This document shows, in pieces, positions 1-49,998 of a stretch of 49,998 nucleotides of DNA. The notes beneath the pieces were generated by a model. That model was given only the letters and a program-made list of their open reading frames with translations, had not been told where the DNA came from and ran no database searches. Positions within the stretch are counted from its first letter, which is position 1. Each line of letters opens with the position of its first letter. The position numbers were made by a program, and so were the translations under genes. Source of the stretch: a virus (Duplodnaviria; Heunggongvirae; Uroviricota; Caudoviricetes); IMG/VR virus record IMGVR_UViG_3300015360_001243, positions 1 through 49,998 of that record. One strand, given 5' to 3'.

Positions 1-233
1 CTCCGCTACAAAAGCATGTACCCTGGTATTACTGGTTAGCTTCTCACGCTTTTACACACGGTGGGGCTGTAGCTCTAATTACAGGCTCTCCTTGGTTAGG
101 TATGGCTGAAACAGTCGCCCACTTCACAATTGACTACTTCAAGTGTATGAATAAGTACACGATTCATGGCGATCAACTTTTACATTTGGTTTGTAAGATT
201 CTTTGGTTAGTCATCTGGATTTTCATTAGCTAG
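1..233 (+). CDS. DUF3307-like membrane protein, 5'-truncated by the window edge
   Basis: Frame from position 3 is open to TAG at 231-233 and reads ...SHAFTHG...HFTIDYFK...GDQLLHL; H/HxxD/DQxxH pattern typical of DUF3307. Not in the supplied ORF track. Confidence 0.65.
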   Translation, partial: PLQKHVPWYYWLASHAFTHGGAVALITGSPWLGMAETVAHFTIDYFKCMNKYTIHGDQLLHLVCKILWLVIWIFIS

Positions 234-244
234 GAATAAATCAC

Positions 245-1039
245 ATGCAAGCAACGACTGTCGCCGCCCAAGGTTCGGCTGAGACTGATTTCAATTTGGC
301 CGCTTTCTCCGCCTCTCTTTCTGCGGAAGGTAAGACTGCACCTGCTGCTAAGACAGCTCTTAAGAGGCAAGTTGATGAACTTACTTCTGCTATTGATGCT
401 ATGAGAAAAAATCTGAATCTTGAATTCGTCAAGCATTCTGTTCGTGCATCTTCTAATATCCAAGAAAATTGGGAGTATGTTAAGCAGGAAAGAAAATTTC
501 AAGGCTACATTGCTACCTACGGTTATTCTTTTCATATTGATGATCTAGAGAAGATTAGTCAGGTTTATGACGCTCTTACCTCTATTGAAGAGGCAACTAT
601 AGCTTCTCCGACCTTTGCATTGAAGAGTCGTGACCGAATCAACAAGAAGTCATTGAAGGATGCTTTTGCAAAAGTTTCTGAAAGATTTGAGACAGAATGT
701 AAAGTTCTTGGATTGAATCCATCTGATTTCGAAATTGCTAGCTGGGAAGCTTCTTATAGCGATTCTCAGCGAAGTGACCGAGTGGCGGCCCATACTGGTC
801 GTGTTGGAGCTGCTAGGGCCATGTCCGCCGCAGCAACCACCTACTCCGCCGATGTAGCGATTGAATCTGCTATGGGCGGTGGAGCACCACGCGGAAACGA
901 CGAACCACTTGAATTAGTGGTTGGTAAAGCCCGAGTTACCGTTAACCTAGAAGTAGGTTATGCGCGTAGAGTTTCTCAAACAATTAGAGCTAAAGTGGTG
1001 AAAGAATCACCATTATCTGAGGAGATGACACATGCCTGA
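245..1039 (+). CDS. SIMPL/DUF541 (YggE/BP26-like) domain protein, no obvious signal peptide
   Basis: TVAAQGSAE...SAEGKTA, GYIATY, DDLEKISQVYDAL, PTFAL, LKDAFAK and the C-terminal P..VG..RVTVNLEVGY follow the SIMPL pattern as recalled. Confidence 0.7.
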   Translation: MQATTVAAQGSAETDFNLAAFSASLSAEGKTAPAAKTALKRQVDELTSAIDAMRKNLNLEFVKHSVRASSNIQENWEYVKQERKFQGYIATYGYSFHIDDLEKISQVYDALTSIEEATIASPTFALKSRDRINKKSLKDAFAKVSERFETECKVLGLNPSDFEIASWEASYSDSQRSDRVAAHTGRVGAARAMSAAATTYSADVAIESAMGGGAPRGNDEPLELVVGKARVTVNLEVGYARRVSQTIRAKVVKESPLSEEMTHA

Positions 1040-1547
1040 TGATAAATTGTCTATTGCCCAAGCGCTTCGTAGAATCAAGAAGCTGAAGGGTTTGATTGCT
1101 GAGCACCAACAACGTGCTCAAGTGGGTGTCAGCTATGACGTCACTAAAATTCCAGCTTTCCGTTATAAGGATGCTGTTGAAGGAATGTTTTCTACTCAAG
1201 ATGAAGTAGTTGCATTAGAATCTCGCGTAGCTGTTGCTAATGCGAAAACAGTTGTCACCATTCCTGGGGGCGCTCAAGTTTCGATGGCATTAGCTATTCG
1301 CACTCTTCAAGAGTTGAAGGGCCGCATTGCTTTCCTAAAGGGATTGCATTTGCGTAGTGAGACCGTCAAAGAGCGTACCAATGATTGGGACGACACTGAG
1401 ATGAAGCATATTGCTCGTGTTACTGAGACGACTTTCGTTTCAGACTTGAGCGAGCAAGACCGTGACCAACAGGTCAAGGCATTGCAAAATCAATTTGAAG
1501 CATTGAACAATGCTGTTGAAGACACTAACCACTTAGTGGTTGTGTAA
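1032..1547 (+). CDS. Helical coiled-coil protein resembling the DIP1984/DUF6847 family
   Basis: N-terminal LSIAQALRRIKKLK, central SMALAIRTLQELKGRI, C-terminal QVKALQNQFEALNNAVEDTN; start overlaps the upstream stop. Family assigned from memory only. Confidence 0.5.
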   Translation: MPDDKLSIAQALRRIKKLKGLIAEHQQRAQVGVSYDVTKIPAFRYKDAVEGMFSTQDEVVALESRVAVANAKTVVTIPGGAQVSMALAIRTLQELKGRIAFLKGLHLRSETVKERTNDWDDTEMKHIARVTETTFVSDLSEQDRDQQVKALQNQFEALNNAVEDTNHLVVV

Positions 1548-1553
1548 AAGTTT

Positions 1554-1834
1554 GCCCGTAAGGGCGCAAGGCTAGAGTACGAAACTAGCGTGAACAAGTT
1601 GGGATCCCCATTTCTCCACTGGGAATTATCTTCGGATAATTGTTAGAGAGCAAACCGGACATCCAATTAACAAGGATACAATCCGCTACTGATGCCGATA
1701 TCGCCCCAACGTTTTAAGTTGGTTAGCATTTAGAGTTTATAGCATCTTTAGCAGTCAGCCATTAGCCATAAGCTATTAAGGCTCAGCATGTAGCACTTGT
1801 CAAACCAGCTTTTAGCGGGACATTTTGTACTCTA
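1554..1834 (+). ncRNA. Candidate structured ncRNA or 3'-UTR element of unknown family
   Basis: GCCC-GTAA-GGGC hairpin 1554-1565; AATTATC-TTCG-GATAATT hairpin 1624-1641; long-range helices 1573-1584/1823-1834 (12 bp), 1598-1603/1705-1710 and 1682-1688/1813-1819; no ORF in the track. Confidence 0.6.
1723..1816 (+). repeat. Degenerate 7-nt-period tandem repeat, consensus about YYAGCMW
   Basis: AGC starts at 1725, 1741, 1750, 1757, 1764, 1771, 1785, 1792, 1807 and 1814; spacing is mostly 7 or a multiple of 7. Confidence 0.8.
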
Positions 1835-1846
1835 TTAATTAGGATT

Positions 1847-2335
1847 TGGAAGGAGTCATCTAGGTAATCGCGATAGGAAACTATCGAGGAAAGTCGGAGC
1901 AGCGCACAACAACTCACTGGCTAACGGCCAGGCACCGTGAGGTGACGGAAAGTGCAACAGAGAATAGACCGCCATTAGAATTAAAGACCAGCGTGGTAAG
2001 GGGTAGGCCCATTTTGTCCCCCTGTCGGGTCTCGGGAAAAAACGCAAGTGATGTTAAAGGGTATAGGCATCCCGTTGTCACGAGTAGCTAAATGACCGAA
2101 TAGCAAGAGACTCAGTTCTAATGGTAAGGGTGAAACGGCGGTGTAAGAGACCACCACATTTATAGTGATATAGATGGTATGGCAAACCCTGAGTGCTGCA
2201 AGCTAAATAGTAAGCGTCTGAGCCTTGTTGGGGCGAGCTTACGGGTTAGCGCTAAAGCTGTTAGGTAACTATCAGCGTAGATTAATGATTGCCTGGAATT
2301 ATACACAGGACTCCGCTTATTGATGACTCCTTCCA
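1847..2335 (+). ncRNA. rnpB: RNase P RNA, bacterial type A, with extended P12
   Basis: Perfect 14-bp P1 (1847-1860/2322-2335); GAGGAAAGTC at 1886; AGTGCAACAGA; GGTAAGGGTGAAACGG; GGCAAACCC; P4 AAG-U-CGGAG (1891-1899) pairs with CTCCG-CTT (2311-2318). Confidence 0.95.
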
Positions 2336-2352
2336 TTTTTATTGAGGACAAC

Positions 2353-2580
2353 ATGGATATTAAACTAGAACATATTATTGGTTGCATTATATCTACTTCT
2401 ATTGAGGCGGCTAAAACTGCTAATTCAATAGATGCACAAGATAATGGAATTAAATCGTTAGCTAATTGCTTGCGACATTCTGATTTATATTCTTCTGATT
2501 CTTTGGAAGAAAGATTAAAAGTAGCAGATTATTTAGATAGGCTTTGCGTCAAAAATGAAAATAGATCTAATTTATCCTAA
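2353..2580 (+). CDS. Hypothetical protein
   Basis: Start moved from 2320, which lies inside rnpB, to ATG 2353 after a GAGG SD. Confidence 0.55.
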   Translation: MDIKLEHIIGCIISTSIEAAKTANSIDAQDNGIKSLANCLRHSDLYSSDSLEERLKVADYLDRLCVKNENRSNLS

Positions 2581-3181
2581 AATTCCTGAGAACTCCAATA
2601 AGTTCTTGACCAAATGTCACGCTTTTGAAAAGTTAGATGGCACTAACATGCATTGGGTTTGGGCCCTGAATGAAGGTTGGCATCTCTTCGGAACACGCAG
2701 AACGCAGTTCGCTCTGACCAAAGAGGGCATTGATGATTTCACTAAGACCCATCCCGAGTTAGCTAACGCACCTCAGATTTTCAATGATAAGTTTCGTGAT
2801 AAGTTCACGACTATGCTTGCTAGAACTAAAACCTGGTGCCTCCAGAAATGGACTGTGTTCACCGAATTCCATGGCCCCAATTCATTTGCAGGGGGTCATG
2901 ACATGCAAGATGCTCGGATTAATGCTCAAACCTTAACCATCATTGACATCATGATTAATGATGAAATGATTACTCCACAACAACTAGTTCAAGATTTTAG
3001 TGATTTCAACATTGCTAAACTTGTCTACACTGGTAAGTACAGCGGACAGTTCGCTGAAGACGTTAGGAACGGCAAGTATGGCGTTAATGAGGGCGTTGTG
3101 GTCAAGGGAGTAGTTGATGCTCAAGTTTTTATGACCAAGGTTAAAACCAAAGACTATTTAAAACGTTTAGAGAAAAGATGA
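2555..3181 (+). CDS. RNA ligase-type nucleotidyltransferase (adenylyltransferase domain only)
   Basis: Motifs EKLDGTN (I), TEFHG (III), IIDI (IIIa), EGVVVK (IV) and KVK (V). Confidence 0.8.
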   Translation: MKIDLIYPKIPENSNKFLTKCHAFEKLDGTNMHWVWALNEGWHLFGTRRTQFALTKEGIDDFTKTHPELANAPQIFNDKFRDKFTTMLARTKTWCLQKWTVFTEFHGPNSFAGGHDMQDARINAQTLTIIDIMINDEMITPQQLVQDFSDFNIAKLVYTGKYSGQFAEDVRNGKYGVNEGVVVKGVVDAQVFMTKVKTKDYLKRLEKR

Positions 3182-3498
3182 AAACGGCAGATCTTAAAAC
3201 TTTTATTAAGGGATGGTTCGTTGGTAATTTTGATCCTTCTCTTATTAAAACAAATGATGTCGAAGTAGCAATCAAAAGATACAAAGCTGGTGATTATGAA
3301 TCAGCTCACTATCATAAGATAGCAACTGAGATTACAGTAATTGTTTCAGGGACTGTTCTAATGAATGGTATCAAATACTTTGATGATGATATAATTGTTA
3401 TTGAGCCTCTTGATAAAACAGATTTTGAGTGTCTCACGGATGTGATTACGGTGGTCGTCAAGTACCCCGGAGCTAATGACGATAAGTACGTTGATTGA
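3178..3498 (+). CDS. Cupin-fold protein
   Basis: HYHKIATEITVIVSG cupin motif 1; ATGA overlap with the upstream gene. Confidence 0.7.
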   Translation: MKTADLKTFIKGWFVGNFDPSLIKTNDVEVAIKRYKAGDYESAHYHKIATEITVIVSGTVLMNGIKYFDDDIIVIEPLDKTDFECLTDVITVVVKYPGANDDKYVD

Positions 3499-3520
3499 AT
3501 TTTCTATAATTCATAGCGTC

Positions 3521-3548
3521 TTGACTTGTTATAAGTCATGTTTACATT
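3521..3548 (+). promoter_or_regulatory. Sigma70-like promoter
   Basis: TTGACT-N16-TACATT in intergenic DNA upstream of ATG 3595. Confidence 0.45.
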
Positions 3549-3594
3549 CGTAATATTCAGAGGTAGAGTACCTCAAAATTTATGGAGAATTACT

Positions 3595-3909
3595 ATGAAC
3601 AGAACACCTAATGTAACTAAGATGACTGAGACGGCTGGCGAATGTTTCGATGCTGCCGATAAGATTGTGACTGAAATGGCAGACGGATCTCGCATTCAGA
3701 TTAAGGACTTAGCCACTAAGGTAAGTGCTGAAGTTGGAATGGAAGCTAAGCGAGTTCTTGGTTTCATCAATCACTACGTCCACGCAACTGACATTGCTTA
3801 TGTGACTCGTGGTAAGAAGGGCGGCCTTATCAAGGGCGTCAGACCAGCCAAGGTTGTCAAGACGCCCCGCGTCAAGAAGATTTCAGCTCCTGCTGATATC
3901 ACCCAGTAA
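3595..3909 (+). CDS. Hypothetical basic protein, possibly DNA-binding
   Basis: ATG 3595 follows GGAG SD; Lys/Arg-rich C-terminus (RGKKGG...KTPRVKK). Confidence 0.6.
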   Translation: MNRTPNVTKMTETAGECFDAADKIVTEMADGSRIQIKDLATKVSAEVGMEAKRVLGFINHYVHATDIAYVTRGKKGGLIKGVRPAKVVKTPRVKKISAPADITQ

Positions 3910-3952
3910 ATCCTTTTCTGTTAGGATATAGTTCCTAATTGAAGTAGGAATA

Positions 3953-4288
3953 ATGGTGACTAGAGATAGAAGATTACTTGAGCAAATAATCAAGCAATGG
4001 GCCCAGGATCATACTCCTGATTACCAAATTGCTGATTATTCGGCCGGTGAAGCGGCTATGAAAAAGACCGAGGGGCATTTTATTTGGGCTGTTCAAGAGG
4101 GCCATTCTGGAATTGATTTGCTTGCTTTGGCCGATCGTATTGAACTATTTTTAGACAATCGTAGAAATCGAAAGCATCCTGATGGAATGCTTTGCGATAA
4201 ATGTAAATCATTTTATCAGTTTGCGGAGCCTAACCAACCTGATGGATCTATGATTTGTTATTCCTGTCGAAACAATCCATTCGGGTAA
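3953..4288 (+). CDS. Hypothetical protein with C-terminal Zn-ribbon
   Basis: CDKC...CYSC pairs. Confidence 0.6.
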   Translation: MVTRDRRLLEQIIKQWAQDHTPDYQIADYSAGEAAMKKTEGHFIWAVQEGHSGIDLLALADRIELFLDNRRNRKHPDGMLCDKCKSFYQFAEPNQPDGSMICYSCRNNPFG

Positions 4289-4292
4289 GACT

Positions 4293-5582
4293 ATGAAAAC
4301 TATTGAGATTATTGGTGGCGGTACGGTTTCTCATGTTCGCAACCATCTTGCTCTCACGGCACCTGCCTATGGCAAGACAGCTAAAGTGATTGAAGCTCTA
4401 TGTTGGGAAGAAGCAGTTGACCATTATACTATTAATACCCATCTTACCAAGATGGCTAATAGTGGTAGGGGTTGTTTAGAAACCAACGAAGATGTATCTA
4501 ATCTAGTAGATAGACTAATTGCTAATCCAGATACTCGAATCATCTTCTTCAATCCAGCTCTGGTGGATTATGAGGGCTCCGTTATGATAGATGGGGTTTG
4601 GGAGCATCATTGGCTACAGAATATAGCCGAATCTACCAGCGGTAAGTATGAGCAACGCCTCAAGACTTCTGAGGGACAGAAGATGATGAAGCTAACTCCT
4701 GCCACAAAGATTGTTCAGAAGATTCGTAAAGAACGTAAGGATATCTTTCTAGTTGCCTTTAAGACAACTTGCGGAGCAACTGAGGATGAGCAGTTTTTAA
4801 CTGGGTTGCACTTACTCAAAAGTTCCTCCTGTAACCTCGTTCTAGCTAATGATACCAAGACTAGAACTAATATGATCATTACTCCTGAGCAGGCCCGATA
4901 TACCGTCACGACTAACCGAGAGGCCGCTCTAGAGAGTTTAGTGAAGATGGCCGTATCGAGAGCAGATGCTAAGTTCACTCGATCCACAGTAGTGGATGGT
5001 GATGCCATTCCTTGGAATAGCCACCTAATTCCGTCTAGTTTACGTGTAGTTGTCGATCATTGTGTTGATGAAGGTGCCTATAAAGTTTTCAATGGTGCAA
5101 CCGTTGGACACTTCGCTGTCAAGGTTAATAGTACTGACTTCATTACATCTAAGCGCAAGGCTAACTTCAATAAGCTTGGTGGCGTAGGTATGGTTCTCTG
5201 TCGCGCTGAGACTGCTGATTCGGTTATTGCGTACGGAGCCAAGCCTTCAGTAGGTGGCCAGTCTCAACGAATCATCTTCAAAGATCATCCGGAAGCAGAC
5301 TGCATTGTTCACTTTCACTGTCCTCCTAAGCCGGGCTCAGTGGTTGCAGTAAGGGAACAGCGGTATTTTGAATGTGGTAGCCATGAGTGTGGTAAGAACA
5401 CTAGTATCGGACTCAAAGAGGTAGCCCCAGGGATCAAATGTGTCTATCTAGATAACCATGGCCCCAACATTGTTTTCAACCGTAAGGTTCATCCTTACGA
5501 TGTTATTAAGTTTATCGACGAGAACTTTGACTTGTCCAAAGCAACTGACCAGGTGGATCGTAATGTTCATTCACTTCAATAA
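4293..5582 (+). CDS. Fusion of a CoaB/DFP-like nucleotide-binding domain and a class II aldolase-like domain
   Basis: IIGGGTV, FFNPALVDY, LVAFKTT, NLVLAND match a CoaB-like layout; KPSVG...PEADCIVHFHCP matches the class II aldolase HxH region. Confidence 0.6.
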   Translation: MKTIEIIGGGTVSHVRNHLALTAPAYGKTAKVIEALCWEEAVDHYTINTHLTKMANSGRGCLETNEDVSNLVDRLIANPDTRIIFFNPALVDYEGSVMIDGVWEHHWLQNIAESTSGKYEQRLKTSEGQKMMKLTPATKIVQKIRKERKDIFLVAFKTTCGATEDEQFLTGLHLLKSSSCNLVLANDTKTRTNMIITPEQARYTVTTNREAALESLVKMAVSRADAKFTRSTVVDGDAIPWNSHLIPSSLRVVVDHCVDEGAYKVFNGATVGHFAVKVNSTDFITSKRKANFNKLGGVGMVLCRAETADSVIAYGAKPSVGGQSQRIIFKDHPEADCIVHFHCPPKPGSVVAVREQRYFECGSHECGKNTSIGLKEVAPGIKCVYLDNHGPNIVFNRKVHPYDVIKFIDENFDLSKATDQVDRNVHSLQ

Positions 5583-5886
5583 GAGTATTTACAATACCAC
5601 TGAAGTTAAGTGGGTAGATTGTTCTGACTATGTAGAGAAGGGTATTGTTAGAGTTCATCTAGCATATCGTATGGAGATAATTTCAGGCCCTGAAGCTTTC
5701 AATGTTATCCAAGTGTTATGTCCTGCGATACTAGAAGGTAAGCGAGCCAAGTATGTGCGTCATGCCTGGGCAATTCATAATTTAATTGGCCACCCCTTGA
5801 TGCAAGTTTTTTCATGGCTACGTTTGCCAGCCCTCGGTATAAAGATTCATGATGCCACAGTCCCGGTGCCCAATGAAGAGCGGTAG
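5563..5886 (+). CDS. Hypothetical protein (HNLIGHPL motif)
   Basis: Start moved to ATG 5563, overlapping the upstream gene end. Confidence 0.55.
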   Translation: MFIHFNKSIYNTTEVKWVDCSDYVEKGIVRVHLAYRMEIISGPEAFNVIQVLCPAILEGKRAKYVRHAWAIHNLIGHPLMQVFSWLRLPALGIKIHDATVPVPNEER

Positions 5887-6190
5887 AGAAATTATCAATC
5901 TTCCTCAAGAAGAGTTGGCTGAGATTCTGGAAGCACCAATTGAAAACCTTAATAGGTTTATTATTTCGGCAATCATTCATCATGACTCTCGTATAATTAG
6001 TTTGTGGCTGGGAGATGAATCGCATTTGAGGCTTCATTTCAATTTCTTTACACCTGGTGGAAAGGAAACCCCTGACTTCGATCAGGTTGAAATCATTGAT
6101 CATGGTCTAACTCTCAAGCTTGGAAACTATGAGGCGGCTACTGATTGGATAGTAGAAGAACATGAAAAACTTAACCTAGATATCAATTAG
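5873..6190 (+). CDS. Hypothetical protein
   Basis: Continuous ORF coupled to both neighbours; start at 5873 is likely. Confidence 0.55.
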   Translation: MKSGREIINLPQEELAEILEAPIENLNRFIISAIIHHDSRIISLWLGDESHLRLHFNFFTPGGKETPDFDQVEIIDHGLTLKLGNYEAATDWIVEEHEKLNLDIN

Positions 6191-6204
6191 CTGACAAGGA
6201 TAGT

Positions 6205-6741
6205 ATGACAACCAAATTAGAGATTGAAAGAAAGTTCTTGGTCAAGTTCCCAACTTCCTGGTCTACCCTTTCAGAGATGTTCGACCAGCTAGTGGATGTG
6301 AAACGTATCTCTCAAACCTACCTTGAGCCCAAAGGTGATGCACCTTCAGCTAGGGTCCGTAAGACTGTAGAGGGTCTAACTGGTGATACTCAAACAGTTT
6401 TTCATTACAATCAAAAGAAGCCAGTTGATTCGGGAGTTCATGAAGAGACCGAAAGAGAAATCTCTAAAGCTAAGTACGAAAACTATTTAAAGGATGCTCA
6501 TCCTAAGAAGTCTTCGGTTGAGAAAACTAGGTTTGTTTTTAAATTCAATGACCAGGTTTTTGAGCTAGACGTATTCAAGGGTGAGCTGAAGGGTCTGGCA
6601 ATCTTAGAAATTGAGCTAGAGGGCAAGGATGACAAGGTAGAGTTGCCTGGCTACCTGGAAATCGTCAAGGAAGTTACGGACGATAAGAAGTATACTAACT
6701 TCGCTTTGGCTGATAAGAAGTATCATAAAACTGAGGAATAA
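6205..6741 (+). CDS. CYTH-domain (triphosphate tunnel metalloenzyme) protein
   Basis: EIERKFL N-terminal signature; RVRK, KTR, ELDVF and EIEL. Confidence 0.9.
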   Translation: MTTKLEIERKFLVKFPTSWSTLSEMFDQLVDVKRISQTYLEPKGDAPSARVRKTVEGLTGDTQTVFHYNQKKPVDSGVHEETEREISKAKYENYLKDAHPKKSSVEKTRFVFKFNDQVFELDVFKGELKGLAILEIELEGKDDKVELPGYLEIVKEVTDDKKYTNFALADKKYHKTEE

Positions 6742-6773
6742 ACTAGGAATAACAGGATATATACATACGCTAA

Positions 6774-6849
6774 GTCGCGGTACCCAAATGGTTAAGGGGC
6801 CTGTCTGCAAAACAGGTATTCGTGAGTTCGAACCTCACCTGCGACTCCA
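6774..6849 (+). tRNA. tRNA-Cys(GCA)
   Basis: Acceptor GTCGCGG/CTGCGAC, anticodon arm CCTGT-CTGCAAA-ACAGG, U73, encoded CCA. Confidence 0.92.
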
Positions 6850-6861
6850 GAGATTCATTAA

Positions 6862-6953
6862 GGAGATTTGCGTGAGTCTGGCTGAAACGGCTACCCTGGA
6901 AAGGTAGTGGCCCTGTAAAGGGTCCGAGGGTTCGAATCCCTCAGTCTCCTCCA
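6862..6953 (+). tRNA. tRNA-Ser(GGA)
   Basis: CTACC-CTGGAAA-GGTAG, long variable arm, TTCGAAT T-loop, U73 then CCA. Confidence 0.9.
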
Positions 6954-6975
6954 TAAGTAAGATGAAGTATATTAA

Positions 6976-7065
6976 GGAAGTGTGCTAGAGTGGTTTATTA
7001 GACTAGTCTTGAAAACTAGAGGGGATGAAAGTCCTCCGTGAGTTCGAATCTCACCACTTCCTCCA
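6976..7065 (+). tRNA. tRNA-Ser(TGA)
   Basis: GGAAGTG/CACTTCC acceptor, CTAGT-CTTGAAA-ACTAG, long variable arm, U73 then CCA. Confidence 0.92.
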
Positions 7066-7084
7066 GAATAAGAAAGACCTATTC

Positions 7085-8008
7085 ATGATTAAAATTGCAA
7101 CGTTAGTTGGTTGTGCTATTGGAGATGCCCTTGGTAATCCCTTCGAAATGAAGCTTGCCAACTACGAACCACTAGAGAAGTGGGGCGGTAACTTCATTGA
7201 AGGCGGAACCTTCTGGTGGGGCCAGCCCGGTCAGTATACCGATGATACTCTCATGAGTATTGCATTAGGTTCTAGTCTAGTTGAGTTTCAAGGTTTCAAT
7301 CCCGAAGATGTTGGCCAGAAGTATTTAGCCTGGATGGAATCAGGTAATACTCGTGGTATTGGCGGGACAACCGCCAAAGCCCTGACTAGGTTGAAGCTTG
7401 GGGCTACTGTCTTTGAAAGTGGCGTCACACTCAATCCAGATGGCACAGCCTGTGGTGGTAACGGTACCGCCATGAGAGCCTCTCCTATTGGCCTAGTCTA
7501 TCGTCATGATCTACCTAAGCTAATGGAAGTAGCTATTCATGATGCAGTCATCACTCACAAGTCTCTTGAGCCCAAGGTTGGGTCAGTGGCTGTGGCTTTG
7601 GGTACTGCACTTTTAGCCGAGAGATTTGCAGGTCCTAAGGACCTTCTAACTGAAGTAAGTTTTGTATTATCTGATTCTTTGGTAAAAGATAAGATACTTC
7701 AAGCAGCTTTTTTCATTGAACAGGAAACCGATCCTATGGAGGCTTTAGCTCAGATTGGGACTGCTGGTTATGTTCCAGAGACTGTGGGAGCTGCCTTCTA
7801 CTGTCTGGGTGCCACACAATCGTTCCAGGACGCCGTTATCATGGCGGTCAAGGGCGGTGGAGACACTGACACTACAGCGGCGATTGTAGGGGCAATGGCG
7901 GGCACTTGGTACGGTTTAGAGGGCATTCCTCAAGAGTACAAAGATGAAGTTGAGAACTTCCAATTACTTCAAGATTTGACTGACGAACTTATCAATATCG
8001 AGTTATAA
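7085..8008 (+). CDS. ADP-ribosylglycohydrolase (DraG/ARH family), copy 1
   Basis: GCAIGDALG, YTDDT, GNGTAMRASP, GGDTDTTAAIVGA; start moved from 7025, which lies inside tRNA-Ser. Confidence 0.92.
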   Translation: MIKIATLVGCAIGDALGNPFEMKLANYEPLEKWGGNFIEGGTFWWGQPGQYTDDTLMSIALGSSLVEFQGFNPEDVGQKYLAWMESGNTRGIGGTTAKALTRLKLGATVFESGVTLNPDGTACGGNGTAMRASPIGLVYRHDLPKLMEVAIHDAVITHKSLEPKVGSVAVALGTALLAERFAGPKDLLTEVSFVLSDSLVKDKILQAAFFIEQETDPMEALAQIGTAGYVPETVGAAFYCLGATQSFQDAVIMAVKGGGDTDTTAAIVGAMAGTWYGLEGIPQEYKDEVENFQLLQDLTDELINIEL

Positions 8009-8020
8009 GAGATACGTTAC

Positions 8021-8112
8021 GGAGAATTGGCAGAGTGGCCGATCGCGTCTGTTTGCTAAACAGAAGGGGGTGTTAAAGCCTCCCACAGGTTCGAATCCTG
8101 TATTCTCCGCCA
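8021..8112 (+). tRNA. tRNA-Ser(GCT)
   Basis: GGAGAAT/ATTCTCC, TCTGT-TTGCTAA-ACAGA, long variable arm, GCCA end. Confidence 0.92.
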
Positions 8113-8116
8113 TCAT

Positions 8117-8201
8117 GGATGATAAACCAGTTTGGAACTGGCACTGTTTCGAAAACAGATGGACCCCTTGGGTTGGAGTTCGATTCTTCTATTTTCCGCC
8201 A
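8117..8201 (+). tRNA. tRNA-Ser(CGA), best folded as an 8/4 (8-bp acceptor, 4-bp T-stem) tRNA
   Basis: GGATGATA/TATTTTCC (one U-U), T-stem GGAG/CTTC, D-stem CCAGT/ACTGG, loop TT-CGA-AA, GCCA end. Confidence 0.75.
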
Positions 8202-8281
8202 TATGAAAGATAAAGGCGCTACGATTGCATTCATTATTGTTGCTGTAGGTCTTATTACTCTTTTAGAAGTATATTGTAAAT

Positions 8282-8352
8282 AGGCTTGAGCACAGGGTGC
8301 AATGCGGTCTCCAAAGCCGTAGAAGAGGGTTCGATTCCTTCCAGGCCTGCCA
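8282..8352 (+). tRNA. tRNA-Trp(CCA) with miniature D-arm
   Basis: AGGCTTG/CAGGCCT, GCGGT-CTCCAAA-GCCGT, GAGGG-TTCGATT-CCTTC, GCCA end; 71 nt. Confidence 0.8.
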
Positions 8353-8357
8353 AGCTG

Positions 8358-8440
8358 GTTTTAGTATTCATGGTCAGGCGGCTATGCATTCCGAGCAGGA
8401 ATGATTCGGGAGAATGAGGTTCGAGTCCTCTACTGGACAA
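8358..8440 (+). pseudogene. Degenerate tRNA-like element
   Basis: GAGG-TTCGAGT-CCTC T-arm; weak acceptor TTTAGT/ACTGGA; CATTCC-GAGCA-GGAATG hairpin in place of a canonical anticodon loop; no CCA. Confidence 0.35.
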
Positions 8441-8479
8441 GCAAACAGGGCGCTGTCAATCTTAAAGATTGGTGGCGCC

Positions 8480-8507
8480 TTGACTTTTTATTCCACATGA
8501 TTATCTT
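8480..8507 (+). promoter_or_regulatory. Possible sigma70-like promoter overlapping a hairpin (GGCGC...GCGCC, ~8449-8479)
   Basis: TTGACT-N16-TATCTT upstream of ATG 8531. Confidence 0.35.
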
Positions 8508-8530
8508 TTCTTGAAAGCGAGGATTATAAA

Positions 8531-9046
8531 ATGGTTGATATGAGCCCTGATAGTTGGCTTCACGAGCAGTTCAAAGATAGAGAGTGGTTTCACTCCGTTG
8601 GACGAGATCAGTATAATAGACTTGTAGTCTACATCAAATTCTCATGCCATGAGACCCTTCATGACGTTCCTGATCGAGTAGAAGGCATTCAGGTTCTTTG
8701 TCATTTTTCTGGTAGTAAGACGGCTACTGCTACGCAGTTTGCTTCTTCCCCTACCGCTCAACCAGTCCCAGCTCCCAAGCTAGAGCTTCTTATTCAAGAA
8801 GAAGATGACGTTGAGGAATTGGATTCTTCCTTACTGGAAAGTGATCTTAGTGAACTGTGTAAGAAGCTTGATTATTTGGAGAGACAGTGTGGAAGCAATT
8901 GCCTTCAAGACATCTTCTATGAAGTTCATGATGGCAAGAATTCCGTTACGAATCTTTCGGCCAAGTATCCTGAGGTGAGGCGGGTTTTGGAAGAGCTGTA
9001 TGATGAGTATGGTTTTGATGTTATCTATGAAGAATTAGATGGCTGA
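8531..9046 (+). CDS. Hypothetical acidic protein
   Basis: 171-aa ORF after a GAGG SD. Confidence 0.7.
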   Translation: MVDMSPDSWLHEQFKDREWFHSVGRDQYNRLVVYIKFSCHETLHDVPDRVEGIQVLCHFSGSKTATATQFASSPTAQPVPAPKLELLIQEEDDVEELDSSLLESDLSELCKKLDYLERQCGSNCLQDIFYEVHDGKNSVTNLSAKYPEVRRVLEELYDEYGFDVIYEELDG

Positions 9047-9051
9047 TCGTT

Positions 9052-9381
9052 ATGAGTAATCAAAAGAAACAAGTTAGATCTTTGTTCCGTGACTCCTGTT
9101 ACAAGCGTGATGGGTATCGTTGTGCCATGTGCGCTTACAAATCTTCAGCAGAACATGCTCAGGAAGAATTGGATGCTCATCACATCACGGACAGAAATCT
9201 AATGCCCAATGGTGGATATGTAAGAGAGAATGGCATCTCTTTGTGTCCGGAATGTCACATTAAAGCCGAAGTGTACCATTCAACCGGCGTGGCTCATCCT
9301 GGGTACGCACCAGAGGATCTATACAAAGCAATCAAGTCCACTTTAGAAAAAGCAATTGAAGCGAGTGAAAAATTAGGCTGA
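9052..9381 (+). CDS. HNH endonuclease-family protein
   Basis: CAMC, LDAHHI, NGISLCPECH. Confidence 0.85.
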   Translation: MSNQKKQVRSLFRDSCYKRDGYRCAMCAYKSSAEHAQEELDAHHITDRNLMPNGGYVRENGISLCPECHIKAEVYHSTGVAHPGYAPEDLYKAIKSTLEKAIEASEKLG

Positions 9382-9510
9382 TATATTCTTATTACGTAGT
9401 TTTTATTACTAAAACTACATTAAGTAATAACTATATTACCGAGGAGGGAACTCAGCTATTTTTACATTATTGATCGCTTAAAATTGAATTTTATAAAATG
9501 GAGTTGCATA

Positions 9511-9867
9511 ATGAATGCACACGAATTAGATACCCTTACTTTAGTTAGTTCCCCAACTTCAACCGACGAAGAAGAATACAGCATACCTCTAGATATCTCT
9601 GACATTATTGCAGTTTGCAGAGAGTTTAATAAGTTAGGCTGGAATATTCAAAATCAAGTTGAACAAATACTAGAAGTCGGAGTGGAAGAATCCATTAAGA
9701 GCGGCAATGTAAAACGTGAGTCCTTGCCTCATATTAAATCTTTCTTGAAGAGTATTGGACAGAACGCTTACTTCGGAGATGCAGTCAGCCAAGCTCACAA
9801 CTGTATTAAGCTGATTCAGAATTATGAATCAAAGCATAAGCTAAACGCGAACCCAAGTTCAAATTAA
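9511..9867 (+). CDS. Hypothetical protein
   Basis: ATG 9511 follows a GGAG SD at about 9500. Confidence 0.6.
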   Translation: MNAHELDTLTLVSSPTSTDEEEYSIPLDISDIIAVCREFNKLGWNIQNQVEQILEVGVEESIKSGNVKRESLPHIKSFLKSIGQNAYFGDAVSQAHNCIKLIQNYESKHKLNANPSSN

Positions 9868-9873
9868 TAAAAT

Positions 9874-9900
9874 GGGAGGCCTTGACCTCCCATTTCTTTT
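9874..9900 (+). terminator. Intrinsic terminator
   Basis: GGGAGG-CCTTGA-CCTCCC followed by ATTTCTTTT. Confidence 0.55.
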
Positions 9901-9907
9901 GGTTACT

Positions 9908-10312
9908 ATGGAAGACATTAACGAAAATGTAAAAAACCTTTACGTCATCAGGCGCAAACTGGCTGAGTTACGTCCAAGGAATAATACTGTTTACGAATAT
10001 GATGTTGGTAACTTTGCAATTCATATTTTCCCTTTTGAAATTCAAGATGGTGGCCAAGTTCTCGCGGATACCATTCTTAAATATAAAACCGTTAATATTA
10101 CCTTATGGGAAATAAATAAGAACAAAGTTGAGTCTATAATCAGGTTAACAACTGATCCTAGATTTAAAGATTACGAACCTATCATATATGATTCTTTTAG
10201 ATCGCCAAATGGTCTGATTAATTTCAGTAATGGCGATAAAATGCCAATCCATCACTTATGTGAATTAATAAAATATCTACACCGTTTATCAAACCTAACT
10301 GCATTTATGTGA
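9908..10312 (+). CDS. Hypothetical protein, paralog of 25463-25864
   Basis: Shared T-D-(P/T)-RF segment and C-terminus LHRLSNLTAFM vs LHKINGLKAFI; start moved past the terminator hairpin. Confidence 0.65.
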   Translation: MEDINENVKNLYVIRRKLAELRPRNNTVYEYDVGNFAIHIFPFEIQDGGQVLADTILKYKTVNITLWEINKNKVESIIRLTTDPRFKDYEPIIYDSFRSPNGLINFSNGDKMPIHHLCELIKYLHRLSNLTAFM

Positions 10313-10533
10313 AGGAGAGCGCTATGTTGCCGGAAGATAAAGAACTTCTTAAGGAATTGATGATGAATTACTCTGCTGATATCTTTCTCAAGGAGATGGC
10401 AGAGGTTGCATTGGAAGTGGCTGGGGACCTTGCTGATCTGCATGAAGGTTCGCCTCCGCCTGTTGCTAAGCGTTACACGCAAATTGCTGTATCGTTGGAA
10501 GACATTGTTGCTGGTAGACCATACCTGCTGTGA
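10309..10533 (+). CDS. Hypothetical protein
   Basis: GTGA overlap with the upstream stop; ATG 10324 is an alternative start. Confidence 0.6.
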   Translation: MKESAMLPEDKELLKELMMNYSADIFLKEMAEVALEVAGDLADLHEGSPPPVAKRYTQIAVSLEDIVAGRPYLL

Positions 10534-10555
10534 GGGGCTAAGATAGTATATTAGT

Positions 10556-11056
10556 ATGGGCGCTTTTTTACTTACAATCCTAATTACTTTCCTAGTTGTA
10601 ACTCTATTTGGGTATATTGTTCATTGGTCTTTGCACCAACCTTGGGTTGGTCGCTTTAACCAAGCACATATGACTCACCATGAAAAGTTGTATCCTCCTG
10701 AGGATTTCACCTCTGAAACCTATCGTCATGCAGGAAAAGATAACACCGTAGTTACTTTTGCTGTAGCCTCTATTCCAATGGTCCTGGCACCTATCGTGCT
10801 GGGATTTTTGGGTATTTTGTCGTGGCCCCTGGTTGTTACAGTGGTGTTAGTTGAGTTGGGACTTGGTCTCCTTCACGACTACATTCATAATGCTTTTCAT
10901 ATTAAAGATCATTGGATGTCCCGAGTCCCGGTTCTGAAAGATATATTCCAGGTGTGGGTGAAGTTACATTATCTTCACCACGTGGATATGACAAAGAACT
11001 ATGGCATCTTCGTGTTTCATTGGGACAGAGTATTCGGAAGCTTCTGGAAGTCTTGA
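10556..11056 (+). CDS. Fatty acid hydroxylase / sterol desaturase family membrane di-iron enzyme
   Basis: His boxes HWSLH, HMTHH, HDYIHNAFH and HYLHH; NYG...WDRVFGS; hydrophobic segments. Confidence 0.85.
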   Translation: MGAFLLTILITFLVVTLFGYIVHWSLHQPWVGRFNQAHMTHHEKLYPPEDFTSETYRHAGKDNTVVTFAVASIPMVLAPIVLGFLGILSWPLVVTVVLVELGLGLLHDYIHNAFHIKDHWMSRVPVLKDIFQVWVKLHYLHHVDMTKNYGIFVFHWDRVFGSFWKS

Positions 11057-11187
11057 AAACCTTCTAAAGTCATCTATCCAAAAAGTTTACCGTAAAACTA
11101 TTGGCCCGCGTTATCTTGTTGTTGGACTTGATTATGCTTGGGCTCGTCCAAGTTGTAGGATTCCTGTAGTCATTGGAGATTGGCGCG

Positions 11188-11970
11188 ATGAGTGAAGAGC
11201 AAGACTATAGCAACATTTCTTTTGAAGACTTCAACAAGCTAGTTGATGACTCTCATGATGATGGATGTAGTCATTGTTTCTCTTTTGCACACTACAAACA
11301 TCTTGACCAATCAACTCGTAAGGTAGCTTACTTTGCCTTCTTAGGTAAAGAAGATGAGCGAGTTAAGCTGTTAGCCAGCGAGTTAGATCGTTTACAGTAC
11401 CGCGCCCTCGACGATAACATTTACTTCTTAGTTATGCAGGCGGAGATGCTAGATACCAATGATCTCAAGTCGTATATTACGATTCGAGATCTAGTTTTGC
11501 TTCGTGCCCATGAAATGGTAGATAAGAATCTACCTAATGCTTGGGTTGCTATCCGAGCTTATGCTTGGATTAAAGACACTAACTCAAGCGTCCTACCAGA
11601 TTTTATGTCTAGGTCTAAGGATTTAGACGTCTGGCAAGTATGTCTTCAGTGTATGTCGAGCCACTTGCTTAGCCTGCCCGATTTGTTCTACTGTCGAGAC
11701 AGTACCTATAAATATACTGTTAAAGCCATTGAAATGGGTGATGCTGTCAAGCCTTATGTAGTGGCCGCTAATGGTGTACAAGCTTTGATGCGACTCTCAG
11801 ATGAGAGGGCGTTAGAGTTGTTTCACAAGTTACCTATGCGCTCTCTTAATAGAACGATTGGCGAACAGGCCGACCTACTGATTAAGAAGTTAACTAAAGA
11901 TCGAATGACTCAATACCTCCCGGTGTTGATGGAAATTAAACAATTGTGTGAAAAGCCCAAGGCCCCTTGA
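11188..11970 (+). CDS. Hypothetical helical protein
   Basis: ATG 11188 follows a GGAG SD. Confidence 0.65.
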   Translation: MSEEQDYSNISFEDFNKLVDDSHDDGCSHCFSFAHYKHLDQSTRKVAYFAFLGKEDERVKLLASELDRLQYRALDDNIYFLVMQAEMLDTNDLKSYITIRDLVLLRAHEMVDKNLPNAWVAIRAYAWIKDTNSSVLPDFMSRSKDLDVWQVCLQCMSSHLLSLPDLFYCRDSTYKYTVKAIEMGDAVKPYVVAANGVQALMRLSDERALELFHKLPMRSLNRTIGEQADLLIKKLTKDRMTQYLPVLMEIKQLCEKPKAP

Positions 11971-12018
11971 CGAAGCGACGATCAAAGGTTAACTTGGCTC
12001 AATAAAGGTAAGAATAGA

Positions 12019-13017
12019 ATGAGCAGCTTTGATCCGTATAAGACCCTTGAAATCTCGAATAGAGCAAGCTCAACTGTCATCAAGGCGGCATATCACGCCC
12101 TCATAAAACAATTTCATCCTGATTACTCTGGACATGATAAAAGGGCTAAAGAACTGAATGCTGCTTATGAAATTCTTTCTGATTCAGACAAAAAGAAGAA
12201 ACACGATAAGCTGGCCAAAGACCAGAAGGGCACCATTATTGGTAGCTACCGAGTCCTTGAATCAATCGCTGAGGGTGGCTTCGGCTCTACTTACAAAGGA
12301 GAGCATATCCTTACCAAGGATCCTGTCTGCATTAAGCACTGCTCCATGGTATCCCCTGCCCATGATGCAATTCTCATCCAAGAGATGAAGTCTATCTGGG
12401 ATTTGCGCCACTACGCCATGCCCGTCATGCGTGACCTTCAAAGACTAGAAGATGGTAGCCTTGCTCTCATCATGTCTTACATACCTGGTTTCACTCTGGA
12501 ACAGATTGTTGAGAAGGCCGGAAAGATTGAACCAGAGACTACCGCTTGGATTACTGAGCGTATTCTTAATGCTCTACTTTATCTTCATCACCATGGAGTT
12601 ATTCATGGCGACATCAAGCCACAGAACATTATTATTCAACCTAAGACTCACTCGGTAGTTTTAGTTGATTTCGGTTTGGCAATGGTTAGACCGGGAAGTT
12701 CGGATAAGTCGATTGGTTATACACCAGTCTTTGCTTCTCCTGAACAGATTGATGGTAAAGCTTTGCTCCCAGCTTCCGACTATTACAGTCTTGGAATGCT
12801 GATGGTCTATGCTTTGAATGGTGGTAAGAGAATGGAAAAGAAGGAAGTTCCTTCTTCGGTTCCCGATCCAATGGCCAATTTCATTGGGAGCTTGGTCAAG
12901 AAAGATGTTCTTTCAAGACCACAAGACAATCTGTTTGAACAGTTTGTCAAGGTACGTCAGGACTCATTTGGACGTACTCGATCCGGAATGAAAGACATTC
13001 CAGGGTTCAACAGTTAA
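12019..13017 (+). CDS. J-domain (HPD) fused to a Hanks-type Ser/Thr protein kinase
   Basis: DPYKTL...AY...FHPD...LNAAYEILSD, then EGGFG, CIK, HGDIKPQN, DFG, SPE and DYYSLG. Confidence 0.9.
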   Translation: MSSFDPYKTLEISNRASSTVIKAAYHALIKQFHPDYSGHDKRAKELNAAYEILSDSDKKKKHDKLAKDQKGTIIGSYRVLESIAEGGFGSTYKGEHILTKDPVCIKHCSMVSPAHDAILIQEMKSIWDLRHYAMPVMRDLQRLEDGSLALIMSYIPGFTLEQIVEKAGKIEPETTAWITERILNALLYLHHHGVIHGDIKPQNIIIQPKTHSVVLVDFGLAMVRPGSSDKSIGYTPVFASPEQIDGKALLPASDYYSLGMLMVYALNGGKRMEKKEVPSSVPDPMANFIGSLVKKDVLSRPQDNLFEQFVKVRQDSFGRTRSGMKDIPGFNS

Positions 13018-13094
13018 TCTATCAAATATGATAGCTTAAGTCGATATTTGGCACTTAAGCAATCAAAAATGATAGATAAGATCAGGAGAATATC

Positions 13095-14039
13095 ATGTCA
13101 GAAACAGCAGATTACAGCCCAGGCGATTGGAAAGGTTATGACTTCGGAGCAGCTCGTAAGAGTTACGACCAGCATGCAGGTCGAGCGTACGATGCAGCCA
13201 AGGTTGCCAACAAGAAAGCTTCGGACATGGTGCCGAAGCAACTCAAGACCGATAGTCCTGCGCCACTAGTCATTTTGTGTGACGTTACTGGATCAATGGG
13301 TGATTGGCCTGCTACTATTTTCTCCAAGCTTCCCTACCTTGATAACGAAGCTAAGGAATATCTGGGACCTGATTATGAAATCAGTTTCGCTGCAACCGCC
13401 GATCAAGACGACACCTATCCTCTTCAAGTGAGAGAATTCACCAAGGGTCTAGGTCTAGAGAAAGAGTTGAAGGAGTTTGTCATCGGCGGAGGTTCTGGGC
13501 CCGAAGGTGCTCATGAAGCTTACGAATTATCTGCGCTTTACTACGCACGTAATGTGGAGATGCCTAAGGCTAAGCATCCAATCCTCATCTTCATCTCTGA
13601 TGAGCACTTCCATAAGAACATTGAACCAGGTCTAGCCAAGCTAGCTCACATTGATATCGAGTCTAAGATGACCACCAAAAAGGTCTTCGAAGCATTGCGA
13701 GAGAAGTTTGCAGTCTATTGTATTCGTAAGCCTTACGGCGGTGAAGACAAGCAGATTGTCAAGGAGTGGTCTGACGTTTTGGGTGATGACCACATGGCCG
13801 AACTTCCCTCTGCTGACCGAGTGATTGACGTTATCTTTGGTATCTTAGCTAAGGAAACTAACAAGATTGATTACTTCCGCGATGAGATCGAAGATCGTCA
13901 GAGGAAAGATCAAGTTGATACTGTTTACAAATCACTTAAGACTATCCATGCTCTTCCGAAGAATGTGGATGACGGTTCTGGTAAATCGTTGATGCATACC
14001 CATATGAAGGGTGCGAAGACTAAGCGTCTTCTCCCTTGA
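13095..14039 (+). CDS. vWA-like domain protein
   Basis: VILCDVTGSMG MIDAS-like motif; EAYEL, LIFISDE. Confidence 0.75.
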   Translation: MSETADYSPGDWKGYDFGAARKSYDQHAGRAYDAAKVANKKASDMVPKQLKTDSPAPLVILCDVTGSMGDWPATIFSKLPYLDNEAKEYLGPDYEISFAATADQDDTYPLQVREFTKGLGLEKELKEFVIGGGSGPEGAHEAYELSALYYARNVEMPKAKHPILIFISDEHFHKNIEPGLAKLAHIDIESKMTTKKVFEALREKFAVYCIRKPYGGEDKQIVKEWSDVLGDDHMAELPSADRVIDVIFGILAKETNKIDYFRDEIEDRQRKDQVDTVYKSLKTIHALPKNVDDGSGKSLMHTHMKGAKTKRLLP

Positions 14040-14047
14040 GATGAACA

Positions 14048-15064
14048 ATGAGAGATTCAAACGCTAAGGTCCTGATTAACCATCAACTGATTGCTGACAT
14101 GAAAGCAGCGGCTACTATCAGAAGGATCCCGGAGCTAATGGTCACTATGTGTCCAAGCTTCGGGCACTTCAGTAAGTTTGCTAATGACCAAAGAGTTGAT
14201 GGTGTTCGCTTCAATAGTGCTATGATTACCTTGCCTGAGCTTGATACTGAGCTTGGGATCCTCACCACTAAGCCTCCCAAGGCCCCCGTCTACTATGACG
14301 TCAAAGGCCGACAGATGAGAATCTTGAAGGTAGAGACGGTAGATAAGAACCTTGTCTTGACCATTAACCATCCGATTCGAGTGAAGACTCCTACGGTGGT
14401 TCTGTTTAAGGCAGGTGCTGACGTAGCCATGCTCAATCGCATTGAAGAGACTGATCAGGGCCAACGTTTGGTCTTTGATGGTGGTCCGCAATACAATTTG
14501 GTTGCAGGCGAGTCACTTCACATTCGAGACGAGAGCTTCAAGAATCTTCGCGGTTCCACCAAGGAAGACAACGTTTACACTGAGTTGGAGCAAAAGAAGA
14601 TTGTCAAGGTCAAGGCCGCAGGGATCAATCGATTCTTCCTATCTTACGTTGAGAACCAGTACGACGTTGACCTATTTAGAGAAATGGTTGGCAAAGATGC
14701 TGAAGTCTGGCTCAAGATTGAAAGTGTCGCTGGTTTGAAGTATGTCAACCAGACTTTCAAAAAAGAGGATAACCTTGTCCTAGTAGCCGCCCGAGGTGAC
14801 ATGTTTGTTGAGGTCGAGCAGCCTCATCACATCATTCAGGGCCTTAGAGACATCATTAATAAGGATCCTAAAGCTTCTGTTGGCTCTAGGCTTCTACTGT
14901 CGATTGTTGATGCTCCGGTTCCTTCATGTGCCGACCTTCTAGAGATTCAATGGCTACATGACATTGGTTATCGTCGTATGATGTTGTGCGATGAGCTTTG
15001 TTTGAAGGAGCATATGCTCAATGCTGCCGTGGCTTGCTTCAATGGAATTAAAAGTGACCTATGA
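14048..15064 (+). CDS. Divergent pyruvate-kinase-like barrel protein lacking the C-terminal domain
   Basis: GVRFN, YDVKGRQMR, FLSYV, LKIES and AARGDMFVE follow the PK barrel motif order. Confidence 0.75.
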   Translation: MRDSNAKVLINHQLIADMKAAATIRRIPELMVTMCPSFGHFSKFANDQRVDGVRFNSAMITLPELDTELGILTTKPPKAPVYYDVKGRQMRILKVETVDKNLVLTINHPIRVKTPTVVLFKAGADVAMLNRIEETDQGQRLVFDGGPQYNLVAGESLHIRDESFKNLRGSTKEDNVYTELEQKKIVKVKAAGINRFFLSYVENQYDVDLFREMVGKDAEVWLKIESVAGLKYVNQTFKKEDNLVLVAARGDMFVEVEQPHHIIQGLRDIINKDPKASVGSRLLLSIVDAPVPSCADLLEIQWLHDIGYRRMMLCDELCLKEHMLNAAVACFNGIKSDL

Positions 15065-15840
15065 TTTTGATTACTCAACCGAGAGTCGGCAAATCTCACA
15101 ATGAGATTCTGGCTTTACAGATGGCGGCTCGTGAATTGGGGTGGGAAGTGCTTCCCGCACCCTATGGTTGGCGTTTGGATGAAGAGCTGACGGCTAAAGG
15201 CCTCAAAGGAGTTCCTTATGGATCTTGGACCTTCGGCGAAGTTATTGCTCAGCAGATGGGGTGGGAGTTGAAGCGTAATGCTTTTGATTGGCTTGCCAAG
15301 CTTCCCATTGAATATACTAAACGTAAAGTTGAATTCATGACCTTGGGCGAGGCCAAGAAGATTACTGAGCGCAAATTCATTAAGCCGGCCGATGATAAGT
15401 GCTTTGATGCTAAGGTGTATGAGCCTGGCACATTCAATCCAGCTAGTGTCATTGAAGATAATTACCCCACTCTTGTCTCTGATCCAGTTGAATTTACTAT
15501 GGAGTATCGTTGTTTTGTAGAACTTAATAAGTTCGTTCAAAGGCCACAGGTTACTACTTGGTCTAATTATATTTACCATGAACACCTAGCTGACCCGAAA
15601 TATTGGGACGCGGTTCCAGCTAATGCTGGCTGCCTGCCCAATGAATTTGTTAATAATATGTTAAGCATAACTCATAGAAATGGTTTGGAAACTGTTCCAT
15701 CAGTAGTGGATGTTGGTTATATTCCTGGTAAGGGCTGGGCAATTATAGAAACCAATGAGGCGTATGCTTCAGGCCTTTATGGTTGTGATCCGACTGAAGC
15801 CCTATTAGTCATGGGGATGGCCTGCGAGAAATCATCTTAG
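15061..15840 (+). CDS. ATP-grasp protein (R2K/DUF4343-like)
   Basis: FIKP, VSDPV, EYRCFV, VVDVG, IIETN...SGLYG. Confidence 0.8.
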   Translation: MILITQPRVGKSHNEILALQMAARELGWEVLPAPYGWRLDEELTAKGLKGVPYGSWTFGEVIAQQMGWELKRNAFDWLAKLPIEYTKRKVEFMTLGEAKKITERKFIKPADDKCFDAKVYEPGTFNPASVIEDNYPTLVSDPVEFTMEYRCFVELNKFVQRPQVTTWSNYIYHEHLADPKYWDAVPANAGCLPNEFVNNMLSITHRNGLETVPSVVDVGYIPGKGWAIIETNEAYASGLYGCDPTEALLVMGMACEKSS

Positions 15841-15861
15841 ATGATAGAATAGTGTGGGGTT

Positions 15862-16284
15862 ATGAGTGCTCTTCTTCTTTTTCTCTGTGTAGTATTGTGG
15901 GGAATAAGTACTTTCCTTAATAGATTATCGGTAGAGCACCTACCCCCTTTATTAATGCAAGTGATTGTTGGATTAGTCTTTGTGGTATACATGCCACTTG
16001 CTTTTAGATTAGAGGGTGTAAGTAACCCTTTAACTTATAAATGGGCAATACATAGCGTTATACTTACAGTCTTGGCCACGATCATATCGATTGCGGCCAA
16101 CGTCTTCTTATATATGTACCTCAAGGGGAACAGCGCAACCGGATCATCAACAATGGTTCTTTCATTGTATCCGGTAGTTACCTTGATTTTATCTTACTTT
16201 TTCTTGCACGAGCAGTTCTCTGGGACCAAAGTTGCTGGAGTTGTTGCAATGATTATTGGTTCAATTCTATTATGTTGGAAGTGA
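15862..16284 (+). CDS. EamA/DMT-family small membrane transporter
   Basis: LWGISTF start; LYPVVTLILSYFFLHEQFS...AGVVAMIIG; about 5 TM segments. Confidence 0.85.
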   Translation: MSALLLFLCVVLWGISTFLNRLSVEHLPPLLMQVIVGLVFVVYMPLAFRLEGVSNPLTYKWAIHSVILTVLATIISIAANVFLYMYLKGNSATGSSTMVLSLYPVVTLILSYFFLHEQFSGTKVAGVVAMIIGSILLCWK

Positions 16285-16287
16285 AAT

Positions 16288-16950
16288 ATGGCCACGCTTG
16301 AAGAGATTGAAGCATCAACCAAGGGATTCCATCTTGGGGTGGATGAGGTTGGTAATGGTGCTCTAGCTGGTCCCGTCGTGGTTGGTGCTGTTCGCGCCCC
16401 CAAGGATTGGTCCCTAGAAGGCCTCAATGATTCTAAGAAATTGTCTGAAAAGAAGCGCGATGCCATGCGCCTCAAGCTGCTTGAATTGATTGAGAAAGGC
16501 GTCATCAGTTACCATTTGGCCGAGCGTTCCAATATTGAAATTGATAAGCTTGGTATTGTTGGCGCTCTGAACGCTGCGTATGTTGAGTCCTTCCACAAAC
16601 TTTACCAACCTGATACCCTAATTATTATGGATGGTATTTTTAAATTTGACAATCTTGGAGTGGATGCTTATGATAAAACCTGGCTTATTAAAGCCGACTC
16701 CAAGATTCCAGCCGTCATGGCCGCCAGCATCTTAGCTAAGACCTATCGTGATGGTTTAATGAAGCAATACCATTTACAGTATCCGGTATATGGATGGGAT
16801 ACTAATGTAGGTTACGGAGGTAAGGCCCACCTTAATGGTATCAAGGAACACGGACCATGTCCTTTGCATAGGTATTCTTATGCGCCAATGAAAAACATTG
16901 AGGTTGCTACTAGTATTCCACAATTAGGATTTGATTTTTATGAGCAATGA
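16288..16950 (+). CDS. rnhB: Ribonuclease HII
   Basis: GVDEVG..ALAGPV, LNDSKKLS, IMDG, KADS, AASILAK, GY. Confidence 0.92.
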   Translation: MATLEEIEASTKGFHLGVDEVGNGALAGPVVVGAVRAPKDWSLEGLNDSKKLSEKKRDAMRLKLLELIEKGVISYHLAERSNIEIDKLGIVGALNAAYVESFHKLYQPDTLIIMDGIFKFDNLGVDAYDKTWLIKADSKIPAVMAASILAKTYRDGLMKQYHLQYPVYGWDTNVGYGGKAHLNGIKEHGPCPLHRYSYAPMKNIEVATSIPQLGFDFYEQ

Positions 16951-17164
16951 AATAAAAGTAAAGCAAGCTGCTTTCCGAGTGGCATTCTTGATGCCTCATC
17001 AGAAAATTGGTTCTATTATTGAGCTAGAAGCTTCGGCTCTTGCATTAGTTAATCCTTGTGTAGAGGTTTCAATCAATAAAGAGTCGCCCGAATATTTGGC
17101 CGGAGCCAATGACGCCCTAATGTTTTTAATTAAGTTTCTAAGGGAAAAGGGTCCACAAATCTAG
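16940..17164 (+). CDS. Hypothetical protein
   Basis: Short ORF overlapping the rnhB end. Confidence 0.5.
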   Translation: MSNEIKVKQAAFRVAFLMPHQKIGSIIELEASALALVNPCVEVSINKESPEYLAGANDALMFLIKFLREKGPQI

Positions 17165-17198
17165 GGATAATGGTATATATATATATAGAACACACCAT

Positions 17199-17273
17199 CG
17201 TGGTATAGCGTATTGGATGTGCGCCCGTCTCATAAGCGGGACAGAGTGGGTTCGATTCCCACTACCACGACCA
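17199..17273 (+). tRNA. tRNA-CAT (elongator Met or lysidine-type Ile)
   Basis: CGTGGTA/TACCACG with C1-G72 paired, so not initiator-like; CCCGT-CTCATAA-GCGGG; ACCA end. Confidence 0.85.
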
Positions 17274-17276
17274 TTT

Positions 17277-17351
17277 GGCCGATTAACTCAGCGGTAGAGT
17301 ATTGCCTTTACAAGGCGAGAGTCGGGGGTTCGAATCCCTCATCGGCTACCA
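17277..17351 (+). tRNA. tRNA-Val(TAC)
   Basis: TTGCC-TTTACAA-GGCGA; canonical D and T arms; ACCA end. Confidence 0.93.
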
Positions 17352-17358
17352 GTTTCAT

Positions 17359-17433
17359 GGGAGATTAGCTCAATGGTAGAGCATCGGTTTTACACTCCGA
17401 AGACTTAGGGTTCGATCCCCTTATCTCCTACCA
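17359..17433 (+). tRNA. tRNA-Val(TAC), second copy
   Basis: TCGGT-TTTACAC-TCCGA (U-U at 31-39); ACCA end. Confidence 0.88.
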
Positions 17434-17441
17434 AATACCAT

Positions 17442-17515
17442 GGGCGGTTAACTCAATGGCAGAGTGCTAGTATGACTTGCTAGCTACAGGGGTTCGATTC
17501 CCCTACCGCCTACCA
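17442..17515 (+). tRNA. tRNA-Val(GAC) with atypical loop
   Basis: CTAGT-ATGACTT-GCTAG (A32, U37, U38); GGGCGGT/ACCGCCT; ACCA end. Confidence 0.8.
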
Positions 17516-17727
17516 TGCGAAAACTGAGTATTTTTGATGATGGGCAAAGAATTGCTACTATCTCTTATGTAGATGGTAGCGTTTTTATTTTTGCCCGAAG
17601 CTCCTCCGAATGGAGCCAAATGAAAAGGTTGACTAGTTATATTAATCTTAATGATAAAGAATTTCTTGAAAAAGTTGCTAGCAAGGCCCACGAGTTCAAC
17701 TATAGTGCCGAGCTATCCGATTTTTGA
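17515..17727 (+). CDS. Hypothetical protein
   Basis: ATG shares the terminal A of the tRNA CCA. Confidence 0.45.
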   Translation: MRKLSIFDDGQRIATISYVDGSVFIFARSSSEWSQMKRLTSYINLNDKEFLEKVASKAHEFNYSAELSDF

Positions 17728-17914
17728 TATTGGCTCAGCATATCATAAACTATATGAAGCTAATGGTCAAAAGGAAGTTACATTGACTGTTGCCGAAGCC
17801 GACGCACTATTAGATTATCTACAATACGTAGCGTGGCTTACTAATCCTCCTAAGGATACAGAGTGGTATAAAACTTTAGCAAAGAGATCAAATGTCTTCA
17901 GTCGAAAATTATGA
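17651..17914 (+). CDS. Hypothetical protein
   Basis: ORF track; start uncertain because of a 77-nt overlap. Confidence 0.45.
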   Translation: MIKNFLKKLLARPTSSTIVPSYPIFDIGSAYHKLYEANGQKEVTLTVAEADALLDYLQYVAWLTNPPKDTEWYKTLAKRSNVFSRKL

Positions 17915-18161
17915 CGGGCTGTGTGGGATTATTCCTACGTTCTCTCATTCTGGATTGCAGATACGTTGTACTCATGAGTTAGGCCATGGTGGACCTTGCA
18001 CTTTTGAAAAGTATCGAAGGTATTTTTATTCTACGGCCGGAAGTTTTGCCGCCCCACCTCTCCCTGAAGAGGGGTTTCTTAATTCTGTTATGGGAAGTTT
18101 ATCCTATGATCATCATTCAATAATGATTGAGTCAGATAATAAATTCAAAATTAGAAAATGA
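17892..18161 (+). CDS. Hypothetical protein
   Basis: ORF track; C...RCTHELGHGGPC motif. Confidence 0.5.
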   Translation: MSSVENYDGLCGIIPTFSHSGLQIRCTHELGHGGPCTFEKYRRYFYSTAGSFAAPPLPEEGFLNSVMGSLSYDHHSIMIESDNKFKIRK

Positions 18162-18469
18162 AAGAGTCTGAACTAAAACTTTTAGAGACGTTAGTTTCTC
18201 TTTTTGAAAGAGAAACTATGTTCTCTTCCCGCCCAGAGTATGATCACCCTTATTATAAAACAGTGGTGGCTTGGGGCAAGCAAAGACCGAATGACATTAT
18301 TCCTTGGTTATTGAATCATATCAAGACCAACTGGCATTGGTGTGGAGCTTTATGGATGATTGTGGGCAAAGAAAAAGCCCCGCATGTTCCAGAGGAACAT
18401 GCAGGGCGGGGGGTCTTTATCTCACAAGCTTGGACCACATGGGGTCAAGCTAATGGGTATATATTATAG
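18158..18469 (+). CDS. Hypothetical protein
   Basis: ATGA coupling; HPYYKTVVAWG...IIPWLL. Confidence 0.6.
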   Translation: MKESELKLLETLVSLFERETMFSSRPEYDHPYYKTVVAWGKQRPNDIIPWLLNHIKTNWHWCGALWMIVGKEKAPHVPEEHAGRGVFISQAWTTWGQANGYIL

Positions 18470-19366
18470 TTGAGTCCAAGTGAAGGCTGAACCGTCAAAT
18501 GCCCAAGTATCTTGGAACGTATCGTTACCGTTAGTTCCACCCATAAGAAGAGTCTTGCCGGTTTGTGCATCATAGCACATCTGAGCGCCCTTACGAGCTG
18601 ATGGAGAAGTTGCTGGGGCTCTCTTGGTCCATGCAGTTGCACCAGTGTTTAGAGTCCAAGTTTCATTGTTTACATCGTATCCATTACTTCCACCGAATAG
18701 AACGTATAGGTTGTTAGCTACGTTGTAGACTAAGCTTGCACCTTCACGGGCTGGAGGTGGGGTAGTTGGAGATGCTTGAGTCCATTGGGTACCGTCGAAG
18801 GTCCAAGTGTCACCTAGTAACTCAGCGCCGTTTTTTCCACCGAATAGAGCAGCCTTGGTTACTCCGCCAGCCAAACCGAAGTCAGTTCTAGCAGATGGGT
18901 TGTTGGTAGAAGCGGCCTTGGTCCAGGTAGCAACGTAGCCGTCCCATACCCAAGTCTCATTAGTAAGGTCAAGCATAGATGCTCCACCGAACATAACAGT
19001 CTTTAGAGATCCTGAAATAAGGGCCATCTCAGCTTGGAAGCGAGCGAAAGGAACAGTTGCTGGGGCTAGCTTTGCCCAAGTAGTTCCGTTCCAGGACCAA
19101 GTGTCTTGGCAAGGGCCAGCGGCTTGTTCACGTCCACCGAACATGATTACGTTGTAACCATCGTAAGATAGAGCGAAGTCAGAACGCTTTGGAGTTGGTG
19201 AGGTTGCTGGAGCTGCTTGAGTCCAATCAGTACCGTTCCAAGTGAAAGTAGCATTTTGTAGCTTAGCAAATCCTGGAAAACTACCAGTATCTAATAGGGC
19301 TACTTCATTGGCTCCACGTTGGGCCATGGCAGAAAAAGAGCAACGAAATGGGTTATTAGCAGGCAT
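18464..19366 (-). CDS. Kelch/beta-propeller repeat protein
   Basis: Five repeats of FGG...DTW.(W/F)(N/D)G..W...P...P..R. Confidence 0.85.
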   Translation of the reverse strand: MPANNPFRCSFSAMAQRGANEVALLDTGSFPGFAKLQNATFTWNGTDWTQAAPATSPTPKRSDFALSYDGYNVIMFGGREQAAGPCQDTWSWNGTTWAKLAPATVPFARFQAEMALISGSLKTVMFGGASMLDLTNETWVWDGYVATWTKAASTNNPSARTDFGLAGGVTKAALFGGKNGAELLGDTWTFDGTQWTQASPTTPPPAREGASLVYNVANNLYVLFGGSNGYDVNNETWTLNTGATAWTKRAPATSPSARKGAQMCYDAQTGKTLLMGGTNGNDTFQDTWAFDGSAFTWTQL

Positions 19367-19447
19367 AGTGATTCTCCAAAAATTGGGTCAAGTTAATTGT
19401 TCTAAACTTACCTTAATGTAAAAGAATACATAGAAATTGATAGATGT

Positions 19448-21547
19448 TCAACTGATTACAGATAGGTACTTTAGATATAGTTTTCTAGCTGTTTTGTAAA
19501 GTTCAGTGGCCTTTTTTGCTTCCTTCTCAAAGAACTGTCCCTCTAAGCCGAAGGGCTTATTTTCAGAGGGGGTAAAGAAATTTTCCTTGGGAGTTTTATC
19601 ATACAATGATTTGGGCGGCTCATTTTGTTTAAGAGCCATGCCGCTCTCGTAGGTGTGCCAGAAAATCTTTTTGAAATTGTTACGTTTTGCAAACCTAGAT
19701 ACGGCCTGTGAAGCTATGTTAGGGAAATCATTAAGTATACCGGAATAGACTGTAAGCAAATTATTTAGTCCAGCATCATCTAAACCGTATTGGTTTTTCA
19801 AACCAGTTCTAATTTGATCTATTTCTTCACCAGAAGATTGAAGTTCTAGATCAGGAGGGATCTGGCCCTTTTCAAGAGCTTGAGTAAGTTCTTCGCCAGT
19901 TTTCATTTTTCCAAGGCGCATATAAATTTCGCGAAGTCTCATAACATCTTCATCATTATGATATTGTGGATTTTTCATAACCGCAATAGGATCGTCGATG
20001 TCTGGATATTTTTCATCCAATTTATCTTCAAGTTGTTTTTTTACCATCTTGTCGGCTAAAATTAAATCAAGTTCTTCATCGGTTCTTTGATATTTTCTTT
20101 TGTAAATAGCCCTGAGAGTTTGAATATCTTCGTCTTGTTGCAGGTCTTTATTAATTAATAATTGATTAACTCCAAGATCATTTGTATGATATTTCTCTAT
20201 TAAAGAATTTTTAATGGTTGTAACTTTACTATATTCTTGAGCGCCTTTAAGTTGGAAGGCGGCATTAGAATGGTCACTTTGGATTTCATCGACAAGAAGA
20301 TATTCGCCTTCGGGATCTAATTCAACTCTAATCCAACCAATTTGATCTTTGACATAAGGATGAGTAGATTTATCAGAAACAGTATTTACTTTATCAAATA
20401 GGTCATATAGAGCAGGATTTGCGTTCATCTTGGAAAGCATTTCTGGACTGGCCACAACGTTGATAACTAGTTGTGCATTATTATTGGGCCTATTGCCTCT
20501 AGTCAAACTATCAATAGAACGTTGAACACCATCCCAAGCAGTGTAATCCACGGGAAATTCTTCTGGCGATAATGACTCTCTATACGCTTTAACTAATTCA
20601 ACTGTTATTGGTTTTCCTTTGGAAAAAGCAATTAAATCAGCTAAACCATTAGCAAGGGCAGGATGTTTAGATTTTAATTCTTTTACTGTAAGCGGTAAGA
20701 GTTTGTAAAGAGGATTTATGAATCTATCTTTCTTTGTATAAGTAAATTCAGAGAAGTTCCCGGTGTACTTGACATAAGCGGCTGGGCCATGCTTCGTGGC
20801 GCACTCTTCGCAATAATAGTCTCCGTCCACTTCTTCGGTGTCTGACTTCTCAATTTCTTTATCGCAATCTTCGCACTTGGTAAACTTTTTACGATAACAG
20901 TAATCACAAAACTCTCCTACGTTATCAACATAAGTTACGCTATCGTTATCATGCGTTTCTCCGCATTCTTCACAAGTTCTAAAGTTTTCGGAGTGACAAT
21001 CCTCGCACCAATCTTGATCTTGTTCATGGTACGTGTTGTCTTTATCAACAATCTTGCTACATCCACTGCACTCTTCACAGCACCTTTTACAGCCACCCTG
21101 CTTCATACTCCAGGTGTTACGACGTGTTGGCGGAAGAAGTTCTTTTACATCAATAGTCTCATTACAATTAGGGCATTCTGTAAATTTGTTGCTATAGCAT
21201 TCGTCACAGAACCATTCTCTTTGGCTCCATCTATCTTCTTTGTACTCATGCATACTGTATTTCATATGCTTGGTGTAGCAATCTTCACACTCTGCAACGT
21301 GAGCAGAGCAGACCTGAGTACCAGTTTCTGGATCGGTAAAAGCTACCGCAGGATCCATTTTACTAGGACAAGTCTCTCCATCATGGTTGTATCCACAAGG
21401 AGCATTACGAGCTTTAACCCAATCTGGAGTCATACCAGTGTTTGGGACGTAGGGAGCTTGCTGCGGCGCTTGAATAGGCTCAGAGACAGGGGCAACGGGT
21501 ATTTGCTCTGGCTCCTCGACAATTTCTGGATTTTGTTCGTCTGTCAT
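19448..21547 (-). CDS. Large protein with tandem CxxC Zn-ribbon repeats and a C-terminal GWIR...DEIQSD domain
   Basis: More than 10 CxxC pairs in the N-terminal third; IGWIRVELD...LLVDEIQSD; start moved from 21622 to MTDEQ (21547). Confidence 0.7.
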   Translation of the reverse strand: MTDEQNPEIVEEPEQIPVAPVSEPIQAPQQAPYVPNTGMTPDWVKARNAPCGYNHDGETCPSKMDPAVAFTDPETGTQVCSAHVAECEDCYTKHMKYSMHEYKEDRWSQREWFCDECYSNKFTECPNCNETIDVKELLPPTRRNTWSMKQGGCKRCCEECSGCSKIVDKDNTYHEQDQDWCEDCHSENFRTCEECGETHDNDSVTYVDNVGEFCDYCYRKKFTKCEDCDKEIEKSDTEEVDGDYYCEECATKHGPAAYVKYTGNFSEFTYTKKDRFINPLYKLLPLTVKELKSKHPALANGLADLIAFSKGKPITVELVKAYRESLSPEEFPVDYTAWDGVQRSIDSLTRGNRPNNNAQLVINVVASPEMLSKMNANPALYDLFDKVNTVSDKSTHPYVKDQIGWIRVELDPEGEYLLVDEIQSDHSNAAFQLKGAQEYSKVTTIKNSLIEKYHTNDLGVNQLLINKDLQQDEDIQTLRAIYKRKYQRTDEELDLILADKMVKKQLEDKLDEKYPDIDDPIAVMKNPQYHNDEDVMRLREIYMRLGKMKTGEELTQALEKGQIPPDLELQSSGEEIDQIRTGLKNQYGLDDAGLNNLLTVYSGILNDFPNIASQAVSRFAKRNNFKKIFWHTYESGMALKQNEPPKSLYDKTPKENFFTPSENKPFGLEGQFFEKEAKKATELYKTARKLYLKYLSVIS

Positions 21548-21608
21548 GCTACAGAAATATTGTTTTATTGCCCGACTTGACAAGATAATAATCAGACATA
21601 TCCTTAGG

Positions 21609-22946
21609 ATGAAGAGCCCCAATTACTCAAGATTATTAAAATTAGCTGATACTTTTCTTACAGCCGCCCTTAAAATAGAGGAACGCTATTGGGTATTAGG
21701 CAGTTTATTTTCTTTAGCTGAGGATGAATCTGTTCTTCCTCCACCCAAGTTTCCTAAGTTTAGAGGGATGTTAGGTTATCTTGGAGTTGTCGCCAGTGAT
21801 GAGGATTGGAATACCTGGTTCAGTACTAACGCTTCGGTTTTAGGCGACCTGCCCTACAAACATTGGGCAAGAGAGGGCTCTCCGTTATCTATTTTTTGTG
21901 AAGTCATTTCTCCTTCAGGAAACAAATACATTCAGGTTTATATTAGAAATGATAGTCAAGAGCCTGATAAAATTGATGTTACTTCAGCATCTCATCTTAA
22001 AGGTATAGGCGCTATTCCTCAGCTATGGATGTTCTCTGGGCCATATATTGGCGAGCAATCAGCACCTTTGTCCAAGCAAGTTGCTTACTACGATTGGTTT
22101 TCTCAAAGTGTTTCAAATATTACGGGAGGTCAATTTGATTTTGATTTCTCAACTAATATGGAGGCTTTTGTCATTGGACACAAATTAAAACTAGATGCTC
22201 TTCGAAAATGGTTTAAGTATGAACCAAAGTTGTTGGGTGGAGGATCAGACGGTACTGCTTGGGATATTGGTAATCGTCGAATTCTAAAAATCTTTTCTGA
22301 TCCTGTTTCTTATAATCACGCGCTTCAAGCGGTAGATCGTATTCACAATAATCCTTCTCTTGCTAAAACTGAAGCAATGATTTACGATGTAGGTGAGATT
22401 GGAAAGTTTGGTAATCATCCAATCTATTTTTATATTATGGAAAGAATGGCCCCAGTTACTGAAATCAATGGCCTTAAAGAAGATTTAAGACATATTGTAA
22501 GTACTATTGTTAGTAAAATCTACAAAGAAAGAGATTACTGGCGAGATATCAAAAAGAAAGATATCAAAAAAGATTCAAAATTAATCCAATCTAAAGTAAA
22601 AGAAGCGGCCAGCAGATACGCAAACGAAATCAAAACTAAGAATGGACCTTTCGTTCGAGGTGTAGAAAATACTTATTTATTAAATAAAGTAAAAGTAGAT
22701 AAGAAAGATCCCAATGAACATGACGTTCCTCTTAATAAAAATTGGCTAACTTCGTTAGCTGAAGAAGTAATTGTAAAATACTTAACTGGTCGAACAGATT
22801 TACATATGGGTAACCTTGGGGTAACTGCATATGGTGATTTTAGATATTTTGATCCTGCTTTTGAGAGCTGGACTTCTAATGTCAATATGGGCGGGGGTGT
22901 AGTGCCGAACCCAGAAGCAGATCCAATTGATTGGGGAGATATTTGA
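21609..22946 (+). CDS. Atypical protein-kinase-like fold protein
   Basis: LGGGSDGTAW (Gly loop), ILKIF, YIMERM, DLHMGNLG, YFDP; start moved to MKSP (21609). Confidence 0.75.
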   Translation: MKSPNYSRLLKLADTFLTAALKIEERYWVLGSLFSLAEDESVLPPPKFPKFRGMLGYLGVVASDEDWNTWFSTNASVLGDLPYKHWAREGSPLSIFCEVISPSGNKYIQVYIRNDSQEPDKIDVTSASHLKGIGAIPQLWMFSGPYIGEQSAPLSKQVAYYDWFSQSVSNITGGQFDFDFSTNMEAFVIGHKLKLDALRKWFKYEPKLLGGGSDGTAWDIGNRRILKIFSDPVSYNHALQAVDRIHNNPSLAKTEAMIYDVGEIGKFGNHPIYFYIMERMAPVTEINGLKEDLRHIVSTIVSKIYKERDYWRDIKKKDIKKDSKLIQSKVKEAASRYANEIKTKNGPFVRGVENTYLLNKVKVDKKDPNEHDVPLNKNWLTSLAEEVIVKYLTGRTDLHMGNLGVTAYGDFRYFDPAFESWTSNVNMGGGVVPNPEADPIDWGDI

Positions 22947-22985
22947 AAAACATAGCGATAATATGATATATATTAACGCAACCAC

Positions 22986-23059
22986 GCGGGGTTGGCATAT
23001 TGGCTGTGTCCTAGCCTTCCAAGCTAGTCAAAGGAGTTCGATTCTCCTACTCCGCTCCA
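22986..23059 (+). tRNA. tRNA-Gly(TCC)
   Basis: CTAGC-CTTCCAA-GCTAG; U73; CCA. Confidence 0.92.
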
Positions 23060-23087
23060 GGTAAGATGATAATTGAAGTAAGTGTAA

Positions 23088-23162
<75 letters not shown>

Positions 23163-23170
23163 AGACGAAT

Positions 23171-23251
23171 GCCGATGTGGATTACATGGTAAACAATCAG
23201 GCCGCAATCCTGATCTAGCTGGTTCAATTCCAGCTCGGAAACTCGCAAGAG
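23171..23251 (+). pseudogene. Degenerate tRNA-Cys(GCA)-like element
   Basis: TCAGG-CCGCAAT-CCTGA and GCTGG-TTCAATT-CCAGC arms; only 4 bp of acceptor (CCGA/TCGG); no CCA, followed by a CTC-GCAA-GAG hairpin. Confidence 0.55.
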
Positions 23252-23291
23252 GATCTTAAATAAAAATCTCATCATTTTAGTCGTCTATTAA

Positions 23292-23365
23292 GCGGTTGTA
23301 ATTCAATGGTAGAACTTGTGGTTGCCATCCACAGAACATCGGTTCGATTCCGATTAACCGCTCCA
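23292..23365 (+). tRNA. tRNA-Gly(GCC), second copy
   Basis: TGTGG-TTGCCAT-CCACA; GCGGTTG/TAACCGC; TCCA end. Confidence 0.92.
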
Positions 23366-23390
23366 GGTAAGTGCAAAGCAGTTAAATTTC

Positions 23391-23418
23391 AACCATCTTC
23401 TAGGTGGTTTTTTATTTT
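23391..23418 (+). terminator. Intrinsic terminator after the Gly tRNA cluster
   Basis: AACCATC-TTCTA-GGTGGTT followed by a T-run. Confidence 0.7.
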
Positions 23419-23472
23419 GTACATTTAGAGTCACGATATATGTTTGACGACCGCAAAAAAATGCGGGCCGCC

Positions 23473-23500
23473 TTGACAACTATTTTTTAAGATTTACATT
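23473..23500 (+). promoter_or_regulatory. Sigma70-like promoter for tsf
   Basis: TTGACA-N16-TACATT, then GAGG SD and ATG 23517. Confidence 0.55.
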
Positions 23501-23516
23501 TCAACGAGGACGCAAA

Positions 23517-24419
23517 ATGAGCAACATGGAATTGATTAAGGAGCTTAGGGCTCTGACGCAAGCTGGTATGAAGGACTGCAAAGAGTCGCTTGAAGAAGCA
23601 GGCTGGGACTTGCAGAAGGCTGTGGATATCGTCAAGACCAAAGGACTCAACGTTGTCTCCGGTCGTGCAGGCAAGGTAGCCTCTGAAGGCGCTGTTACCG
23701 TTTGGCATTTCGCTGAAGGTGTGGCAATGGCAGAAGTCAATTGTCAAACAGATTTCGTTGCTAATAGTCCTGACTTCAGGGGATTTGCCCAGAATGTTAC
23801 TCGTGAGATTGCAGATGCAACTCTTAACGGCGAGATGTTTTCTGTTGATACAGTTGAGCAAGAGAGACAAGGAATTGTTTCTACTACTAAAGAAAACGTA
23901 GTTGTTCGTAGATGGTGGGTTGAACAACCTATGTCTCCAGGATCGGCAACATACTCTTATGTTCACTCCAATGGTAAAATTGGTGTTCTAATTACTTTGC
24001 TCGCGCCATCTGCTGACGCTGCAAAAGACTCTGCGTTCCGTGAGCTTGGAGATGATCTTGCTATGCAGATTGCCGCTATGGGCCCGCTAGCCATCTCTCC
24101 AGATCGTTTGGATCCAGTTGAGGTTGAGCGTCAAAAGAATATTTTTGAGACTCAGCTTACTGAGTTGAAGAAGCCACAGGCGGCTTGGCCGAAGATTCTT
24201 GAAGGAAAATTCAACAAGTGGCATACTGAAACCTGTTTGCTTAATCAGGAGTCCGTCGTTCATGCGAAGACTTCGATTGCGCAGGTTATAAAGAATGTTG
24301 GTGTCAAGTTGGGTGGAGACGTCACTGTTGTGAACTTCATCCGTTGCCAGGTCGGCGAAGGCATCGAAAAAGCAAAAGAGAACTTGGCCGATGAAGTCGC
24401 CAAGATGATTAAGGAATGA
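23517..24419 (+). CDS. tsf: Translation elongation factor Ts
   Basis: LIKELRALTQAGMKDCKESL, KVASEG, EVNCQTDFVA, YVHSNGKIGV, DLAMQIAA, RCQVGEG. Confidence 0.95.
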   Translation: MSNMELIKELRALTQAGMKDCKESLEEAGWDLQKAVDIVKTKGLNVVSGRAGKVASEGAVTVWHFAEGVAMAEVNCQTDFVANSPDFRGFAQNVTREIADATLNGEMFSVDTVEQERQGIVSTTKENVVVRRWWVEQPMSPGSATYSYVHSNGKIGVLITLLAPSADAAKDSAFRELGDDLAMQIAAMGPLAISPDRLDPVEVERQKNIFETQLTELKKPQAAWPKILEGKFNKWHTETCLLNQESVVHAKTSIAQVIKNVGVKLGGDVTVVNFIRCQVGEGIEKAKENLADEVAKMIKE

Positions 24420-24712
24420 AAATGACTACCGAACAATTAATGGATAAGTTGACGCAGGCTGCTAGCTATCAATATCGTGATGACAAGACTTCGCCCAGTG
24501 TTGTTATCTCTGCTCTCAAGAAGGGTTACTACTGCTCTGTCGTTCGCTACAGCCAAGCTTTTGCTAAGGGCAAGCAAGTTGTGTGTAACGCTAGGGGTGA
24601 CAGCCTTCCGGTTGCGTTGAAGGAACTTGCTAACAAGTTTTTGGTTATTAATAACGCTCCTCGTGATCCTGTTCAGGAGTTGGGCGACTTGCTTGGTAAG
24701 GATAGCAAATGA
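24416..24712 (+). CDS. Hypothetical protein
   Basis: ATGA coupling with tsf. Confidence 0.65.
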   Translation: MKMTTEQLMDKLTQAASYQYRDDKTSPSVVISALKKGYYCSVVRYSQAFAKGKQVVCNARGDSLPVALKELANKFLVINNAPRDPVQELGDLLGKDSK

Positions 24713-25044
24713 ATCGAGACACTCTGCTTAAGGAGATGAAGGACTCAGTTGGAACTAAAGATCCGGTTGAGTTTTTTGCTAAGTTTACTGATGTCTTTGC
24801 TCTTTTATTTGATCGCATGGATCGTTTAGAGAGGCAAACGGCCTTGGCTATTCATTGGGATTCCAAGATTGCTTCTGATATGATCTCTAAGCAAGTTATC
24901 GTTTTGCGAAAAGATAAAGATACTTATGCTAATGAAATTACTGAACTTAAGAAAGCTTTTGCAGAAGATATCGTAACTCAAAACTATGTTGAGTTTTGTG
25001 CCTTCTGGCAAGACACTTTAGGCTTTCATCCTTTCTTGGACTAA
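24709..25044 (+). CDS. Hypothetical protein
   Basis: ATGA coupling. Confidence 0.65.
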   Translation: MNRDTLLKEMKDSVGTKDPVEFFAKFTDVFALLFDRMDRLERQTALAIHWDSKIASDMISKQVIVLRKDKDTYANEITELKKAFAEDIVTQNYVEFCAFWQDTLGFHPFLD

Positions 25045-25304
25045 CATGAACGCCAAAGAAATCTTTGGGCCAGTAGTTCATTACGTCGTAAGCCAGTCGG
25101 CAAGCCCGGAGAGTTGGTTGAAAGATTGGCTCCTGAAGAGCGTGAGGAGTTAAAAAATCTTACCTCTAAAGATGTAAAAGAAGCTGATCGCAATATTCTA
25201 CTTTACATGACGGGTACGTACCCTGAGTCTACAGTGACAGTTCATACTCATTCTGATAAGAAGAAGGAAGAGTAGGCTGGTAATAGTTTAATATAATTGT
25301 GCAT

Positions 25305-25378
25305 TGGAGAATCGTCTAACGGCAGGACAAGCGACTCTGACTCGCTTTATCTAGGTTCGAATCCTTGTTCTCCAGCCA
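25305..25378 (+). tRNA. tRNA-Gln(CTG)
   Basis: TGGAGAA/TTCTCCA, AGCGA-CTCTGAC-TCGCT, G73, CCA. Confidence 0.93.
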
Positions 25379-25384
25379 CAAACT

Positions 25385-25458
25385 TCTGGAATCGTCTAAT
25401 GGTAGGACGGGGGACTCCGACTCCCCAAATATTGGTTCGAGCCCAATTTCCAGAACCA
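25385..25458 (+). tRNA. tRNA with CCG anticodon (nominally Arg) on a Gln-like D-arm
   Basis: TCTGGAA/TTCCAGA, TCGTCTAATGGTAGGAC D-arm, GGGGA-CTCCGAC-TCCCC, A73, CCA. Confidence 0.85.
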
Positions 25459-25462
25459 GGAT

Positions 25463-25864
25463 ATGAAATTTAGGTATGATTTCGGTGAAAAGCTAGATTT
25501 ATCTAGATTTGTAAAGCAAGCTCCGCATTACATTAATTTGGGCAGAGAGATTGACTTTGAACTTTATGTTCATGATTTCAAAATTAATTTGAATATTGCT
25601 ACTCCTGATCGGCAGACTGCTCATACCGTTTCTCTTTTCATTGAAGAAATCAAAAGGGATACAGATGGCAACATAAAAAGCAGTCGAATAGTTACCCCAT
25701 TAACTGATACAAGGTTTCAAGAGATTCAATCTATTCAGGCTGTGTTTGATAGTACGAGTTACAAATGTCATTTTAATTCTAACTCAAGCGCCGCCACTGT
25801 TGATAAGATTTGTAAAATCTTAAAACTTCTTCACAAAATAAATGGTTTAAAAGCATTCATATGA
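25463..25864 (+). CDS. Hypothetical protein, paralog of 9908-10312
   Basis: PLTDTRF and C-terminal LHKINGLKAFI. Confidence 0.65.
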   Translation: MKFRYDFGEKLDLSRFVKQAPHYINLGREIDFELYVHDFKINLNIATPDRQTAHTVSLFIEEIKRDTDGNIKSSRIVTPLTDTRFQEIQSIQAVFDSTSYKCHFNSNSSAATVDKICKILKLLHKINGLKAFI

Positions 25865-26265
25865 AATCACTTGGTAAGTTGGTGTATTCTCCAAGAACAC
25901 ACCTATCATCATCAGAGCGTTGGCTCGTACTGATGTGTGACGATGAAATCTCAAAGTACTACAGGCACCTATATAGTAAGGATTATCCTTACCTGAATGG
26001 TGGGCAAAGCACTAAGTTAACTAGACCTGTATGGGGCACGCACATCTCGGTTATTCGAGGCGAGCGAATTCCTAACATGAATCTATGGGGTATAGATGCT
26101 AATAAGCTTATTGAATTCGAATATGAATCTGGTGTTATAGACAATGGTGAATACTATTGGTTGAAAGCCAAGTGCCCTTATCTTTCTGAAATTAGAGAGA
26201 AGTATGGCCTTTGGAAGGAGCCAAGATTTGGTTTTCATTTAACCATTGGAAGGACAACAGAATGA
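25861..26265 (+). CDS. 2H phosphoesterase superfamily protein
   Basis: Two Hx(S/T) motifs, GTHISVI and GFHLTIG, about 65 aa apart. Confidence 0.7.
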   Translation: MKSLGKLVYSPRTHLSSSERWLVLMCDDEISKYYRHLYSKDYPYLNGGQSTKLTRPVWGTHISVIRGERIPNMNLWGIDANKLIEFEYESGVIDNGEYYWLKAKCPYLSEIREKYGLWKEPRFGFHLTIGRTTE

Positions 26266-26636
26266 GTGAAGCGAGACCTACATCCACCGTAACGGTAACA
26301 TGCTGGGGTTGTAATGCCTCTGAAACTCATCCGATGAGAAGCCGGTTGGAATACTTTGCTGAGGTAGAAGATCTATTTAGTAGGGGTTGGATGAGGCGAG
26401 CCTTCACTCAATCCTCATGGGATCGGGGCCCTTGGTTTTGTAGTGAAGAATGTGCTTACGAATCTTTCAACGCTAAGCGCGCTGAAGAGTACGAGAAGAA
26501 TAAAGAGCTGGATCGAGAGCGGAGAGAATTTGAAAAGTATTGTAGAGACACTGCAATACCAAGAACTTACTTCGCCGTCTTTGGGTTACTAGTAGCTGGG
26601 TTGTCAGCCTATTTGTTGCGGGGATTCATTCAATGA
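26262..26636 (+). CDS. Hypothetical protein with Cys motifs and a C-terminal TM helix
   Basis: CWGC, FCSEEC, hydrophobic C-terminus; start moved to 26262. Confidence 0.6.
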   Translation: MSEARPTSTVTVTCWGCNASETHPMRSRLEYFAEVEDLFSRGWMRRAFTQSSWDRGPWFCSEECAYESFNAKRAEEYEKNKELDRERREFEKYCRDTAIPRTYFAVFGLLVAGLSAYLLRGFIQ

Positions 26637-27313
26637 TTGATTATCATGAGTTTTATCTAACTCTTATTCGTCACGGACAATCTACAACCAATCAGAATCC
26701 GGATCTGATGGGTCAGGAAGCTGACACGCCCCTTAGTGAGAAGGGTGAGAAGCAAGCCGCTCGCTTGTATGAGAGGTTGAAGCTTAAACCCTTTGATGTG
26801 GTTTATTCTTCTACTTATACTCGTGCTCTGGAGACGGCTCGTATTGCAACTAACTTCAATCGTGACATCATTCAGGTCCCTGACCTTCGTGAGTATAGCG
26901 CTGGTGATTGGACCGGAGCTAGTCGCAGCGAAACAATAACTCTACCAGTAGCAGCCCGCATGAGCCTACTGAACTATTCTTTCTTGCCGCCCAATGGCGA
27001 ATCTTTGGCTCAAGTAGAGCGCAGAGCTTCCTTGTGGGTAGAGAATGAAATTCTTTATAACAAAGAAAAGCAAGACAAGGCTAAGGAATTAGCTAAGACA
27101 AAAGATGTAGCTAATTATATTTGTTTTAGTCACGGAATGACTATTAAGTGTTTGTTACATTACATTCTAGGTTTTGATAAATCAATGGCTTGGAAGGTAA
27201 CTATTGAGAATACTTCAATCTCTCAATTGTATTTTGGAAAGGAAGGATGGAGACTTATTAGTATTAATGATCATGCGCATCTCTCGACCTTATGGTCACC
27301 TAGCGAAATATGA
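26633..27313 (+). CDS. Histidine phosphatase (PGM-like) family protein
   Basis: RHGQS, SSTYTRALETA, LRE, FSHG. Confidence 0.92.
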   Translation: MIDYHEFYLTLIRHGQSTTNQNPDLMGQEADTPLSEKGEKQAARLYERLKLKPFDVVYSSTYTRALETARIATNFNRDIIQVPDLREYSAGDWTGASRSETITLPVAARMSLLNYSFLPPNGESLAQVERRASLWVENEILYNKEKQDKAKELAKTKDVANYICFSHGMTIKCLLHYILGFDKSMAWKVTIENTSISQLYFGKEGWRLISINDHAHLSTLWSPSEI

Positions 27314-27320
27314 GGAAATA

Positions 27321-27851
27321 ATGGGCGCTCAAGAACGAAAACGTCAAAAAAGAATCAAAGAATATGTAATTAATCGAGACGGAATGATCTGTTGCTACTG
27401 CGATCAGGTCCTTACGCCAGAGACTGTTACTATGGAACATATTGTTCCAGACAGTCGTAGAGGGACGTTTAACACTACAAATCTTACTGTATCTTGTTCA
27501 GAACATAATAATAAGAGAGGTAACAAACCTTTTTTTGATTATTGTAAGAAGTTCAATTGGTCAGAGGAGAAAATTGAGAAGTATAAGAAGTTATATTTCA
27601 ATAATCTTAAAATCAAGATTTTAAATATCTCTAAGGAAGAATGTTTACCTAAAGTAGTTAATGCCGACGCACAAGCTGTTCCGCTTGATATAATTCAGCA
27701 GGCCTGCCATGTTCTCAAGATTCGAGGTATGGATTTTTCAGATTATGAAAAGATGTATCAGTTTGAGATTAAGTTTGCAGAGATGGCCGATAAGAAAAGA
27801 ATCAAGTTTTGCTTTGAGCAATTGATTAGAATAATCGAATCGGATTGCTAG
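27321..27851 (+). CDS. HNH-domain protein
   Basis: CCYC, MEHIVP, NLTVSC..HN..RGN; start moved to 27321 after GAGG. Confidence 0.8.
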   Translation: MGAQERKRQKRIKEYVINRDGMICCYCDQVLTPETVTMEHIVPDSRRGTFNTTNLTVSCSEHNNKRGNKPFFDYCKKFNWSEEKIEKYKKLYFNNLKIKILNISKEECLPKVVNADAQAVPLDIIQQACHVLKIRGMDFSDYEKMYQFEIKFAEMADKKRIKFCFEQLIRIIESDC

Positions 27852-27877
27852 GATATATTTCAGTTTAAGGAGTTACT

Positions 27878-28162
27878 ATGAGCGTTCATCCAATTAGAGA
27901 TCAGATTGTTGTTAAAGTCGAAACCGTTAAGAAGCAAGAAGGGCTTATCATTAGACCAGATACTATCGAAGAGAAGTCTGTTGTGGGGAAGGTAGTTGCC
28001 ATTGGTTCTGGTCGCGTAACAGCGAGTGGAACTATTATTCCACTTGATGTAGTCGCGGGAGATCAAGTCAAGTTCAATAAGAACTTGGCAACGGAAGTTA
28101 CCCATGACGGAGAGACCGTCTTCGTTCTTCGTGAAGAACACGTCACCTGCGTTCTTCGCTAA
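27878..28162 (+). CDS. groS: Co-chaperonin GroES
   Basis: PIRDQIVV, GLIIRPD, GKVVAIGSG, V..GD.V, LREE. Confidence 0.9.
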   Translation: MSVHPIRDQIVVKVETVKKQEGLIIRPDTIEEKSVVGKVVAIGSGRVTASGTIIPLDVVAGDQVKFNKNLATEVTHDGETVFVLREEHVTCVLR

Positions 28163-28184
28163 GCTTTTTAACAAAGCACTTTAC

Positions 28185-28220
28185 AAGCCGCCCGTCATGG
28201 TTATGATGAGGCGGCTTTTT
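28185..28220 (+). terminator. Intrinsic terminator
   Basis: AAGCCGCC...GGCGGCTT followed by a T-run after groS. Confidence 0.7.
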
Positions 28221-28229
28221 ATTATTTCT

Positions 28230-28841
28230 ATGAAAAAAGAACCTATTTACGTCAAATGCAATAGCTGTTCTTGGCAACTTGAAAATTATCCCGACCGAAA
28301 TTGGGAAGTAAACCCTTGCCCGCATTGCAAAAATACTCGATTAGTAATTGATCCAAAAGAGATTCTTTGTAATCTCTGTGGAGAATGTATGTGCCCTCTT
28401 GGAACTATGAATGAGCAATGCCCTCATGGCCTTCATGAGGCGCAGGTAACTGGTGGATATGATTCATATCACTTACTAGATATGAATGTATATACTTTCT
28501 CTATCTGTGAAGAATGTCTTCGCAAATTATTTATGGTTGCAAAGATTCCTCCGCAGGTTCATGATGTCCAGGAGCGAGCCCGTGAAGACTATACTTTCGA
28601 AGATGATCAAAAAGCTTATGAGTATCGGGAGTGGAAGTCACTGGGAGGCTTTCATCAGGCATATCTGAATAAGAAATGCAACGCCGAGACCCTCTGCCCC
28701 AAAAAAGCCCTTTACACTGTAATGCTGAATGACGAGTTTACCGAAGACTCCTGCTGCGAAGAACACAAAGATAAATGGACCTTATGCATCAACGCTGATC
28801 TAGTTCCCTTTATTTCCAACGTATTGAAACCATTCCTATGA
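28230..28841 (+). CDS. Cys-rich multi-Zn-finger hypothetical protein
   Basis: CNSC, CPHC, CNLC and CEEC; start moved to 28230, past the terminator. Confidence 0.65.
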   Translation: MKKEPIYVKCNSCSWQLENYPDRNWEVNPCPHCKNTRLVIDPKEILCNLCGECMCPLGTMNEQCPHGLHEAQVTGGYDSYHLLDMNVYTFSICEECLRKLFMVAKIPPQVHDVQERAREDYTFEDDQKAYEYREWKSLGGFHQAYLNKKCNAETLCPKKALYTVMLNDEFTEDSCCEEHKDKWTLCINADLVPFISNVLKPFL

Positions 28842-29458
28842 AATCCTATCCTTCTATTACAAAAGAAATCCGTCATGACATCCACGTCTATGCTTTTGAT
28901 AAGCTAGATGGATCCAATATTAGGGCCGAATGGAATTCCAAAAAGGGATTTTATAAGTTCGGAACTAAGAACCAGCTCATTGATGAAGCTTCCAAACCGT
29001 TCGGTCGAGCCATCCAACTCCTGCGTGACAAGTACGAGTCAGACATCGCTATGGTCTTCAAAGAGCAGAAGTGGCGTGATATTATTTGCTTTTTCGAATT
29101 ACATGGGCCTAGCTCTTTTGCCGGTAATCATAATTTCGAAGAGGATGACCTGACTGTCACCTTGATTGATGCCAATCCTTACAAGGAGGGTATCCTGGAG
29201 CCTAAGGAATTTATAAAGTACTTTGGTCACCTAGACATCCCGAAGGTCCTTTTTGAGGGAAAGGTCACTACAGTTTTATTTGATAAGGTTAAACAATCAA
29301 CCTTGTCCGGTATGACTTGCGAGGGTGTGGTCTGTAAAGGTGCTAGTGACTCGAACGCTAAGATGCCAGTTATGTTCAAAATTAAATCTCAAGCTTGGCT
29401 CGATAAACTACGCCTTTATGTAAAAGGTGATGAAAACTTGTTTAATCTATTATCTTAA
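28838..29458 (+). CDS. RNA ligase-type nucleotidyltransferase, second copy
   Basis: DKLDGSN, ELHG, LIDA, EGVVCK, KIK. Confidence 0.8.
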   Translation: MKSYPSITKEIRHDIHVYAFDKLDGSNIRAEWNSKKGFYKFGTKNQLIDEASKPFGRAIQLLRDKYESDIAMVFKEQKWRDIICFFELHGPSSFAGNHNFEEDDLTVTLIDANPYKEGILEPKEFIKYFGHLDIPKVLFEGKVTTVLFDKVKQSTLSGMTCEGVVCKGASDSNAKMPVMFKIKSQAWLDKLRLYVKGDENLFNLLS

Positions 29459-29505
29459 ATAATTGAATAATAAGACATAAGTGCATAATGCTTTAAGGAG
29501 TATAT

Positions 29506-29784
29506 ATGCGCCCAAGAAATGAACAAGGTGGAGAATTAGTCGTAACTAACTCAGGTCACGTAAAAATTCACCTAAAAGATAATCCACATAGAGTTGAAGT
29601 CTTCTTTAAAAAGAAGAATGCCCCACCACCATGCGACCCTCATCATGGTCATCATCATGATAGATTAGAATGGAGAATTCAACGTTCTCATCATGGTCAT
29701 CATGGTCATCATTATGCATTTGAATTGCATATTAACTGGCACGTTCACGAAATTAGAGAAATTTTCTATATAGTTTATTATTGA
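29506..29784 (+). CDS. His-rich hypothetical protein
   Basis: PHHGHHHD and HHGHHGHH tracts; GGAG SD. Confidence 0.6.
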   Translation: MRPRNEQGGELVVTNSGHVKIHLKDNPHRVEVFFKKKNAPPPCDPHHGHHHDRLEWRIQRSHHGHHGHHYAFELHINWHVHEIREIFYIVYY

Positions 29785-29791
29785 GGTCTTA

Positions 29792-30757
29792 ATGAAGATC
29801 TTAGTCTATGGCTACTATGGTAAGTCTAACTTAGGCGACGATCTATTTGCGGATGCTTTTAATAAATTATTTCCTACTTTTCAATTTGTATTTTCTGATA
29901 ATATTAAAGTAGATCATCTCAAAGATATTGATGCCGTCTTTTTTGGAGGCGGCTCTTTTCTTGCCGAATCCTTAAAGGCAACGCCCGAAGCATTTGAAGA
30001 GCTAAAGAAGCGCAAGCTCTTCTATATTGGTGTAGGAAGTGAAACGGCTCTTGATCCTAGACATCAAGAGTTAATGGCATTGGCACAATTGGTTGCAGTT
30101 AGAACTGATCAAAATTTTGATAGTATCAAAGAATTAAATTCTAATTCTATGGTTATTCCTGATTTAGTTTATTCACTAAACGGGAAACTATCAGAAAATA
30201 AATTAGATAAATCCATTTTAGTTATTCCAAATATCTTAGTAGTCCCTAAATGGAATGATCCTCATTGGAAACATGCCTCTTGGGAATATTTCAAAATTGA
30301 GTTTGCCCAAGTAACTGATCAATTAATAAGAGATGGATACAGGGTTGACTTTCTTCCATTTTGTGAGAACATCTATCTTAATGATTCTTATGCTGCCGGC
30401 GAGTTGATATCTAGAAGCAACACCATTACTGAGAAGAAGTTGCATGACAAACCCAACAATTTTCAAGCCGCTCTAGACATTATCTCTCAGTACAAATTGG
30501 TAGTTACACAAAGATTTCACGGGAAGATTTTGGCAGACTTGGCCGAGGTCCCTAGTTTAACCATTTATCATCACGATAAATTGAAAGGCGTCAATAGTGT
30601 ATCAACTCCTTACTATGGTGCATCTAAAGCAACTCTACTAGATAATATAAAAAGAGTAATTGCTAATTATGGGGTCGTTCTACCAATAGATCGAGATATA
30701 TTTAGAGAACTTAGCCGAAGGGTGGAATATGCGTTATGTCGGAGCCAAGAACAATAA
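29792..30757 (+). CDS. Polysaccharide pyruvyl transferase family protein
   Basis: GYYGKSNLGDD, GGGS, VRT, PDLV, RFHG. Confidence 0.85.
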   Translation: MKILVYGYYGKSNLGDDLFADAFNKLFPTFQFVFSDNIKVDHLKDIDAVFFGGGSFLAESLKATPEAFEELKKRKLFYIGVGSETALDPRHQELMALAQLVAVRTDQNFDSIKELNSNSMVIPDLVYSLNGKLSENKLDKSILVIPNILVVPKWNDPHWKHASWEYFKIEFAQVTDQLIRDGYRVDFLPFCENIYLNDSYAAGELISRSNTITEKKLHDKPNNFQAALDIISQYKLVVTQRFHGKILADLAEVPSLTIYHHDKLKGVNSVSTPYYGASKATLLDNIKRVIANYGVVLPIDRDIFRELSRRVEYALCRSQEQ

Positions 30758-32012
30758 AATCTGTGTAATATCAGATGAAATGATTGAGAATGATCAATTA
30801 GAGGTTATTGAAGTTCCAAATGAGTTATCTCATGTACCTTCCATGGAATTGGTTACCAATTGTAGGATAAAAAATGGTAAGATAACTTCTAAGTTGGCTC
30901 GTAAGTCCGCTAAGAATATGAAGGTTGCCTTAATTGGCAATTGGAAAATGAAATGTGGAATCGCTACTTATTCTGAGAATTTGTGGGCAGAAGTAGTGAA
31001 ACATGTTGGCGATTTCAAGATGTTCATTGAGAACAATGAGCATTCCCTTGGCGCTCTTAACGAAATTGGTGGTGAAACTTTCTCCCCTGACAAAGTTTCG
31101 GCCTGTTGGAAACGCGGGCACTCCCTTCAAGAACTAGTTAGACAACTTAAAGAGTATGATCCTGATGTCATTTGGATTCAACATGAATTCGGGTTATGGC
31201 CTAACGCCATGCACTGGCTTTCTTTTATGAACCAAATGGCAGACTATCGAGTCATCGTTACCATGCACTCTGTCTTTCATCATAAAGACAAGACTATTGT
31301 TGAGGCTGCTATGCCCGAGATAGTTGTTCATCTTGATGGGGCTAAGCAAGTTCTCAAAGAAGAGAAGCAAATTCCTGGCAAAGTTTATGTTATTCCTCAC
31401 GGATGTTTTCCTTGTACTAATCGTGAAAAGCTTTGGAATTTCTATAAGTCAGAAAAAACATTTCTACAATTTGGATTTGGTTTCCGTTATAAAGGTTGGG
31501 AGAATGCTATCAAAGCCACCGCCGAACTAAAAAAGAAGCATCCCGATGTCTTCTTCACTGGGTTATTCTCTGAGTCGCCTCATAATAAATCAGAGCATGA
31601 GCTTTACTATAATGAACTAATGGAACTAGTTCAGCAGTTAGGTATCGAAGAAAACGTAGCAATCCTCCGTGGTTATCAATCTGAGGAGACGCTAGACAGC
31701 TACATGAGAACTAATCAAGCAACCTTGTTCCCTTACATCTCTCATCCTCAGCATGAAGTCTTTGGAGCATCGGGTGCTGCTCGCATTGCAATGGCCAAAG
31801 GATTGCCGGTTGTTACCTCTTCTGTTAATCATTTCTCGGACTTACCAACTATTAAGGCCGATACCGCAGAGGAAATCGCAAAAGCCCTTGATCAACTATT
31901 TACTGACAAGCAATTTCGTCAAGATCAAGTAGAGAAACAAATAGAGTATCTTAAGGAAAACACCTGGGAAAACATTGCCAAGAAGTACATCTGTTTGTTT
32001 GAAAATGGTTGA
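30729..32012 (+). CDS. GT-B glycosyltransferase (GT4-like)
   Basis: CGIATYS, IQHEFG, TMHS, IPHG, FGFGFRYKG, SGAARIAMAKG.PVV. Confidence 0.85.
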   Translation: MRYVGAKNNKICVISDEMIENDQLEVIEVPNELSHVPSMELVTNCRIKNGKITSKLARKSAKNMKVALIGNWKMKCGIATYSENLWAEVVKHVGDFKMFIENNEHSLGALNEIGGETFSPDKVSACWKRGHSLQELVRQLKEYDPDVIWIQHEFGLWPNAMHWLSFMNQMADYRVIVTMHSVFHHKDKTIVEAAMPEIVVHLDGAKQVLKEEKQIPGKVYVIPHGCFPCTNREKLWNFYKSEKTFLQFGFGFRYKGWENAIKATAELKKKHPDVFFTGLFSESPHNKSEHELYYNELMELVQQLGIEENVAILRGYQSEETLDSYMRTNQATLFPYISHPQHEVFGASGAARIAMAKGLPVVTSSVNHFSDLPTIKADTAEEIAKALDQLFTDKQFRQDQVEKQIEYLKENTWENIAKKYICLFENG

Positions 32013-32100
32013 TTTCTGCAATTACTGATAAAAAGTGATAATTTCTATGAAAGATATGATATATGTGTGATTGAAGGTTTATTGCCTTTAAGGAGTACAA

Positions 32101-33060
32101 ATGTCAAATCAAAGTTATTCACTAGAAATTATTAGTCACCACCCAACATTCAAAAGCAAAAGCCTCCGTAAGTATTACGTTGAGGGTATTGAGACTGTTG
32201 GTGCATGGGGTGACGAGCCATTCGAAATCAAATTTACCAATTATACCTGGCAGAAGGTTGAAGTTAAGTTAAGCGTTGATGGAACCGATGTTTTATCAGG
32301 AGACCCAGCTACTACTGATGCGACCGCTAAGATGTGGGTTGTTAATGGGTATGGTACACTATCTCTCAAGGCCTGGCCTGAGAACAACAATGGCGGAGCC
32401 CAGTTCGTCTTTACCAGCGGCAACAATAGTGTAGCTGCGCATACTCATGGCGACATGTCAAGCCGTGGCATCATTGCTGCTGCCGTCTATACTGAGGGTC
32501 ATGTCGAACCAGCTCGTATCAATCACAACTTCTATTATACTGGTTATCCAATTCATAGAAGAAGCATTGTAGATTATTCTGCTTACCCAAGTTGGGGAAG
32601 TAACACCATTGGCGGAGATCTTATCGGCGGAGTAACCTATGGTACTAATACAACTACTACTGTTTGCTCTGCTGGAGGGGCCGGGGCCACTATGGATAGT
32701 CTAAGTTTTAATGCTTGTGACGTCGCAGCGGCCAGCGGTGAAACTCCAGTTACTAAGAGTCTAGAGAGTTTAGTTGCTGTTGGAGCAGGACAACATGTTG
32801 ATCAGAAGATTACTTATGTTGCCGGTTTAATTAAGCCAACCTTCTCTGAAACGATTAGAGTGAAGTACATGTGGTGGGATGAGCTTGTCGCCAAGTTGCG
32901 CGAGCACAATGTCCCAGCTCCTCAGCCATCTGGCTTCCCAGCAGATCAGAAAAGAGCAAACATTAATCTTGGAGGTACCCCAAGAATTGGAACTTATGCA
33001 GGCAATGCATTTCCAAGAACCAAACAATCAGAACCATACCAGTCCTATATGAGGGTCTAA
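32101..33060 (+). CDS. Hypothetical protein (N.T..KVEVKLSVDG.DV..G domain)
   Basis: 319-aa ORF with a beta-rich N-half and a low-complexity Gly/Thr linker. Confidence 0.7.
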   Translation: MSNQSYSLEIISHHPTFKSKSLRKYYVEGIETVGAWGDEPFEIKFTNYTWQKVEVKLSVDGTDVLSGDPATTDATAKMWVVNGYGTLSLKAWPENNNGGAQFVFTSGNNSVAAHTHGDMSSRGIIAAAVYTEGHVEPARINHNFYYTGYPIHRRSIVDYSAYPSWGSNTIGGDLIGGVTYGTNTTTTVCSAGGAGATMDSLSFNACDVAAASGETPVTKSLESLVAVGAGQHVDQKITYVAGLIKPTFSETIRVKYMWWDELVAKLREHNVPAPQPSGFPADQKRANINLGGTPRIGTYAGNAFPRTKQSEPYQSYMRV

Positions 33061-33082
33061 AATCATAGGCTGATGGCGTTGG

Positions 33083-33119
33083 GGCAGCACATGGAAACTT
33101 GTGCTGCCTTTTACTTTTT
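33083..33119 (+). terminator. Intrinsic terminator
   Basis: GGCAGCACA...TGTGCTGCC 9-bp stem followed by TTTTACTTTTT. Confidence 0.75.
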
Positions 33120-33211
33120 AGTTGAACCATCTGCGTCACACAGTGGCTTCCAATAAATAATTCGCCTTTGGTATTTTAATTTAATCGTCTTTATTTTATG
33201 TTCGATATAGA

Positions 33212-34468
33212 ATGGTTCATAGAAATTGCTACGTCAATTTTTACCGAACTGTAGACGCTGACTCCGCTTTTGAGTCAGCTATCGAATTTATGAAGGAGTA
33301 TATGATGAATATACCATTTGAAGACGTTCTAGCTTTCGCCGCATTTTGTTGTGCTAAAAATATCACCTCGATCAAAACTGATCTTGAAGAAGAGTTATTG
33401 TATCAAAACTTTAAACTTACCCAACAGTTTAAAATCAGTGGGACTATTCCCGAGTTTAAAGACTGGGCTGACACTGCTGTTGTTGTCACTACCAAAGACG
33501 CTGTCATTGCCAAAGCAGCAAAAAAGGTTCCGAGCGGCAGCTTGATTACTGGCCGAACTCTCAAAGACGGACCATATGATCTTTATGGTCGTATTACTCA
33601 CATTTTAGCTGGCGGTCAGGACTATAAAGTAGTTCTGAAAGGCCTCGACTTGAAAGAAGTGGGTCGTGCTTATGCTCCCGCTAAGTCTTGTAAGAAGTAT
33701 CCTAAGATTGAAAGTCATCTTAGAAAATTGCAAAAAACAAGTAAAGAATCTTTCCAAAAAATGGAGTGTCATATTGATAAAGCTACGGGTAGCGTCATCC
33801 GTGGATATGAAGACACTTTCCAACCTATTGGAAAAGCCATTGTATCTTTTAAGGATAATTCTATCTATAAGATAACCAAAGTAGAACTGAATGCAATTCC
33901 AGTTGCGACTGCTGCTGCTCCTGTTCCAACCCCTGCGGTGGTCATTCCTATCACGGCAGCTAAGCCCAAGAGTGTAGCTCCTGCCGGGCTTAAAGCAGGC
34001 AGCATCTCTATTGATAAGAATGATCCTATTCTTATCGATGACCCCATGCTATCTTTATACAGGTACAACCCAAATAATTCAAGAGTCTTGAATATTAAGG
34101 AAGTGCTGGGTAGAATTGGTGAGGTCGCATTTAATCATCACTTCAAGAATTGGAAATGGAATAATACCAATACCAATAATGCGGATGCTTATGATTTTGA
34201 AAATCAAGCAGCTCAATACACTTTAGATGTGAAGACTACCAATCACATCGACAATAATCTTTTAATTGAGAAAAAAAAGGTTGAACGTAATAATATGGCT
34301 GACATTTTTGCATTATGCATTGTGTTAGATGGTGGCAATCATTTTGACGTTAGATTCGTGGGATTCATCAATAAGAAATCAGCTCTAGCTTATATTGGAG
34401 CCTTTCCTGCTTGTTTGATGGGCGAGACTTATAAAATTCATCGTCAGTATTTAGTTTCAGAGATTTAA
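33212..34468 (+). CDS. Protein with a C-terminal PD-(D/E)xK nuclease-like domain
   Basis: LGRIGEVAF...YDF...LDVKTT after a Pro/Ala-rich linker. Confidence 0.6.
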   Translation: MVHRNCYVNFYRTVDADSAFESAIEFMKEYMMNIPFEDVLAFAAFCCAKNITSIKTDLEEELLYQNFKLTQQFKISGTIPEFKDWADTAVVVTTKDAVIAKAAKKVPSGSLITGRTLKDGPYDLYGRITHILAGGQDYKVVLKGLDLKEVGRAYAPAKSCKKYPKIESHLRKLQKTSKESFQKMECHIDKATGSVIRGYEDTFQPIGKAIVSFKDNSIYKITKVELNAIPVATAAAPVPTPAVVIPITAAKPKSVAPAGLKAGSISIDKNDPILIDDPMLSLYRYNPNNSRVLNIKEVLGRIGEVAFNHHFKNWKWNNTNTNNADAYDFENQAAQYTLDVKTTNHIDNNLLIEKKKVERNNMADIFALCIVLDGGNHFDVRFVGFINKKSALAYIGAFPACLMGETYKIHRQYLVSEI

Positions 34469-34530
34469 TCTCTATAAATGGTCAAGTGTTTGATTGTACT
34501 CGACCATTCTATTTAAAAAATAAATTTGGC

Positions 34531-34559
34531 TTGACAAAAGCGGGCAGCAGACCTAAATT
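34531..34559 (+). promoter_or_regulatory. Sigma70-like promoter
   Basis: TTGACA-N17-TAAATT, then GGAG SD and ATG 34576. Confidence 0.65.
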
Positions 34560-34575
34560 GAGCAACGGAGATAAA

Positions 34576-34737
34576 ATGTCTTACGAAACTTCGATTGCTA
34601 TCCTCAATTTTATTCTTTTAATTTGCGGCGGAGCCATTATGATTGTGGCGGTTGCAGACCTAATGAACAAAGATTATTGGGGTGCTTTCAAAAATTTTTG
34701 TTGGGCGACGGTAGTGATTATAAGCAGCTTCGCCTGA
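34576..34737 (+). CDS. Small two-TM membrane protein
   Basis: Hydrophobic 53-aa ORF from ATG 34576. Confidence 0.55.
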   Translation: MSYETSIAILNFILLICGGAIMIVAVADLMNKDYWGAFKNFCWATVVIISSFA

Positions 34738-34815
34738 AAATTAGTAGGCATATCGATATATCTTAGTATAGGACCCAGTGAGGGGCCTAAACATTATCAC
34801 ACGGAGAGTGTAATT

Positions 34816-35814
34816 ATGAAGTCATTTGAATATTGCGTTTGCATTGGTCGTTTCCAGCCGTTTCATCATGCTCATCATGAGCTGATTAAAGAGGCCCTTA
34901 GTCACGCCGAAACTGTTTTGGTTGTCATTGGTAGTGCCCAGAGAGCACCCAATATTCTCAACCCCTTTACCGCTGAGCAGCGAGAAGCTATGATCTTGAG
35001 CGCTCTCTCCGATGATGAGAAGACGCACATCAAGTTCCTTCATGTTCGCGACTACTACTACACCAACAACCGTTGGTTGACCGAAGTTCAACAGCTTGTT
35101 TATGATGCTACAGATGGCATTGATGATAACAAGATTTGTGATATCGGAGAGTATAGCTGGTTCCCTCAGTGGAAATTCTTCAAGATGCGTAATCTTGATC
35201 GTATGCCACATGCAACCATTGTTCGTGGACTGTACTTTACCCATGACAATGCTTACAAGAGTCATGTGAGTCCTGGTGTTGTCGACTACCTTGAGAGCTT
35301 CAAGCAGACCCAGTTTTTCAAGAATTTGAAGGAAGAGTACGATTATGTTCGTAACTACCGAGCTTCTTGGGATGGCGCTCCCTTTCCTCCAACTTTTGTT
35401 ACTGTTGACTGCGTAGTTATCAAGAGTGGTCACGTCTTGGCAGTTCGCCGTAAAGGAAGTCCTGGCCGAGGATTGATTGCTCTTCCGGGCGGTTTTCTCA
35501 ACCAAAAGGAAACCATCTTGGATGGTGCTCTTCGAGAACTAAAGGAAGAGACTGGTATCAAGGTTTCCAAAGAAGAATTGGAAAAGGCAGTTACCGAAAC
35601 CAAAGTCTTCGATTATCCTGAGCGTTCTATTCGTGGACGTACCATTACTCATGCTTTCTTGATTGACCTTGGAGATGGCCAGCTTCCTCCAGTCAAGGGT
35701 TCGGATGATGCGGATAAGGCTTGGTGGATGTCACTGAGCGACTTTGCTACGAGAGAGCCTGAGTTCTTTGAAGATCACTTCTACATCATCTCTCACTTTA
35801 TCAATAAGTTCTAA
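34816..35814 (+). CDS. nadM: Bifunctional NMN adenylyltransferase / ADP-ribose pyrophosphatase (NadM-Nudix)
   Basis: GRFQPFHHAH, NPF, and Nudix box GGFLNQKET...RELKEETG, SDDA. Confidence 0.93.
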   Translation: MKSFEYCVCIGRFQPFHHAHHELIKEALSHAETVLVVIGSAQRAPNILNPFTAEQREAMILSALSDDEKTHIKFLHVRDYYYTNNRWLTEVQQLVYDATDGIDDNKICDIGEYSWFPQWKFFKMRNLDRMPHATIVRGLYFTHDNAYKSHVSPGVVDYLESFKQTQFFKNLKEEYDYVRNYRASWDGAPFPPTFVTVDCVVIKSGHVLAVRRKGSPGRGLIALPGGFLNQKETILDGALRELKEETGIKVSKEELEKAVTETKVFDYPERSIRGRTITHAFLIDLGDGQLPPVKGSDDADKAWWMSLSDFATREPEFFEDHFYIISHFINKF

Positions 35815-35861
35815 ATACTATTCTCAGAGAGAGAATACATACACATACAGAGAGTATAATT

Positions 35862-37271
35862 ATGAAAACGAATAGATTAAGTTACTTGTTTGACGCCGAC
35901 AGCTATAAGGTTTCCCATTACTTGCAGTATCCTCCGGGAACTACAAGCATGTTCTCGTACATTGAGAGCCGAGGTGGTGAATACAATGAGACCGTCTTCT
36001 TTGGGCTACAGTATTATCTTAAGGAGTATCTTACTCACCGCGTGACAGTGGAAGAGGTTGAGAAAGCCAAGGAGTTTTATGCGGTTCATGGAGAGCCTTT
36101 TAACTACGAAGGCTGGCTGTACATTGCTAAAGACCTTAAAGGTAAGCTGCCGGTTCGTATCCGAGCCGTGCCTGAAGGCAGCGTGGTCTCTACTCATAAC
36201 ATTCTCGTCAGTATTGAATCGACTGATCCTAAAGTCTTTTGGATTGTGTCCTGGATTGAAACTATGCTACTTAGGGTCTGGTATCCTATCACAGTAGCTA
36301 CCAGGAGCCGCTACATCAGACAAATCATTCTAGAAGCCCTGGAAACCTCGGCGGATGATCCTCAAGGTGAAATCGCATTCAAGCTGCATGACTTTGGTAG
36401 CCGTGGCGTTAGTAGCCAAGAATCTGCCATGATTGGTGGTGCATCTCACCTTGTCAATTTCATGGGCAGTGATACTGTTGCAGGTGTCCTGATGGCTAAT
36501 GAAGTTTACAACACGCCGATGGCAGGGTTCAGTATCCCTGCGGCCGAGCACAGCTCCATTACCTCTTGGGGTAAAGAGAATGAAGTTGATGCTTATCGTA
36601 ATATGCTCAAGCAGTTTGCTAAGCCCGGCGCCTTGGTGGCCTGCGTGTCTGACTCCTATGATCTTTGGAATGCATGTACTCACCTTTGGGGAGAGGTACT
36701 TCGTCAGGAAGTCATCGACTCTGGTGCAGTTGTCATCATCCGTCCTGACTCTGGGCATCCTCCGGCTGTTGTTCGTAAGTGTGCTCATCTTCTTGCTGAG
36801 AAGTTTGGTTACACCCTTAATAGCAAGGGCTACAAGGTTCTCAACAATGTCCGCATTATTCAGGGTGACGGCATCAATGAACACTCTATCCGAGCTATCT
36901 TGAATGACTTGCTGGATGCAGGATTCAGCGCAACCAACATTGCATTCGGAATGGGCGGAGCTTTGCTTCAGATGCTTAACCGTGATACGCAGAAGTTTGC
37001 CATGAAATGTAGCCATATTTTCATTGGAGATAAGTCGGTGGATGTCTTCAAGAATCCTGTGACTGACCCTGGCAAAATGAGCAAGCCGGGCCGATTGGAC
37101 CTAGCTTTTGTGGATTCTGGTCCTAATATTGGAGAATACGAGACGGTCCCTTTGTTCGATGATGAAATTGCTCACAAGCGTAGCGTAATGCATACTGTCT
37201 ACGAAAATGGCGAAATCATTAACGAAACGACCTTTGAAGAAGTTCGTGCTCGTGCTAAAGCTGCCAAGTGA
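35862..37271 (+). CDS. nadV: Nicotinamide phosphoribosyltransferase
   Basis: DSYKVSH, HDFGSRG, AAEHS, VSDSYD, RPDSG, QGDG, FGMGG, RDTQKFAMK. Confidence 0.93.
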   Translation: MKTNRLSYLFDADSYKVSHYLQYPPGTTSMFSYIESRGGEYNETVFFGLQYYLKEYLTHRVTVEEVEKAKEFYAVHGEPFNYEGWLYIAKDLKGKLPVRIRAVPEGSVVSTHNILVSIESTDPKVFWIVSWIETMLLRVWYPITVATRSRYIRQIILEALETSADDPQGEIAFKLHDFGSRGVSSQESAMIGGASHLVNFMGSDTVAGVLMANEVYNTPMAGFSIPAAEHSSITSWGKENEVDAYRNMLKQFAKPGALVACVSDSYDLWNACTHLWGEVLRQEVIDSGAVVIIRPDSGHPPAVVRKCAHLLAEKFGYTLNSKGYKVLNNVRIIQGDGINEHSIRAILNDLLDAGFSATNIAFGMGGALLQMLNRDTQKFAMKCSHIFIGDKSVDVFKNPVTDPGKMSKPGRLDLAFVDSGPNIGEYETVPLFDDEIAHKRSVMHTVYENGEIINETTFEEVRARAKAAK

Positions 37272-37320
37272 TTAAGTAGGTGGAATCACCTAATAATTTG
37301 TTATTTCATTAGGTGATAAG

Positions 37321-37731
37321 ATGAAAATCAACGAAAAACTATATAGAAAGTATGGAACTAATGCAGTAATTCTACCTCCTCCTCCAGAGGAAGAAGAAAT
37401 TACCGAGGATGCAAATGTAGAAAATGAGGGCGCTTGGCGTTCTCACGTTTCTCCTTTTCTATCTCAATTCACCCTAGAAGAGGGTGATGACGCTCTTGAT
37501 CCAGAAGCTTTTGAAAAGTTTGAGCCCAATTCTCTTAAAGAAACTCTTCCAAGATATTGGCAGAACGAGGCCGTTCTTAATGATCTTGAGAAGGTTAAAA
37601 TGGATCTAGGTGGAGAAACGAAGGCACCTGCCACTGATTCCACTATTCCGCCACAGAGAAGGGCTCATCAAACCTCTGCCCAGATTTTAAAGTTATGCAA
37701 CAAATATTACGATCTTTGTCGCAAATTCTAA
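37321..37731 (+). CDS. Hypothetical acidic protein
   Basis: AGGTG SD; 136 aa. Confidence 0.6.
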   Translation: MKINEKLYRKYGTNAVILPPPPEEEEITEDANVENEGAWRSHVSPFLSQFTLEEGDDALDPEAFEKFEPNSLKETLPRYWQNEAVLNDLEKVKMDLGGETKAPATDSTIPPQRRAHQTSAQILKLCNKYYDLCRKF

Positions 37732-37773
37732 AACATAAATAATGGGAGCATGGTATATAGGCCGTGAGGAACC

Positions 37774-38022
37774 ATGAAAATTATCAAGCCATCTATTGAT
37801 TTGGACACATGGGTTTTTGAAACTAAATGTCCTACTTGTAAATCTGATATTGGTATTGAGGCCATAGATCTCCGTTACAAATGGAATACTAGTGGTTGTT
37901 ACTACTATGTATGCGAGCTGTGTAATACTAGGCATCTCATGAAGGATGTAGACGTCCCGCCTATCGTTGAGGCTGATGTAAAGAAACATCGCTCCGATCC
38001 AATTGTCTATTCGGAAGATTAA
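37774..38022 (+). CDS. Small Zn-ribbon protein
   Basis: CPTC...CELC. Confidence 0.65.
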   Translation: MKIIKPSIDLDTWVFETKCPTCKSDIGIEAIDLRYKWNTSGCYYYVCELCNTRHLMKDVDVPPIVEADVKKHRSDPIVYSED

Positions 38023-38585
38023 TGATTCATATCCTTGGTCCTGGTTACAAGATACCAGAGGGCGTTACCGTTATCAATACAACCTCTCGTTCCGACAATT
38101 GGGGCCGAGGTCTCAGTCCATTCTTTGCAGGGCCAGTTGAATTGTATGACGGCTATAAGTCTTACAATGTAGAGAATGCTTGGCAATTTAGTAAAGTCTA
38201 TGAGTATTATCTTGAGGAAGATGGCTCAATAGGTGAGAGATATTTCAATTGGGCAACAGACGGATGGCGCTCCATTAGGGCTCACCGTTACCCAATGGGC
38301 AAAGAAGCTAAGCCGCTTTACTCTTATTGGGATGGACAAATCCATACTTATGTTGAAGCTCGTTCAAAGATTTATATTCCTTTGTATGCTAGTGCAGTTC
38401 AAAAAACTTCTGCATTTAGGCAATTGAAAAATTTATACGAATCAAATATTGATCTTTACTTGTGGGATTTCGATGGTTATAATCACAGGGCACTAGGACT
38501 AACTTATGATCAGGTAATTAATGATCCGGTTAGGAAAATGGGCCACGCTTTTGTGCTGGCTATGATTTTAGAAAACTACTTGTAA
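38022..38585 (+). CDS. NADAR/YbiA-like (DUF6939-type) protein
   Basis: LSPF, NVENAWQFSKVY, ARSKIYIPLY, GHAFVL; family recalled from motif. Confidence 0.5.
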   Translation: MIHILGPGYKIPEGVTVINTTSRSDNWGRGLSPFFAGPVELYDGYKSYNVENAWQFSKVYEYYLEEDGSIGERYFNWATDGWRSIRAHRYPMGKEAKPLYSYWDGQIHTYVEARSKIYIPLYASAVQKTSAFRQLKNLYESNIDLYLWDFDGYNHRALGLTYDQVINDPVRKMGHAFVLAMILENYL

Positions 38586-38596
38586 GCGAGACGATT

Positions 38597-39664
38597 ATGG
38601 AAGATTTGAATAGTTTCTATCTAAAAAGATTGAAAGGCTTATTGACTTTTCAACAGTGCGATCCTTATACTCTAACCATTAAATTTGGTATGTCTGGAAA
38701 TGTTTCCAAAAGAGGAGTTAAGGCTGAATATCACTTGTATGCCAATTCTTCTACAAGAAGAAACCCTAGCGTAAAACATGAAGTAAGCGTTGAAATTGAT
38801 CTGCTAACTATTACGGGCAAACATTCTGAGTGCGTTGCCCCGAACTCTTTTATTGTTAGTTTTGAAGACTTCGTTCATACAAAATTCTATGATAGGTGCC
38901 CTCGCCTTTTTGAAGGTTCAGGAATGAAGGGTTCGAAACATGAGTATCTTGATGCCACACCTGAAACTGATGCTAGGACAGAATATCTTGTTAAAGTTAT
39001 CAAAAAGTATTCGCCTAGATTAATCGAATTAAAACCACAATATCTAGAGCTGACAGACGGCCAGACGATCTTGATTAAGAAGATTAGTGAAGAGTATCAA
39101 GTAATTTTCGACAGTATGAAAAGAGCATTGCTTAGTTATGGCATGAAATCAGCCAAAAGAATTATGAAGACTACGGTTGCCAGGGCCTCAGTAGATGTGC
39201 AAGAAGCACAAGAGATAGAAGATGTTCTTGTACCTAAAAACATATTTCTTACTCTAGATTCTGGTTGCTGGAGGCTTTGTATTTTCACAGGTTCTTCAAT
39301 TGTTGGATTGCAACATAACAAAGTGCACGTTAATAAAGATGGTTCTTGGAAAGACCCAAACAAAGATTTTAACGTTTTGCTTGCTAATCCGGCAGTGCCT
39401 CATGCCAGATTTCAATTCCATTCTAATACATTTTTGAAAGCTCGATTCGAGCCATATAATGCCGATGCTGTAAGAATCATTGAAGGACTCCAAAAAGCTG
39501 GAAAAGTTCAAACATTTGATGCAAGTGAGCTGCCACCTAAAGCGAAGAAGATGAGGCAAGGCGCTTCAACCAAACAGTTGGTGTCAACCGCAGCGCCTGG
39601 GAAACTTAAGCTAGTAGCGAATGGCGTTAATCATACTTCATCTGTAACATTTACAAATCGATAA
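38597..39664 (+). CDS. Hypothetical protein
   Basis: 355-aa ORF with no recognised motif. Confidence 0.7.
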   Translation: MEDLNSFYLKRLKGLLTFQQCDPYTLTIKFGMSGNVSKRGVKAEYHLYANSSTRRNPSVKHEVSVEIDLLTITGKHSECVAPNSFIVSFEDFVHTKFYDRCPRLFEGSGMKGSKHEYLDATPETDARTEYLVKVIKKYSPRLIELKPQYLELTDGQTILIKKISEEYQVIFDSMKRALLSYGMKSAKRIMKTTVARASVDVQEAQEIEDVLVPKNIFLTLDSGCWRLCIFTGSSIVGLQHNKVHVNKDGSWKDPNKDFNVLLANPAVPHARFQFHSNTFLKARFEPYNADAVRIIEGLQKAGKVQTFDASELPPKAKKMRQGASTKQLVSTAAPGKLKLVANGVNHTSSVTFTNR

Positions 39665-39678
39665 AATTTCCGAAGAGG

Positions 39679-40314
39679 ATGTTGATGATTAAAGGAACCA
39701 GACTTCTCATTGGTGATGAAGCCAATTTATATTTTGATATTTGCCAAGATCTTAGATTTAAGCTAAGAGAGCTAGATTTTCAAGAAGTATATTTGCCTTC
39801 TATGTGGGATCAGCAAACCTTTATTGATAAGGCTGGCCCCGAAATCATCAATCAAATGTATACTTTTAAAGACAAAGGAGATAGAGATATCTGTCTTATT
39901 CCAGAGTGTACGGCCCTCATCCAGAAAATGTGGAATGAAGAATGGGTTAATCGAATTAAACAACCTTTGAAAATTTTTTACATTCAAAGGTGCTATCGTT
40001 ATGAAAGCCCGCAAGCCGGGAGGTATAGAGAGTTCACTCAAGCTGGCATAGAAATTCTTGGAAATAAAGCTTCCAAGGAAGAGGCTGTATCTTCTTTGAA
40101 AGAATGTCTAGACATATTTAACATTGACTATTCTTTTTCTGATACGGTTAAACGTGGCCTATCTTATTATGTAGAAGATGGATTTGAAGCTGAAGTTTCT
40201 TATTTGGGTGCGCAAAAACAAGTAGCTGGTGGTGGCCGATATAAAGAAGGCATTGGCTGGGCTATTGGTGTAGACAGATTAATGTTGGCATTGCAAAGGA
40301 AAAATAATGAGTAA
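39679..40314 (+). CDS. Minimal histidyl-tRNA synthetase catalytic core (no insertion or anticodon-binding domain)
   Basis: PECTA, RYESPQAGRYREFTQ (motif 2), RGLSYY (His-binding loop), GGGRY...AIGVDRL (motif 3). Confidence 0.85.
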   Translation: MLMIKGTRLLIGDEANLYFDICQDLRFKLRELDFQEVYLPSMWDQQTFIDKAGPEIINQMYTFKDKGDRDICLIPECTALIQKMWNEEWVNRIKQPLKIFYIQRCYRYESPQAGRYREFTQAGIEILGNKASKEEAVSSLKECLDIFNIDYSFSDTVKRGLSYYVEDGFEAEVSYLGAQKQVAGGGRYKEGIGWAIGVDRLMLALQRKNNE

Positions 40315-41224
40315 TGTATTACTTGGTACAGCAGTTGCGGATGCCCTCGGCGTTCCTTTTGAGAAGAAGCTTGTCAATTTTGAAGGACTTGTTGAGTGGG
40401 ATGGTAAAACCTATCTCGGTAGCGAACATCATAAGCTAAAGCCAGGACAATACTCGGATGATACTCAGATGAGTCTCATGGTTGCTGAATCTTTGATTAA
40501 GAACCAAGGATTCAATCCAGATGACTTGGCCGCTCAGTATATGGACTGGCTAGTTTCAGGGCGCGCTAGAGGTTATGGCAAGACTACTTTGATGGCTGTT
40601 CAGAATCTTCAGGCCGGAAAACACTGGAGTGAATCAGGTATCGCTGGTTCAATGGGAAATGGAACTGCCATGAGGGCAGCGCCATTTGGCGTCTATTTCC
40701 GTAATGACCTCTATTCTTTGGTCAATATTTGTAAGATTGACAGCGCAATCACCCATGCCTCCGAAGATGCCGAAGCGGGGTCAATTGCTATTGCTTTGGC
40801 CGCAGCTTATGCTGTCAATGATGAAACGGATGGTCTGCTAGAGAAGATCTGGAAGGCATTGCCTGATTGTAAAGTCAGAAGCACTATCTATAGTTTGGAC
40901 TCTCTTATCTCTTCCGAGCATATTACACCGCAGCAAGCGTTGCGAGTACTGGGAACCAAGGCGGACGTCCGTGAGACGGTCCCAGCGGCCCTGTACTGCT
41001 TCTTGAAGTTTGATAATTACCATGAGGCTATCGTGGCAGCAATCAAAGCTGGAGGCGATACAGACACCACAGCGGCCATCGTGGGTGCCCTATTTGGAGC
41101 TAAGGATGGTATGAAGGCCATTGACTCAGAGATTGCTCATGGTGTTGAAGATTATGATAAGTTGATTGAGCTAGACAGCCAACTTTACAATCGCTCTAGT
41201 ACTTCATTTTTCCCGAGGAGTTAG
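40307..41224 (+). CDS. ADP-ribosylglycohydrolase, copy 2
   Basis: AVADALG, YSDDTQM, GNGTAMRAAP, GGDTDTTAAIVGA. Confidence 0.92.
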   Translation: MSNVLLGTAVADALGVPFEKKLVNFEGLVEWDGKTYLGSEHHKLKPGQYSDDTQMSLMVAESLIKNQGFNPDDLAAQYMDWLVSGRARGYGKTTLMAVQNLQAGKHWSESGIAGSMGNGTAMRAAPFGVYFRNDLYSLVNICKIDSAITHASEDAEAGSIAIALAAAYAVNDETDGLLEKIWKALPDCKVRSTIYSLDSLISSEHITPQQALRVLGTKADVRETVPAALYCFLKFDNYHEAIVAAIKAGGDTDTTAAIVGALFGAKDGMKAIDSEIAHGVEDYDKLIELDSQLYNRSSTSFFPRS

Positions 41225-41226
41225 TC

Positions 41227-42345
41227 ATGGGTTGTTGGAATGAAACGTGCGGCATTACTCAAATGCCGATTTGTGGTGGCGATCCGGTCCGAATGTTTCT
41301 CCTTGTAGAGGCTGAGCATTGGGACGAAGGTGGTGCGCTTTACTACTCGACAGACCTTTGGAAGCCATTTGGTTTGCCCCTCAAGGGAACCTATGACGAA
41401 TACGGTCGTATTGAGAACATCGAAGAAGACGCTCTATCTGATTTGCTTTTGCAATCTCTAAAAGAAATTATTGTAGAAGTTCCTAATAGAATGGGCGACA
41501 TCTTCAAGCGTGAAGAATTGACCTGGGAAACGGCAATCGACTTCCTAACTGACGAAGGGTTGAAAGTAACTGACCCTAATCACATTAGTTTTATTGGTAA
41601 GAAGCTAGAAGATTTACTTGCTTCAATGAAGGAGAAGTTTCCTGATTTGCCAGATAATGGCTGGTCTTCAGAGAGATCCGACCTTTCCGAGCAACAGAAA
41701 AAAGTTGTCAAGGATGACCCTGCCGTAGTCCGCATGTACCATGTAATGGTGCATGAAGAGGTTTATCAGGCCTTGGTTAACTATAAAGTTCCGTCCACTC
41801 GCTTTAGTTCTTGGACCGAGGGTAACTTGCGAGCTGAGCTTGAATTAGGTGCACAAAAATATATTGCAGATGTTCGATCTGAAATGGATGCAGTCAAAGG
41901 AACTCCAGAAGTTGAGGCTACTATTCAGCGTATGACAAGACAGTTACGTCGATTTGATACTGGTAATCGTTTTGTTTCTGCTACAAATCATTTGACTGGA
42001 AACTATGGGTCCGGCGAATATCTTCGGAAGTATCTTGATTTTGTGGAGAAGCGAATCAATGAAGGCGCACCGGATGACGATGCGGCCATCAAGATCTTGA
42101 CAGATCAATTTATTGATTTCGTTTGTCTTAGTCGGGCAATGAGCCTATTGCGTAAGATGTGGCATCCGCAATGTGGCAAGGGCGGCCAGGACAGAGAGTA
42201 TGTTCTTCACAAATACTTGGGAGAAACTATTGCTGCATTTTCTGAAAAGAAGATGAAAGAATGGGATGAAGAGATGGCTAAATACGAAGATGAAGATGAG
42301 GATGGGGAGGAAGAAGATGTCCAAGACGAGCAAGTTTCCTCCTAA
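41227..42345 (+). CDS. Hypothetical protein with acidic tail
   Basis: MGCWNETCGIT..PI..GD.V start; 372 aa. Confidence 0.7.
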   Translation: MGCWNETCGITQMPICGGDPVRMFLLVEAEHWDEGGALYYSTDLWKPFGLPLKGTYDEYGRIENIEEDALSDLLLQSLKEIIVEVPNRMGDIFKREELTWETAIDFLTDEGLKVTDPNHISFIGKKLEDLLASMKEKFPDLPDNGWSSERSDLSEQQKKVVKDDPAVVRMYHVMVHEEVYQALVNYKVPSTRFSSWTEGNLRAELELGAQKYIADVRSEMDAVKGTPEVEATIQRMTRQLRRFDTGNRFVSATNHLTGNYGSGEYLRKYLDFVEKRINEGAPDDDAAIKILTDQFIDFVCLSRAMSLLRKMWHPQCGKGGQDREYVLHKYLGETIAAFSEKKMKEWDEEMAKYEDEDEDGEEEDVQDEQVSS

Positions 42346-43828
42346 AAGACCCGACAACTCTCACATCATTCAAGTAGCTCCCAAAAGAAATTGGTCCGAT
42401 TTTCAGAAAGATATCTTCCGAGATATCGCTAAGGGAACGGGCCATACGGTCGTTATTGCTCGTGCAGGATCCGGAAAGACTTCTACTATCGTAGAAGGTT
42501 TCAAGTATATTCCACGTGGTAAAAAGACGTTGATGGTGGCCTTCAATAAGTCAATCGCTGATGAGTTGAAGCAACGCGCTCCGTCCTATGTTGACGTGAT
42601 GACTCTACATTCACTTGGCTTTCGTGCTATCAAACAGAGTTTTGGCAATGTCATTCTAGAGAATGATAAATGCTCTACTTTGGTTAAGGATATCATTGGA
42701 GATGACTATGAGTTATGGGAGTTGAATCAAAACATCTGCAAATGCGTTTCTCTTTGTAAGGGATTCTTGTTTGACACCCCGGCCAAGATTGAAGATTTGA
42801 TTGAACGTTTTGGTATTGAAACTTTTGATTTAGACCGCCCTACATTCATTCAACATACTATCAAGGCTCTTGCTAAATGCAAAGAAACCAAGATGGTTGT
42901 CGATTTTGATGATATGATTTGGTTTCCCTTTGTCTTTAGGCTCAATGTCGGAAAGTTTGATGTTGTCTTTGTCGACGAAGCCCAAGACTTGAATGCGGCG
43001 CAGATTGCCATGGTCCTTTCAGCCGTCAAACCAGACGGAAGGATCATTGCCGTAGGCGACCCAGCCCAGAGTATTTATCAGTTTCGAGGGGCCGACAGTG
43101 ATGCTATCCCGAACTTCATTAACAAGCTTAAAGCAAAGACACTTCCTCTTTCGGTTACTTACCGTTGCCCCAAGAGAGTCGTTAAGCTGGCTCAAGAGAT
43201 TGTTCCAGACATCGAAGCTTTTGATGGAGCTGAAGAAGGTTTGGTTGCTGATCTCGATGTTCTAGAGCTTCTCAAGAAGGTTAGACCAGGAGATTTCGTT
43301 CTTTCAAGAACCAATGCTCCTCTCATCAAACATTGTCTCGCTCTTCTCAAATCTGGCGTCCCAGCTAATATTCAGGGGCGAGATATTGGGGCTAACCTCC
43401 TGTATTTCATCAAGAAATCAAAAGCAAAAACCATCAATGCATTCATTACTTACGTCAATACTTGGCGTGATAATGAGGTCAAAAGATTGATGACAGAGAA
43501 GAGAGATACGACCATTTGTATCGATAAAGCAGAATGTTTATTGAATCTTTCTGAGGGAATTCTTACAATTAAGGATCTCAAAGAAACAATCGAAAGCCTT
43601 TTCAATGATACTAATGACTCTGCTAAAGTTATATTTTCAACAACTCATAAGGCCAAAGGTCTCGAAAGAGATCGTGTCTTTGTTTTGGCCGACACCTACC
43701 GACAAAGAAACGGCGGAGAAGAAGCCAACCTCTGGTACGTAGCCGTAACTAGGGCCAAGAAAGAACTGTATCTAGTTAGAAAAGCTAGTAAATACACAGA
43801 GTATGATGATCCTCCTAAGGTAGTTTGA
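42317..43828 (+). CDS. UvrD/Rep-like SF1 helicase
   Basis: ARAGSGKT, DEAQD, GDPAQSIYQFRGA, THKAKGLE, YVAVTRAK; start moved to 42317. Confidence 0.92.
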   Translation: MSKTSKFPPKRPDNSHIIQVAPKRNWSDFQKDIFRDIAKGTGHTVVIARAGSGKTSTIVEGFKYIPRGKKTLMVAFNKSIADELKQRAPSYVDVMTLHSLGFRAIKQSFGNVILENDKCSTLVKDIIGDDYELWELNQNICKCVSLCKGFLFDTPAKIEDLIERFGIETFDLDRPTFIQHTIKALAKCKETKMVVDFDDMIWFPFVFRLNVGKFDVVFVDEAQDLNAAQIAMVLSAVKPDGRIIAVGDPAQSIYQFRGADSDAIPNFINKLKAKTLPLSVTYRCPKRVVKLAQEIVPDIEAFDGAEEGLVADLDVLELLKKVRPGDFVLSRTNAPLIKHCLALLKSGVPANIQGRDIGANLLYFIKKSKAKTINAFITYVNTWRDNEVKRLMTEKRDTTICIDKAECLLNLSEGILTIKDLKETIESLFNDTNDSAKVIFSTTHKAKGLERDRVFVLADTYRQRNGGEEANLWYVAVTRAKKELYLVRKASKYTEYDDPPKVV

Positions 43829-43855
43829 AACTACTCCATAATGTAGCATATTCAC

Positions 43856-45058
43856 ATGGTACGCTACAGAATGGTGGGCAGAGATGTTAATGCATTTCCA
43901 ACACAATATAGAGTTTGGGTTGTTGAGGATGAGCCTGATTTTGACGGGTATTACTATACTGGTCTAAAGTCGGGCCCTGAGCCATTTATTGATGTAGTTC
44001 CTTATGAAATAACAGACGACGGTTACGTCGTAGATTTTCTTCTACCAGAGCCTTTACACTGGCAGGGTGTTGAAGGAACTATGCCTGAGGCTGTAAATAA
44101 CAGTCAGCTTGCCATCATTGATGGGTACTCCTATTTGTTTGGTGGAGAGGGCAGCAATAGAATTCTACGTGCTGACATCAATAATCCCGCTGACTGGGAA
44201 GTTACCGAAGGCATCCTACCAACAACGCTTTCTGGTTCCAGCTTAGCAATTGTTGATGGCTACATCTATTTATTCGGAGGGAAAGGCGGGTCGCCTGACG
44301 AAGTCAGAGATACAATCTATTCAGCTCCAGTTGCTGATCCATTAACTTGGACTAATCATGGCAATCTTCTCCCTGAAGTAATTCAAAAATCATCTCTAGC
44401 TATTGTAGATGGGTACATCTATCTATTTGGCGGAGACGGATATGATCATGCCAGAGAGTTTATCTTCCGAGCCCCAACCACTAATCCACTAGCTTGGGTA
44501 GACACTGGGTCCACCCTACCAGTTCAGTTGTATGGCTCTCAGATTGCCATCATGGGCACCAAATTATACTTGCTTGGCGGATTGTTCTTACCCCTTTCAC
44601 CAACTAAGAATATCTATTCTGCTGATCTATCAAACCCATTGATATGGGGCATTGCCGGATCTCTTCCATACGCTTGTTGTTATGGACAATTTCTAACTAT
44701 TGGTGGTCAAGGGTTCTTATTTACTCAGGCTTCTGTGACAGTTACTCAGCCATATTTGACTAGAATTTTTCGTTGTGATTTGACTCAGCCAGTTAATTGG
44801 GTTGATACTCAGTCAGTTATACCTGGAGTCCTTACTCAATCACAATTTGCAATTATCTATGATAGGATATTTGCATTTGGTGGAAATGGAATCAGCCAGA
44901 TTTTCTGCTGTGATCAAACTATAAAGTACATTCCATCCAATGTTAGAGTTGTTGCTTATGGCGAGGTTACTAGAACTGAGTACGATGCAATCTCAGATCC
45001 ATTTGAGAAGACTCAATTATTAGGCTTTCCTTATTGGAAGACAGATTACGAATCCTAA
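43856..45058 (+). CDS. Kelch-like beta-propeller repeat protein
   Basis: Repeated LP..L..S.LAIVDGYIYLFGG...I..A...(N/D)P..W. Confidence 0.8.
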   Translation: MVRYRMVGRDVNAFPTQYRVWVVEDEPDFDGYYYTGLKSGPEPFIDVVPYEITDDGYVVDFLLPEPLHWQGVEGTMPEAVNNSQLAIIDGYSYLFGGEGSNRILRADINNPADWEVTEGILPTTLSGSSLAIVDGYIYLFGGKGGSPDEVRDTIYSAPVADPLTWTNHGNLLPEVIQKSSLAIVDGYIYLFGGDGYDHAREFIFRAPTTNPLAWVDTGSTLPVQLYGSQIAIMGTKLYLLGGLFLPLSPTKNIYSADLSNPLIWGIAGSLPYACCYGQFLTIGGQGFLFTQASVTVTQPYLTRIFRCDLTQPVNWVDTQSVIPGVLTQSQFAIIYDRIFAFGGNGISQIFCCDQTIKYIPSNVRVVAYGEVTRTEYDAISDPFEKTQLLGFPYWKTDYES

Positions 45059-45078
45059 TTTTTAGAATTAAACGTGAC

Positions 45079-45107
45079 TTGACTTTTGAACAATAAGACG
45101 TTATATT
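45079..45107 (+). promoter_or_regulatory. Sigma70-like promoter
   Basis: TTGACT-N17-TATATT; ATG 45114 follows within 7 nt, so the mRNA may be leaderless. Confidence 0.65.
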
Positions 45108-45113
45108 ACGCGC

Positions 45114-45596
45114 ATGGAAGACCGTAATTCGCCTGAAGCTATGGCAGCTCGTGCTAGCCAACCAGATCCTATTGTAATGTACCTTGTTGTCAGGGAGTCG
45201 CTAGGAATGGGGGTTGGCAAAACTGCCGCTCAATGTGCTCATGCATCTCAAATGTTGCAGCTCAAGTTTAATACTCTCGAAAAAGAGTTAGATAATTTCA
45301 AAGGATTAGAAGAGTCCTTTGGAAGTTTATCTCCAGCCGAAGCCGCCTCGTGGGCAGAAATTCACCCGCAGTATTATGTTTTTCAGCAGTGGCTAGATAC
45401 TTCTTTTCGCAAGGTAGTTCTTCGAGCAAGCGACCATCAATTTGAAAGACTGAAGAGTGAAGTTATCAATCATATCGTAGTAATCGATGCCGGTATTACT
45501 GAAATTGCACCAGGTTCTCAAACTGTTATTGGTCTTTGGCCAATGTATAGAAGTCTGGCTCCCAAATTCGTACAGAAACTACAGGTTTTGAAATGA
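45114..45596 (+). CDS. pth2: Peptidyl-tRNA hydrolase, Pth2 family
   Basis: YLVVR.SLGM..GK.AAQCAHA, KVVLR, DAG.TEIAPGS.TVIGLWP. Confidence 0.9.
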   Translation: MEDRNSPEAMAARASQPDPIVMYLVVRESLGMGVGKTAAQCAHASQMLQLKFNTLEKELDNFKGLEESFGSLSPAEAASWAEIHPQYYVFQQWLDTSFRKVVLRASDHQFERLKSEVINHIVVIDAGITEIAPGSQTVIGLWPMYRSLAPKFVQKLQVLK

Positions 45597-46144
45597 GGCT
45601 CTCACTTATTCTTGTTCTAGCATTGGTCGGCTGTCATGCCGGCCCCACTGTTTCATTAGATGAAGCTCAAAACTCTTGTCCCATGCCTCCGCCTCGCGTT
45701 TGCAATGGGGCCGAATGGGAGGTTCACTTTTCTCCTAAAGGCGGAACTACACAATCTCTTGTAGAGAGCATTAGTAATGCTAATGAAAGCATCTATGTTC
45801 AAGCCTATTCGTTTACTTCAGCCCCTATTGCGGAGGCTTTAGTTGCTAAAAGCAAACAAGGTAAACGTGTTGAAGTTTTACTAGATAAGAGCGATTTGAC
45901 TGGAAAGGGCACTCAAATTCACACTCTAATTCAGGGTGGCGTGACTGTGCTAATTGATGATAAACACGCTATTGCTCATAATAAGATTATTATCATCGAT
46001 AAAAAAACTGTCTTTACAGGTTCGTTTAATTTTACTAATGCTGCCGAAAACAGTAATGCGGAAAACAGTATTAAGTTAACCGATGCTAAATTGGCCAAAG
46101 TATATTTAGATAACTGGCACCTTCATAAGGTTCATTCAAAATGA
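45593..46144 (+). CDS. Single-HKD phospholipase D family nuclease (Nuc-like), predicted lipoprotein
   Basis: Lipobox LVGC; AYSFTS; HNKIIIID; TGSFNFT.AA...NAEN. Confidence 0.88.
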   Translation: MRLSLILVLALVGCHAGPTVSLDEAQNSCPMPPPRVCNGAEWEVHFSPKGGTTQSLVESISNANESIYVQAYSFTSAPIAEALVAKSKQGKRVEVLLDKSDLTGKGTQIHTLIQGGVTVLIDDKHAIAHNKIIIIDKKTVFTGSFNFTNAAENSNAENSIKLTDAKLAKVYLDNWHLHKVHSK

Positions 46145-46647
46145 ATATCTTTGCAGTTGATGAAAGCCCTAAAGAAGCGGCATATGCACTTTGCGATAAG
46201 CATGTAATTAAGATGATTCTGGAAAGTACTCAAATGCTTTCCACCGTCGCTCAGCTTCGTGGGTTTGCCGGCCCTTATAAGCCTACCCACGCGAAACATC
46301 CATGTACGCAATGGGTGGCTAGTCATCCAGCTAATTGGGCATGGTTAGTTCGACATGCGACTTTTATGGCTTACGAGTATAGTGACAGATATGGCAAGCG
46401 CCATAAATGTCATGATTTGATTGATGAGTTGGATTCTCGCTCATCCATTATTTGGGCCAACACGCAGTTTGAGGATCATTCAGATTACTATGCTGAACAC
46501 ACTCCTTTTGAGCAGTGTATGCCCGATCAATATAAGCGAGAAGATGCCATCGAGGCGTATCGTGCTTATTACATCGGCGAGAAAGCCAGATTCGCTACCT
46601 GGAAAATGAACAAACCTTCTTGGTTTCCGGAGATTCAACATGTCTAA
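46141..46647 (+). CDS. Pyrimidine-dimer DNA glycosylase/endonuclease V-like protein
   Basis: MNIF...AAYALCDKHVIKMILE..QML, YKPTH.KHPC. Confidence 0.8.
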   Translation: MNIFAVDESPKEAAYALCDKHVIKMILESTQMLSTVAQLRGFAGPYKPTHAKHPCTQWVASHPANWAWLVRHATFMAYEYSDRYGKRHKCHDLIDELDSRSSIIWANTQFEDHSDYYAEHTPFEQCMPDQYKREDAIEAYRAYYIGEKARFATWKMNKPSWFPEIQHV

Positions 46648-47509
46648 CGATTCACTTGGCGATAGAATGAAGTCCTACGAGGACTGTTACCGTACTCAAC
46701 TACCAATCCGCATGCCACTCATTCTACGAATTGACGGCAAGGCTTTCCACACTTATACTAAGGGCTGCAAGCGGCCCTGGGACTCCAACCTTGTGGAATG
46801 TATGAATTTGACTGCCATTGAATTGTGTAAACGAGTTCAGGGTTGCCAGGTTGCTTACGTTCAATCTGATGAGATTTCTTTGCTGATAACTAACTACGAA
46901 GATATCGATACTCAGTCTTGGTTCGATAATAACCTACAAAAGATGGTTAGTATTTCTGCGGCTCTTGCGAGCGTAACTTTCACAATGAACTCTCACCTTA
47001 TTTGGGTGCCTGAGAAGATTGATCCAAGTTGCGATCCTATGAGTGAATCTGATTTCAACAAGCCGGCCTATTTCGATAGTCGCGCTTTTGTCATGCCCAA
47101 GGAAGATGTCAACAACTACTTCCTATGGCGTCAGCAGGACGCAACCCGAAACTCAGTTCAAATGCTAGCTCGTAGCCTGTATTCTCACAAGGAGCTTGAG
47201 GGTAAGAACAACTCTGCACTCCAGGATATGTGCTGGTCTAAAGGCCAAAATTGGAATGATGTACCGACCTCTCAAAAGAGAGGTCGTTGTATCGTTAAAG
47301 TCAGCTCTGTCAAGGAAGGAAAGAACCCTAAAACGGGTGAAGTCTTCTCCGCAGAACGCTCTGATTGGGTTGTAGATAACGATATCCCCGTATTTTCTCA
47401 GGATAGAAACTATATTGAGAAATTCGTTTATCCTCTTAGAGAGGAAGTCGGTATTAAACCCGGCGAACTAGTTGGGATGTCAACGTTAGGACCGATTTAT
47501 GGAAAGTAA
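46640..47509 (+). CDS. Thg1-like 3'-5' nucleotidyltransferase (tRNA-His guanylyltransferase family)
   Basis: RIDGKAFH, YVQSDEISL, FDSRAF, WRQQDA.RNS. Confidence 0.92.
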   Translation: MSNDSLGDRMKSYEDCYRTQLPIRMPLILRIDGKAFHTYTKGCKRPWDSNLVECMNLTAIELCKRVQGCQVAYVQSDEISLLITNYEDIDTQSWFDNNLQKMVSISAALASVTFTMNSHLIWVPEKIDPSCDPMSESDFNKPAYFDSRAFVMPKEDVNNYFLWRQQDATRNSVQMLARSLYSHKELEGKNNSALQDMCWSKGQNWNDVPTSQKRGRCIVKVSSVKEGKNPKTGEVFSAERSDWVVDNDIPVFSQDRNYIEKFVYPLREEVGIKPGELVGMSTLGPIYGK

Positions 47510-48566
47510 TATTCCGCCCAGCATTACTAGTAAGATGGGGGAAACTCTCTACAAAACTGTAGGGCATCCTATTTGCACCGTCAAAGATATGGTTTTCGAG
47601 TATTTCGACGATCTTGCTAGGATTGAAATTGATAATCCATTAGTTCCTGTTGAATACAACTTCGACAGATTGCGCGTGCCCCAGAATCATCCTTCTAGAG
47701 CCCGTAGTGATACGTTCTACGAGAATGAGAATACGGTACTTCGTACCCATATGACCTGTTATCTATACCCGATGGGGAAATCAGAGACAGGTCACAGCCA
47801 ACTCAAGTACATTACATGCGGTGATGTGTATCGAAAAGATGCTATTGATGCTACACACTATCCTGTATTCCATCAAATTGATGCTTTCTGCATCGTACCA
47901 GATGGCGTAGATGTTAAACAAGATCTGCGCAATAGGCTATCAGGGCTTGTTACTCATCTATTCGGGCCAGATGCCAAGCATCAATTCTTAGAAGACTCAG
48001 AACATGAGGACGTTTACTTCCCTTTCACCGTGGATTCTCTTGAAGTGAATGTAGAATTCAAGGTTGAGGGGGTCGTTAAGCATCTTGAAATCCTGGGTGC
48101 AGGTACCGTTCACCCAGATATCATGAAGGATTTGGGTTTAGAGAATCATCAAGCTTGGGCTTTCGGCCTAGGTATTGAGCGTTTAGCTATGGTTATGTAC
48201 GATATTCCAGACATTCGTTTGTTCTGGAGTCGTGATTCTAGATTTCTTGACCAGTTCACGGCCGGGAAAGTCACTAAATTTAAACCATACTCTAAATATG
48301 AGTCTTGTTACAAAGATGTTTCGTTCTATAGTAGTCCTGAATTCAATTATAATGACCTTTGTACTATTGCTAGAGATGAAGATAAGGGCAATATTATTGA
48401 GTCAATTGTTCTACGTGACGAGTTTCATCATAAAGGACGGCTTTCTCATTGCTATAGAATGAACTATCGCTCTATGGAAGCTACTCTTAAAAATTCTGAA
48501 GTGGATAAAGTTCAAAAAGCTATTCGTAAAAGAATGGTTGATGAACTTAAAGTGGAGATTAGGTAA
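47499..48566 (+). CDS. Single-chain, mitochondrial-type phenylalanyl-tRNA synthetase (catalytic domain plus FDX-ACB)
   Basis: LRTHMT, GDVYRKDAIDATHYPVFHQ, EILGAG, AFGLGIERLAM..YDIPDIRLFWS.D.RF, then KDVSF...SHCYRMNYRS. Confidence 0.9.
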   Translation: MESNIPPSITSKMGETLYKTVGHPICTVKDMVFEYFDDLARIEIDNPLVPVEYNFDRLRVPQNHPSRARSDTFYENENTVLRTHMTCYLYPMGKSETGHSQLKYITCGDVYRKDAIDATHYPVFHQIDAFCIVPDGVDVKQDLRNRLSGLVTHLFGPDAKHQFLEDSEHEDVYFPFTVDSLEVNVEFKVEGVVKHLEILGAGTVHPDIMKDLGLENHQAWAFGLGIERLAMVMYDIPDIRLFWSRDSRFLDQFTAGKVTKFKPYSKYESCYKDVSFYSSPEFNYNDLCTIARDEDKGNIIESIVLRDEFHHKGRLSHCYRMNYRSMEATLKNSEVDKVQKAIRKRMVDELKVEIR

Positions 48567-48865
48567 TGGGAGTTGATTTTTACGCCTGTGAGAATTGTGG
48601 GGAAACCTTCTGTGATGCTGGATACTACTTCCGTTGTGAATGTGGTAGTCGATTTTGCTCTGATGTATGCGGAGATAAAAAACTGATTCAAGCAGAATCC
48701 GAGGATGAAGTTTGCGATGACGAATACTTAGATGAAATCAGCTCTTGCATTTTCTGTAGAGTTGAACAGGTATGTGATGCGGACATGGTTCGATTTTTGC
48801 TTAAGAAATTGGGCTTGACACACGAGCACGCGGTGGATATCTTTAGGGAAGAGACTAAGGATTGA
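48566..48865 (+). CDS. Cys-rich hypothetical protein
   Basis: CENC, CECG...CSDVC, CIFC. Confidence 0.65.
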   Translation: MGVDFYACENCGETFCDAGYYFRCECGSRFCSDVCGDKKLIQAESEDEVCDDEYLDEISSCIFCRVEQVCDADMVRFLLKKLGLTHEHAVDIFREETKD

Positions 48866-48869
48866 TGCC

Positions 48870-49998
<1,129 letters not shown>

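Follow-up and report, generated by a model that had tools for sequence, protein, structure and literature searches.

What is the function of a row of AGC triplets that follow each other every seven nucleotides in a region of a phage genome that is free of open reading frames? The window analysed here, that is the whole stretch of 49,998 nucleotides, comprises positions 1-49,998 of the 153,198-base IMG/VR record IMGVR_UViG_3300015360_001243. Since these 153,198 bases are estimated by CheckV to be only about 35% complete, the record belongs to a giant phage. Nearly all genes of the window are located on the plus strand, and the phage carries 15 tRNA genes as well as a class A RNase P RNA (1852-2334, 262.5 bits). 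The array lies in a 304-nucleotide ORF-free stretch (1548-1851), flanked by the gene for a 171-amino-acid protein on one side and by the RNase P RNA on the other (the features of the locus are collected in Table 1). In the RNase P RNA, ~135 nucleotides (approximately 1980-2112) are inserted after position 136 and before position 137 of the model, and the RNase P RNAs of the relatives L003 and L015 are compact (330-344 nucleotides) and do not have this insertion.

Table 1. Positions of the genes, helices and repeat units at the array locus (positions refer to the window).
Feature	Position	Strand	Remarks
Cytosolic SIMPL (DUF541) gene	245-1039		overlap with the beginning of the DIP1984-like gene (ATG 1032, stop 1037-1039)
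DIP1984-fold (DUF6847-like) gene, 171 aa	1032..1547	+	constant neighbour of the heptad RNA
P0 hairpin	1554-1565	+	GCCC-GUAA-GGGC, immediately after the stop codon; clade-specific
Structured non-coding RNA body, ~260 nt	1573-1834	+	from the P1 5' strand through the P1 3' strand
P1 helix	1573-1584/1823-1834	+	12/12 pairs in the window; long-range closing helix
P2 helix	1596-1602 (AAGUUGG)/1805-1811 (CCAGCUU)	+	7/7 pairs in the window; closes the array domain
P3 hairpin	1624-1641	+	AAUUAUC-UUCG-GAUAAUU; 5' domain
P4 hairpin	1661-1676	+	AUCC...GGAU; 5' domain; RNAalifold
GAY-NNN hexad motif	1691-1699	+	GAUGCC GAU; 1691-1695 pairs with 1726-1730 (first array unit), 5/5 pairs
P6 hairpin	1706-1722	+	CCAAC-GUUUUAA-GUUGG; 5/5 pairs; clade-specific insertion
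Leading array units	1724-1747	+	UAGC 1724-1727, UAGA 1731-1734, UAGC 1740-1743; steps of 7 and 9 nt
Seven strictly phased heptads	1749-1797	+	UAGCAGU CAGCCAU UAGCCAU AAGCUAU UAAGGCU CAGCAUG UAGCACU
RNA-ligase-like gene	2555-3181		PF09414 E 3.3e-5, just under the cut-off; phrog_548; a short distance past the RNase P RNA

A preliminary description of this DNA had listed ten AGC triplets, at 1725, 1741, 1750, 1757, 1764, 1771, 1785, 1792, 1807 and 1814, and had placed those from 1750 to 1792 in an exact register of seven nucleotides. Positions and register proved to be exact, and the in-register triplet at 1778 reads AAG. The proposed extent of the array, 1723-1816, holds for the AGCs through 1792 and fails beyond: AGC 1807 is part of the 3' strand of helix P2 and AGC 1814 belongs to a linker, so that neither is an array unit. 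The periodicity withstood the comparison with shuffled sequence that had been suggested as a check, since the lag-7 self-identity of 0.47 (1723-1816) was reached by only 20 of 5,000 dinucleotide shuffles, even when this value was counted at any lag from 2 to 21. The raw number of AGC triplets is not significant (1,231 of 5,000 dinucleotide shuffles), because such shuffles preserve AG and GC. When all 153,198 bases of the record were scanned with the 64 trinucleotides at periods from 4 to 12, at least six of seven units were present only for AGC with period 7 at 1750 and for GAA with period 12 at 116669. The latter array is located outside the window and is probably a coding repeat. Tandem Repeats Finder reports only 3.1 copies at the AGC array, a low number that results from the differences between the spacers.

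To compare the array between genomes, homologues of the 171-amino-acid gene were taken from viral, metagenome and genome collections, which gave 41 distinct loci, each with at least 230 nucleotides of downstream sequence. Arrays were scored for A2, G3, C4 and U7 across seven units (heptad score, maximum 28, threshold at least 19). Homologous loci do carry the 7-nucleotide array: 40 of the 41 reach the threshold downstream of the gene, as compared to none of the 41 upstream regions (maximum 18) and none of 820 shuffles (maximum 17). The 41st locus, L046, has a score of 18, and its array is interrupted by an inserted hairpin. The logo of 288 units from 36 loci reads N, A (91%), G (78%), C (69%), N, N, U (74%), with positions 1, 5 and 6 near background composition. 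Since the register of the units was chosen on AG alone, the signals for C and U are independent of this choice. In the closest relative (74% protein identity) all AGCs are kept and the flanking bases are changed. Together with the turnover of the spacers, the presence of the array in 40 of 41 loci against 0/41 and 0/820 in the controls excludes slippage or chance, and the local slippage product that the preliminary description had kept as an alternative can be discarded. The array is thus a selected, phased and multivalent motif, in which A, G, C and U are kept and three positions per unit vary freely.

The usual layout consists of two leading units 7 nucleotides apart, a step of 9 nucleotides and eight strictly phased units; the clade of the window contains one further 9-nucleotide step. 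Number and phase of the units are conserved between clades that share only 35-40% protein identity. Across clades, the fifth or sixth phased unit systematically deviates from the consensus (AAGG, AGGN or AGAN), showing that the array units are not equivalent. This unit (1777-1783 in the window) recurs in L017, L018, L040, L042, L026, L029, L055 and L075, with the variants UAAGGCU, CAAGACU, UAGGAAU, UAGAAAU and CAGGGAU. In L019 (~3240-3275), L046 (~2190-2225) and L025, an inserted hairpin splits the array in its middle, behind the fourth or fifth unit. These hairpins suggest that the row of units can work as two halves.

The array is part of a larger folded RNA, which we call heptad RNA. A profile of the close clade finds it with nhmmer as the single match in the record (1549-1845, E 2.7e-75). 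R1, a covariance model trained on six sequences from a clade other than that of the window, matches the window partially (1616-1790) and recognises 18 loci over the full length, the six training sequences and twelve from other clades. In Rfam 15, the heptad RNA of the window has no match at the gathering score; a search of 1500-1851 at E up to 10 returned two noise matches to animal lncRNA models only, and the heptad RNA of seven related loci was unmatched at E up to 0.1. The Rfam 15 families that do not match the heptad RNA include tmRNA, 6S, RAGATH-27, ROOL and GOLLD, and no tmRNA was found by ARAGORN.

RNAalifold predictions on two separate clades revealed a common plan with the helices P1, P2, P3 and P4. 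In a sequence-only MAFFT alignment of nine close relatives, 89% of the cells of P1 are paired; in the 34-row model alignment its counterpart is paired in 94%, and all 14 pairs are changed on both sides. P2, the 3' strand of which comes directly after the array, is paired in 81% with three covarying pairs in the nine close relatives, and in 83.5% with five of seven pairs covarying across clades in the model alignment. The P3 hairpin shows changes on both sides in six of seven pairs (81% paired, nine relatives), and all seven pairs of its counterpart covary in the model alignment (94.6% paired). In P4, pairs are exchanged from GC to AU, CG to UA and UA to CG in the nine relatives (columns 147-150/162-165). 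Over the whole R1-based alignment, which is fitted to the model and thereby favours structure, 86.2% of the cells are paired compared to 36-46% with slid partners, and 44 of 51 pairs are changed on both sides. G-U pairs are frequent in the helices that surround the array, which fits an RNA read from the plus strand. Two hairpins are less widespread: P0 was found in four to five of the nine close relatives and is missing from other clades, and P6, which is CCAGC/GCUGG in relatives, is likewise missing from other clades.

The helix 1682-1688/1813-1819 had been proposed to enclose the array. It has seven pairs in the window, but in the nine relatives it is paired in only 37-44%, the same as the slid controls, and was rejected as closing helix. 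The more general idea that the array is displayed inside an RNA closed by helices was correct, with P2 and P1 as the conserved closures. A U-rich run is located within a few bases 3' of P1 in L017, L018, L019, L022, L026, L029, L035 and L062, and is weak in the window; judged from these sequences, P1 may also act as a 3' end resembling a terminator. The helix formed by the hexad motif and the first array unit is weaker in the close clade (64% paired), and its counterpart in the model alignment (helix 7) is paired in 84% with six of seven pairs covarying. GAY-NNN hexads in two to four repeats form a second periodic element just 5' of the arrays in L026, L036, L088 and L089. Those of L088 read GAC ACC GAC AGC GAC GCC GAU GCU, and hexads partly pair with the first heptad units.

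No covariation was found among the variable positions of the array (top pair 0.65; 95th percentile of the null 0.62, maximum of the null 0.72). In the clade of the window, RNAalifold predicts no helix of at least three pairs in the array but isolated two-pair contacts only, and in the second clade the pairs of the array are few, weak and non-contiguous. Folding of the single sequence gives a mean pairing probability of 0.58 in the array versus 0.63 in the rest of the RNA, which on its own does not demonstrate an open array, and the array can only be called putatively single-stranded.

In every homologous locus with enough flanking sequence, the heptad RNA starts 7-30 nucleotides past the stop codon of the DIP1984-like gene, and between the two no promoter-like or terminator-like site was predicted in the window. 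What lies around this pair is variable. Downstream of the heptad RNA, the RNase P RNA is found here and protein genes or tRNAs elsewhere, and the upstream gene in other clades encodes an HNH endonuclease, a methyltransferase or a TrmB-like regulator. In the contig of another relative, a gene for a PTH2 peptidyl-tRNA hydrolase is located immediately upstream of the DIP1984-like gene. A linkage of the heptad RNA to RNase P was dismissed: in L015 an RNase P RNA directly follows an unrelated ORF and neither the gene nor the array is present, and other clades have the heptad RNA and no RNase P. The SIMPL gene was also dropped as a third constant partner, since only the window and L018 have it next to the DIP1984-like gene.

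Five new DUF6847 loci came from 401 sampled cellular genomes of ~1 Mb, and a period-7 array is located just downstream of the gene in all five. The proteins are 27-43% identical to those of the phages, and the units read UNAGC (L090, L091), UNAG (L089), UNARG (L088) and UCAAG (L087); R1 recognises L090 over the full length (41.7 bits). The pair of gene and RNA is therefore older and wider than the phage clade. A unit sequence that varies between protein clades is the pattern expected of a cognate pair, here seen in the sequences of a small sample of five cellular loci. The DIP1984-like gene is rare in a Patescibacteria-type sample (3 of 301 genomes). Among isolated phages (50,697 phage records), neither tblastn with the protein nor megablast with positions 1-5000 gave matches. 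T5.081 (hhalign probability 0.1) and the RNAX of phage T5 were considered as relatives and are unrelated. In T5 (L086, AY543070), a tRNA-like match (41432-41503, minus strand; 38.3 bits with the Rfam tRNA model), which lacks a tRNA annotation, falls inside the annotated 719-nucleotide 'RNAX, stable RNA with unknown functions'.

The protein encoded next to the heptad RNA has a fold that is known from a solved structure. DIP1984 from Corynebacterium diphtheriae (3KDQ) was solved in 2009 in an entry titled 'functionally unknown', and DIP1984/DUF6847 proteins are often annotated as 'septicolysin'. The publications searched on DIP1984, DUF6847 and septicolysin give no function and record no RNA partner. 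The AlphaFold2 model of the 171-amino-acid protein (pLDDT 94.8) agrees with this fold (3KDQ_A, VIA Z 14.5, rmsd 2.2 A, 149/152 residues), as does the Foldseek comparison (TM 0.74-0.82). By sequence the assignment is less direct: PF20935 matches five of six relatives (best E 4.9e-6) and not the window protein at E up to 0.01, NF038048 scores 20.5 bits compared to a curated cut-off of 70, and the phage clade falls under this NCBIfam cut-off. The DIP1984-like subfamily comprises at least 191 clusters in metagenomes (50% identity, E up to 1e-30).

When four copies of the protein were predicted together, a symmetric self-interface was obtained with a score of 0.68 versus 0.00 for the best control, with at least 88% of the contacts common to the runs and a partner pLDDT of at least 86; the model may remember the solved relative 3KDQ. 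Of 30 solved homomeric pairs, 20 come up to the mark used for such interfaces, as does 1 of 23 single chains; these counts apply only roughly here, because a custom alignment and four copies were used. The protein is thus predicted to self-associate, and the predicted interface is that of a closed two-fold dimer, not of a head-to-tail chain. The positions that are conserved in 85% or more of 52 relatives and lie off the interface cluster in the N-terminal helix (R13, K16, K17, K19, R28) and the C-terminal helix (R144, Q152, N159, E163, N166, H167). On the basis of conservation and the model, these residues are candidates for a surface that contacts a ligand. Overall, the protein lacks a basic character, with a net charge of -1 here and a median of 0 in the 52 relatives.

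The explanation that we prefer, and to which we give somewhat less than an even chance, is that the array serves as a phased docking rail that would line up about eight to ten protomers of the adjacent DIP1984-fold protein. P1 and P2 would close a domain that holds about ten U-N-A-G-C-N-N units in fixed register, two or three leading ones and then seven or eight in strict 7-nucleotide phase, and a repeated partner would dock there with one protomer per unit. This partner would most likely be the DIP1984-fold protein that is encoded immediately upstream and is probably co-transcribed with the RNA. As the protein is predicted to dimerise, four or five dimers could line up on the rail and give rise to a defined particle of protein and RNA. 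Base-specific recognition would concern A and G of each unit, along with the C next to them and the U that precedes them by two bases, comparable to the recognition of XAG by HutP. We infer not only an array that is bound by protein, but also the identity of the partner, the stoichiometry and the role of the particle, for which the neighbours found here (RNase P RNA, tRNAs and RNA ligase) give a hint towards RNA metabolism.

Several results speak for such a rail. A dedicated partner is more likely than a target in the host in view of the strict tie of the RNA to a single neighbouring gene, the array is devoid of covariation-supported pairing within helices that covary strongly, and gene and RNA are not separated by a promoter-like or terminator-like site. 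Other results are less easily reconciled with it: the protein lacks a basic charge, and its interface alone does not explain a row of eight to ten sites. Single-sequence folding does not show the array to be unpaired, the non-equivalent units are not predicted by a simple repeat of identical sites, and the adjacency of gene and RNA would be equally expected if the RNA acted on the mRNA of the gene.

It might also be possible that the rail binds another repeated partner, such as an oligomeric RNA-binding protein of the host or phage, which the RNA would sequester or deliver in the manner of a sponge or decoy, the second idea of the preliminary description; a host nuclease, a toxin or a translation factor could be the target, for example. 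We consider this unlikely. A conserved periodic motif fits any multivalent binder. The adjacent protein with its missing basic charge and closed predicted dimer leaves room for another binder, and counter-defence against RNA-targeting host systems is plausible in a context of tRNAs, RNase P and RNA ligase. A host decoy, however, should not stay with one gene across phages and cellular genomes of ~1 Mb that have quite different gene neighbourhoods, and no protein of the HutP or TRAP family was found in the 153-kb record (~35% complete). A device consisting of RNA only is decidedly unlikely. Here the units would serve for regular contacts of RNA with RNA, tertiary or intermolecular, such as in a self-assembly of several RNA copies like that of the large ornate RNAs or in phased short pairing with another RNA, and the protein would be only a chaperone or unrelated. 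The conservation of position-specific unit identities across clades and the hairpin tolerated in the middle of the array in some relatives (L019, L046) would agree with this, as would an array that is not clearly open in single-sequence folding; but the lack of covariation in the array speaks against it, a tight RNA fold would not be expected to leave three positions of each unit almost random, and a period-7 GCU complement is absent from both strands of the record.

Regulation in cis appears slightly less probable again: the protein or another factor would bind the rail in the nascent transcript and control the formation of P2 and P1 in the style of HutP or TRAP, and thereby the formation of the 3' end, the read-through into stable-RNA genes further downstream, or the translation of the DIP1984-like mRNA and its stability. 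This would agree with the U-rich tract that follows P1 in many relatives and with the RNase P RNA or tRNAs located downstream in several clades; a separate promoter is not predicted, and HutP and TRAP use similar repeats for the control of termination. Yet the element is located 3' of the linked gene and is not a leader, the downstream content is not conserved, and ~260 nucleotides with five or six covarying helices go far beyond the needs of an attenuator. An array that has no function and results from slippage or chance periodicity, or a repeat acting at the DNA level such as protein-binding iterons, is extremely improbable. The AGC count taken by itself would allow it, as it is not significant against dinucleotide shuffles, but not the conservation in 40 of 41 loci with turnover of the spacers, the uniqueness in the record, and surrounding helices whose compensatory changes and G-U pairs are meaningful only for a plus-strand RNA. 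Mimicry of codons or anticodon loops (NAG codons, complement of tRNA-Ser GCU) was considered and dropped, with the base before AG being uniform. A C following AG does not fit tRNA position 37.

Should the docking rail be real, gene and RNA might represent an undescribed class of ribonucleoproteins in giant phages and in bacteria with very small genomes, in which a DIP1984-fold protein is held in register, one protomer per 7 nucleotides, on a U-N-A-G-C rail of eight to ten units; we put this forward tentatively and with more doubt than confidence. Even though the partner gene accounts for at least 191 metagenome clusters, no catalogue lists the heptad RNA. A ribonucleoprotein would be the first lead to a function for the DIP1984/DUF6847 family, and a dedicated RNA partner would turn an orphan fold into a protein-RNA particle that can be tested. 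Being encoded among an RNase P RNA, 15 tRNAs and an RNA ligase, the particle may be part of the takeover or protection of host RNA metabolism by giant phages. A strict 7-nucleotide rail with a fixed number of units would add, after TRAP and HutP, a further case of assembly on RNA that is coded by length and phase, and could serve as a programmable scaffold.

The preliminary description had compared the repeats to the binding sites of TRAP. This analogy is apt, and HutP is closer still, with XAG and 4-nucleotide spacers adding up to a period of 7. In the hut terminator RNA of Bacillus subtilis, HutP recognises A and G of XAG repeats, in which the first base can be any and which are separated by four bases, each triplet being bound by one protomer of the oligomer (PMC2425495). 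The heptad array has the same NAG with four-base spacing, conserved A and G (91% and 78%) and a free first base, and in addition keeps the C after AG and the U two bases before. The arrangement is different, since the HutP sites form two clusters of three triplets, 12-17 nucleotides apart, that flank a terminator stem in a 5' leader, whereas here eight to ten contiguous units are located 3' of a gene and within the long-range helices of a ~260-nucleotide RNA. The protein beside the heptad RNA also has another fold (DIP1984), and the 153-kb record (~35% complete) gave no match to a HutP family protein (PF09021) with E values allowed up to 1.

In the trp leader, a single-stranded row of NAG triplets is matched one-to-one to the subunits of an oligomer, as is proposed here by analogy. 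TRAP binds 11 (G/U)AG repeats around its 11-mer ring, with spacers of 2-3 nucleotides, a period of 5-6 and G or U as first base. The heptad spacers are longer (4 nucleotides) and the first base is uniform, and the TRAP sites are part of a regulatory leader and not of a stand-alone structured RNA; TrpBP (PF02081) has no match in the 153-kb record. The heptad RNA resembles CsrB and RsmZ in that a short motif is repeated many times on a non-coding RNA and would be presented to a protein that forms dimers. In those RNAs GGA is presented in hairpin loops with irregular spacing and a global regulator encoded elsewhere is titrated, in contrast to the strict phase, the UNAGC motif and the tie to one adjacent gene seen here; hairpins of at least three pairs that would display the heptad units are not predicted by RNAalifold. 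Type III toxin-antitoxin systems (ToxI) are similar in that an RNA with repeats is located beside the gene of the protein that it is presumed to bind. The ToxI repeats are ~34-36 nucleotides long, are located upstream of the gene for the endoribonuclease toxin, behind a terminator, and undergo cleavage by this toxin, whereas the heptad RNA presents 7-nucleotide units downstream of a DIP1984-fold gene and inside one folded RNA.

Follow-up and report, generated by a model that had tools for sequence, protein, structure and literature searches.

We argue that three adjacent genes of a huge phage, encoding a J-domain Ser/Thr kinase, a divergent vWA protein and a pyruvate kinase (PK) paralogue, very probably form an accessory cassette, a trio and not a quartet with the ATP-grasp gene that follows them. 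The cassette is common to huge phages, CPR bacteria and DPANN archaea and travels as a block. The searchable literature holds no description of it. The best explanation overall, which we put forward tentatively, is that the trio consists of an enzyme for PEP-dependent phosphotransfer and, in the kinase and the vWA protein, a pair that controls it in trans.

Conservation of the trio and the position of the R2K gene

The window, meaning the whole stretch of 49,998 nucleotides that was analysed, comes from a huge phage whose IMG/VR record is 153 kb long, is estimated to be 35% complete and has 15 tRNA genes. Four genes on the + strand concern us here. Gene 1 (12019..13017, 332 aa) is the J-domain Ser/Thr kinase by ORF coordinates and Pfam. 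Gene 2 (13095..14039, 314 aa) is the divergent vWA protein, assigned by structure and by its membership of phrog_2971. Gene 3 (14048..15064, 338 aa) is the PK paralogue, here called PK-like, by Pfam PF00224 and fold. Gene 4 (15061..15840, 259 aa) is an ATP-grasp of the R2K.2 clade by Pfam R2K_2. The kinase and vWA genes are 77 nt apart, the vWA and PK-like genes 8 nt apart, and the PK-like and R2K genes share a 4-nt ATGA overlap. An earlier note had read this arrangement as a four-gene module, and its account of the genes, their orientation, gaps, overlap and domains agrees with the ORFs, with Pfam and, for the vWA protein, with structure. The shared orientation is uninformative because 183 of the 197 ORFs of the phage record are on the + strand. 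No convincing promoter or terminator bounding the four genes was seen in the window sequence. The signal that rises above chance is the conservation of genes 1 to 3 as a block elsewhere, rather than their local layout.

All 14 other non-redundant viral loci have the genes in the order J-kinase -> vWA -> PK-like, at 40-85% identity, and c0, c1 and c2 are the only clusters common to all viral loci. The same order is found in 44 of the 46 CPR/DPANN-labelled genome loci, with GC from 0.28 to 0.57. The genome loci counted are those with adequate flank, and with the viral loci they make 60 other trio loci. The genes around the trio vary between the ~58 loci that keep the order. Pairwise distances of the kinase and the vWA protein correlate with r = 0.73. 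The phages that have the cassette are huge (200-510 kb). The genome flanks are housekeeping-like (FemAB, AddA-like helicase, PhoU, Mur ligase) and are not defence islands.

Gene 4 is a member of the R2K clade, matching Pfam R2K_2 at 1.3e-23 (84 bits against a cut-off of 26.2, profile positions 1-144 of 147) and R2K_3 at 4e-13. Enzymes of this clade (CDC123/R2K.2/R2K.3) have been recorded before in caudate and jumbo phages, and their predicted activity is the ligation of amino acids to proteins (Burroughs, Zhang & Aravind 2015, PMC4431377). However, gene 4 has no linkage to the trio. R2K lies within 6-8 kb of it in only 2 of the 60 other trio loci (L011 and L014), and there it is found 2.3 kb downstream, after EF-G. 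EF-G stands between PK-like and R2K in L011/L080 and L014. The ATGA overlap in the window arises because this EF-G gene, which separates the two in the nearest relatives, is absent here. Conversely, the trio is absent from 4 of the 5 R2K-centred loci (L078, L079, L081 and L082), and the same flanking genes are kept in L078, L079 and L081, which are from related phages, though the trio is absent. R2K directly follows EF-G in L078, L080 and L081. R2K belongs to an EF-G/R2K/RNase HII syntenic block of the phage lineage and is an unrelated neighbour of the cassette.

The earlier note proposed a system of phosphotransfer plus peptide tagging with the vWA protein as scaffold or substrate; in such a system R2K would attach amino acids to the vWA protein or to some other cassette component. 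The overlap, the predicted protein-modifying ligase activity of R2K (PMC4431377) and the two loci where it follows the trio are in its favour, but with R2K missing from 58 of the 60 other trio loci, present without the trio in four loci and set apart by EF-G in the nearest relatives, we find this scenario hardly credible. The four-gene module was rejected on the counts of 2/60 and 4/5. The co-occurrence on which it depended holds in order at ~58 other loci for genes 1 to 3 and breaks down for gene 4. The peptide-tagging half is left unsupported since R2K is not linked to the trio.

The three proteins of the cassette

The kinase protein has a J domain (aa 5-63; Pfam DnaJ, 7.8e-14) fused to a Hanks-type Ser/Thr kinase domain (aa 77-275; Pkinase, 2.1e-34). 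These are the only domains that Pfam finds in the 332-aa protein; its C-terminal 55 residues have no recognised domain, and there is no zinc ribbon or OB fold at this end. The catalytic residues K106, E122, D198 (in HGD), N203 and E242 are kept in 57 of 57 orthologues and D217 in 56 of 57, and by these residues the kinase is predicted to be catalytically intact. The HPD motif of the J domain (H33-P34-D35) is intact in the window and in close relatives. However, only 34 of the 57 orthologues retain it. It is lost in ~40%, and a few lack the J domain altogether, which means that the family must be able to do without Hsp70 recruitment. Since the kinase residues are invariant and HPD is not, selection in the trio-type cassette appears to be on phosphotransfer and not on Hsp70 stimulation. 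There is no Hsp70 gene in the 153-kb phage record, though that of the host could serve. The kinase domain scores against the defence kinases MAD6 and PD-T4-6 (PADLOC), a similarity that is generic to Hanks domains.

Gene 2 encodes a vWA domain as judged by its modelled structure. The protein has no match in Pfam, NCBIfam or any PADLOC model at E <= 0.01 and is placed in phrog_2971 at 1.9e-21. Its AF2 model (pLDDT 91.4) matches integrin beta-I and NorD in Foldseek (E 2e-7), and in VIA-align all of the top 50 matches are vWA domains, with Z up to 14.8. The VIA matches include the ArnAB structure 8s05. The MIDAS site is intact (D63-x-T65-x-S67 with D169). D63, S67, D103, D169, W225 and R268 are invariant across the family, and at least 90% of members retain T65. 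The N-terminal peptide is conserved as well; the C-terminal extension (R268-Q269) is helical, and the tail is disordered. The family counts 807 representatives at 50% clustering, and weak matches to VWA_CoxE, VWA_2 or VWA_4 occur in only 1-2 of 58 members.

The PK-like protein matches the Pfam PK barrel (PF00224) at 1.6e-7, with 31.1 bits against a cut-off of 30, and scores 28.5 bits against the NCBIfam pyruvate kinase equivalog TIGR01064, where the cut-off is 306. PKs are the sole matches of the family profile in the PDB. Identity to PKs is only ~15-18%. The AF2 model (pLDDT 87) finds PKs in Foldseek at E 5e-16, and VIA gives Z 24.2 for Leishmania PK and Z 23.7 for the 321-aa Entamoeba histolytica PK 8iw2 (292 residues aligned). 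Like PK (EC 2.7.1.40), the protein has a TIM-barrel A domain with an inserted B domain, the catalytic motifs and the Glu of MLSGE. Like 8iw2, it is without the C-terminal allosteric/tetramerisation domain (PK_C). It stops at the last barrel helix; the canonical PKs of the same genomes extend ~130 residues more in the alignment, and the VIA and Foldseek alignments reach only to chain residue ~350. The family has 867 hits, and a search for fused vWA-PK-like or kinase-PK-like proteins found none.

R54, N56, D84, K86, R91, K223, E225, R249, G250, D251 and E316 are invariant in PK-like, and the PEP-site Thr of PK is replaced by S280. The motifs shared with canonical PKs in the alignment are R, N, D-x-K-G-x-x-x-R, K-I-E, A-R-G-D and E. 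By this alignment PK-like keeps the metal and PEP-site residues of PK. The family-specific invariant changes are S76->A, H77->M, T327->S and S361-G362->C-D, and the B-domain loop lysine of PK aligns with an invariant G-E-S. G-E-S in place of lysine, H77->M and S361-G362->C-D make the region of the nucleotide site unlike that of PK, so ADP or GDP may not be the acceptor. Unlike PK, PK-like is an extra copy that is always linked to a vWA gene. A canonical PK (465-483 aa) coexists with it in all 5 cassette genomes tested, and in one genome the canonical PK is on the same 1.24-Mb contig as the cassette. NDK was likewise found in 5 of 5 cassette genomes, so there is no obvious NDP-to-NTP conversion gap to fill.

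Distant versions and known systems

Some distant versions of the cassette exchange or add a member. In L086 the first gene encodes an AAA+ ATPase and not a J-kinase, and vWA, PK-like and PurA-like genes follow it. The order in L083 is PP2C -> kinase -> vWA x2 -> PK-like, and in L077 a metallophosphoesterase takes third place after kinase -> vWA. We counted these versions in favour of reading the kinase and the vWA protein as a regulatory pair. A gene for a PurA-like ligase stands next to vWA and PK-like in L030, L056, L058, L084, L085 and L086 as well as in Cluster C mycobacteriophages, and L085 has a gene of the PRK/uridine-kinase family; we counted these neighbours in favour of a role in nucleotide chemistry. 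No PurA-like gene is adjacent in the window, and the phage's own lies ~60 kb away. PP2C was seen in the distant L083 only: the 153-kb record has no PP2C_2 match, and tblastn with the L083 PP2C gave nothing in the flanks of the trio-type (type-1) loci searched.

Partnerships between vWA proteins and Ser/Thr kinases are well established, as the earlier note stated. The TerY-P triad consists of a TerY-like vWA protein, a Ser/Thr kinase and a PP2C (Anantharaman, Iyer & Aravind 2012, as summarised in PMC10542128). The cassette is similar in having a MIDAS vWA beside a Hanks kinase and a third phosphate-handling enzyme, in being mobile across varied contexts, and in that L083, a distant relative of its vWA family, also has PP2C. 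It differs in that its third gene is a PK paralogue and not a PP2C, and its kinase has an N-terminal J domain where the TerY-P kinase has a C-terminal zinc ribbon or OB fold. Its vWA protein is of a separate family without a PADLOC match, its partners are recurrently nucleotide enzymes, and its hosts are huge phages, CPR and DPANN. A stand-alone anti-phage form of TerY-P was reportedly described by Gao et al. in 2020.

The AAA+(MoxR)-vWA activase pairs CbbQ/CbbO (Rubisco), NorQ/NorD (nitric oxide reductase) and BchI/BchD are another comparison. Jumbo phages also carry MoxR-vWA pairs (PMC7824862). In the cassette, too, a MIDAS vWA adaptor stands beside an ATP-driven chaperone function and a possible client enzyme, and in L086 an AAA+ ATPase occupies the place of the kinase. 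However, the cassette has no AAA+ gene but a protein kinase that is predicted to be active, and its link to a chaperone is indirect (J domain to Hsp70) and dispensable in ~40% of orthologues. In Archaea, ArnA and ArnB form a phosphorylation-controlled regulatory complex with the kinases ArnC and ArnD; it involves an FHA partner and governs the expression of the archaellum. The cassette may resemble it in having a cytoplasmic vWA protein that works with a Hanks kinase, but the Arn system is not known to have a PK-like enzyme or a J domain.

Possible mechanisms

The mechanism of the trio is a separate question from its anatomy, and the one that its sequences suggest to us is possible but doubtful. 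PK-like would be the catalytic output: with PEP as donor it would phosphorylate an acceptor, most likely a nucleoside diphosphate or related nucleotide. Because it has lost the domain for regulation and tetramerisation of ordinary PKs, its control would come in trans, with the vWA protein binding PK-like, or its partner, through the MIDAS site and phosphorylation by the kinase switching this interaction. Where HPD is intact, as in the window, the J domain may recruit host Hsp70 to remodel the complex. In a phage this would give a nucleotide or energy supply free of host allosteric control. A bolder version, which we think unlikely, is that a PK-derived enzyme gated by a MIDAS vWA and a chaperone-linked kinase uses PEP to phosphorylate an acceptor other than ADP, and that huge phages and CPR/DPANN exchange this machine to control nucleotide supply in another cell's economy. 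A candidate acceptor is a nucleotide intermediate that the PurA-like ligases of sister modules also use, and even a protein is conceivable.

A conflict or stress switch in the manner of TerY-P is also an unlikely reading. The kinase and the vWA protein would be a phosphorylation-dependent sensor and PK-like the effector or signal generator, for example a drain on PEP/ATP or a source of a signalling nucleotide. Its uses would be counter-defence or superinfection exclusion in phages and conflict in ultra-small symbionts. TerY-P has the same architecture of vWA plus Hanks kinase (PMC10542128), the cassette moves between domains and among phages, and PP2C in L083 and the metallophosphoesterase in L077 fit such a system. 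The scores against MAD6 and PD-T4-6 fit as well, but they reflect generic Hanks similarity, and neither the vWA protein nor PK-like has a PADLOC match. No PP2C was found in the 153-kb record or the searched flanks of trio-type loci, the genome flanks are not defence islands, and the partners that recur are nucleotide enzymes (PurA-like, PRK) rather than nucleases or typical effectors.

It is quite unlikely, by analogy with the activases, that the vWA protein docks PK-like by its MIDAS site and passes it to an ATP-driven remodeller (J-recruited Hsp70, or AAA+ in the variants), with the kinase domain secondary. The AAA+ ATPase of L086, NorD of the NorQD complex among the Foldseek matches, the intact HPD of the window and its close relatives, and the MoxR-vWA chaperone pairs of jumbo phages (PMC7824862) would all suit this. 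However, it is the kinase residues that are invariant, against HPD in 34 of 57 orthologues, and the record has no Hsp70 gene, though the host's could serve. If PK-like were an ordinary auxiliary glycolytic PK, its neighbours would be there by chance. PK is indeed the sole family matched by sequence and fold, and the Entamoeba enzyme is naturally short. Yet the order with vWA and kinase is kept in ~58 loci with differing flanks, a canonical PK is also present in 5 of 5 cassette genomes, the TIGR01064 score is far below its cut-off, and the substitutions around the nucleotide site are invariant and family-specific. We regard this reading as very improbable. A 'pyruvate kinase' annotation of a PK-like gene in a cassette genome or phage should not be taken to mean a glycolytic PK.

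We return to the reading of PEP-dependent phosphotransfer under control in trans. Should the cassette indeed function as a unit, PK-like would be the first PK-family enzyme regulated by a dedicated kinase and vWA pair and not by its own allosteric domain. The distribution would then mark an accessory function shared by organisms that depend on the metabolism of another cell. The cassette is also a handle on modules of vWA, J-(pseudo)kinase, PK-like and PurA-like genes, which are far more numerous. More distant relatives of it are found in ~200 Cluster C mycobacteriophages, phages that can be grown in culture and manipulated genetically.

Conservation of the cassette and the place of the ATP-grasp gene

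The four ORFs, all on the + strand, lie exactly where the earlier note placed them: a J-domain Hanks kinase (12019-13017), a vWA protein (13095-14039), a pyruvate-kinase-like (PK-like) protein (14048-15064) and an R2K ATP-grasp protein (15061-15840), with gaps of 77 nt and 8 nt and then an ATGA overlap. A DNA-level search of the GenBank phages with this 3.8-kb region gave no match; its relatives were found by protein-level searches. Loci were fetched with the PK-like protein and its alignment, and all four proteins were mapped onto them. The kinase, vWA and PK-like genes are the only gene clusters common to all 15 non-redundant viral loci (window included), one of which is the 485-kb huge phage LR745208. 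Of the CPR/DPANN-labelled genome loci, 46 extend far enough upstream to show the trio; 44 of these have it, with the kinase inverted in 4 of the 44. The exceptions are one locus with vWA and PK-like genes and no kinase, and one with PK-like alone. The flanks differ throughout, and homing-endonuclease or small ORFs are now and then inserted between the genes. The cassette is real and widespread. The earlier note had proposed a module of four genes and a neighbourhood search across phage and CPR genomes as its check; that search bears out the co-occurrence of the first three genes and removes the fourth.

One can imagine that the CPR/DPANN contigs are all mis-binned phage. Their GC content ranges from 28% to 57% and their flanks are cellular genes (FemAB, TPR kinase, PhoU, AddA-like helicase-nuclease, Mur ligase). 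One cassette sits on a 1.24-Mb contig that also carries canonical pyruvate kinase (PK), NDK and PurA. These flanks and this contig reject the mis-binning explanation for at least some of the loci. The cassette occurs in both phages and cells.

The fourth gene has a clear R2K_2 ATP-grasp match. Only L011 and L014 among the other trio loci have R2K within reach, and there EF-G lies between PK-like and R2K. Among the loci fetched with the ATP-grasp protein, three share the flanking genes of the window and have no trio: L078 (FAhyd, EF-G, R2K, RNase HII), L079 (up127, R2K, RNase HII) and L081 (up146, EF-G, R2K, RNase HII). This means the trio and R2K are gained and lost independently inside one syntenic block, so the peptide-tagging element of the earlier note falls outside the module. 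The ATGA overlap in the window results from the absence of EF-G there; indeed no EF-G was found in the entire 153-kb phage record to which the window belongs. R2K enzymes in phages have been noted before (PMC4431377, PMC7824862). In four related huge-phage contigs R2K.2 is directly downstream of the phage EF-G (L078:3618-6753, L080:3657-6720, L081:3373-6720, L014:8950-12042). CDC123, a eukaryotic R2K member, acts on the translational GTPase eIF2-gamma. By analogy, R2K in the phages may act on EF-G, by modifying or assembling it. About 7 of 62 loci have a translational GTPase (EF-G, BipA) close to PK-like, which is too few for inference.

The three proteins

The kinase protein joins a DnaJ domain, in which HPD is present, to a Hanks kinase domain. 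Within the trio its catalytic residues are invariant (57/57). The HPD of the J domain is kept in 34/57, and the J domain is absent in a few. Distances between the kinases correlate strongly with those between the vWA proteins (r = 0.73).

The vWA protein (P0002) matches nothing in Pfam, PADLOC or NCBIfam, and a PDB search with the family profile gave no sequence match at E <= 1. It is a member of phrog_2971. Its identity as a vWA protein, claimed in the earlier note, comes from structure. An AF2 model made with an alignment of 58 diverse relatives has a pLDDT of 91 and a vWA domain over residues ~53-260. Foldseek matches it to integrin beta-I domains and NorD (E 2e-7), and VIA-align gives Z 14.8, with the best 50 matches all vWA domains. 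The MIDAS metal site is intact, since family members conserve both D63-x-T65-x-S67 and D169. It must be noted that the 58 sequences are too divergent to serve as a genome-scan seed. Tandem copies of the vWA gene occur in L029, L066, L083, L058 and L056. Distant relatives P0249, P0251 and P0262 are fusions with U-box, RING or MIZ zinc-finger domains, and the surroundings of at least one of these look eukaryotic (Med21, split FAA hydrolase).

The PK-like protein is barely above the Pfam threshold for a PK barrel. Structure agrees with the earlier assignment here too: the model (pLDDT 87) matches the A and B domains of pyruvate kinases (Foldseek E 5e-16; VIA Z 24.2), and it aligns near end to end with the naturally short 321-aa Entamoeba PK 8iw2 (Z 23.7, 292 residues). 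The protein was aligned to canonical PKs from the cassette-carrying genomes themselves. The catalytic sites in the cassette are intact: PK-like retains the Arg and Asn of RLN, D-x-K-G-x-x-x-R, K-I-E, A-R-G-D and the Glu of MLSGE, with Ser in place of the catalytic Thr. It is without the entire C-terminal allosteric domain. Near the nucleotide site there are invariant family-specific changes (S->A, H->M, SG->CD, and G-E-S within the loop of the B domain). No fused version of 593-2000 aa turned up when longer forms were sought, which is weak evidence. That PK-like is the organism's sole PK is rejected because all five cassette genomes tested also have a canonical PK (the three fetched are 465-483 aa). 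For the same reason PK-like is a specialised paralogue, not the glycolytic enzyme. NDK is likewise present in 5/5, so PK-like as a stand-in for a missing NDK is not supported.

Distant arrangements and possible mechanisms

Distant members of the vWA family (~28-35% identity) are found in other gene orders. L077 has Pkinase, vWA, metallophosphoesterase and HAD_SAK_2, while L075 has J-kinase, vWA, PK-like, one gene and a metallophosphoesterase. L083 runs PP2C, one gene, kinase, vWA, vWA, PK-like. A PurA-like gene (adenylosuccinate-synthetase-like ligase) adjoins the trio in L030, L056 and L058 and follows kinase, vWA and PK-like in L084. L085 has PurA-like, PRK-family kinase, J-kinase and vWA; L086 has an AAA+ ATPase, vWA, PK-like and PurA-like. 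In L058 a PurA-like gene separates two vWA/PK-like pairs, and BipA lies downstream. A related set is found in about 200 Cluster C mycobacteriophages: a J-like protein fused to a degenerate kinase, then vWA, a small gene and a PurA-like ligase. Their J-like protein has HPD, and HGA and DWC replace the HGD and DFG of the kinase. In Mycobacterium phage Pleione (150769-154542), gp265 carries a Ser/Thr kinase annotation; its N-terminus is J-like and contains HPD, and its catalytic loop is degenerate. There gp266 belongs to the vWA family of P0002, and gp268 is PurA-like. These phages are cultivable, genetically tractable relatives of the module. The varied arrangements make the vWA protein the constant element. 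The upstream kinase, pseudokinase or AAA+ would be the 'driver' and the downstream nucleotide- or phosphate-handling enzyme the 'output'.

We infer binding, substrate and direction of control in the cassette as follows. PK-like would be the output, a PEP-dependent phosphotransferase that has lost cis-regulation. The vWA protein would control it in trans through MIDAS docking and the kinase through phosphorylation, and the J domain would give an optional Hsp70 link. A complex prediction for PK-like and vWA scored 0.00 in two runs without controls, and we count it neither for nor against. The PurA-like and PRK neighbours suggest a nucleotide theme, but two findings weaken it: every cassette genome tested has NDK, and PK-like has altered residues at the nucleotide site.

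A rival to this scheme is a TerY-P-like conflict switch, and the pairing of a vWA with a kinase is a hallmark of the TerY-P triad (PMC10542128). Of the four TerY-P features tested, the cassette lacks three: a TerY-type vWA match, PP2C, and a zinc-ribbon or OB tail. It is thus similar to the triad and does not belong to it. The other rival is an activase system like CbbQO or NorQD; NorD is among the structural matches of the vWA model. We tentatively favour control of PK-like in trans, and would read the cassette as a variation on kinase-vWA triads, one that includes an unusual enzyme. Literature searches found no paper describing the trio.

The surrounding phage genome

The 153-kb IMG/VR record begins with the window, which makes up its first 50 kb. 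CheckV puts completeness at 35%, which implies a genome of ~400 kb or more. The record is almost one-stranded (183 of 197 ORFs on the + strand). Neither Hsp70 nor PP2C was found in this ~35% of the genome. Around the four genes a promoter scan did no better than shuffles, and a terminator scan found none at a meaningful place. Neighbours of the cassette are an HNH endonuclease (9052-9381), a fatty-acid-hydroxylase-like protein (10556-11056), a membrane protein with a single EamA domain (15862-16284), RNase HII (16288-16950) and, on the opposite (-) strand, a Kelch-repeat beta-propeller (18464-19366). A nicotinamide phosphoribosyltransferase (35862-37271; phrog_448, E 7e-149) is ~21 kb away.

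The window has 15 tRNA genes in four clusters (6774-8352, 17199-17515, 22986-23365, 25305-25458): two Cys, three Ser, Trp, Met, three Val, three Gly, Gln and Arg. Such a complement is typical for huge phages that encode translation support of their own. Elsewhere in the same record, beyond the window, lies a divergent PurA-like gene (G000:C1:73501-74709). It has ~27% identity to those adjoining vWA/PK-like in other loci, and neither a further vWA nor a further PK-like gene accompanies it. An ORF (4293-5582) assigned to phrog_35624, with a weak class II aldolase-like match, is 6.4 kb upstream of the cassette. A homologue in L017 (5103-6434) is an insertion that separates kinase from vWA, the ORF being 429-443 aa long, and LAGLIDADG and other small ORFs are inside the cassette in L020, L004 and L012. 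There are two Thg1-like genes (tRNA-His guanylyltransferase / tRNA 5'-end repair), at 46640-47509 in the window and at G000:C1:96942-97733 in the full record. In the more distant huge phages L001, L004, L005 and L016, a Thg1-like gene follows PK-like by 0.2-1.5 kb.
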